IMG/VR virus record: IMGVR_UViG_3300048575_000501
Coordinates: 1-34,623 of that record
DNA from: a virus
Taxonomy: Duplodnaviria; Caudoviricetes
Length of the DNA: 34,623 nt
Direction: 5' to 3' (one strand)
In this document: positions 1-34,623 of the stretch, piece after piece
How positions within the stretch are numbered: position 1 is the stretch's first letter
Layout of the letters: every line of letters starts with the position of its first letter
Notes under the pieces: model-generated
The model's input: only the letters and a program-made list of their open reading frames with translations
Database searches by the model: none
What the model was told of the DNA's origin: nothing
Program-made: the position numbers and the translations under genes

Positions 1-2199
1 ATGACCGTCGCGCTTCCCGCAAACCGTGAATGGCTCACCGCCGCCGAAGCCGCCGCAGAGCAGCTTCCGAGTTTTCAATATGACGAGCGCCACATCAGGC
101 GTTTTCTCACCACAGGACAGATCGCATCCAGGCCGCGGCAAGGTACGCGCGGCCGTGAGTTCTCCTATCGCGATTTGCCCGAAGAAGCGCAGGCCGAATA
201 CCTGAAGCGTTACGGCCGCGCCACCACCGCGCTTGCGACCGACGACAAGCCAACGCGCGCGACAGAGAAGAAACTGCAGGCGCAGGCTCGCGCCGCGATC
301 GTCGATGCCGCCGAAGCGCTCATCGCGCGCAAGGGCAATGTCTCCGCAGCGCTCAAGACCCTCGCGAAGCTGTATAGCGCGCGCAAGGCCGGTGTGATGC
401 CTTGGGTTTACGAGAACCAAGCGTCGGCCGATCCCGACCAGGTCAGAACATGGCGCCGCAAGCTGCAGCGTGAAGGTCTTGATGGACTTCTCGATGGCCG
501 CGGCAAATCTGGCCGGCCGAATTCGATCGAAGCCGACCCGGAACTGAAGACACTCATCATCGCCGAAATCGGCGCACGCCCACATCTCGCCATTGCCAGC
601 GGCAAAGACGAAGAAGAAGGCGGCCTGCAGGGGATCATCCGCCGGCGCCTGGGGCGCGACATTCCGGTGCGCACATTGCAGCGCTATGTGGCGCCGCTGC
701 GTCCTGACCGCAATCCGCTGGTCAAAGCCCTTGCCGCGCCCGGCAAGTTCAAGAACTCGCACAAGACCGCGATCGGCTCGTATAGCCAGGATGTCGTTCG
801 CATCAACCAGCGCTGGGAAATGGATGCTACGCGCGGTGACGTGATGTGTGTCGTTACCGGGCCGGACGGAAAGCAGAGCGAGCGCCGCGTCGCCCTCACT
901 CAGGTTATCGACATCTTCACACGCCGCGCCTGCTTCGTCGTATCCGACCAGCCAAGCGGCGCGGCCACGCGCGCCACTGTGCGCAAAGCGATCCTCGCCT
1001 GGGGTATTCCCGAAACAATCAAAACCGACAACGGCAAGGAGTTTTCGAACTACGACGTCGAGCGGATGTGCCGCGAAGCCGGGATCACGCTGCAATACTC
1101 CCAACCCTTCCATCCTTGGGAGAAGCCGCACGTCGAGCGGATGTTCGGCACCATCCTGCATTGCTTGTTCGAAAAGCTTCCGGGCTATGTCGGGCACAGC
1201 GTCGCCGACCGCATCGAGATCGAAAATAAGAAATCGTTCCAGCACAAGTTCGGCGTTGACCGTCGCGTGTTGTTCGAAGTCGAGCTGTCGCCCGCAGACC
1301 TGCAGGCCCGCATCGATGCGTGGCAGACAAAGTTCTACGAGCAGGCTTTGCACATCGAGCTTGGGAATGCTCCCGCTTTGGTGGCCAGGGCTCACGCCCA
1401 CGAGGCAAAGCTTATCTCAGACGAGCGCATGCTTGATGCGCTGATGATGGACGCCAAGGTCTGTACGGTTTCAAAAGGTCTTATACGGTACAAAAACCGG
1501 TATTACGGATCGGACGAAACCGGCGCGATCGAGGTCACGCCGCGCTTCCACCGCAAGGTTCAGCTGCGTATCGATCCGCTCGATCCGTCATGGGCCGCGG
1601 TCTATTCGCCGGATGGCGCCGAGTTCCTCTGCATCGCCAAGGATGTTGACCAGCTCGAAAGCTCTGAGCGCCAGCGGATGGCCGTCGTCTGCAGCCAGAA
1701 CCAAGACAAAGTCGTCAACCTCTTTGTGCGCGGCATCCGCAAGGTTGGCGCCACGCACAACATCGTCGATGCGATGCTGGCATCGGAGGTTCCTGGCTTG
1801 ACCCTCTCGGGACCGGCTGCGGAGGGCATGATCCGCGCCGCGGCGCCGCAGATTGAGAAACACGTCAAGATGCTGACCGCACGATCCGACATGGATGCAC
1901 CGGTCGCACCGATCGAGGCAACGGCGGAAGAACTGGAGGCGGCTGCCCGCCTCACGTCGTCAACGACACCTAAGGCGCCGGTGGCGCGAACGGTCGAATG
2001 CAACGGCTACACGCGTCCGTTCTTTGAAGACGACGTCTATCTAGTTTTCTGGTGGGAAGAATTCGAGGCCGAAGGCGGCCGCCTGGACGAGGAAGACCTC
2101 GCCAAGCGCAAGGACCTGTATGGCGACGCAATGTTCTGCGAACGCCTGCGGGCCGCCCGCCTCGCCCGCACATCAACACAAGAACGAGGCTTCGCATGA
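1..2199 (+). CDS. MuA-like DDE transposase
   Basis: 732 aa; N-terminal Mu DNA-binding-like segment (EWLTAAEAA..LPS), DDE motifs WEMDAT / IKTDNGKEF / EKPHVERMF, C-terminal Mu-transposase beta region (GLIRYKNRYY..RIDPLD). Confidence 0.96.
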   Translation: MTVALPANREWLTAAEAAAEQLPSFQYDERHIRRFLTTGQIASRPRQGTRGREFSYRDLPEEAQAEYLKRYGRATTALATDDKPTRATEKKLQAQARAAIVDAAEALIARKGNVSAALKTLAKLYSARKAGVMPWVYENQASADPDQVRTWRRKLQREGLDGLLDGRGKSGRPNSIEADPELKTLIIAEIGARPHLAIASGKDEEEGGLQGIIRRRLGRDIPVRTLQRYVAPLRPDRNPLVKALAAPGKFKNSHKTAIGSYSQDVVRINQRWEMDATRGDVMCVVTGPDGKQSERRVALTQVIDIFTRRACFVVSDQPSGAATRATVRKAILAWGIPETIKTDNGKEFSNYDVERMCREAGITLQYSQPFHPWEKPHVERMFGTILHCLFEKLPGYVGHSVADRIEIENKKSFQHKFGVDRRVLFEVELSPADLQARIDAWQTKFYEQALHIELGNAPALVARAHAHEAKLISDERMLDALMMDAKVCTVSKGLIRYKNRYYGSDETGAIEVTPRFHRKVQLRIDPLDPSWAAVYSPDGAEFLCIAKDVDQLESSERQRMAVVCSQNQDKVVNLFVRGIRKVGATHNIVDAMLASEVPGLTLSGPAAEGMIRAAAPQIEKHVKMLTARSDMDAPVAPIEATAEELEAAARLTSSTTPKAPVARTVECNGYTRPFFEDDVYLVFWWEEFEAEGGRLDEEDLAKRKDLYGDAMFCERLRAARLARTSTQERGFA

Positions 2200-2495
2200 G
2201 CGCACACGCATTTTGCTGGGCATCTGGAGAAATCAAAATCGGCAAGCGCGTCCCAAAGGGCGCGCTTCCTCTTAACCTGCGCGGCGACGAGCGAAAGGTC
2301 AAAGCCTTCGTCGAGCGCTTTGCCCGCCACGCCTACGACGGCGTGACGATGTTGGTGCCGGGCGTCCCCGAAGCGCCGAACCAAGGCGTCGCGGTGAAGG
2401 CCCTCGCGCGTTTTTGCGACTGGATCCATTCCGCAGCGGTCGCGGATGGTCTGCGCGTCAACAATAAAGTTTCGAGCGAACACGCTGCCGAATAG
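2196..2495 (+). CDS. Conserved Mu-like phage early protein (99 aa)
   Basis: ATGA overlap with the transposase stop; AFCWASGEI..G..VP.GAL..ARHAYDG.T.LVPGVPEA resembles a recurring Mu-like prophage family. Confidence 0.75.
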   Translation: MSAHAFCWASGEIKIGKRVPKGALPLNLRGDERKVKAFVERFARHAYDGVTMLVPGVPEAPNQGVAVKALARFCDWIHSAAVADGLRVNNKVSSEHAAE

Positions 2496-2516
2496 GCGGC
2501 ACCTGGAGCATGTGAC

Positions 2517-3263
2517 ATGAGAACTGGTTTCTACGTTGAAGGGCTTTCCAACCACAGCCGCCTACTGGCGAAGCTGGAGGAAGTCCGCCATCGCGGCGCG
2601 CCGGAAGCGTGCTGGATTATGGCGATGGGCGAGCCCGGCTTCGGCAAGTCGAAGACATTGGCTTGGCTTGGCGTTCGGCAGAACGCGCTGATGCTGCGCG
2701 CCAAGGCCGAGATGAACGCGCTCTGGCTGCTCAACGAAATGGCGGAACAGCTCGGCATCGACACTGCCCGCACCAAGCAGCGGGCATTCAAGACTGTCCT
2801 GGCCGAGCTGATGGTCAAGCAGCCGATCATCATCATCGATGAAATCGATCACATCGCCCGCAAGCTGCTGTGCCTCGAAACACTGCGCGACCTGACGGAC
2901 ATGACGGAATGCGTCTTGGTGGCCGGTGGAACGTCGAACGCGCTGACCGCGATCAAGGGGTACAAGCAAATCCATTCACGCGTCTTCGACGTCGTCAACT
3001 TCGGCGCGGCAACCGCCGCCGACATCGCCACGATCGCGGACAACCTGATCGATGTGAAGATGGATCAGGCGCTGATAGCCCATATCCAGCACCGCACCGA
3101 AGGTCGCCTGCGTTTAATCATGAACGCACTCGCGCGGGTTGAAGCCTTCGGCCGTAAGGCGCGCAGCAAGACCGTCACCCTGGAAGACTTTGGCGCCACG
3201 CGTCAGCTCACCAATGACGAACGCTTGCGCCCTCAGCCCATGTTGGTGTCGAGCCATGGCTGA
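2517..3263 (+). CDS. MuB-like AAA+ transposition ATPase
   Basis: Walker A GEPGFGKS, Walker B IIIIDEID, C-terminal EGRLR; GGAG RBS upstream; follows the transposase. Confidence 0.93.
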   Translation: MRTGFYVEGLSNHSRLLAKLEEVRHRGAPEACWIMAMGEPGFGKSKTLAWLGVRQNALMLRAKAEMNALWLLNEMAEQLGIDTARTKQRAFKTVLAELMVKQPIIIIDEIDHIARKLLCLETLRDLTDMTECVLVAGGTSNALTAIKGYKQIHSRVFDVVNFGAATAADIATIADNLIDVKMDQALIAHIQHRTEGRLRLIMNALARVEAFGRKARSKTVTLEDFGATRQLTNDERLRPQPMLVSSHG

Positions 3264-3915
3264 CCAGAACACAATTCTGCGCACGTTGGCCGCGTCCCAG
3301 GGACCGATGACCCTTGACGAAGTCTGCCGCGCCGAATGCGGTCGTGACGCGCCGGTCGGCTCTGCCGAACGCAAGCAGGTGACCAAGGCTATCGGACGCC
3401 TGATCGGCCGCGGCCTTGTCCGCACCGTTCAGCCACAGGTCACAACGTTTCCGGCGAGCCATGGCGGATATGATGCGACCAAGGAAGGGCGCATGTTCGT
3501 TCAAGAAGGCCGTCGCGTGTCCGAGCATGTGCTCGACTATCCGGCCGTGACTAAGCCGAAGGAAGGCGCCAAAGCCAAAGGCGAAGCGTTTCGAGAGGCG
3601 CTGTGGAAGGCATTCCGGTTTTCCAAAAAGGCGACACTGCATGAGCTGATCGAAGTCGCCGGAGACCAGGGCGTTATTAAGGTTGAGACACTCGCCGGTG
3701 CCTGGATGAAAGCGTTGATCCGCGCCGGTGTCGCGGTCGAGCTGAAGGTGCGCGCGCACGGTTTCGCGCCGACATCGAACGGCTTCAAACGCTATGCCCT
3801 TGCGCGCGACCTGGGTGCCAAGGCGCCATCGATCGCGCACCACTTCATTATCGACAACAACTCGGGACAGCAGATCGCCTTCGACCAACCTGCCGCCTCG
3901 CGCGAGGTGGCGTGA
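3256..3915 (+). CDS. Winged-helix DNA-binding protein (two wHTH-like segments)
   Basis: ATG 3256 (MADQNTILRTL) overlaps the MuB end; MTLDEV..AIGRLIGRGLV..YDATKEG and ALWKAFR..TLHELI..LIRAG patterns. Confidence 0.7.
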   Translation: MADQNTILRTLAASQGPMTLDEVCRAECGRDAPVGSAERKQVTKAIGRLIGRGLVRTVQPQVTTFPASHGGYDATKEGRMFVQEGRRVSEHVLDYPAVTKPKEGAKAKGEAFREALWKAFRFSKKATLHELIEVAGDQGVIKVETLAGAWMKALIRAGVAVELKVRAHGFAPTSNGFKRYALARDLGAKAPSIAHHFIIDNNSGQQIAFDQPAASREVA

Positions 3916-4226
3916 TGGCAAAGTACACAGCCGAACGGTGGAAGGACCCCGCGTTCCGCGCACACATGGTGACGCTAACTCGGTTCATCCAACCGAAGGC
4001 CTCCGACGCGCGTCGCAAGCTCACGCGTGAGCGCCTCGAAAGCCTGCTTGCTGACTATGCCGAGCTACATCCGACCGGCCGGCGCCGGTATCGCTACTCC
4101 GGCAAAGAGATCGCGATCCGGTACGGCGTGTCGGCTGATCATGTTTACGATCTCGCGCAGCGCGCCGGCCTCCAGCGCTACGATGCCGCCAAGCGCGCAA
4201 CAACACTCGATCGCGAGGCCGCATGA
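3912..4226 (+). CDS. HTH-containing hypothetical protein
   Basis: Coupled to the upstream stop; YSGKEIAIRYGVSADHVYDLAQRAGL is HTH-like. Confidence 0.65.
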   Translation: MMAKYTAERWKDPAFRAHMVTLTRFIQPKASDARRKLTRERLESLLADYAELHPTGRRRYRYSGKEIAIRYGVSADHVYDLAQRAGLQRYDAAKRATTLDREAA

Positions 4227-4492
4227 CGGCGCTCTCTCCGAAGCAGCGCGCTGTGCGCAAGGTCGATATCGCGCTGGTAATCGCCGAGCTGCAGAACGCC
4301 ATCGTTGCCGCTCGCCTGATCGCCTGCGCCGGGCCGAACACGCTGACCCGCGAAACCTTCGCACTCGCGAGGGCTCACACCACGGCCGCGCTCGGCGGCA
4401 TCGAAGTCCTGCAGGGTGAGGCGCGCAAGAAGCCTGTCGCCGGCGAGATCGAGACATTTCTTGCCGAAGCAGCAAAGAGGGATCGGCGATGA
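4223..4492 (+). CDS. Hypothetical protein
   Basis: ATGA-coupled ORF in the early operon, 89 aa. Confidence 0.65.
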   Translation: MTALSPKQRAVRKVDIALVIAELQNAIVAARLIACAGPNTLTRETFALARAHTTAALGGIEVLQGEARKKPVAGEIETFLAEAAKRDRR

Positions 4493-4767
4493 AGACTATT
4501 GATGAAAAGGCGAGCCAAGACGAAGCAATCCAGACCTGCCCGTGTACTGGATGCACAAACCCGCGAGATCGCATCTACGGTCTATGCCGTCGCTGCCGCG
4601 CCATCGTGCGAGTTTGGCGCGTAGACGAAATCCAGGATGCCCACACCCGGATAGTCAACGCCCCCGACACCATCAGTAAGGCGAAGGCGACTAGTGCCTG
4701 GAATGATGTAATCAACGCCGTCGCTGCTGAGGCTGACGCATGGAGGGCGAAGTATGCCACGCGCTGA
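4489..4767 (+). CDS. Small Cys-rich putative zinc-binding protein
   Basis: ATGA-coupled; CPCTGC-x10-CRRC motif. Confidence 0.65.
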   Translation: MKTIDEKASQDEAIQTCPCTGCTNPRDRIYGLCRRCRAIVRVWRVDEIQDAHTRIVNAPDTISKAKATSAWNDVINAVAAEADAWRAKYATR

Positions 4768-5011
4768 GCCCTGCCCGATACCGGGATGCGACCACTTCAA
4801 GTTCGCCGGAAAGCCGTTCTGCCGCGACCACTGGCGAGCATTGAACACGTTCTGGCGATGCCTATTGGTCCGGTACCTCAACCATATGCGCGACGCCAAT
4901 CGAGACGGCGACAGCGAGAAGTTCCGCAGCTTCGCCCGGCAGTTCGAATACGCGCGCGATCGCGCCGCTGAAATCATCACCAACAAGGAGGGCATTGATG
5001 CCTCTGCTTGA
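4754..5011 (+). CDS. Small putative zinc-binding protein
   Basis: GGAGG RBS; CPIPGC-x10-CRDHW motif. Confidence 0.7.
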   Translation: MPRAEPCPIPGCDHFKFAGKPFCRDHWRALNTFWRCLLVRYLNHMRDANRDGDSEKFRSFARQFEYARDRAAEIITNKEGIDASA

Positions 5012-5234
5012 ACCGAACCGACATAGTCGCCGCTGGGGTCACGTAACTGGTCGGAGCGACCGGATCGACGTTGGCCGGATCAAAGCGTTAGCCGAAGACG
5101 CGCGAGAGCAGGTGTTCCTCGCCGACGAGGAATTGCCGGATGAGCGCAGCTCAAAAGGCCACATGCGCAAGGCCGGAACGCTGATCGGTCAGCTGCTGCA
5201 AGATCTGCAGAACGTCGCGAGGTATCCGCTATGA
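4995..5234 (+). CDS. Hypothetical protein
   Basis: AAGGAGG RBS upstream; tiles between its neighbours. Confidence 0.6.
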   Translation: MMPLLEPNRHSRRWGHVTGRSDRIDVGRIKALAEDAREQVFLADEELPDERSSKGHMRKAGTLIGQLLQDLQNVARYPL

Positions 5235-5635
5235 ACGCCGCCGAACAGCAGAAAGCCACGGAGGCCGCACAGCGCCGGCACACGGATGTGCAGGAGCGTG
5301 TGATTGAGGCCATTAGCGGCCTGCTGTCAAAGCGCGCCAGCCGCAAGCCGCTGGCCAATGACCGGTTGGACGATCTTCGGATCACGCGCGCCGATATCGG
5401 CACCCTTGGCCCGATCACCGCGAGGTTTGCGGTGGGGGAAAAGAACATCCCCGATTACGAAGCCGCGTTCGAGCGGGCGATGGCATCAATCTCTCTCGTA
5501 ACCGTCGACGATCTCGCCGCCGAGATCGTGCGCCATCTCTATCCCACGATCGAAACGATCCGCGGCAAGCAGGGCTTCGTGATCACCGACGAACTCGCCT
5601 CGATTGAACCGGAACGTTCGGAGGTGTCGCTGTGA
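5231..5635 (+). CDS. Hypothetical protein with acyl-carrier-protein-like sequence pattern (no DSL serine)
   Basis: GAGG RBS, ATGA coupling; TDVQERV..DDLRITRAD..IPD.EAA..TVDD mirrors the ACP consensus (product tentative). Confidence 0.6.
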   Translation: MNAAEQQKATEAAQRRHTDVQERVIEAISGLLSKRASRKPLANDRLDDLRITRADIGTLGPITARFAVGEKNIPDYEAAFERAMASISLVTVDDLAAEIVRHLYPTIETIRGKQGFVITDELASIEPERSEVSL

Positions 5636-6054
5636 ACATCAAAATCACTGGGCGCCTCGGGCCGGTCGGCGGCGGGACCTACGTTGATCGCGTGCGCGAT
5701 CGCTGGGGTGAGACCGTTCCCGATTGGTGCATTGCCCTCGCCAAATCGGCCGATGCGTACACCGAGCAGAACAAGAGCATGTCGGCGCTCGCCGGGTTTC
5801 TGGGCTGCACACCGGCTGTTCTCAACGCTGTGATCGGAAAGACCTATCGCGGCCGCTACGACCATGTTGAGCAACTCGTACGGGGCAAGCTGATGAGCCA
5901 ATCGGTGATGTGCGAGCCTCTTGGTATGAACGTTTCGCGCGACGTCTGTGCCATCAACCAGCGGCGCAAGCCATCGTCCGCCAGTCCATCTACCGCCAAG
6001 TTTCCGGGCGCTTGCCGGGCATGCCCGCACGCCACGGGAGGCACCAATGCTTAG
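5632..6054 (+). CDS. Mu-like phage transcriptional regulator (HTH plus Cys cluster)
   Basis: GTG start after GGAGG; WGETVPDW..LA, SALAGFLGCTPAVLNAVI..Y.G, VMCEPLG..C..ACRACPH. Confidence 0.75.
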   Translation: MNIKITGRLGPVGGGTYVDRVRDRWGETVPDWCIALAKSADAYTEQNKSMSALAGFLGCTPAVLNAVIGKTYRGRYDHVEQLVRGKLMSQSVMCEPLGMNVSRDVCAINQRRKPSSASPSTAKFPGACRACPHATGGTNA

Positions 6055-6229
6055 TCAGGATATCGACAGGGCCGCGCGCCGGATCGACGACATGGCGGCG
6101 AATGTGAACGAAGGCGGGCGCGTGAGCATGCGCGATCTGCGTGCTCTGCAATGCACACTGCGCGACCACGCCGCCACCGCGCGCGCCTTGGAAGTCAAGC
6201 TCGCCTTGGTCGAAGCGAGGCCGGCATGA
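6047..6229 (+). CDS. Hypothetical protein (60 aa)
   Basis: GGAGG RBS before ATG 6047 (MLSQDIDRAARR). Confidence 0.6.
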   Translation: MLSQDIDRAARRIDDMAANVNEGGRVSMRDLRALQCTLRDHAATARALEVKLALVEARPA

Positions 6230-6564
6230 GCGATGCCCGCGAATTCACCGACCCGGAACTCGGCGATCTGCCCGTCAAGCCGTTCGGCACGATGCGCGGT
6301 GGCCGCCCGTCGATCGACGTCGAAAACTTCGATGCGCTTCGCGCTGCCGCCCACGAACTGGCAGATGCCAGCCCGCGGATGTTGATGAGCCTGTCCATCG
6401 ATGAGTTGCGGGCATTCATCCGCTTTGCGGCGATCACGTCTGATGTGACGTGGCTGGCTTCCGACGCCGTTGCCGCCTCCGACGCGGGCGCACCACGAGG
6501 CGAAATAATCAAGAGGCAAGAGACACTGGCGGACTTCGTTCGCCCGCTGATTGGGAGGGAGTGA
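6226..6564 (+). CDS. Hypothetical protein
   Basis: ATGA-coupled start MSDAREFTDP. Confidence 0.6.
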   Translation: MSDAREFTDPELGDLPVKPFGTMRGGRPSIDVENFDALRAAAHELADASPRMLMSLSIDELRAFIRFAAITSDVTWLASDAVAASDAGAPRGEIIKRQETLADFVRPLIGRE

Positions 6565-6566
6565 CT

Positions 6567-6755
6567 ATGGATAGCTTGCTTACCGGCCTTGGAATTCTGG
6601 CTGCGATCGCGATTGTCCTCGGCTTATTCGCGGCGATCGCCGAGCCATATGTGATTTGGATCATCCTCCACGAGGAAGACGACGGCGATGTGCAGATGCT
6701 GTCCAGCCACATCGAGGACGTCACGGCGACGACTGGACGGAGCGGCGGACGATGA
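6567..6755 (+). CDS. Small single-pass membrane protein
   Basis: GGAGGGAG RBS; hydrophobic LLTGLGILAAIAIVLGLFAAIA followed by an acidic tail. Confidence 0.6.
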   Translation: MDSLLTGLGILAAIAIVLGLFAAIAEPYVIWIILHEEDDGDVQMLSSHIEDVTATTGRSGGR

Positions 6756-7348
6756 GCAGGAAAGCTAAGAAGGCCCCGGCCATTATCCTCCAGACGTGGG
6801 AAGAGGCCGATCGCGCGGTCGCCGAGATGGCCGAGCTGAGCGACATGATCACCACGACCACGGGTCGGCTCAACGCCGCAGTGGCACGGGTGACAGCCCG
6901 CTACACCGCCCGCACGGCTCCTTTTCAGGCGCGGCACGATGAGCTGTTAGCTGCGATCCAGGCCTATGCCGACGCCAACCGCGAGAAGCTCACGGACGGC
7001 GGCAAGACCAAATCGGCGAAGATGACGGCCGGCACAATAGGATGGCGCACCTGCCCGGCATCTGTCGCCTATGCGTCTGGGCTCAAGCTGGCTGACGTGG
7101 TGCTGAAGATCCTCGATCTCGTCGGCAGGCTGCAGAAGAAGGTCAGCAAGGACAAGGATGACGCCGAGGCCCGCCAGCAGCTCGTGCAGGCAGAAGGTTT
7201 CATCCGGCGCAAGATGGAGCCCAACAAAGAAGCGATGCTGAATGCGCCCGCCACCGCCGCCCTGGTAGAGGGAGTGCGGATCGTCACCGACAAGGAAGAG
7301 TTCTACGTCGACTTCTCGGTCGTTGATCTGCCGGAGCCGGTGTCATGA
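6752..7348 (+). CDS. gam: Mu Gam-like host-nuclease inhibitor
   Basis: LQTWEEADRAVAEM..IQAYADANREKLTDGGKTKS..GTIGWR..SV..IRRKMEPNKEAML..GVRIV..EEFY matches the Gam family pattern. Confidence 0.92.
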   Translation: MSRKAKKAPAIILQTWEEADRAVAEMAELSDMITTTTGRLNAAVARVTARYTARTAPFQARHDELLAAIQAYADANREKLTDGGKTKSAKMTAGTIGWRTCPASVAYASGLKLADVVLKILDLVGRLQKKVSKDKDDAEARQQLVQAEGFIRRKMEPNKEAMLNAPATAALVEGVRIVTDKEEFYVDFSVVDLPEPVS

Positions 7349-7692
7349 CCGAACGCCCAATCGAACTGCTGCTCGCCAGCGCCCCGCTGCGCAAGCTCCC
7401 GGACATCAGCAAGCGCGCGCCCGCGTTCGAGGCGGCCTGGGCAGCCGCACTAGCGGGCGATGCCGCTGCTCCAATCATGGTTCCTGAGGCGGCTGCAAAA
7501 CAGCTTTTAAAGACCGCTTTAGGGCTGTGCGAGGCGCTCGGCATCAACGGCGTCGAGCGCACGGAGATCTACAACGACCGGATTGACGCCGCTGAACAGG
7601 CGTCGCCGGCCGACCTCGACCAGCTCATCGCTACCGCCGCCGAAGAGCTGCTGAAGATCATGTCGGGAAAGCCAACGAAGGATGCCGCGTGA
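7345..7692 (+). CDS. Hypothetical protein
   Basis: ATGA-coupled, 115 aa. Confidence 0.65.
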   Translation: MTERPIELLLASAPLRKLPDISKRAPAFEAAWAAALAGDAAAPIMVPEAAAKQLLKTALGLCEALGINGVERTEIYNDRIDAAEQASPADLDQLIATAAEELLKIMSGKPTKDAA

Positions 7693-8147
7693 TGACCACC
7701 AACAACGACAATGTCGTCTGCCTGAAACAACCGATATCCGATACAGAAACCGATCGGCAGCGCTTTGAGGTATGGGCGACTGGCGCTCTCAGAGCTGACG
7801 AAGCGTCGAGCTTGTTGGCACGATCGCGCGGCGGAGACTACGTTCTGGCAACCGCGCGGGCCGCGTGGGCGGCTTGGCAGGCGGGCCGCACGGGCTTTCT
7901 TGTAGCTGCGAAGCGGCAACTGTCCGATCCCCGCGCTCGAGTTCTGCATGCCGAGGAGGCTGTGCGATCGCTTTGCCAGTTGGCGGGCGAAGATCCGGCC
8001 GACGCCGTTATGGTGCTTCTCACGGCCGCCGCTCACCTCAACAGCGTGTATTCTGTTAAGTCCCCCGACGACACGATGAAGGCACTGGCTAAGGCGCTTG
8101 GCTGCGCAACGGTCGCTGCCGAAGAGTTCTTCGGGGGTAAGCGATGA
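7689..8147 (+). CDS. Hypothetical protein
   Basis: Coupled ORF, 152 aa; RQRFEVWA..AWAAWQA phage-like motif. Confidence 0.65.
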   Translation: MMTTNNDNVVCLKQPISDTETDRQRFEVWATGALRADEASSLLARSRGGDYVLATARAAWAAWQAGRTGFLVAAKRQLSDPRARVLHAEEAVRSLCQLAGEDPADAVMVLLTAAAHLNSVYSVKSPDDTMKALAKALGCATVAAEEFFGGKR

Positions 8148-8764
8148 CCACTCGCAACGAACTCCTCGGTGCCGTGCATAAGGCGGCGAAGCTGGCGGGC
8201 CTCGACGAGGACACCTATCGCGACAAGCTGGAGCAGCTCACCGGCAAGCGCTCCGCCAAGGACTGCTCCGACGCGGAATTGAGTCTGGTTCTTAACAATT
8301 TCCACGTGAAACACACCCAGACCACCCACCCCCATCACACCAAGATCAAGGCGCTGTTCATCGCCTGCTATAACCTTGGCATCGTCGAGACCGGCACCGA
8401 CGCGGCGCTCGACGCGTTTGTCTCACGCCAGACCGGCAAGCTTCGCCTGACCTTCGTGACCCCGGCCGAAAGCGCCGCCGTCATCGAGCCGCTCAAGGAC
8501 ATGCTGCGCCGGGAGGGTGTGTCGGACCTCGACGCTGGCGGCATCGCCGTCCGCGCCAGCCTGTGCAAGGCGCAGTGGGCCAAGCTCTTCAAGCTCGGCG
8601 CGGTGCGTATCGAAAGCGTTTGGGCGCTCGACAATTGGGCGAGCCGCTTCTTCAAGGTGGGAACGCGCAGCGTCGATAGCTTCACCGCGCGTGAACTCGA
8701 CACGCTGGCCCGCCGCCTTGGCGGATGGGTCCGGCAGCGTCAGGCGCAAAGGGCCGTTGCATGA
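8144..8764 (+). CDS. gemA: GemA / Mu gp16 (DUF1018) family protein
   Basis: LGAVHKAAKLAGLDEDTYRDKLEQLTGKRSAKD..EL..VL..KIKAL..ALDAFV.RQTG..VIEPLK.M; directly upstream of the Mor-family gene. Confidence 0.9.
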   Translation: MTTRNELLGAVHKAAKLAGLDEDTYRDKLEQLTGKRSAKDCSDAELSLVLNNFHVKHTQTTHPHHTKIKALFIACYNLGIVETGTDAALDAFVSRQTGKLRLTFVTPAESAAVIEPLKDMLRREGVSDLDAGGIAVRASLCKAQWAKLFKLGAVRIESVWALDNWASRFFKVGTRSVDSFTARELDTLARRLGGWVRQRQAQRAVA

Positions 8765-9210
8765 CATCCGCGGCCGAAAAGATCGCCGAGCGAGCCCTGC
8801 CGCAGGTCTATACCGTCCTGTTCGAAGCGGGCGGATGGGCGGCGGTGGAAGGCTTTGCGGCGGTCTATGCCGGCCGCTACATCCGCGTCCCACGCGTCAA
8901 GCTCGGCGATCATCACCCGATCGTGCAGGCGGCCGGCCGGGCCGCCGCCGACGCCCTGGTCGAACGTTACGGCGGCGATCCGTCATTCGAAGTGCCGATG
9001 GGCGGGCACTCATTGAGGCTGCTGATCGTCCAGGATAACCTCGACCTGCCGGTGAACAAGCTCGCCGGCCTGCTTGGCTGCACCTATCGCCACGCCTGGA
9101 ATTTGCGTAAAGAGGCGATGGCGGGTAAATCGCGCGGTCAACGCCGCCGCGGCCGTCCCCCGGCGCCGCGCGATCCGCGCCAGACCGATATCGAAGACTT
9201 CCTGAGATAA
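8761..9210 (+). CDS. Mor/C-family transcription activator
   Basis: YAGRYIRVP and YGGDPSFEVP Mor-like motifs plus C-terminal HTH (VNKLAGLLGCTYRHAW); lies between gemA and the lysis genes. Confidence 0.8.
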   Translation: MTSAAEKIAERALPQVYTVLFEAGGWAAVEGFAAVYAGRYIRVPRVKLGDHHPIVQAAGRAAADALVERYGGDPSFEVPMGGHSLRLLIVQDNLDLPVNKLAGLLGCTYRHAWNLRKEAMAGKSRGQRRRGRPPAPRDPRQTDIEDFLR

Positions 9211-9211
9211 C

Positions 9212-9260
9212 GCCTCTGAATTTTTTCAGAGGCCATGTCGCGGCGGCGGCAGCGCATTGT
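9212..9260 (+). promoter_or_regulatory. Putative late (lysis) promoter: palindrome plus -10-like element
   Basis: GCCTCTGAA-TTTT-TTCAGAGGC (9212-9233, perfect 9-bp IR), then CATTGT at 9255-9260. Confidence 0.75.
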
Positions 9261-9267
9261 CGCCGCC

Positions 9268-9747
9268 ATGATCGCATATGCCGACCGGAACATCGCGGCC
9301 CTGGGCGAGGACGAGGTCCTCGCCCGGACCATTTTTGCCGAAGCGCGTTCGGAACCTGAAGAGGGCCAGATCGCCATCGGCTATGTCATCAAGTACCGTG
9401 CTGCTCTCGCTAAGGCGTATGTGGCCAAGCATGGCCAGCCTCACCGCCTGTTCGGCGATGGCACCATCGCGGGGGCCTGTCTTGCGAGCTTCCGCGCGAT
9501 ACATCAGTTCAGCTGCTGGAACGAGAAAGACCCGAACCGAGCCAAGGCGCTGAAGGCCGATCACAGCGACCCGCGGTTCTGCCGTGCCCATCAGATCGCC
9601 CGCGACGTGATTGCCGGCAAGGCCGAAGACCGTCTGCTTGAGGCCACGCACTACTACAATCCGGACGTCGTGCGCATGCCGGGCTGGGCTAAGGGTCTGC
9701 CGTTCGCCTCAATCGGTCACCACCGGTTCTTCCGGTACGTGCCATGA
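9268..9747 (+). CDS. Endolysin, SleB/Hydrolase_2 cell-wall hydrolase family
   Basis: LARTIFAEARSEPEEGQIAIG..QFSCWN..ATHYY..PGW..IGHHRFF; alternative ATG at 9235. Confidence 0.9.
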   Translation: MIAYADRNIAALGEDEVLARTIFAEARSEPEEGQIAIGYVIKYRAALAKAYVAKHGQPHRLFGDGTIAGACLASFRAIHQFSCWNEKDPNRAKALKADHSDPRFCRAHQIARDVIAGKAEDRLLEATHYYNPDVVRMPGWAKGLPFASIGHHRFFRYVP

Positions 9748-9980
9748 CCAATCCGCTGCGGACAATTGCGACGGAAGATGCCGCCGATCGGGTGTGGTGC
9801 CCGATCCGGATCGGCTTCCTGTTCGCGTTTGCGTTCTTGCACGTGATGGTCGCCGTCGCCGTGATCGTCAAAGGTCAGCCCTTCGATCCGATCGCCTACG
9901 GCACCGCCGTCGCCGCGATGCTCGGCGGCGCGGGTGCGGGCATCTTTTTCAACGGGCGCTCGGAAGCGCCGAAGGGGTAA
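9744..9980 (+). CDS. Putative holin
   Basis: 78 aa, two hydrophobic segments, coupled to the endolysin. Confidence 0.65.
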   Translation: MTNPLRTIATEDAADRVWCPIRIGFLFAFAFLHVMVAVAVIVKGQPFDPIAYGTAVAAMLGGAGAGIFFNGRSEAPKG

Positions 9981-9985
9981 CGAAC

Positions 9986-10276
9986 ATGAATGATCCGAAA
10001 ACTCTCTGCATTGAAGGGCCGTTCGAAATTGAGATGAAAGTCGGCATCACGAATGACGAGCAGAGTGGCACCGTGACGTTCAGCTTTGGCCACGGCAAGA
10101 TGCCCACTGCCGATAACGTACAGGCCGCTATCGCCGAGTGTTCAAAGCAAGCCGCCGCGCAGGGGTTCAGGTTGATGGACCGCCACGAATATATGCAGGA
10201 TCAGCTCGGCCTCGCAGGTGTGGTTATTCCCGGACCTCGGAAGTTTCCTAGCTCGGATAAATGGGGCGCGCGCTGA
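9986..10276 (+). CDS. Hypothetical protein inserted in the lysis cassette (96 aa)
   Basis: GAAGGGG RBS, ATG 9986 (MNDPKTLCIEG); its TGA overlaps the next ATG. Confidence 0.6.
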   Translation: MNDPKTLCIEGPFEIEMKVGITNDEQSGTVTFSFGHGKMPTADNVQAAIAECSKQAAAQGFRLMDRHEYMQDQLGLAGVVIPGPRKFPSSDKWGAR

Positions 10277-11115
10277 TGTCCGGTATGCTCCCCACCGTTT
10301 CGCCCGCCACATCGTATCTCACGCTCATCAAATGGGGATTGATCGGTGCGCTGCTGATCGCCGTGCTGGTTGGCGGCATCGTGTTCGTCAACCGCGTCAA
10401 CGGCTGGCGAGCCGACAGCCAGGCGCTGCCGGCCGTGACCGATGCTCGCGATGCCGCGATCAAAGAACGCGACGACGCGCGTCAGGCCAAGGCTGACGAA
10501 GAAGTGAAGTTCGTCGGCACGCTTGGAAAGCTCGGCGAGCAGTTCGGTAAGCTGCAGGGCGATCTCGTCAAGCTGCAGTCTCAGATCGAGCGCGACCGCG
10601 CCGATCGCCAAACCGCCTACAACAACTTCCTGGAGGCCACACGCAATGTCCCGATTGATGCTCCGCTCGGCAGCGATGGCGATCTTCTCGTTCGTCGCGG
10701 CCTGCTCGACCTCCTCCGTAACCCCGACACCGGACTACTCTCCCGCGGTAGCGGCAGCGACGGTGCGGGTGGAGACGGCGCTGGCGTGTCCGGAGCCGCT
10801 CCCTTCTCTCACCCTGTGCCCGGACAACCAGCCGGCGCTGATCACCAAGACGGGAAAGCTGTGGTGCCCGCCGCCGGCCTGGGTGGTCGACAAGGTGCAA
10901 AGCGCGCCGCTGAAGGACGCCGCCGCCGCCGCGATCACCTGGGCACAGGACGAGCAAGAAGGGCGGCTGACGCTGGATCGGAGCTTCGGCAAGCCGTGCC
11001 GGGACAAGCTGAAGTCATCGCCCATATCACCGGCCGGCGCTGTGGGAAGCTCTTCGCCTCCAAAGTGATGACGATGGCGCTCGTGTTGTCCGGGGTCCAA
11101 GTGATCCATGGATGA
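10276..11115 (+). CDS. Inner-membrane spanin (Rz-like)
   Basis: N-terminal TM (WGLIGALLIAVLVGGIVFV), coiled-coil region, hosts a nested lipoprotein ORF. Confidence 0.75.
   Translation: MSGMLPTVSPATSYLTLIKWGLIGALLIAVLVGGIVFVNRVNGWRADSQALPAVTDARDAAIKERDDARQAKADEEVKFVGTLGKLGEQFGKLQGDLVKLQSQIERDRADRQTAYNNFLEATRNVPIDAPLGSDGDLLVRRGLLDLLRNPDTGLLSRGSGSDGAGGDGAGVSGAAPFSHPVPGQPAGADHQDGKAVVPAAGLGGRQGAKRAAEGRRRRRDHLGTGRARRAADAGSELRQAVPGQAEVIAHITGRRCGKLFASKVMTMALVLSGVQVIHG
10646..11068 (+). CDS. Outer-membrane lipoprotein spanin (Rz1-like), embedded in +1 frame
   Basis: GGAGG RBS; signal peptide MSRLMLRSAAMAIFSFVAA|C (lipobox Cys20); Pro/Cys-rich mature part. Confidence 0.75.
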   Translation: MSRLMLRSAAMAIFSFVAACSTSSVTPTPDYSPAVAAATVRVETALACPEPLPSLTLCPDNQPALITKTGKLWCPPPAWVVDKVQSAPLKDAAAAAITWAQDEQEGRLTLDRSFGKPCRDKLKSSPISPAGAVGSSSPPK

Positions 11116-11347
11116 GGTCGATGCGGCGCAGCGCTTTGAGCAAGCCCGGCGAGACGCTGCCCTCGCGCATCTGCGCGCCGAGCTGTCCGCCGCAGAAATG
11201 TCCGCTGCGATCAATGGCGACCGCGAGTGCTGCGAGGATTGCAGCGATCCAATTCCGCCAGAGCGACGCCGGGCAGTTCCTGGAGCAACACGGTGCACGT
11301 CCTGCCAGGAAATTCACGAACGCACGATGAGAATGCGGGGACCATAA
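11108..11347 (+). CDS. TraR/DksA C4-type zinc-finger protein
   Basis: N-terminal DEVDAA (DxxDxA) and CEDC..IPPERRRAVPGATRCTSCQ. Confidence 0.92.
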   Translation: MDEVDAAQRFEQARRDAALAHLRAELSAAEMSAAINGDRECCEDCSDPIPPERRRAVPGATRCTSCQEIHERTMRMRGP

Positions 11348-11712
11348 TGTCGAGTTGGAATGCCGATACCTGGATCGCGCTGATCGCGTTGCTGCTGAGC
11401 GGTCTATCGCTGGCTGGCGTGATTGCATTTTACGTGATCCGCAACACGTCGAAGGATGAGGCTGACGACGCCATCAAGCCTCTCGAAGAGAAGATCGATA
11501 ACCACGAGCAGCGCATCACGACGATTGAAGCACGCGAAGGTCTCGGCGCCAGCAAAGACGATTTGGCCAAGCTCTCGCGAGAAGTCGCGGAACTCTCCGG
11601 CGAAATTCGAGGCGTCAATCGCCACATCGACAACTTCGCCGGAGAAATGAAGGGCGTGCGCTTGTCGGTTGAACGGGTCAACGACTATCTCTTGCGAGAG
11701 AAACTGAGATGA
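11347..11712 (+). CDS. Mu gp25-like (DUF2730-like) membrane coiled-coil protein
   Basis: N-terminal TM then coiled coil (HEQRITTIEA..SKDDL..L.GEI); synteny before gp26/gp27. Confidence 0.7.
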   Translation: MSSWNADTWIALIALLLSGLSLAGVIAFYVIRNTSKDEADDAIKPLEEKIDNHEQRITTIEAREGLGASKDDLAKLSREVAELSGEIRGVNRHIDNFAGEMKGVRLSVERVNDYLLREKLR

Positions 11713-12014
11713 ACGGGTTTGCTGAAGCATTGGCCGAGGACCGGCGCCTTGCCGAATTGAAGTTGCTGTTGGAGGCAGGCGGCAGCGCGAACGAGAGCGT
11801 GCTTGAAACCGGCCTGGAAGCGCTCGGTCATACCACGGCGTTGACGCGTGAGAATATCCGAGCCGACCTGAAGTTCCTGGAAGATCGCGCGCTCGTGCGG
11901 CTTTCGTACTTCAACGACAAGATTTGTGTTGCTCATATCACGCGCCGAGGTGTCGAGGTGGCCGAGGGCAGAACGAAGGTCGAAGGCATCAAGCGCCCCT
12001 CGATCGGGGAGTAA
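11709..12014 (+). CDS. Mu gp26-like winged-helix protein
   Basis: EDRRLA.L.LL..ANESVL..L.FLE..LV..ITRRGVEVAEGR..VEGIKRP. Confidence 0.8.
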   Translation: MNGFAEALAEDRRLAELKLLLEAGGSANESVLETGLEALGHTTALTRENIRADLKFLEDRALVRLSYFNDKICVAHITRRGVEVAEGRTKVEGIKRPSIGE

Positions 12015-12017
12015 GCC

Positions 12018-12581
12018 ATGGGACGCCCTTCCTCCGTCGATAAGCTCGATCCGACGATCCGTGCCGAGATCAATCGGCTGAAGATCGAGCGCGGGTTCAC
12101 GATCGACCAGATCGTTGAGCACATGAAGACGATGGGCGTGACGACGATCAGCCGGTCGGCCATGGGGCGTCACGTCAAAAAGCTGGAGGAAGTCGGCGCA
12201 CGCATTCGCGAGGCCCGTGCCGTTGCTGAAGGGATTGCCCCGACGCTAGCTGGAAAAGATGACGGCCAGCTTCTCAACATGAACGTCGAGCTTCTCCATG
12301 GCGCCATCATGCGTATGGCGTCTGCGACCGACGAGGAAGGTGAAGACGTCCAGCTCAAGCCGTCCGAGGCGATGGCGATCGGCAAGGCGCTCGAATGCGC
12401 ATCGAAAGCAGCGGCGATCAACGCTAACCGCGTGCTGAAGATCAAGCAGGAAGCCGCGAAGGAAACGGCAAAGAAGGCTGCCGAGGTGGTGCAAAAGGCA
12501 CTTGAAACCGATGCACCAGGTCTTTCTGCCGGAACGGTTGACAAGATCATGCATCAAGTACTTGGGGTGGCGAAGACGTGA
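12018..12581 (+). CDS. Terminase small subunit (Mu gp27 / DUF3486 family)
   Basis: MGRPSSVDKLDP.IRAEI..TIDQI..ISRSAMGRH; C-terminal GLSAGTVDKI..LG. Confidence 0.88.
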   Translation: MGRPSSVDKLDPTIRAEINRLKIERGFTIDQIVEHMKTMGVTTISRSAMGRHVKKLEEVGARIREARAVAEGIAPTLAGKDDGQLLNMNVELLHGAIMRMASATDEEGEDVQLKPSEAMAIGKALECASKAAAINANRVLKIKQEAAKETAKKAAEVVQKALETDAPGLSAGTVDKIMHQVLGVAKT

Positions 12582-14092
12582 GCGAGGTCCCCAAACACCA
12601 AGGCCAAGCCCTTCCCGCCGCGCTGGATGGCCTCCCGCGCGGCAATCTTCTGCTTGGTTACCAGCAACAGGCCTTCATGATGCTGGCGCACTTTGCGCTG
12701 CTGGTCATTGAGAAATCGCGGCGCATCGGTCTGACCTGGGGGCTTGCGGCATGGGCGGTTCTAAAGGGAGCTGCGTCGCGGATCGCCGGTGGCTCTGACG
12801 TTTTCTACATCAGCTACTCGCGTGAAATGACGCGTGAGTTCATCGACGCCTGTGCCATGTGGGCTAAGGCGTTTGCCCTGGTGGCGGGAGAAACTTCGCT
12901 TGTTGGCGAGTTTGTCTTTGACGATCAGGACGAACACGGCAACACCAAGCAGATCCAGGCTTTCCGGATACAGTTTGCATCGGGCTTCCAAATCGTTGCT
13001 CTGTCGAGCGCGCCGCGATCGTTGCGCGGCATGCAGGGCGCGGTGATCGTCGACGAGGCGGCGTTCGTCGACAACCTTGCCGAGCTGCTTAAAGCGGCAA
13101 TGGCGCTGTTGATGTGGGGCGGTCAGGTTATCGTGGTTTCGACCCATAACGGCGTCGACAATCCGTTCAACACGCTGCTCGATCAGATCAAATCCGGCAA
13201 GCGCAAAGGCGGCTATGTCACCATTACATTTGCGGATGCGATGGCCCAAGGCCTTTATGAGCGCATCTGCCTTGTGACGGGCAAGACACCGACCCCCGAG
13301 GGAAAGATTGAGTTCGAGCGCGATATCCGCGATTTCTACGGCGAAGACGCCGCCGAAGAACTTGACTGCATTCCGAAGGCGGGCGCTGGCGGGTATCTTG
13401 ATCCGGCCGACATCTCCGCCTGCGAACACGAGGATGCCGGCAATCCCGAAAAATATGAGGGCGGCCTCTCGGTGATCGGACGCGACGTGGCTCGCCGACG
13501 CGACCTCGCCGTGATCTGGCCGTTTGAAATTACCAAAGATGGCCACCTATGGCTGCGAGAGCGCTATGAGGGCAAGAAGGTAAAGTTCGCCGAGCAGGAC
13601 GCCGTGTTCGAACGGATGTTCAAGCAATACCACGTCATGCGTGCGTGCATTGACCAGACAGGTATGGGCGAGAAGGTGGTGGAAGACCTTCAGACGGCGA
13701 TGGGCAGCGATCGCATCGTCGGTGTCATCCTGTCGCCAACCAACCGGCTTGACGTAGCGATCGCACTGAAGAAGCGGATCGAAGCTCATACCATCCATTT
13801 TCCGCCATCTCCGGAGATCCGCACCGACCTGAAGGCGATCAAGAAGGCCAAGGGCACGGGCGATACCGTTCGTCTGATCAACGACGACACCGTGCATGCC
13901 GACATGTTTTGGGCAGCTGGCCTCGCTTGCATGGCGGCGGAAACAGATCCACTAACCTGCCGCGGCTTCATCGCCGTCCCGAAGACGGCGGGGAAATACG
14001 ACATCCGCGGCGATGATGACGGCCGCTTCCGGATGCGCGCCGATGAGCCGGTGTCGCACGGAAACTGGGGCGGACGCGGAGGGGTGTGGTGA
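12578..14092 (+). CDS. Terminase large subunit (Mu gp28-like)
   Basis: LLGYQ, EKSRRIGLTW, LRGMQG.VIVDEAAF, STHNG, GRDVARRRD, IDQTGMG, HADMFWA. Confidence 0.95.
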   Translation: MSEVPKHQGQALPAALDGLPRGNLLLGYQQQAFMMLAHFALLVIEKSRRIGLTWGLAAWAVLKGAASRIAGGSDVFYISYSREMTREFIDACAMWAKAFALVAGETSLVGEFVFDDQDEHGNTKQIQAFRIQFASGFQIVALSSAPRSLRGMQGAVIVDEAAFVDNLAELLKAAMALLMWGGQVIVVSTHNGVDNPFNTLLDQIKSGKRKGGYVTITFADAMAQGLYERICLVTGKTPTPEGKIEFERDIRDFYGEDAAEELDCIPKAGAGGYLDPADISACEHEDAGNPEKYEGGLSVIGRDVARRRDLAVIWPFEITKDGHLWLRERYEGKKVKFAEQDAVFERMFKQYHVMRACIDQTGMGEKVVEDLQTAMGSDRIVGVILSPTNRLDVAIALKKRIEAHTIHFPPSPEIRTDLKAIKKAKGTGDTVRLINDDTVHADMFWAAGLACMAAETDPLTCRGFIAVPKTAGKYDIRGDDDGRFRMRADEPVSHGNWGGRGGVW

Positions 14093-14349
14093 TGGCCAAG
14101 ATATTGGCAAAGCGCATTTCCGTCCGCCTGTCCATGAATGACGCTTGCACGATTTGGGCGATGTTCAAAGCACAGCGCGAGCTGATCGGCGACAAAATCC
14201 GCGTCGTCGAGAAGTACCCAGACAGCTGCAGCCCCGAGGCGCTGGAAAAGCTCAAGAACTATCATCGCGAAATCGACGAGCGGCAGCGGCGGTTCGAACA
14301 AGGCATTTCGGACACGCAGCTTCGCAACATCCTTAGAAGGGAATGCTAA
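14092..14349 (+). CDS. Hypothetical protein between terminase and portal (85 aa)
   Basis: GGAGG RBS; TGATG and TAATG couplings on both sides. Confidence 0.65.
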   Translation: MAKILAKRISVRLSMNDACTIWAMFKAQRELIGDKIRVVEKYPDSCSPEALEKLKNYHREIDERQRRFEQGISDTQLRNILRREC

Positions 14350-15938
14350 TGCCCGAGTTCTATCCCATCGTGGATTATCTCGGCCGGCCGATCCAGAAGC
14401 CGGACCTGTTGACGCCGATCGCGCGTGCCTCCGTCATGGGTGTGCGACAAGCCGTGACGTCCGGCGTATCGAATGGCATGACGCCGCAGCGGATGGCTTC
14501 GATACTGCGCGAGAGCGAAGACGGCGACCCCGAGCGCTATATGCAGCTCGCGGAGGAAATGGAGGAGCGAGATCCGCATTACCTGTCGGTGCTGGGAACC
14601 CGTAAGCGGCAGGTGAGCCAGCTCGACATCACTGTGGAGGCGGCGAGCGAGGATGATCCCGACGACCAGGCTAATGCTGACCTGGTCAGCGCCCTGAACG
14701 ACAGTGGCGTGATCGACGACGCCCTATTCGACATGTTGGATGCTGTGGGCAAGGGCTTCTCGGTCAGTGAAGTGATGTGGGAGTTCAGCGCGACACGCTG
14801 GATGCCGAAGGCGATCGAATGGGTCGACCCGCGGTTTATCGATTGGGACCGCGACACGCGGCGTATCCCGTTGTTGATCAGGGACGACGGAACGCGGGAA
14901 CCGCTGAAGCCGGGCAAGTTCCTGTTTCTTCAGATCAAGGCCAAGAGCGGTATTCCAATCAGGAGCGGCATCGCCCGGGCCATCGCCTTCAACTGGATGT
15001 GCAAGAACTTCACCATCAAGGAGTGGATGCAGTTCGGCGAGATCTACGGCCTGCCATTCCGCATTGGTAAATATCCGCAAGGTGCCAGCGAAGAAGACAT
15101 CAATATGCTGCTTCGCGCTGTGTCGCAGCTTGCGGCCGACGCCGCGGGCGTGATCCCGCAATCGATGCAGCTTGAACTCGTGCGAGCTGAGGGCTCATCG
15201 ATGGGCCATCTGCTTTTTTCGGGGATGGCCGACTATTTCGACAAGCAGACGTCGAAGCTGGTCCTTGGACAGACTGGAACAACGGACGCAACACCCGGTC
15301 AGCTCGGCAGCGGCCAGGACCACACCGAGGTAAGGCGCGACATCGAGACGAGCGACGCCCACATCCTTGAAGCCTGTCTCAACCGCCAGCTCATCCGGCC
15401 GTTCATCGACATCAACCGCGGGCGCCAGAAGCGCTATCCCTGGCTGCATATCGGCCGTCCGGATGGCAAGGATGCCAAGTTGATGGCCGACATTGCGCAG
15501 ATCCTCGTGCCGATGGGCGCCGAGATCGACGCATCACAGATCACGTCCGCCGCTGGTTTCACCGCGCCCGGCAAGAACGCGAAGCTGTTGACGCCGCCGC
15601 AGCAGGGTTTGAGCTTGCCGTTTGGTCTGCCGTCGAACCCACCGGCGGCGCCGACAGCTAAAGCACAGATGGCGCGCGCGTTGCTGGCGGCTCTTGCCGG
15701 AACAACTCCCGACGCGATCGAACGCGCCGCGCAAGAGCAGGCCGGCGACTGGATGGTGCTGCAGCCCGCCGTCGAGCAGATCGCCGAGGTGCTGGCCACG
15801 GCGAAAAATGGAGATGATGCGATCGCGCGGTTGGAGGCGCTGGCGCCGAACCTCGACACGCGCGCCCTAGGTGAGCGCCTGGCGCGGGCAAACTTTCAGG
15901 CGCTCGCAGCCGGCATTCTCGGGAACAAGCTGAAATGA
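14349..15938 (+). CDS. Portal protein (Mu gp29 / DUF935 family)
   Basis: MTPQRMASILR..LAEEMEERDPHY.SVLGTRK..LDAVGKGFSVSE.MW..EIYGLPFRIGKY..SKLVLGQT. Confidence 0.95.
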   Translation: MPEFYPIVDYLGRPIQKPDLLTPIARASVMGVRQAVTSGVSNGMTPQRMASILRESEDGDPERYMQLAEEMEERDPHYLSVLGTRKRQVSQLDITVEAASEDDPDDQANADLVSALNDSGVIDDALFDMLDAVGKGFSVSEVMWEFSATRWMPKAIEWVDPRFIDWDRDTRRIPLLIRDDGTREPLKPGKFLFLQIKAKSGIPIRSGIARAIAFNWMCKNFTIKEWMQFGEIYGLPFRIGKYPQGASEEDINMLLRAVSQLAADAAGVIPQSMQLELVRAEGSSMGHLLFSGMADYFDKQTSKLVLGQTGTTDATPGQLGSGQDHTEVRRDIETSDAHILEACLNRQLIRPFIDINRGRQKRYPWLHIGRPDGKDAKLMADIAQILVPMGAEIDASQITSAAGFTAPGKNAKLLTPPQQGLSLPFGLPSNPPAAPTAKAQMARALLAALAGTTPDAIERAAQEQAGDWMVLQPAVEQIAEVLATAKNGDDAIARLEALAPNLDTRALGERLARANFQALAAGILGNKLK

Positions 15939-16138
15939 GCAAAGAGGAATATTCCGCAGCCGAAGTCCGCCACACAATGTGCGTGTTGGCTTCGAATGCC
16001 TTCAGGCTCGGCATGACCGACCTTGGCTTTGTCTATTCGGAGGCCGCAAGGCGGGGCCTTAGTTTTTGCGGCCCCTATCTGGGGCTCAATCACCAGAACT
16101 GCCGGTGCACATTAATTCCCTTGGATCGCCATGCCTGA
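15935..16138 (+). CDS. Small hypothetical protein with HxNCRC motif
   Basis: ATGA-coupled 67-aa ORF between portal and gpF. Confidence 0.5.
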   Translation: MSKEEYSAAEVRHTMCVLASNAFRLGMTDLGFVYSEAARRGLSFCGPYLGLNHQNCRCTLIPLDRHA

Positions 16139-16901
16139 TCTTCAGATCCACGATATTTCGCCGGACGCCTTCATCCGTGTGCTGGAGCGGCGGGCGCAGA
16201 ACCCGATCAGAAGCTTTTCGTGGTGGGATGTCTGGCAACAGCAGCATAGCCAAGGTTTCACCGTCGCGAAGTCGGCCGGCTTCGACATCATCAACGATGT
16301 TTTGGACGCCGTTAAAAAGGCTCTTAAGAACGGCGAAACCGAAAAGGACTTCATTCGTCAGCTGCAGCCGGTCCTGATTGATAAGGGCTGGTGGGGACGT
16401 AAAGAGGTCACCGATCCGGCAACCGGCGAGGTGATCAACGCGCAGCTCGGCAGCCCGCGCCGGCTCGGCATCATTTACGACACCAACATGCGCATGAGCT
16501 TCGCCGCCGGTAATTGGGCAGGCTATCAGCGAAACAAGGGCGGGCGACCATATCTGCTCTACGACGCGGTGCATGATCATCGCACGCGCGCGGAGCATCG
16601 CGACTGGGGCGGCGTGGATGACGGCAAGCCGATGTGCCTGCACATGGACGATCCATGGTGGTCGACGCACTATCCTCCCAATGGCTGGCGCTGCCGCTGT
16701 GGAACACGCTCGTTGAGTGAGGAGGAATATCTCAATCTCGTCGCCGCCGGCCGGTGCAAGACCCACGCACCGCCGATCGCCTGGCAAAACGTCATCAACC
16801 TGCGCACCGGCCAGCCCTTCCAGGTGCCAAAGGGCATCGATCCCGGGTTCGGTTACAACGTCGGTCAGGCCTTCATGGCCGCCCTGGCCGCGGCGGCGTG
16901 A
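16131..16901 (+). CDS. Head morphogenesis protein (Mu gpF / gp30 family), short form
   Basis: FTVAKSAG..KGWWG..GSPRRL.IIYDTN..RPYL.Y..D.RTR.EH..DDPWW..HYPPNGWRCRC..GIDPGFGYN.G. Confidence 0.93.
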   Translation: MPDLQIHDISPDAFIRVLERRAQNPIRSFSWWDVWQQQHSQGFTVAKSAGFDIINDVLDAVKKALKNGETEKDFIRQLQPVLIDKGWWGRKEVTDPATGEVINAQLGSPRRLGIIYDTNMRMSFAAGNWAGYQRNKGGRPYLLYDAVHDHRTRAEHRDWGGVDDGKPMCLHMDDPWWSTHYPPNGWRCRCGTRSLSEEEYLNLVAAGRCKTHAPPIAWQNVINLRTGQPFQVPKGIDPGFGYNVGQAFMAALAAAA

Positions 16902-17194
16902 CCTAGGGGGCGTTTTTGGGGAAAGCCGCCACCGCCTAGGAAGCCCCAGGACGGCCGTCCCCACCCTGGCCGGTCCCTGCCTACCCAAAGTCAGGGCTAG
17001 GGATATTTTGGACATATTTTGAGCCCCCTGGCGGGAACCTGACGGGCCGGTCACCCCGCCAAACCCGTCTCGCCGGGTCATCCCCCCTCCAAATCGGGTC
17101 GGAAAGGGGGTAGGAAGGGGGTGCGCGCCTGCTTCGGCGCCCCCCGATGCCCGCCGTTTCCGACCGGCGCTCATGCTCCCCACCACCACGCACC

Positions 17195-17243
17195 GCCTTT
17201 GAATTTTTTCAGAGGCCACGACCAGGCCGACGCACGCCATGGT
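17195..17243 (+). promoter_or_regulatory. Putative late (head, PI-like) promoter
   Basis: GCCTTTGAA-TTTT-TTCAGAGGC (17195-17216), then CATGGT at 17238-17243, same spacing as the 9212 copy. Confidence 0.75.
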
Positions 17244-17252
17244 GCGGGCCTC

Positions 17253-18383
17253 ATGAACAAACTCTCTCAATTCCTTGCGCACATGCGCACCCCAGGCGCC
17301 GAACTCGCCGAATACGCGACCGCGCTCGACCTGCCGGCCGGCGCCAAGGCGCCCGACTGGGTCCAGCTCTTGCCGCTCGGCCGGATCACGCCATCACCGC
17401 TCGATGGTCGAGAGCCGTTCGATTTAAAGGATGCGGAAAAGGTCATCGCGGCGTCACAGGCGTTCCTGCGCACCATGACGATCGACTACGACCACGGCAC
17501 AAACAAGAAGGAAGGTTCATCCCGCGCCGCGGGCTGGATCACCGAACTCGCGTCGAAAGGCCCGAACGGAGAGTCTGGCATCTGGGGTCGGGTCGAATGG
17601 ACCAAGAGTGGCGCCGAGGCGATCGAGAGCCGCGAATACCGGTTTCTGTCTCCGACCCTGTTTCACGACAGAAAAACCCGTGAGGTCCGCTTCATCGTTC
17701 GCGCGGCGCTCACGAACGACCCTGCGCTGGTGCTGAAGGCGCTGGCATCCATCCAAACTGAGGAGCAATCGTTGGACCTGTTGAAAAAGCTGGCTGCCAT
17801 GCTCGGGCTCGATCCCGAGACGGCGACCGAGGCGGACGTCATTGCCGCCATCGAAGCTCTGGCGAAGAACCAGGGCATGGCCGATGACCTGGCCAAGAAA
17901 GACAAGGCGCTGTGTTCGATCGCCAAGGCCGCCGGCCAGACGATCGCCGATGCGTCGAAGATCGACGACACCATGGTCGCCGCGATCTGCGCGCGTTTCG
18001 GCGGCAGCGACGAAGTCGCCGCGCTGAAGGAGCAGCTTGCCGATGCCAGGATCGAAGTCTTCGAACTGCGCGGCAAGAAAGATGCCCGCACGCCGGAAGA
18101 AATCGTCGACGATCTTGTGGCGGCGGGCTCCATCACTCCGGCCGCCAAAGCCGAGGCGCTCGATATTTACAAGCTGAGCCCGAAGAAGTTCGAAGCGATG
18201 ATCGAAAAGCTCGGCGTCGCGACGCTCGCCACCCGCCATGCGCCGGAGAAGGTTCCGAATAAGGGTGGCGGCTCGGGCGCGCTCGATGACGACGCGCGCA
18301 GGGTGGTCGAATGCTTCGGCATCAAGGAAGCCGACTTCGTCGCCACCGCCAAGGCCAACATGAAAACCGAGGAGACCGCCTAA
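17253..18383 (+). CDS. Prohead protease / scaffold (Mu gpI family)
   Basis: PDWVQLLP.G..DGR..IDYDH..AAGWI..WGRVEWT..I..REYRFLSP..AALTNDPAL; ATG 17253 preferred over GTG 17121. Confidence 0.92.
   Translation: MNKLSQFLAHMRTPGAELAEYATALDLPAGAKAPDWVQLLPLGRITPSPLDGREPFDLKDAEKVIAASQAFLRTMTIDYDHGTNKKEGSSRAAGWITELASKGPNGESGIWGRVEWTKSGAEAIESREYRFLSPTLFHDRKTREVRFIVRAALTNDPALVLKALASIQTEEQSLDLLKKLAAMLGLDPETATEADVIAAIEALAKNQGMADDLAKKDKALCSIAKAAGQTIADASKIDDTMVAAICARFGGSDEVAALKEQLADARIEVFELRGKKDARTPEEIVDDLVAAGSITPAAKAEALDIYKLSPKKFEAMIEKLGVATLATRHAPEKVPNKGGGSGALDDDARRVVECFGIKEADFVATAKANMKTEETA
17772..18383 (+). CDS. Nested scaffolding protein (Mu gpZ-like), in-frame internal TTG start
   Basis: GAGGAG at 17760-17765 followed by in-frame TTG at 17772 just after the protease domain; helical Ala/Glu/Lys-rich product. 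Confidence 0.6.
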   Translation: MDLLKKLAAMLGLDPETATEADVIAAIEALAKNQGMADDLAKKDKALCSIAKAAGQTIADASKIDDTMVAAICARFGGSDEVAALKEQLADARIEVFELRGKKDARTPEEIVDDLVAAGSITPAAKAEALDIYKLSPKKFEAMIEKLGVATLATRHAPEKVPNKGGGSGALDDDARRVVECFGIKEADFVATAKANMKTEETA

Positions 18384-19168
18384 TGGCTCTCGCCAAAGAT
18401 AGACTGATCCCCACACGTGGGGCTGAGTTCTTCGAAAAGCCCGTTTCGGCGGCGAAGACGCTCTATGCCGGAGCGATCGTGTGCCTCAATTTGGCTGGCG
18501 ATGCGACGCCTGGTGCAACCGCACTCGGCCTGAAAGCGATCGGTCGTTGCGAAGAGTTTTCCGATAACGCGCTTGGCTTGGCCGGCGACGTTTCGGTGAA
18601 GGTCCGCAGCGGCGTATTCCGGTTCGACAACAGCGCCAACGCCGACGCGATCACCGACGCCTATGTCGGCGAGCTTTGCTACATCGTCGACGACTGCACG
18701 GTCGCACTGACCAGTGGCGGCGGCACCCGCAGTGTGGCAGGTCGCATCATCGAGGTCGATGACGCGGGCGTGTGGGTCGAGCTTGGCACCGTGGTTTTCG
18801 ATCGTCAGAAACTCGGCGTTCCGGCCTTTGTCATCGGTGCCGAGGCGGGCAACGTCATCAACGTTGCGGTGCAGCTGAAGGATGCCGCTGGTGTCAACCT
18901 CGCCGTGCGCGCATCGCTGACCGCCTATCTGGCGACCGAAGCCCATGGCGACGTCCTTGCGGCCGCCGCGCCTTCTGGCGGTGTGGCCATCGGCGCCAAC
19001 GGCGTCGCGATCCCGCTGGTCGCCGGCAAGGCTTTCCAGCTCGTGTCGGAAGCCAACGGCACTATCGACCTCAACATCACCGAAGCCGGCGCCGCCACCT
19101 GGTACCTCGTCCTGGTCATGCCGGACGGGCGCCTGGTCGCTTCCAACGCCATCACCTTCGCTGCGTAA
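18383..19168 (+). CDS. Capsid decoration/cement protein with extra C-terminal beta-rich domain
   Basis: GAGGAG RBS; PV.A..LYAGAIV..G..V.V..GVF.F.NS..VG..CYIVDD.TV..RS.AG.I..VD..GVWV; lies between protease and major capsid. Confidence 0.75.
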   Translation: MALAKDRLIPTRGAEFFEKPVSAAKTLYAGAIVCLNLAGDATPGATALGLKAIGRCEEFSDNALGLAGDVSVKVRSGVFRFDNSANADAITDAYVGELCYIVDDCTVALTSGGGTRSVAGRIIEVDDAGVWVELGTVVFDRQKLGVPAFVIGAEAGNVINVAVQLKDAAGVNLAVRASLTAYLATEAHGDVLAAAAPSGGVAIGANGVAIPLVAGKAFQLVSEANGTIDLNITEAGAATWYLVLVMPDGRLVASNAITFAA

Positions 19169-19192
19169 GCGGCCCAAGCTGGAGACCCAGAC

Positions 19193-20095
19193 GTGATCAT
19201 CAATACCAAAAACCTGATGTTTCTGACGACGGCCGTCACCACGGTCTTCAATGGCGCTTTCGCCGGCTATACGCCGCGTTGGCAGAAGACTGCGATGTAC
19301 GTGCCCGCGACCGGTGTTCTGTCGCTGGATTACACGTGGCTGCGTCAGCTCAAGAAGATGCGCAAGTGGATCGGCGACCGTCAACTCGACGCGCTTTCCA
19401 CCAACGGCTATCGCATCGTCAACGAGCCCTACGAAAACACCATCGCCATTCCGCGCCCGAACATCGAGACCGATCAGTACGGCGTCTTTAATCCGATGTT
19501 CGCCGATCTCGGTCAGACCTCGGCCGAAAATCCCGACGACAATCTTTACGGTCTGCTCAACGCGGGCTTCACCACCGAGTGCCATGACGGCCAGTATTTC
19601 TTCGACACCGATCACCCGCGGCTTGATGCGGATGGCGCGGAGAAGTCGTGGTCGAACTTCATGGGCGGCGAAGGAACGCCTTGGTTCCTGATGTGCACCA
19701 AGAAGCAGCTGAAGCCGATGATCTTTCAGGAGCGTGTGAAGCCGCGCCTGGTGGCGATGGACGATCCGGCCAATCCGCACGTCTTCATGAAGAACGAATT
19801 CGTGCACGGCGTCGATTGCAGCCAGGGCTTCGGCTATGGCCTGCCCCAGCTTATCGTCGCCTCACGCAAGGACCTCACGCCGGCCAACTATGCCGAGGCT
19901 CGTGCGGCACTGTCGACGCTGCTTGGCGATCGCGATCGGCCGCTTGGCATTGTCGGTGACACGTTGCTGGTGCCGGGCTCCTACGAGGAGAAAGGTCTGC
20001 GCATTGTCAAAACGCAGACCGAGGCCGGCGGCGGCGGCAACCCCTGGTACGGCACGGCCGAGCTGGTGGTCGAACCGCTACTCGCGACCGCGTGA
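19193..20095 (+). CDS. Major capsid protein (Mu gpT family)
   Basis: GTG start after GGAG; Y.WL..MRKWIGDR..Y.IVN..YENTI..IE.DQYG..C.DGQYFFDTDH..PWFL..KPMIFQER. Confidence 0.95.
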   Translation: MIINTKNLMFLTTAVTTVFNGAFAGYTPRWQKTAMYVPATGVLSLDYTWLRQLKKMRKWIGDRQLDALSTNGYRIVNEPYENTIAIPRPNIETDQYGVFNPMFADLGQTSAENPDDNLYGLLNAGFTTECHDGQYFFDTDHPRLDADGAEKSWSNFMGGEGTPWFLMCTKKQLKPMIFQERVKPRLVAMDDPANPHVFMKNEFVHGVDCSQGFGYGLPQLIVASRKDLTPANYAEARAALSTLLGDRDRPLGIVGDTLLVPGSYEEKGLRIVKTQTEAGGGGNPWYGTAELVVEPLLATA

Positions 20096-20102
20096 GGGCG
20101 TG

Positions 20103-20447
20103 ATGGCAAAACCCGACACCCATATCGTCATCAAGTCCAAGCGCGACGGCTATCGCCGCGGCGGTGTTGCCCATCCCAAAGGCAGCACCACTTATCCGGT
20201 GGGGAACTTCACCAAAGACCAGGTCGAGGCTTTCAAGAACGATCCGCGTCTGGAGGTGAAGCTCACCGGCGAGGATGCGGGCGGCGGTCAAGGCGATTGG
20301 CCGCCGACCGAAGAAGCCCTGGCCGAGATGAAGCACGATGCGCTCGGCGAAATCCTCACCGCGCGCGGCGTCGATCCAGTGCCGTTGAAGAGCAAGGACG
20401 AGCGCCGCGCCGCCATCCGTGAGCTGGTCGCGAAAGAGAAGGCTTGA
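20103..20447 (+). CDS. HI1506-like Mu-prophage protein following the capsid gene
   Basis: I.SKRDGYRRGGVAH..FT.DQ..F.NDPRL.V plus a C-terminal small helical motif. Confidence 0.75.
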   Translation: MAKPDTHIVIKSKRDGYRRGGVAHPKGSTTYPVGNFTKDQVEAFKNDPRLEVKLTGEDAGGGQGDWPPTEEALAEMKHDALGEILTARGVDPVPLKSKDERRAAIRELVAKEKA

Positions 20448-20455
20448 ACGAACGA

Positions 20456-20532
20456 CGCGCGGTGGAGCAGCTCGGTAGCTCGCTAGGCCCATAACCTAGA
20501 GGTCGTCGGTTCAAATCCGACCTGCGCAACCA
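20456..20532 (+). tRNA. Initiator tRNA-fMet (CAT) with C33
   Basis: 77-nt cloverleaf: C1:A72 mismatch, G2-C71, C3-G70, A11-U24, anticodon stem CUAGG/CCUAG, loop CC-CAU-AA, T arm GUCGG-UUCAAAU-CCGAC, encoded CCA. Confidence 0.93.
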
Positions 20533-20623
20533 GATACCCAGGGCCTCTCTGATCCTGCTCGCAAGGCAGTCAGCACCCTTTGGGAACCTTCGAAGGTAGG
20601 GGCTTAGCCCGGAGGCCACTAAA

Positions 20624-20660
20624 GGGGGCGGCGACAGGTGATCGCCGTCCCCACCTTTAT
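20624..20660 (+). terminator. Putative weak intrinsic terminator/attenuator after the head genes and tRNA
   Basis: 11-bp stem GGGGGCGGCGA/TCGCCGTCCCC (one G-U), 7-nt loop, followed by ACCTTTAT (poor U tract). Confidence 0.45.
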
Positions 20661-20671
20661 CGAGAGGCGCC

Positions 20672-21100
20672 ATGTCATACGCCACCAAGGCAGATCTGAT
20701 TGCACGCTTCGGCCAGGATGAGCTGATCAAGTGCACCGATCGCACCAACCGTCCGCCGACGACGATCGACGACGATGCTGTCGGGCGCGCGCTCGATGAT
20801 GCTGACGGCGAGATCAACGGCTATCTGGCGAGCGGCGGTATCGTGACGCCGATGGCCGCGCCGCCTTCGGTGTTGGTGGCCAAGGCATGCGCGATGGCGC
20901 GCTACCTCCTGCACAAGGATATGGCGACGGACAAAATCCGCGCCGACTATGAAGACGCGCGCAGCTGGTTGCGCGATGTCGCCGCCGGCCGGGTCAAGCT
21001 TGGCGACGTCAGCGCGCCGGCCAAAGCGCCAAGCCTCGGCCCCGTTAAGGTGTCAGCGCCGCACCGGATGTTCACATCCGACGCCATGAAGGGCCTTTAA
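20672..21100 (+). CDS. Head-tail adaptor (Mu gp36 / DUF1320 family)
   Basis: MSYATKADLIARFG..EL..TDR..ALDDA..EINGYL..P..L...AC..ARY.L..YEDA..WL.DVA.G.V.L. Confidence 0.9.
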   Translation: MSYATKADLIARFGQDELIKCTDRTNRPPTTIDDDAVGRALDDADGEINGYLASGGIVTPMAAPPSVLVAKACAMARYLLHKDMATDKIRADYEDARSWLRDVAAGRVKLGDVSAPAKAPSLGPVKVSAPHRMFTSDAMKGL

Positions 21101-21727
21101 ATGGCAAGCGCCGCCCTCACCGTTACCGCGTCGGCCGACCTTAGCGCCTGGCAGGGCATGGCCGATCGCCTGCGTGCGTTTGGCGGCGCCCCGCTCGATG
21201 CGGCAATGGATGAAATTGGTGAGGGTTTGGTCTCATCGACCAAGGCGCGATTTCACGCGCAGCATGATCCCAGCGGAAATCCTTGGAAGCCATCGCAGCG
21301 GGCGATTGACGAACAAGGTGAGACGCTGATCGATACCGCAAAGCTGATCGGATCACTCACCCACAATGTGATGCAAGGCAAAGGCGTCGAGTGGGGATCG
21401 CCGATGGTCTATGCGCGCGTACACCAGGAGGGCGCCGACATCATCGTCTATCCGCGGTCGCAGAAAATCTACCGCGATAAGGAGAAGCTGCAGCGCGCGG
21501 CCAACCGGCCGTTCGGTGAAAAGGTCGATCTCTCGCTTTACCAGTTCGTCAAGAAGTCAAAGGCGACGTTCGAGAGCTGGGCCACGATCACCGAGAAGTA
21601 CACGATCCACGTCACCCCGCGCCCTTATCTCGGCATCGACAATGCTGACATCGCGATGGGCATCGGCGTGCTGACCCGTCACCTGTCGCAGCAGCTTCTC
21701 GGCCGCGCCCTGGGGGCGACGTCATGA
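21101..21727 (+). CDS. Virion morphogenesis protein (Mu gpG / tail-S family)
   Basis: MDEIGE.L..ST..RF..Q.DP.G.PW.P..TL.DT..L..S..YA.VHQ.G..PRPYLG. Confidence 0.88.
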   Translation: MASAALTVTASADLSAWQGMADRLRAFGGAPLDAAMDEIGEGLVSSTKARFHAQHDPSGNPWKPSQRAIDEQGETLIDTAKLIGSLTHNVMQGKGVEWGSPMVYARVHQEGADIIVYPRSQKIYRDKEKLQRAANRPFGEKVDLSLYQFVKKSKATFESWATITEKYTIHVTPRPYLGIDNADIAMGIGVLTRHLSQQLLGRALGATS

Positions 21728-22161
21728 TCACACTGTCGGTCGACGGAATTATCGCCCGTATCGAGACGCTGAAAGAAGCCGGTGTCGTGAACGACGTTGG
21801 CGGTCTTGGCAATATTCAGGCCGCGCCCGAAAACACGATTGTCACCGACAGCGTGTTTGTGCTGCCGCCGACCAAGGCGGGCGGTCCGAACATTACGGGC
21901 ACAACGCGGGTCAACCAAAAGGTCACGACGCTGGTCGGTGTCGCGATCGTCTTCCTGAACATCGGCGCCGGCGCCGAGATGACGTCGCATATTCAAACGA
22001 CGTGCGACGCGGTCGAGGATCTGCTTCTCGGCTGGGTCCCGGGCTCCGGCCTTTCGCCCTTCACGCTCGCTTCGGCGCGTCCCGAGGAGATCAACACCGC
22101 CAAGGGGTATCTGATCTACAGCTTCATTTTTGAAACGTCTTATCACGCGAGGAAACCATGA
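21724..22161 (+). CDS. Putative tail terminator (Mu gp37-like)
   Basis: Synteny; V...LLGW.P motif; 145 aa. Confidence 0.65.
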   Translation: MITLSVDGIIARIETLKEAGVVNDVGGLGNIQAAPENTIVTDSVFVLPPTKAGGPNITGTTRVNQKVTTLVGVAIVFLNIGAGAEMTSHIQTTCDAVEDLLLGWVPGSGLSPFTLASARPEEINTAKGYLIYSFIFETSYHARKP

Positions 22162-22370
22162 CCGATAAACAACCGGACGGCCTCGCAGCCGGCCGTGTCT
22201 ACAATTTCATCCTCACCCTGCCGCACGCCGAGGCCGCCGCTATGCGTGCGCTGACGTTCGCTGAGCAGCTCAAGATTGTCCAGATGGATGGGGCCGACCA
22301 GGACGCGGCCATCAACGCGCTGATGCAGCCGAAGGCGGCATCCGCCAAGAAGGAGATCAAGAATGTCTGA
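22158..22370 (+). CDS. Small hypothetical protein
   Basis: GAGG RBS, ATGA-coupled, precedes the tail tube gene. Confidence 0.6.
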   Translation: MTDKQPDGLAAGRVYNFILTLPHAEAAAMRALTFAEQLKIVQMDGADQDAAINALMQPKAASAKKEIKNV

Positions 22371-23292
22371 ACAGGTCCTTCAGTTTGGCCTGGAAGAAAC
22401 CTACGGCCTCGACCCAGAGCTGGAGGCTACCAAGGCGTTTCGCGCCTACAACGTCCAGCTCACTCCGTTTGCCGGTTCCACCGCCGATCGCGCGCGCGCC
22501 GGCGTCGGGTCCGGCGCCTATCCTGTTGCCCATCTCGGCACCTATCAGACGCTGATGTTCGACGTCGATCTGGCCGGCGCCGGCGCGGCTGGCACCGAGC
22601 CGTTGTGGGGCGCTGCTGCTGAGTGCTGCAATCTTGCCAAGGTGGTCACGGCCAACACGTCGGTCACCTATTCGACGCAGAACTTCGTCGACGCAACAGC
22701 CAAGAGCGGCACGGCGTATTTTCTGTGGAACGGCATCAAGCACAAAATCACCGGTGCGCGCGGCGAGCCGAGCCTCATCTATCAGCCCGGCAGTATTCCG
22801 GTGTTGCGCTTTGCAATGACCGGCCTCTTCAATCCCGCGGCCGACGCTGAGTTTCCCGACGTCGAGGCTACCGTGGCGAGCTGGGTGGAAGGCGTCGAGT
22901 TCAATCCCGACAACTCGACCTTCTCGCTGTTTGGCGCTACGCCCGAGCTGCAAAGCGCACAGTTCAACCTCGGCAACCAGGTCAAGTACACCCCGCGCGT
23001 TAATGCCAAGCAGGTGCGCATTCCCGGCATGCGCCAGGGCGGCGGTAACCTGTCGTTCAAGATGCAGTCAGTCGCGGCGAAAGACTGGCTCGGCATCGCC
23101 AAGGCCAACACGCTCGGCGCGGCGCAGATCGTTCACGGCAAGACCGCGGGTAACATCGTCCAGTTCGACGCCGGCAAGCTGCAGATCGTCCAGCCGACGT
23201 TGAGCGACACGGACGACGAAACCTATCTGTCGTCGCAGATCCGGATCACCCGCAATCCGGGCGGCGTCGAATTCAAGATCACGGTGAAATGA
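22363..23292 (+). CDS. Major tail tube protein (non-contractile tail)
   Basis: AAGGAG RBS; E.TYG.DP..F.V.LAG.GAAGT.P.WG..V.Y..S.T.Y..GARG..P.L.F..TG..NLGN.V..HG.TAGNIV. Confidence 0.85.
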   Translation: MSEQVLQFGLEETYGLDPELEATKAFRAYNVQLTPFAGSTADRARAGVGSGAYPVAHLGTYQTLMFDVDLAGAGAAGTEPLWGAAAECCNLAKVVTANTSVTYSTQNFVDATAKSGTAYFLWNGIKHKITGARGEPSLIYQPGSIPVLRFAMTGLFNPAADAEFPDVEATVASWVEGVEFNPDNSTFSLFGATPELQSAQFNLGNQVKYTPRVNAKQVRIPGMRQGGGNLSFKMQSVAAKDWLGIAKANTLGAAQIVHGKTAGNIVQFDAGKLQIVQPTLSDTDDETYLSSQIRITRNPGGVEFKITVK

Positions 23293-23657
23293 CGATGGAC
23301 AAGTACGTTTTCAAAAAAGCTGATCCGAACGCGCTGCGCACTGTGATCTATCCCTGCACGATCAGGCGGGCCGGTAACGGTGGCACGGTGACCGAACTGT
23401 CGATCGACGTCGAGTTCGCGCTTATCGATCCCGACGTGATGGCAAAAGCAACCATGCCGTTTTCGCTCAATGCGACGGGCAAGGACGGCGATGTCGTCGT
23501 TTACGATCTCGCGGTGAAGGGGTTCCCGGGGCTGCCCGGCGCCGAAGGTGTCCCGCCCGCCGACGTCATCGCGTCGGTGCGCAGCGATCCCGAAGCCGTA
23601 AAGGGCATCGCCGCGGGTTATTTCCGCATGATCGCGGGGCGCGTCCCGGGAAACTGA
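23289..23657 (+). CDS. Tail assembly chaperone (gpG analogue)
   Basis: Between tube and tape measure; ends ..CCG GGA AAC TGA (slippery site). Confidence 0.75.
   Translation: MTMDKYVFKKADPNALRTVIYPCTIRRAGNGGTVTELSIDVEFALIDPDVMAKATMPFSLNATGKDGDVVVYDLAVKGFPGLPGAEGVPPADVIASVRSDPEAVKGIAAGYFRMIAGRVPGN
23648..23654 (+). other. -1 programmed ribosomal frameshift heptamer G GGA AAC
   Basis: X XXY YYZ in the reading frame of 23289..23657; the -1 frame (GGG AAA CTG AAA ACG ATC GTG..) is open into ORF 23666..24085. Confidence 0.85.
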
Positions 23658-23665
23658 AAACGATC

Positions 23666-24085
23666 GTGCGGGCGTTGATGGGCGAGCGCTTGCACGATCG
23701 TACCGAGACGGGAGGGCCAAAGCTTAGCGAAGCCCTTCTCGCCCAATTCGAGGCAATGAACGCGCGGCCTGAACAACTCGCCAAGCTGCGCAGCAAGGCC
23801 GAGCCCACGCAGGGGCCTGTGACCGTCGATATTGAGGCAGACGTTTGGGACGCATTCAGGGTCTTTCGCCTTGTGTTCATCAGCCAGTGGCGGCGCGAGA
23901 CGTTTGTTGCCGGCAAGAAAATCATCTCGACGCGGCATGGCCTCGACTACACCGCGATTGCAGCAGTCGCTGGTGGCGTGGGTGTTCCCGCATCCGAGGC
24001 ATTCTGGGAGCAGATCGCGGCGATGGAAACGATCGCACTCGGCATTCATCGCACACGAGAGGCGGCAGCTTTGCGTCGCCTCTGA
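23666..24085 (+). CDS. Tail assembly chaperone C-terminal part (gpGT analogue, reached by frameshift)
   Basis: W.AF..F....SQWR....GLDY.A.......I..ME..AL motif; no RBS of its own. Confidence 0.8.
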   Translation: MRALMGERLHDRTETGGPKLSEALLAQFEAMNARPEQLAKLRSKAEPTQGPVTVDIEADVWDAFRVFRLVFISQWRRETFVAGKKIISTRHGLDYTAIAAVAGGVGVPASEAFWEQIAAMETIALGIHRTREAAALRRL

Positions 24086-24126
24086 AATTTTTCCGAGGCC
24101 GCAGTCGTCGTTAGGCTGGCCACAAT
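24078..24126 (+). promoter_or_regulatory. Putative late (tail) promoter
   Basis: GCCTCTGAA-ATTT-TTCCGAGGC (24078-24099), then CACAAT at 24121-24126, same spacing as the other two copies. Confidence 0.7.
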
Positions 24127-24162
24127 GGCTCTAGAGCGGGTTTTGAAAGGTCCTTTTACAGC

Positions 24163-27100
24163 ATGCCAGAGCTTGTTGCACGCGCTGTCCTGAAGTCCGA
24201 TGCGTCCGGCCTGGTGCTGGCCGCCGACCAGTCGGAAGCGGCATTGGCGCGCGTCACCAAGGCCGTGAACGATGTCAGTGCTGCCGGCAGCGCGGCGGCT
24301 CCCGCCGTCAACACCAGCGCGGCGGCCTTGAAGGCTCAGGCTGATGCCGCCGAAGCGGCTCAGCGCGCACTCGGCGCCGCGGGTGTCCAGAAGAAAGCAG
24401 ACGTTGAGGCGCTAAAGCAACAAGCCGCCGCGAACGACAATGTGATGGCGAAGGTGCAGTCTCTTGCCGCCGCCTATGGGGAATTCAACCAGGGTGTGTC
24501 TGCATCGGAGACGTTGCTGAAGGCTCAGCTGATCACGGCGCCAGAACATACCGCCAATATGGAAGGCTTGGCGGCTAAGCTCGCCCTGGCTAAGGCTGCG
24601 TTTCATGGCATGGGAGATGGAGCTAAGCAGGCCGAGGTGGATGTCGAGGCGGTCGAACGTATGCTTGCCTCTCTCGGTGTTCAGGCCGGTGTCGCCGGCG
24701 GCCAGATCAAGATCCTGCGCGATGGCATCAAGGCTATTCCCGGTCTTGTCGCCGCCGCACCTTTGGCGGTCGCGTTTGCAGTGATTGCGGCGGCAATTGG
24801 TGTTGGCTTACTGGCCGAGAACGATTTTGAGAAGTCTGTCAATCGCATGAACGTGACGTTGGCTGCTCACAACCTCACGGTCATGGGTACTTCGGGACGA
24901 TATCTTGATCTTGCGGAGGACATGTCTACGGCCGCCGGGGTTGGCGAAAAGGCCGGCCGTACCATGGCCGGCGCATTCGCTGACGCCAACCTCTCGCCGG
25001 AGTTGTGGACCCAGACTTCGGCCGTAGCACGCGATTACGCCGCGGTGCTTGGGGGCGAAGTCCCCGATGCGGCGGCAAAGCTGGCCGGAGCTTTGCGCAA
25101 TCCGAGTGAAGCCGCCAAGCAGCTCAATGATCAATACGGCCTGTTCGATAGCGCGACGATGCGGTTGATCGAGCATCTCGACCAGATGGGCGCGACCGAG
25201 AGCGCAGACACAATCATACTCGATGCCTTCGCTGATCGCATCAAGAACGCTGCCGAGCAAACCACGGGCTGGGCAAAGGCTTGGGATTGGGTTTCGCGTA
25301 ACGCCTCAAACGCGTGGGACGCGATCGGTAACGCACTTTTCAAAAGCAACATTGAAAAGGCTAAACAGGATCTCGCTTCATATCAGCAAGAACTTGAACA
25401 AGCCAAGCGTGGGTTTAGCACGGCAGTTGTCGGTGACGGAACTACGATTATATCGCCAACGCATCGCTCGCTGAAAGACATTCAGGCTGATATTGACGCC
25501 GTCCAGCGGCGCATCAATCCGCAGACCGCACGACCAAATGATGACGAAGCCCGGAACAGGGAACAAGCCTATCTAAAATCGCTGAGCGAGAGCTACGATC
25601 AGTTCACGGCGGACCTTAATCGAAACGATGCCGAGCGAACGCGAATTCTTGTCGATCGCGACAAGGGCATAATTGGTGCGGTCGAAGCAGAAGCGCTACT
25701 TGCGGGGAATAAACAAAAATTCAATCAAATTCTGGAGAGCCAGGCTGCTTACTATCGGTCCCTCGATAAGGAAGCGCAGCACTGGTACGAGCGCATTCAA
25801 AGCCTCGTCCTGTCGGGTTCCGATGTCATCCGTCAATCGCAGCAAGAGGCAAAGGCCGCTGAAGGTCAAGCTGCGGCTTACCGAAATGGCGTTGGAGCAC
25901 TCGACGCATATAACGCAAAACAAGAGATAGTGAAGGCAACGTCTGCACAGACGGCCGCGATGCATTATCTCGAAGCGACCGCTGCTAAGGCATTGCACAA
26001 GAGCATTTCCGATCTGACTGAAGCCGACAAAAACGCTATCCCGCACTACGCCGAACTCAAACGCCAGATCGATGCCGTCACTGTCGCCGAAACGCGCCGC
26101 GCGGCCGCGCAGCGGTTGGGCGCCACGATGCAGGATATCGATCAGCGCATCGGATCGGCGAGCGGCGATCTCTCATCGGCGCTGCGCGATGCAGCGGAAC
26201 AACAGCGGTTCAAGACGCTGTCCGAAAAGTACCAGCAGAACTACGGCACGCTAATGGCGTGGCGCGAGAAGGCGATTGGCCAGGGTATGCCGACCGACTG
26301 GATCGACGCCTATGCCGACAAGCTTGGCATGCTGTTCCAGCACGATGCCAAGAGCCTCTACGAACAGAACCTGCGCGATCACACCGATTGGGCGTCCGGC
26401 ATTGAGCGCTCGCTGATTGACCTTGAGCGGGCGCACGAGGACTGGGCCCGCACGACCGAAGACTTCATGAACGGGTGGGCAAGTTCCGGCGAGCAAATGT
26501 TCGTCCGGTTTGCCGCAACTGGCAAAGCAACTATCGGCGATCTGACGAGCTTCATCGAGCAGAAGTTCGCCGAGATGGCATACAAGCGCTATCTGGCGTC
26601 CAGCTTTGATGCGTTGGGGAGCATTGTTCTTGGCGGTATCGACAGTATCTTTGGTGGCATTGGTAAGGCGATGGGCGTTAGCGCGGGCGTCCACCATAGC
26701 GGTGGAACTGTCGGCGCGCCGGCCGTTACGAGAAATGTCCCTGCTGCAGTGTTTGCGCGCGCCGAGCGGTATCACCTTGGCGGCATCGTCGGTGCCAACG
26801 ATAACTTGGCGCCGGGCGAGCGGCCGATCATTGCGATGGACGGCGAACGCGTAAAGACGGTCACTGAACAACGTGCGGACCTGCTGCGGGACCAGGCGCT
26901 GGTTGCCGCACTGGAGCGTCCTCTCGTGATGCAACTGCCGCCAGCGGCGTCGCTGGGAGGCGATGTTTACCTCAACGTGTCCAACCCACCGGGAACAACG
27001 ACGCGCACCGCGGAAAGCCGCGACGCTCAAGGTAACCGGCATATCGACATCATCAATGAAATCGTCGATCAGGTTGAGGCAGCTCAGGTCGAGCGCGTTC

Positions 27101-27168
27101 AGACCGGCCGGTCGAGCCTGGCCGATGCTCTGACGGCTCACTACGATTTGAATAGGCGCGTCGCATGA
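24163..27168 (+). CDS. Tail tape measure protein (lambda-like)
   Basis: 1001 aa, Ala-rich helical; LA.AL.NP..A...LN.QY region; C-terminal HSGG.VG..YHLGG..GERV. Confidence 0.93.
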   Translation: MPELVARAVLKSDASGLVLAADQSEAALARVTKAVNDVSAAGSAAAPAVNTSAAALKAQADAAEAAQRALGAAGVQKKADVEALKQQAAANDNVMAKVQSLAAAYGEFNQGVSASETLLKAQLITAPEHTANMEGLAAKLALAKAAFHGMGDGAKQAEVDVEAVERMLASLGVQAGVAGGQIKILRDGIKAIPGLVAAAPLAVAFAVIAAAIGVGLLAENDFEKSVNRMNVTLAAHNLTVMGTSGRYLDLAEDMSTAAGVGEKAGRTMAGAFADANLSPELWTQTSAVARDYAAVLGGEVPDAAAKLAGALRNPSEAAKQLNDQYGLFDSATMRLIEHLDQMGATESADTIILDAFADRIKNAAEQTTGWAKAWDWVSRNASNAWDAIGNALFKSNIEKAKQDLASYQQELEQAKRGFSTAVVGDGTTIISPTHRSLKDIQADIDAVQRRINPQTARPNDDEARNREQAYLKSLSESYDQFTADLNRNDAERTRILVDRDKGIIGAVEAEALLAGNKQKFNQILESQAAYYRSLDKEAQHWYERIQSLVLSGSDVIRQSQQEAKAAEGQAAAYRNGVGALDAYNAKQEIVKATSAQTAAMHYLEATAAKALHKSISDLTEADKNAIPHYAELKRQIDAVTVAETRRAAAQRLGATMQDIDQRIGSASGDLSSALRDAAEQQRFKTLSEKYQQNYGTLMAWREKAIGQGMPTDWIDAYADKLGMLFQHDAKSLYEQNLRDHTDWASGIERSLIDLERAHEDWARTTEDFMNGWASSGEQMFVRFAATGKATIGDLTSFIEQKFAEMAYKRYLASSFDALGSIVLGGIDSIFGGIGKAMGVSAGVHHSGGTVGAPAVTRNVPAAVFARAERYHLGGIVGANDNLAPGERPIIAMDGERVKTVTEQRADLLRDQALVAALERPLVMQLPPAASLGGDVYLNVSNPPGTTTRTAESRDAQGNRHIDIINEIVDQVEAAQVERVQTGRSSLADALTAHYDLNRRVA

Positions 27169-27680
27169 CGGCCCAACTCTACGCGCTGCTTCCTGCCGGC
27201 ATCGTTGATTACGAGCCGCTCGCCTCGGGCTATGCCATCCAGCTACCGAACCCCTGGGCTCGGACGCAAGTTGACCAAGGCGAAGCAGTTCAAGAACGGC
27301 TTTATCGCAGCGCGCCCGCCTACTTCACCGTCGCATGGCCGATGTCGGACGAGGCTGCCGAGATCTATCTCGGTCATATCGAAGAGACTGGTGGTCCTGG
27401 CGCATGGCATTCGCTCGACGTGCGCCGGCCGGGCGGCTTCGAAACGATGAAGGTCCGCTTCGTGATGGACGGTAAATCCGAAAATCACCAGCTCGTCTTG
27501 GAAGATGGCGAATGGATCTTGCGCGGCCAGCTTGAAACAAAGTCGTTCAAGGTGATGGCGAGCACGGATCTGGCGCTGCGATTGCTGACATATGGCACAG
27601 ACCTGTCTGCAATGGAACTCGACGGCATGTTGTCGGAAGCGTGGGCCGACATTGTGGAGGGCTGCCGTAATGGCCTCTGA
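27165..27680 (+). CDS. Putative distal tail protein
   Basis: Directly after the tape measure; P..SGY......RT..D.G. Confidence 0.6.
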   Translation: MTAQLYALLPAGIVDYEPLASGYAIQLPNPWARTQVDQGEAVQERLYRSAPAYFTVAWPMSDEAAEIYLGHIEETGGPGAWHSLDVRRPGGFETMKVRFVMDGKSENHQLVLEDGEWILRGQLETKSFKVMASTDLALRLLTYGTDLSAMELDGMLSEAWADIVEGCRNGL

Positions 27681-28209
27681 AATTGCAAGTGAGGACCTGA
27701 CAATTTACGCCTGGACCGGAGACCCGAACGATTGCGTGATGCATACGATCGAGCTTCGACACCCAGCGTTTAGGGACGAGGATGGCAACACCGCACCGGT
27801 GCGGATCGTATGCGACTTTGAAGAACTGGCGGCGATGCTCGAAGACGGCGCGCCGATCGACGGCGGAGACGAAGTCACGTTCAGCCCATGCGCCTTCTCC
27901 GTAAAGTTGCCAGACCAGGGGATGGGAGGCTCTCCGTTCGTGAACGTGAACATCGACAACGTCAGCCGTACACTGATGCCATATGCCGATGCAGCGGCCG
28001 ACAGTCCGTCGCCGGTGGATATGACCTATCGCCAGTTTCTGGCGTCCAATCTCTCCGCGCCGGCACTCGTGATGGACGGCGCCAAGATCAACAAGCTCAA
28101 GATCAATCTCTTCGGACTGACCGGTCAGGCAGGCTACGACGACTTCATCAACAAGCCCCATCCCGCCTTGATCTACACGACAAGGGAGTATCCCGGCCTT
28201 GATCGCTGA
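27670..28209 (+). CDS. Tail tip protein (DUF1833-like)
   Basis: TIELRHP.F..RIV..LE..AP...G..V.F..F...LP..IDNV..YR.FL..P...YT...YPGL. Confidence 0.8.
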   Translation: MASEIASEDLTIYAWTGDPNDCVMHTIELRHPAFRDEDGNTAPVRIVCDFEELAAMLEDGAPIDGGDEVTFSPCAFSVKLPDQGMGGSPFVNVNIDNVSRTLMPYADAAADSPSPVDMTYRQFLASNLSAPALVMDGAKINKLKINLFGLTGQAGYDDFINKPHPALIYTTREYPGLDR

Positions 28210-28636
28210 CGCCCACAATATCGCCGCGGCGGTGGCATTCGTGAATGCCACGATGGGCAAGCCGTGGGTCAAAGGCGCGACAGGACCTGACGCCTGGTGC
28301 TGCTGGACGCTGGCTCAAGCCGGGCAGCGTCTGCTGTTCGGTCGTGAGATTGCCATGATCGGCATCGACGAGGACAGCGCCATCTCAGTCGCTCGCGCGA
28401 TGCGCAACCATCCACTGTGGGCGGCGTGGGAGAGGCACGATCAGCCAATGCATGGCGACGTTGTGAAGATGTGGCGGCCGTCCAATCCGAACCACGTTGG
28501 TACCTATCTCGCCCTGGATCGCGGCGGCATCCATCATTGCCAGCGCGGCTCCGGCGTTGTGTTTGACGCCGTGTTCAATCTTCCGACCCTGGGTTGGTCT
28601 CGCCTGGAATATTGGCGCCCGAAGGTGACGCCATGA
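28199..28636 (+). CDS. NlpC/P60-like tail tip protein
   Basis: G.PW..GA.GPDAW.CW.L..GDVV....HVG....GG..H; TTG start after AAGGGAG. Confidence 0.8.
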   Translation: MIADAHNIAAAVAFVNATMGKPWVKGATGPDAWCCWTLAQAGQRLLFGREIAMIGIDEDSAISVARAMRNHPLWAAWERHDQPMHGDVVKMWRPSNPNHVGTYLALDRGGIHHCQRGSGVVFDAVFNLPTLGWSRLEYWRPKVTP

Positions 28637-31600
28637 CCGCGCGTCTTGTCTATTTTCCGTCGCCGATGATGCCGGAGATCGGCGCGCAGGAGTACATCGT
28701 GCCCCCGGGCATTTCGGTGCGGACTGCGATCGCCCTCACCGGGATCAAGAGCGGCGGCATGACGATGCTGTTGCGCCGCGACATGCCGGAAGATCCGACG
28801 ACACTGGCCGATATCTATGTTCCCTTCGCGTCGTGGACCGGCGAACTGATCCACGATGGCGACACCTCAATCCTGATCGAACATCCGCAGGCTGGTGGCG
28901 CGGCGTCGGCCATCGCAGTAGCGCTTGCGAAGATGGCCTCTTATGCCGCTTCAACGCTCATAGCGACATTTCCAGAGACCCTCGGCGGGTCGATTACTTT
29001 CTGGGGCGGTCTGACCGTCTCGATGCAGGCAATCCTCACGTCAGTTATCTTCCTATCTGGGTCGATGCTGATTACGTCGCTCATCCCCGGGCCGAAGTCG
29101 TACACCGTCCCGAACATCCAGGCGCAGACCTACTCGCTATCGGCACAGCAGAACCTTGCGCGGCTTGGGGCTGCTGTGCCGACAGCCTATGGTCGCAACA
29201 AGCTTGTCTGCGATGTGATCAGCCAGCCCTGGTATGACTTCGTTGACGGCCGGCAGCGGGTTATGCAGCTCTTCACCTGTGGTGAGGGCTACTACGACAT
29301 CGAGGCAATCCGCGCCGGTGACGGCGTCATCTGGCGCAACGGCGGCCTCACGCCAGCCTATTCCGATGTCGAGATTGAAGTGTGTCCGCCCGGCACGGCC
29401 GTCACATTGTTTGACGACAATGTCGTAACCTCGCCGGAAGTCCAAGGCATCGAGGCGCTAGGACCAAACCAGGAGGACCACAAAGTCCTTGGACCATTTG
29501 TGTGCAGCAAATCCGGCACGCGCGCGACCAAGCTGCAATACGATGTCTTCCTGCCGTCGCTCGGCACCCTGCTCGCCGACCAGCACCTCGACCCGGCAAC
29601 CGTGAGCTGGCGCGTCATTGCCAGCACAATCGATGACGAGGGTAACCCGACATCTGACGGTGAAGTCAGAGACGAGAAAACACTGACGCTCTCAACCAAG
29701 AGCCCTATCCGGAAAACCTATGAGATGAACCTGCCGGGTTCTCACCGCTGGCAGGTGACATTCGAGCGGACGAACAACAAGTCGACCGACAATCTGGTAT
29801 CCGATACGCTGCAATGGCTGAGTTTGAGAACGTTCCTGCCCTCGAAGCTGGTCTACAACGACGTGACCGTTATCGCGGTGCGCGGCACTGGCACGGTGAA
29901 CCTTAACGGCAACGCGCTGCAGAACGTCAACGTCATCGCCACCCGAAAGCTGCCGATCTACAATCCCGAGACCAAGGCCTGGACCGATCTCACCCCGACA
30001 CGAAAGATCGCGGCGGCCGTCAGCCATTGTTTGCGCGCAGTTGGCGGCATGGCGGACAAGGTCATCGACCTTGACCTATTGTGGGGTCATCTCGATGCGA
30101 CATGGACCGAGCGTGGTGACACGTTTGATTTTCAGTTCGGTGATCGCAAGGGCCTTTGGCAAGACGCTTTAGAGCCTATTCTTTCGGCCGGCCGGGCGCG
30201 CCCCTTAATGGTCGGCAACCGCGTCACCTTCTTCCGAGATGAGCCGAAGGCGGTCTACGACGGTGGCATGTTCACGCCGCTTAACATGGTTGCAAACACA
30301 TTCACTCTCGATATCAACCTTACGAACGGCAGCTCGATGGATGCCCTGGTTGCGGTCTATCGCGATCAGGTGACCTGGACTGAAAAACGCGTGCTCTGCA
30401 AGATGCCCTGGTCAACGGCAACTCTGGAATCCGCTCCCGAAGTCCAGTTCCTTGGCGCTGGTAGCCGGGCACAGGCCTATCGCGAGGGCATGTTCCGTCT
30501 GGCCGATGGGTGGTATCGGCGGCGCCGGTCGACCTTTACGACCACCCGCGAAGGGACGCTGACTTTGCCCGGGCAGAAGGCACTGCTCAGTCACTACATC
30601 GCGGACTTTTGGGGCAAGTCGGCAGCCGCGGAGGACCTGACTGCTGGTGACACCGTGTCGATCGGCGGCGTCGATGTGCATCGTGATCTGATCACTTTGT
30701 CGGAACCCTGGTCGCGGCCGATCAATGCAGAGGGCGACAACGTCATTGCGATGACGACGCCGGATGGCAAGGTCTATGGCCCGGTGCCATTTGAGCTCGT
30801 GGATGATGGCAGCGAGGGCGGGCAAGCGATCGTCCGCCTCATGGGTTTGGCGGCCGTCAACGGCAGGTTCACCGGACAGCAGCCGCGCGACTGGCCGCTG
30901 TGGGATGCAGCCGGTCAGCAGAAGCGCCGCCCGCGGTGCAATCTCGGTGTCGGAACACTGGTCGCAAGAGACATCGGCATCGTCACGATGTCGCCAGAGC
31001 AAGGCGGGCGTCACGCCACGATCGGCTGCTTCATTGATAACCCGCTCGTGCACACGGCCGATCAGGGTGAGGTGCCGGGAGAGACCATCGTCGCCGGCAA
31101 CTCGGATCTGGCCATCACGGCGATCAACGTTTCCGAGCGCATCATCATCGAAGAAACGCCGGCCTCGTCCCTCTATGGCGCAGACTTTACCATCGTCGGA
31201 GCGCCAGATGCGGTGTCGTTCGATGTTCGCTGGCAGTTCAAAGACTACCGGTACCATACGACCTATCCCACGACTGGGCTGGTTTTGGTGTGGCAGGCGT
31301 TGACACCTATCGAAACAGGCAAAGCGCGGACATTCACCATCAACGCGTTCGCCGGAACCCTGAGCTGGATGTCAGGCCCTGTCCTGGTTCGTGTTTATGC
31401 ACGTGCGATCAACGCGGACGGCAAATACGGTTCGTGGTTCCCCGTGACGTTCTATGCGGACGGCCGACCTGAAACCGCGCCGCCGAATATCGCCGACGTT
31501 AAGGCCTCGCGGGCGTGGGACAAATCCGCGACTGATCCCATCACCTATTACTGGCCGACACCACGCAACGCATCGTCTTACATTGTCCATGTCATTGCGC

Positions 31601-31788
31601 GTCGCCGCGGCGATGATGGATGGGCCACCTATGGCGAGCGAGAGATTGAGAGCAACAGCTTCGTCTACTCGCCGCAGATGCAAATCGACGACGGCGGCCC
31701 GTGGAACAACTGCTATCTAGAAGTCAAGGCCAAGAACAGCGCCGGCATGAGCCCTAATTGGGCCGGTGCCGAGAACAACTATCCGTAA
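28633..31788 (+). CDS. Tail tip hub / host-specificity protein (TipJ-like)
   Basis: 1051 aa; YSL.AQQN.ARLG..VP..YGR..G.G.Y..V.TS.EV..N.IATRKL..GRA.P..F.RD..F...N; C-terminal FnIII-like repeats. Confidence 0.85.
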   Translation: MTARLVYFPSPMMPEIGAQEYIVPPGISVRTAIALTGIKSGGMTMLLRRDMPEDPTTLADIYVPFASWTGELIHDGDTSILIEHPQAGGAASAIAVALAKMASYAASTLIATFPETLGGSITFWGGLTVSMQAILTSVIFLSGSMLITSLIPGPKSYTVPNIQAQTYSLSAQQNLARLGAAVPTAYGRNKLVCDVISQPWYDFVDGRQRVMQLFTCGEGYYDIEAIRAGDGVIWRNGGLTPAYSDVEIEVCPPGTAVTLFDDNVVTSPEVQGIEALGPNQEDHKVLGPFVCSKSGTRATKLQYDVFLPSLGTLLADQHLDPATVSWRVIASTIDDEGNPTSDGEVRDEKTLTLSTKSPIRKTYEMNLPGSHRWQVTFERTNNKSTDNLVSDTLQWLSLRTFLPSKLVYNDVTVIAVRGTGTVNLNGNALQNVNVIATRKLPIYNPETKAWTDLTPTRKIAAAVSHCLRAVGGMADKVIDLDLLWGHLDATWTERGDTFDFQFGDRKGLWQDALEPILSAGRARPLMVGNRVTFFRDEPKAVYDGGMFTPLNMVANTFTLDINLTNGSSMDALVAVYRDQVTWTEKRVLCKMPWSTATLESAPEVQFLGAGSRAQAYREGMFRLADGWYRRRRSTFTTTREGTLTLPGQKALLSHYIADFWGKSAAAEDLTAGDTVSIGGVDVHRDLITLSEPWSRPINAEGDNVIAMTTPDGKVYGPVPFELVDDGSEGGQAIVRLMGLAAVNGRFTGQQPRDWPLWDAAGQQKRRPRCNLGVGTLVARDIGIVTMSPEQGGRHATIGCFIDNPLVHTADQGEVPGETIVAGNSDLAITAINVSERIIIEETPASSLYGADFTIVGAPDAVSFDVRWQFKDYRYHTTYPTTGLVLVWQALTPIETGKARTFTINAFAGTLSWMSGPVLVRVYARAINADGKYGSWFPVTFYADGRPETAPPNIADVKASRAWDKSATDPITYYWPTPRNASSYIVHVIARRRGDDGWATYGEREIESNSFVYSPQMQIDDGGPWNNCYLEVKAKNSAGMSPNWAGAENNYP

Positions 31789-31797
31789 GAGGAACCA

Positions 31798-34623
31798 ATG
31801 TCTCAGACACCAGCCCAAGCTATTGCTTCGATCACCACGCTCGCCCCGTTTTTTGCTGCCTTCATGACTGGAGACGAAGATGCCACGGTCGATCTTGGCG
31901 ACGGTGGCGATCCGATCCCGTCTCTCCGCAAACTGGTTGCCGATTTTCCGACCGAAAGCGTGCAGGTCACTAGCATCTTAGCGGCACTAGATCGTTTATC
32001 TGTCACGTCTGGAATTTCACTGAAGCCATACAAGACCAGAGATCAAGCCGACGCGGCGAAAGCGACACTCGAAGATAGGACTGTGGTGCTCGTCTATGCC
32101 GACAGCGCCGAGGCAAACAACACTCTTTACGTGATTGAGGTGAACGCGGGAGTTCATTCTCTGGTGCAAGTTCAGGACCGCGTCGACCTTACGGTGAAGA
32201 ACCATGTCGCACTGTCGAGACCTTGGCTAACAGGAACCAACGCCGCTAGAAACCCTCTGTTCGATCGAGAGAGTGTAGGCTCTACTGGCGCTCCAAAGGA
32301 ATGGAACGTTACTTCCAGCGGCGCGGCGACCACTCAGGCCTCTTTCGTGTTGGAGGCCGTCGAGACACCGTTCAGCAATATTGCCTTCACGTCGACCCAC
32401 TATTGGAATGGGGCGGTCGGTACCGATATTCAGCTCAATCAAACCGTGCAGGTTCCGAAGCAGTACCTGGGTGATACCTCGCTTGTTGCGCGGTTTATCT
32501 ACTATGCCTTTGTTGACGCCACTGCGGCGGCGAAGGTCAGCTTGGAAGCCTTTTGCATGCTCAAGAATGCGCAGGGCACCTACATCGCTGCGGTATATCC
32601 GACCAAGGTTTCAACTGATGGTGCCGCTGGAACGTGGTTTCCCGTGGTCTTCGATGTTCCGGTAACTGATAGCTCGACTGCCTACGTGAATTTCGGCATG
32701 CGCCAAAATGCCTACCATGATCGCGGCACGTTTGCTGGTGCTGTCGTGCGCGCAACAGGGCTGTTCATCGGTTGGGATCGCTCCGATCAAACGATATTCG
32801 ACCGCAACTCTGCCGAAGAGATGGCCATGGCTGTTGCCAACGCGACCCCGTGGAAGACGGGCCTCAACACCATGATCAATCCCGTATTCTCACAGGATAC
32901 GGTTGGCCAGACGACGACGCCGACGGGTTACTCGGTGACATTTGGGGGTGCCCACGCTGTGCAGGCCGCATACATCATGGAGGCCTTCACCAATCCATTT
33001 GAAGCCGACAAGGTCCTCAAGGTTACGCACTACTGGGACGGGACACACGCCACAGACCTCCAGCTCAAACAAACTATCCCGATCCCTGCACGCTATCAGG
33101 GCACGACTACCCTTGTGGCACGGTTCATGTACTACGCCTTTGTTGACGCAACCGGCATCGGCAAGATCGACTTTAGCGCATTTGCCCAATCGCTTGACGG
33201 CGCTGGAGCGGTCATCAGTAGCTTTTATCCGACAAAGATTTCGGTCGACGGCCCCGTCAACACGTGGTTTCCGGTGATCTTTGATGTCCCAATTACCAGC
33301 GCATCTGCGAAAAGCCTTATGATTGATGCGCGCAACAGTGCGAAAGAGGACACAACATTTTCCGGCGCGATCGCCCGCCTCTCCGGTTTTTTTATGGGAT
33401 GGTCACGGCCTGAGCAGAAGGTCTACGACCGCAACCTGCAATTTGAGATGCAGCAGGCTGCGCAGGTCGCTATGAGGCTTTCGGTCGGCGCTTATGACCG
33501 GTACCAGGACACTCGCGGCAATATTCTGCCAATCGTTCCGAAGGACATCATCACTTGCTTTGGTGACAGCCTGACTGACGCCAACTGGGCGGCCACGCTC
33601 GCAAACAACTACTCGAACGCGGCGATTAGCAAGACCTGCAACAACTACGGCATCGGCGGTGAGCGCTCGGACGAAATCCTAGCGCGCATCAGAGGTTATC
33701 AGGTCAACACGAGCGGCATTAACTGGGCGAGCGGCACTATCCGGTTGAGGGCGCGCATCGCCGTGCCGCCACGAACGGTTGACGCTACGTACAGATCGGA
33801 TTGGTCGACCTATGGCGCCAGGATCTGCCGCCCGACCGCAGTGGAATTCTTTAACGCTGATGGGTTTATTGGAAAGAGCTATAGCCAGTTCACCGCGACA
33901 GCGACTGTGTCCGGAGATACCCTGACGGCCGCTGGACATCCGTTCCAGAACGGAGACATTGTCCACAGCAGGAACGGCACTGTCCCCACAGGCATGTACC
34001 GTTATAAGCCCTATTACGTCCGGGACGTCACGGCGAACACCTTCAAGCTTGCCGAAATGGACGGCGGTGCTGCGGTCACCTTTACATCGAGCGTGTCGAT
34101 CACGCTTTTGGGCGACTTCTATTTCGATTGGGCCTATACCACTGGGACCGATCACAACATCTCGGTCATCACCCATACGGATCACGACAAGGATCTTGTG
34201 ACGATCTGGATGGGTCAGAATGACTATGGCCAGTTGGTCGGCGGAAATGCAGCAAATGTCGCACCAACTGTGGCGGCCGTGATCTCAAACATCAAGGCAG
34301 CCATTGCCCAGCTGAAGACACTCGCCAAGCGTTTCGTTGTCCTCACCACAATCCCTAACGAGGCGTGGACCACAGGCACCCCGGAAAACAACGCGATGCT
34401 TCAGGTGAACAGTTCCATTAAACAGGAGTGGCCTGACAACAACGTCGACGTCTACGCAATGCTTCGGACACACGGCGACGGGAGTGCCAACGACAATGCT
34501 GACATTGCGAATGGGATCACGCCGCGCAGTCTGCGCGCTGATGCCATTCACCTGAACGCCACCGGCTACCAACTTGTCGCAGACGCAGTTTATGGTTGGA
34601 CCTATGCTACCCGGAAGTGGTGA
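31798..34623 (+). CDS. Tail fibre/spike with tandem carbohydrate-binding-like domains and SGNH/GDSL esterase domain
   Basis: 941 aa; N-terminal virion-anchor-like segment (TVD...G..IPSLRK); SGNH blocks FGDSLT, NYGIGGERS, WMGQND, DAIHLN. Confidence 0.8.
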   Translation: MSQTPAQAIASITTLAPFFAAFMTGDEDATVDLGDGGDPIPSLRKLVADFPTESVQVTSILAALDRLSVTSGISLKPYKTRDQADAAKATLEDRTVVLVYADSAEANNTLYVIEVNAGVHSLVQVQDRVDLTVKNHVALSRPWLTGTNAARNPLFDRESVGSTGAPKEWNVTSSGAATTQASFVLEAVETPFSNIAFTSTHYWNGAVGTDIQLNQTVQVPKQYLGDTSLVARFIYYAFVDATAAAKVSLEAFCMLKNAQGTYIAAVYPTKVSTDGAAGTWFPVVFDVPVTDSSTAYVNFGMRQNAYHDRGTFAGAVVRATGLFIGWDRSDQTIFDRNSAEEMAMAVANATPWKTGLNTMINPVFSQDTVGQTTTPTGYSVTFGGAHAVQAAYIMEAFTNPFEADKVLKVTHYWDGTHATDLQLKQTIPIPARYQGTTTLVARFMYYAFVDATGIGKIDFSAFAQSLDGAGAVISSFYPTKISVDGPVNTWFPVIFDVPITSASAKSLMIDARNSAKEDTTFSGAIARLSGFFMGWSRPEQKVYDRNLQFEMQQAAQVAMRLSVGAYDRYQDTRGNILPIVPKDIITCFGDSLTDANWAATLANNYSNAAISKTCNNYGIGGERSDEILARIRGYQVNTSGINWASGTIRLRARIAVPPRTVDATYRSDWSTYGARICRPTAVEFFNADGFIGKSYSQFTATATVSGDTLTAAGHPFQNGDIVHSRNGTVPTGMYRYKPYYVRDVTANTFKLAEMDGGAAVTFTSSVSITLLGDFYFDWAYTTGTDHNISVITHTDHDKDLVTIWMGQNDYGQLVGGNAANVAPTVAAVISNIKAAIAQLKTLAKRFVVLTTIPNEAWTTGTPENNAMLQVNSSIKQEWPDNNVDVYAMLRTHGDGSANDNADIANGITPRSLRADAIHLNATGYQLVADAVYGWTYATRKW
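32221..33470 (+). repeat. Tandem internal duplication (~209 aa, 627-nt period) in the tail fibre gene
   Basis: PWLTGTN..THYWNG..LVARFIYYAFVDAT..YPTKVSTDG..TWFPVVFDVP..DRN versus PWKTGLN..THYWDG..LVARFMYYAFVDAT..YPTKISVDG..TWFPVIFDVP..DRN (copies start at 32221 and 32848). Confidence 0.92.

Follow-up and report, generated by a model that had tools for sequence, protein, structure and literature searches.

A lone initiator tRNA with C33 at the head-tail junction of a Mu-like transposable phage, and the recurrence of C33 among viral initiators

The idea that phage tRNAs evade host nucleases through altered anticodon loops is already in print (PMC10264068), and a tested case is the tRNA-Lys of phage T5, in which anticodon-stem changes confer resistance to PARIS (PMC11464382). 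The dodging of host tRNA-cutting defences by phage tRNAs has been shown for a few elongator tRNAs only. Host systems that act on the initiator are also described: VapC toxins cut tRNA-fMet and AtaT acetylates it (reviewed in PMC7180214). Phage initiator tRNAs are known, as are single CAU tRNAs in temperate alphaproteobacterial phages (PMC12429752), and an au/GC/GC anticodon-stem variant of the initiator has been described for the Alphaproteobacteria (PMC5389676). Here we analyze a 34,623-nucleotide stretch of viral DNA, referred to throughout as the window, in which an initiator tRNA with an altered anticodon loop lies among the virion genes of a transposable phage.

The window encodes a MuA-type transposase, MuB, Gam, a Mor-type late activator, a gpT capsid protein and gp36, which is the gene complement of a Mu-like transposable phage, in a record that is without genome ends or a repressor. 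Because its capsid protein is also on record from a 330,459-bp contig, the window probably represents a prophage that was trimmed at gene boundaries. The genes that define the setting are the following.

1-3263, plus strand: MuA-type transposase (1-2199) and MuB-type ATPase (2517-3263), which mark a transposable phage.
8725-9210, plus strand: Mor/C-type late transcription activator (phrog_836), the presumed context for late expression.
19193-20095, plus strand: Mu gpT-like major capsid gene, by protein-family match.
20103-20447, plus strand: small FluMu_N-domain (Pfam; HI1506-like) gene directly upstream of the tRNA, absent together with the tRNA in the relative L283.
20672-21100, plus strand: Mu gp36-like head-tail adaptor that opens the neck/tail module, by protein-family match.

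The tRNA begins 8 bases after the stop codon of the FluMu_N gene and is followed by 139 bases before gp36. No sense-strand sigma-70 promoter or strong terminator was matched in 19000-21500; together with the 8-base gap, this makes it likely that the tRNA is co-transcribed with the late genes. The sequence-only reading of this DNA had stated that the tRNA is not an att-site remnant, and its internal site among virion genes, in a phage with a transposase instead of an integrase, rules out both such a remnant and tRNA-dependent lysogeny. Its features are given below.

20456-20532, plus strand: initiator-type tRNA-fMet(CAU) with encoded CCA and an alphaproteobacterial au/GC/GC anticodon stem (ARAGORN, Rfam, direct reading).
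20460-20524, plus strand: acceptor-stem flip C5-G68 (20460/20524), common to three phage copies, and G6-U67 wobble (20461/20523), found in the window only (alignment).
20489, plus strand: C33 replacing the near-invariant U33, with U in both tRNA-bearing relatives (direct reading, alignment).
20490-20492, plus strand: anticodon CAT (ARAGORN).

ARAGORN, run over the whole window, found this single tRNA of 77 nt, and the Rfam tRNA model matches it at 56.4 bits (E 9.4e-10), above the gathering score of 29. Direct reading gives the C1:A72 mismatch, G2-C71, C3-G70, A11-U24, A73, the encoded CCA, a 17a base in the D loop and an anticodon stem of A29-U41/G30-C40/G31-C39; every stem is paired, with pair 6-67 as a G-U wobble. 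The determinants read by the formylase are a mismatch at 1:72 with G2-C71, C3-G70, A11-U24 and A73, whereas elongator tRNA-Met and the lysidine tRNA-Ile2 have a Watson-Crick 1-72 pair and pyrimidine11-purine24. The window tRNA therefore has the cloverleaf, the CAU anticodon and the 1:72, 2-71, 3-70, 11-24 and 73 elements of a bacterial initiator tRNA-fMet, and, of the two anticodon stems accepted for initiators (three G-C pairs or au/GC/GC), the au/GC/GC form; C1:A72 and A11-U24 rule out elongator tRNA-Met and tRNA-Ile2 as its identity. Its one departure, the C at 20489, is from the general tRNA consensus U33, which is not an initiator determinant. Together these results bear out the earlier description of a complete, CCA-bearing 77-nt initiator with anticodon CAT, and direct reading upholds the C at position 33 in a molecule with all stems paired.

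Six related loci were found among genome contigs, one of them close. This locus, L011, lies on a contig of an alphaproteobacterial genome bin (G001) and encodes a capsid 84% identical to that of the window; at the same site it has a tRNA identical to the window's at 74/77 positions, set in head DNA that is 73% identical. The three differences are A28, which leaves an A28-A42 mismatch, U33 and C67. A scan for the window's tRNA type returned five viral stretches, one of which (L270, the same as L282, in record G519) has the same gene context. Its tRNA, also with U33, is identical to that of L011 at 77/77 positions and to that of the window at 74/77. Among the tRNA-bearing phages the flanking DNA is 68-73% identical and the gp36 protein 36-42%. 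No MuA match was found in the G519 record, which is 51% complete. In a further relative, L283 (G520), with MuA 71% and capsid 48% identical, the intergenic element is present and the tRNA and the FluMu_N gene are both absent. Five other host-family prophages (L405-L409; L405 is from the unpublished G512) have no tRNA at the junction, two more (L410, L411) stop short of it, and no initiator was found at the junction in L004-L010 and L012-L025, whose capsids are 30-56% identical and of which several are duplicate or partial. Outside this group, G119 has a tRNA with the same anticodon stem but with U33, and no Mu-like neighbours.

Three related phages, the window's included, thus carry the tRNA, whose sequence is much better conserved than the DNA around it, and C33 occurs in one of the three. 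The same tRNA in two relatives, its absence from L283 and the U33 of the relatives mark it, on sequence comparison, as a conserved accessory gene that is dispensable in the clade, with C33 specific to one lineage. Because both tRNA-bearing relatives have U33, C33 cannot be the reason the gene is kept. A survey of related Mu-like prophages, as the sequence-only reading had proposed, recovers the tRNA at this site (L011, L270) and does not recover C33.

In three other host-family Mu-like prophages the junction holds small accessory ORFs (L405 5593-7092, L406 7061-9752, L407 6499-7762), including an 81-aa protein matching phrog_4212 in both L406 and L407, and the site looks like a cargo slot. The window is itself mosaic: its head goes with L011 (capsid 84%), its MuA with L283 (71%) and its endolysin with G519 (86%), and in G519 a non-gpT head is joined to the same tail module.

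Homology switches near the tRNA. The window shares its head with L011, the head module of L270 is different, and the similarity between L270 and L011 begins at the tRNA and continues at 72.6%. This arrangement could be explained if the tRNA were a recombination linker between head and tail modules, its sequence kept uniform by exchange and not by function. We find that explanation barely credible: identity drops to ~73% right after the CCA, so that only the tRNA is held constant, and L283 has the tail-side element without the tRNA.

The location exactly at the head-tail junction, 8 bases past a stop codon and near a conserved hairpin, might instead indicate that the tRNA fold is mainly a processing signal, at which cleavage by RNase P and trimming of the 3' side would divide the late mRNA into head and tail portions and fix the ratio of the two. 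RNase P reads the acceptor and T arms. Here the anticodon and the initiator identity elements are conserved beyond what that enzyme needs, and L283, which lacks the tRNA, has the same order of genes and still contains the downstream element; we consider a processing role improbable. The earlier suggestion that RNase P would split the late mRNA survives as a likely side effect, one that is dispensable in the clade, given the tRNA-less L283. The sequence that follows the tRNA contains two features.

20533-20671, plus strand: structured intergenic region between the tRNA and gp36, with a homologous element in the tRNA-less L283.
20624-20652, plus strand: GC-rich hairpin followed by only a weak U tract, conserved in the window, L011, L282 and L283.

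Because L283 retains the homologous element without a tRNA, the region 20533-20671 is, by this comparison, not part of the tRNA unit. The hairpin at 20624-20652 is possibly an attenuator or stabiliser. The whole element before gp36 is ~130 bases long (window 20533-20671; L011 5990-6121; L282 3145-3279; L283 3148-3279) and consists of a multi-hairpin part and then a GC hairpin of 12-13 pairs, a layout conserved in the three relatives whether or not they carry a tRNA. The window recognizably keeps only the 3' half (nhmmer E 2e-6), and its 5' half folds into a similarly multibranched form. At the head-tail junction the element could serve as an attenuator, in antitermination or to stabilise the RNA. 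No Rfam family came near its gathering score for the window or L283 (the best in L283 was BjrC80, 24.8 bits against 80); Mu-gpT-DE, considered as a candidate name for the element, was not matched. By eye, window 20542-20553, the 5' arm of the multibranch stem, could form ~10 pairs with the ribosome-binding region of gp36 at 20659-20669, a complementarity that the relatives do not have and that may be due to chance.

For comparison with a host-type tRNA, we used the cellular initiator L027 of G001, the genome bin of the closest relative, as a stand-in for that of the window's own host. L027 differs from the window tRNA at 14/77 positions and from the L011 tRNA at 12/77. The sequence-only reading depended on the host tRNA-fMet not being identical, and relative to this proxy it is not. 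All 11 host-type copies (L027 and the ten genus loci L455-L464) have G5-C68 and U33, whereas C5-G68, C27-G43 and A42 are found in all three phage copies. The phage and host-type copies differ at pairs 27-43 and 28-42 of the anticodon arm and, through C5-G68, in the acceptor stem; among the regions that toxins may read, the phage tRNA departs from the proxy in these two and is unchanged at 38/39. No host nuclease was identified; two PIN-domain matches occur in G001, and the PIN family is present in 10/14 control genomes.

A single cellular initiator copy was found in G001; of the 254 alphaproteobacterial genomes that gave any match, many of them incomplete, most likewise show one. These counts would suit a dosage supplement, in which the phage tRNA adds initiator during late synthesis in low-copy hosts and C33 is a tolerated, drifting transition, and the lack of conservation of C33 at the locus would suit it as well. 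A host-like copy would serve that purpose best, yet 12-14 of 77 positions differ, and two divergent phages keep those differences exactly, including the A28-A42 mismatch.

The frequency of C33 was estimated by scanning one initiator pattern, with each base at position 33, against IMG/VR and two cellular groups. IMG/VR holds an estimated ~122 C33 initiators (119 stretches returned, of which 117 could be parsed and 94 were distinct, while 3 had a T loop of eukaryotic type), ~2,600 U33 initiators, a number estimated from 3/64 parts that includes host tRNAs on proviral contigs, and 1 stretch with A33 or G33. The C33 share of viral initiators is therefore ~4.5%, about one in twenty, and ~95% retain U33. 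The 401 alphaproteobacterial genomes gave C33 in 0/321 copies (321 U33 matches in 254 genomes), and the 111 genomes of a second phylum gave 1/106. This lone cellular C33 initiator (L454 5958-6034, in G655) also has U55C and lies beside two U33 copies; it is probably a decaying third copy. By these counts (~122 viral occurrences against 0/321 and 1/106 cellular copies), C33 is a recurrent viral trait that is nearly absent from cells in the two groups scanned; a host group with native C33 may exist elsewhere.

The viral C33 copies occur on 26 different anticodon stems and 46 acceptor stems, a diversity similar to that of the U33 sample, and U8, G53, U55, C56, A58 and C61 are kept about equally in the two. 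Imperfect acceptor stems are commoner with C33 (14/91 against 5/102 with U33, after 3 C33 and 4 U33 sequences with poor T-stem parsing were dropped). The window's 19 query proteins had no matches at the 119 C33 loci, and the other C33 initiators are therefore in unrelated phages. All eight cultured phages near the top of the listing have U33 initiators (C33 0/8). One unrelated phage (L271 2553-3032, minus strand) has, between its terminase large subunit and HNH endonuclease genes, a C33 initiator whose acceptor stem is identical to that of the window tRNA.

Position 38 of the viral initiators is also variable: 112 IMG/VR stretches (L284-L395) have a changed base, which is U in 64, C in 48 and G in none. 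Such changes are about as frequent as C33, 8/112 also carry C33, and none was found in 61 cellular genomes. Since G occurs in 0/112, the spectrum of loop changes is not plain transition bias. The U38 and C38 variants fall right at the reported VapC cut site.

Another account holds that the window has a recently damaged or mis-assembled copy of the clade's tRNA, its C33, found in just one phage at this locus, being either an error or a deleterious mutation private to that phage. Nor is C33 biochemically silent, since in vitro E. coli TsaBCDE cannot form t6A on an initiator transcript with U33C (PMC8887486). Against damage or error, each of the three positions at which the window departs from its relatives leaves the stems paired or re-forms a pair (U28-A42 restored, G6-U67 wobble, C33), and C is the one common replacement, found in 94 distinct viral initiators with intact stems; this account is very improbable. 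An assembly error in particular is unlikely, given that in viral initiators no base other than C commonly takes the place of U33.

We also looked at the other tRNAs of phages with C33 or U33 initiators, counting only those with a canonical 7-base loop. Long contigs were chosen, 20 per set by length among the first 80 listed, and 19 per set were examined over ~20 kb around the initiator. Beside a C33 initiator, C33 occurs in 18/178 other tRNAs and in 8/11 phages having other tRNAs; beside a U33 initiator, it occurs in 3/120 tRNAs and 1/13 phages (Fisher p 0.011 by tRNA and 0.002 by phage, with C33 elongators in some C33 loci already seen before sampling and one redundant pair of C33 loci). GC content does not differ between the sets (p 0.47). 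Three phages, L432 (G540), L439 (G547) and L442 (G550), have C33 in 3 to 6 different elongator tRNAs plus the initiator. By reading class, C33 in the C33 phages is found in 5/57 NNU tRNAs and 13/121 others, with a separate count giving 5/43 and 8/75. Avoidance of t6A was rejected as the driver of C33: viral C33 spreads beyond ANN-reading tRNAs, and loss of the modification is at most a possible consequence.

T-to-C changes at T-loop positions 54/55 were seen in 8/178 tRNAs of the C33 phages and 0/120 of the U33 phages, and this excess, together with that of imperfect acceptor stems in the C33 sets, fits relaxed constraint. Both excesses add to the case for a dosage supplement, as does the ability of C33 to function in the cytoplasmic initiators of multicellular eukaryotes (PMC8887486); the sequence-only reading had likewise stated that C33 occurs in some eukaryotic initiators. 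In addition, the anticodon nuclease gamma-toxin of the yeast K. lactis is blind to the substitution, its cleavage being unchanged by U33C (PMC2275089). That C33 groups by phage in different tRNAs, with no GC difference, speaks against drift in a dosage supplement, and on balance we judge that explanation unlikely though clearly possible. A broader proposal, tentative and in our view rather doubtful, is that U33C marks escape, throughout a phage's tRNAs, from host nucleases that recognize or cleave at the uridine preceding the anticodon; phages under that pressure would acquire it simultaneously in several tRNAs, and the initiator would tolerate it through its work in the P site.

The explanation that we put forward, with about even confidence, is that the tRNA is a phage-owned spare initiator that would be less well recognized by host tRNA-attacking toxins or nucleases than the host copy. 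It would be made as part of the late transcript, released by host RNase P and 3' nucleases, and then charged and formylated. It would be used in the ribosomal P site, where C33 would be tolerated as it is in animal and plant initiators, and the benefit would be a spare initiator when that of the host is cut or blocked. C33 is a late change, confined to one lineage, in a tRNA that was altered before it, and it is not the reason for which the gene is kept. It probably belongs to the recurring viral U33C trait, which may remove a uridine that some anticodon nucleases read or cut; a protective role of C33 itself is plausible but unproven.

The described nucleases bear on this spare-initiator explanation unequally. 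Cas13b6 cleaves after uridines, including U33 of tRNA-Val (PMC13692257); the Cas13 papers searched by term make no mention of tRNA-fMet as a substrate, and preprint supplements may list it. A single C5-G68 flip in E. coli tRNA-fMet lowers AtaT acetylation to 25-50%, and tRNAs with one flipped pair remain substrates (PMC7595197), so that the C5-G68 of the phage copies may, by analogy, be a lead to a route around AtaT and is not proof of one. The link from C33 to VapC drawn by the sequence-only reading is weakened: the cut is reported at 38/39 and not at 33 (PMC10264068 supplement), and A38 and C39 of the window tRNA are host-like, leaving the reported site unchanged. From the wider proposal of a nuclease-resistant initiator with an altered anticodon loop, what stands is that the tRNA differs from the host type, is kept in relatives and has a C33 that recurs in viruses; what weakens it is that C33 is not conserved at the locus and that gamma-toxin ignores the change. 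The points against a less-recognized spare initiator are accordingly that C33 is seen once at the locus, with U33 in both tRNA-bearing relatives; that gamma-toxin is unaffected by U33C, the VapC site is unchanged and AtaT still modifies flipped tRNAs; and that ~95% of viral initiators keep U33, with signs of relaxed constraint in the C33 sets.

That a small transposable phage keeps an initiator as its sole tRNA suggests a conflict aimed at translation initiation. The locus supplies a natural series of a C33 copy, two U33 copies with the A28-A42 mismatch and a tRNA-less relative; with the clustering of C33, it makes it possible to test directly whether escape drives the change of a near-universal tRNA base. 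Were the escape reading true, no system would be simpler for demonstrating it than a one-tRNA transposable phage with natural C33 and U33 relatives; were C33 neutral, the finding would be a modest one, a gene of known kind in a new setting. In the literature outside subscription papers, we found no account of C33 in phage initiator tRNAs or of an initiator in a Mu-like late operon. What is new is the series of C33, U33 and no tRNA at one locus, the viral and cellular counts, and the clustering of C33 by phage.

Compared with the described systems, the window tRNA shares with the alphaproteobacterial au/GC/GC tRNA-fMet (PMC5389676) the C1:A72 mismatch, A11-U24, A29-U41/G30-C40/G31-C39, CAU and A37-A38, and it departs from L027 in C33, C5-G68, G6-U67, C27-G43, U28-A42 and a different T stem, within the total of 14/77. 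The initiator tRNA-Met of multicellular eukaryotes (PMC8887486) is likewise a working initiator with a natural C33. Unlike it, the window tRNA is otherwise bacterial, with C1:A72 and a UUC T loop, and the likeness at C33 is convergent, without transfer. Phages with tRNA-dependent lysogeny or att remnants (summarized in PMC12429752) are also temperate and have a complete tRNA of their own; unlike theirs, the window tRNA lies 20 kb inside a transposase-encoding genome, unlinked to an integrase or att site. PMC6536676 was considered as a precedent and set aside, as it concerns tRNA-Met as an integration site. The phiLM21-like Sinorhizobium prophages (PMC12429752) are nearer in kind, being temperate alphaproteobacterial phages with a single CAU tRNA off the att site; however, in phiLM21 that tRNA has U33 and lies just before the terminase genes, whereas that of the window has C33 and lies at the head-tail junction, and they use a tyrosine integrase whereas the window phage is Mu-like. 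The fMet rows of the PMC10264068 supplement have U33, in contrast to the C33 found here. The T5 tRNA-Lys that resists PARIS (PMC11464382) and the tRNAs of the PMC10264068 hypothesis have in common with the window tRNA that a phage tRNA differs from that of the host in the anticodon stem-loop. In T5, a large lytic phage, the tRNA belongs to a cluster and the nuclease has been tested, whereas the window, known from sequence, has in a transposable prophage a lone tRNA that is an initiator and is changed at U33.
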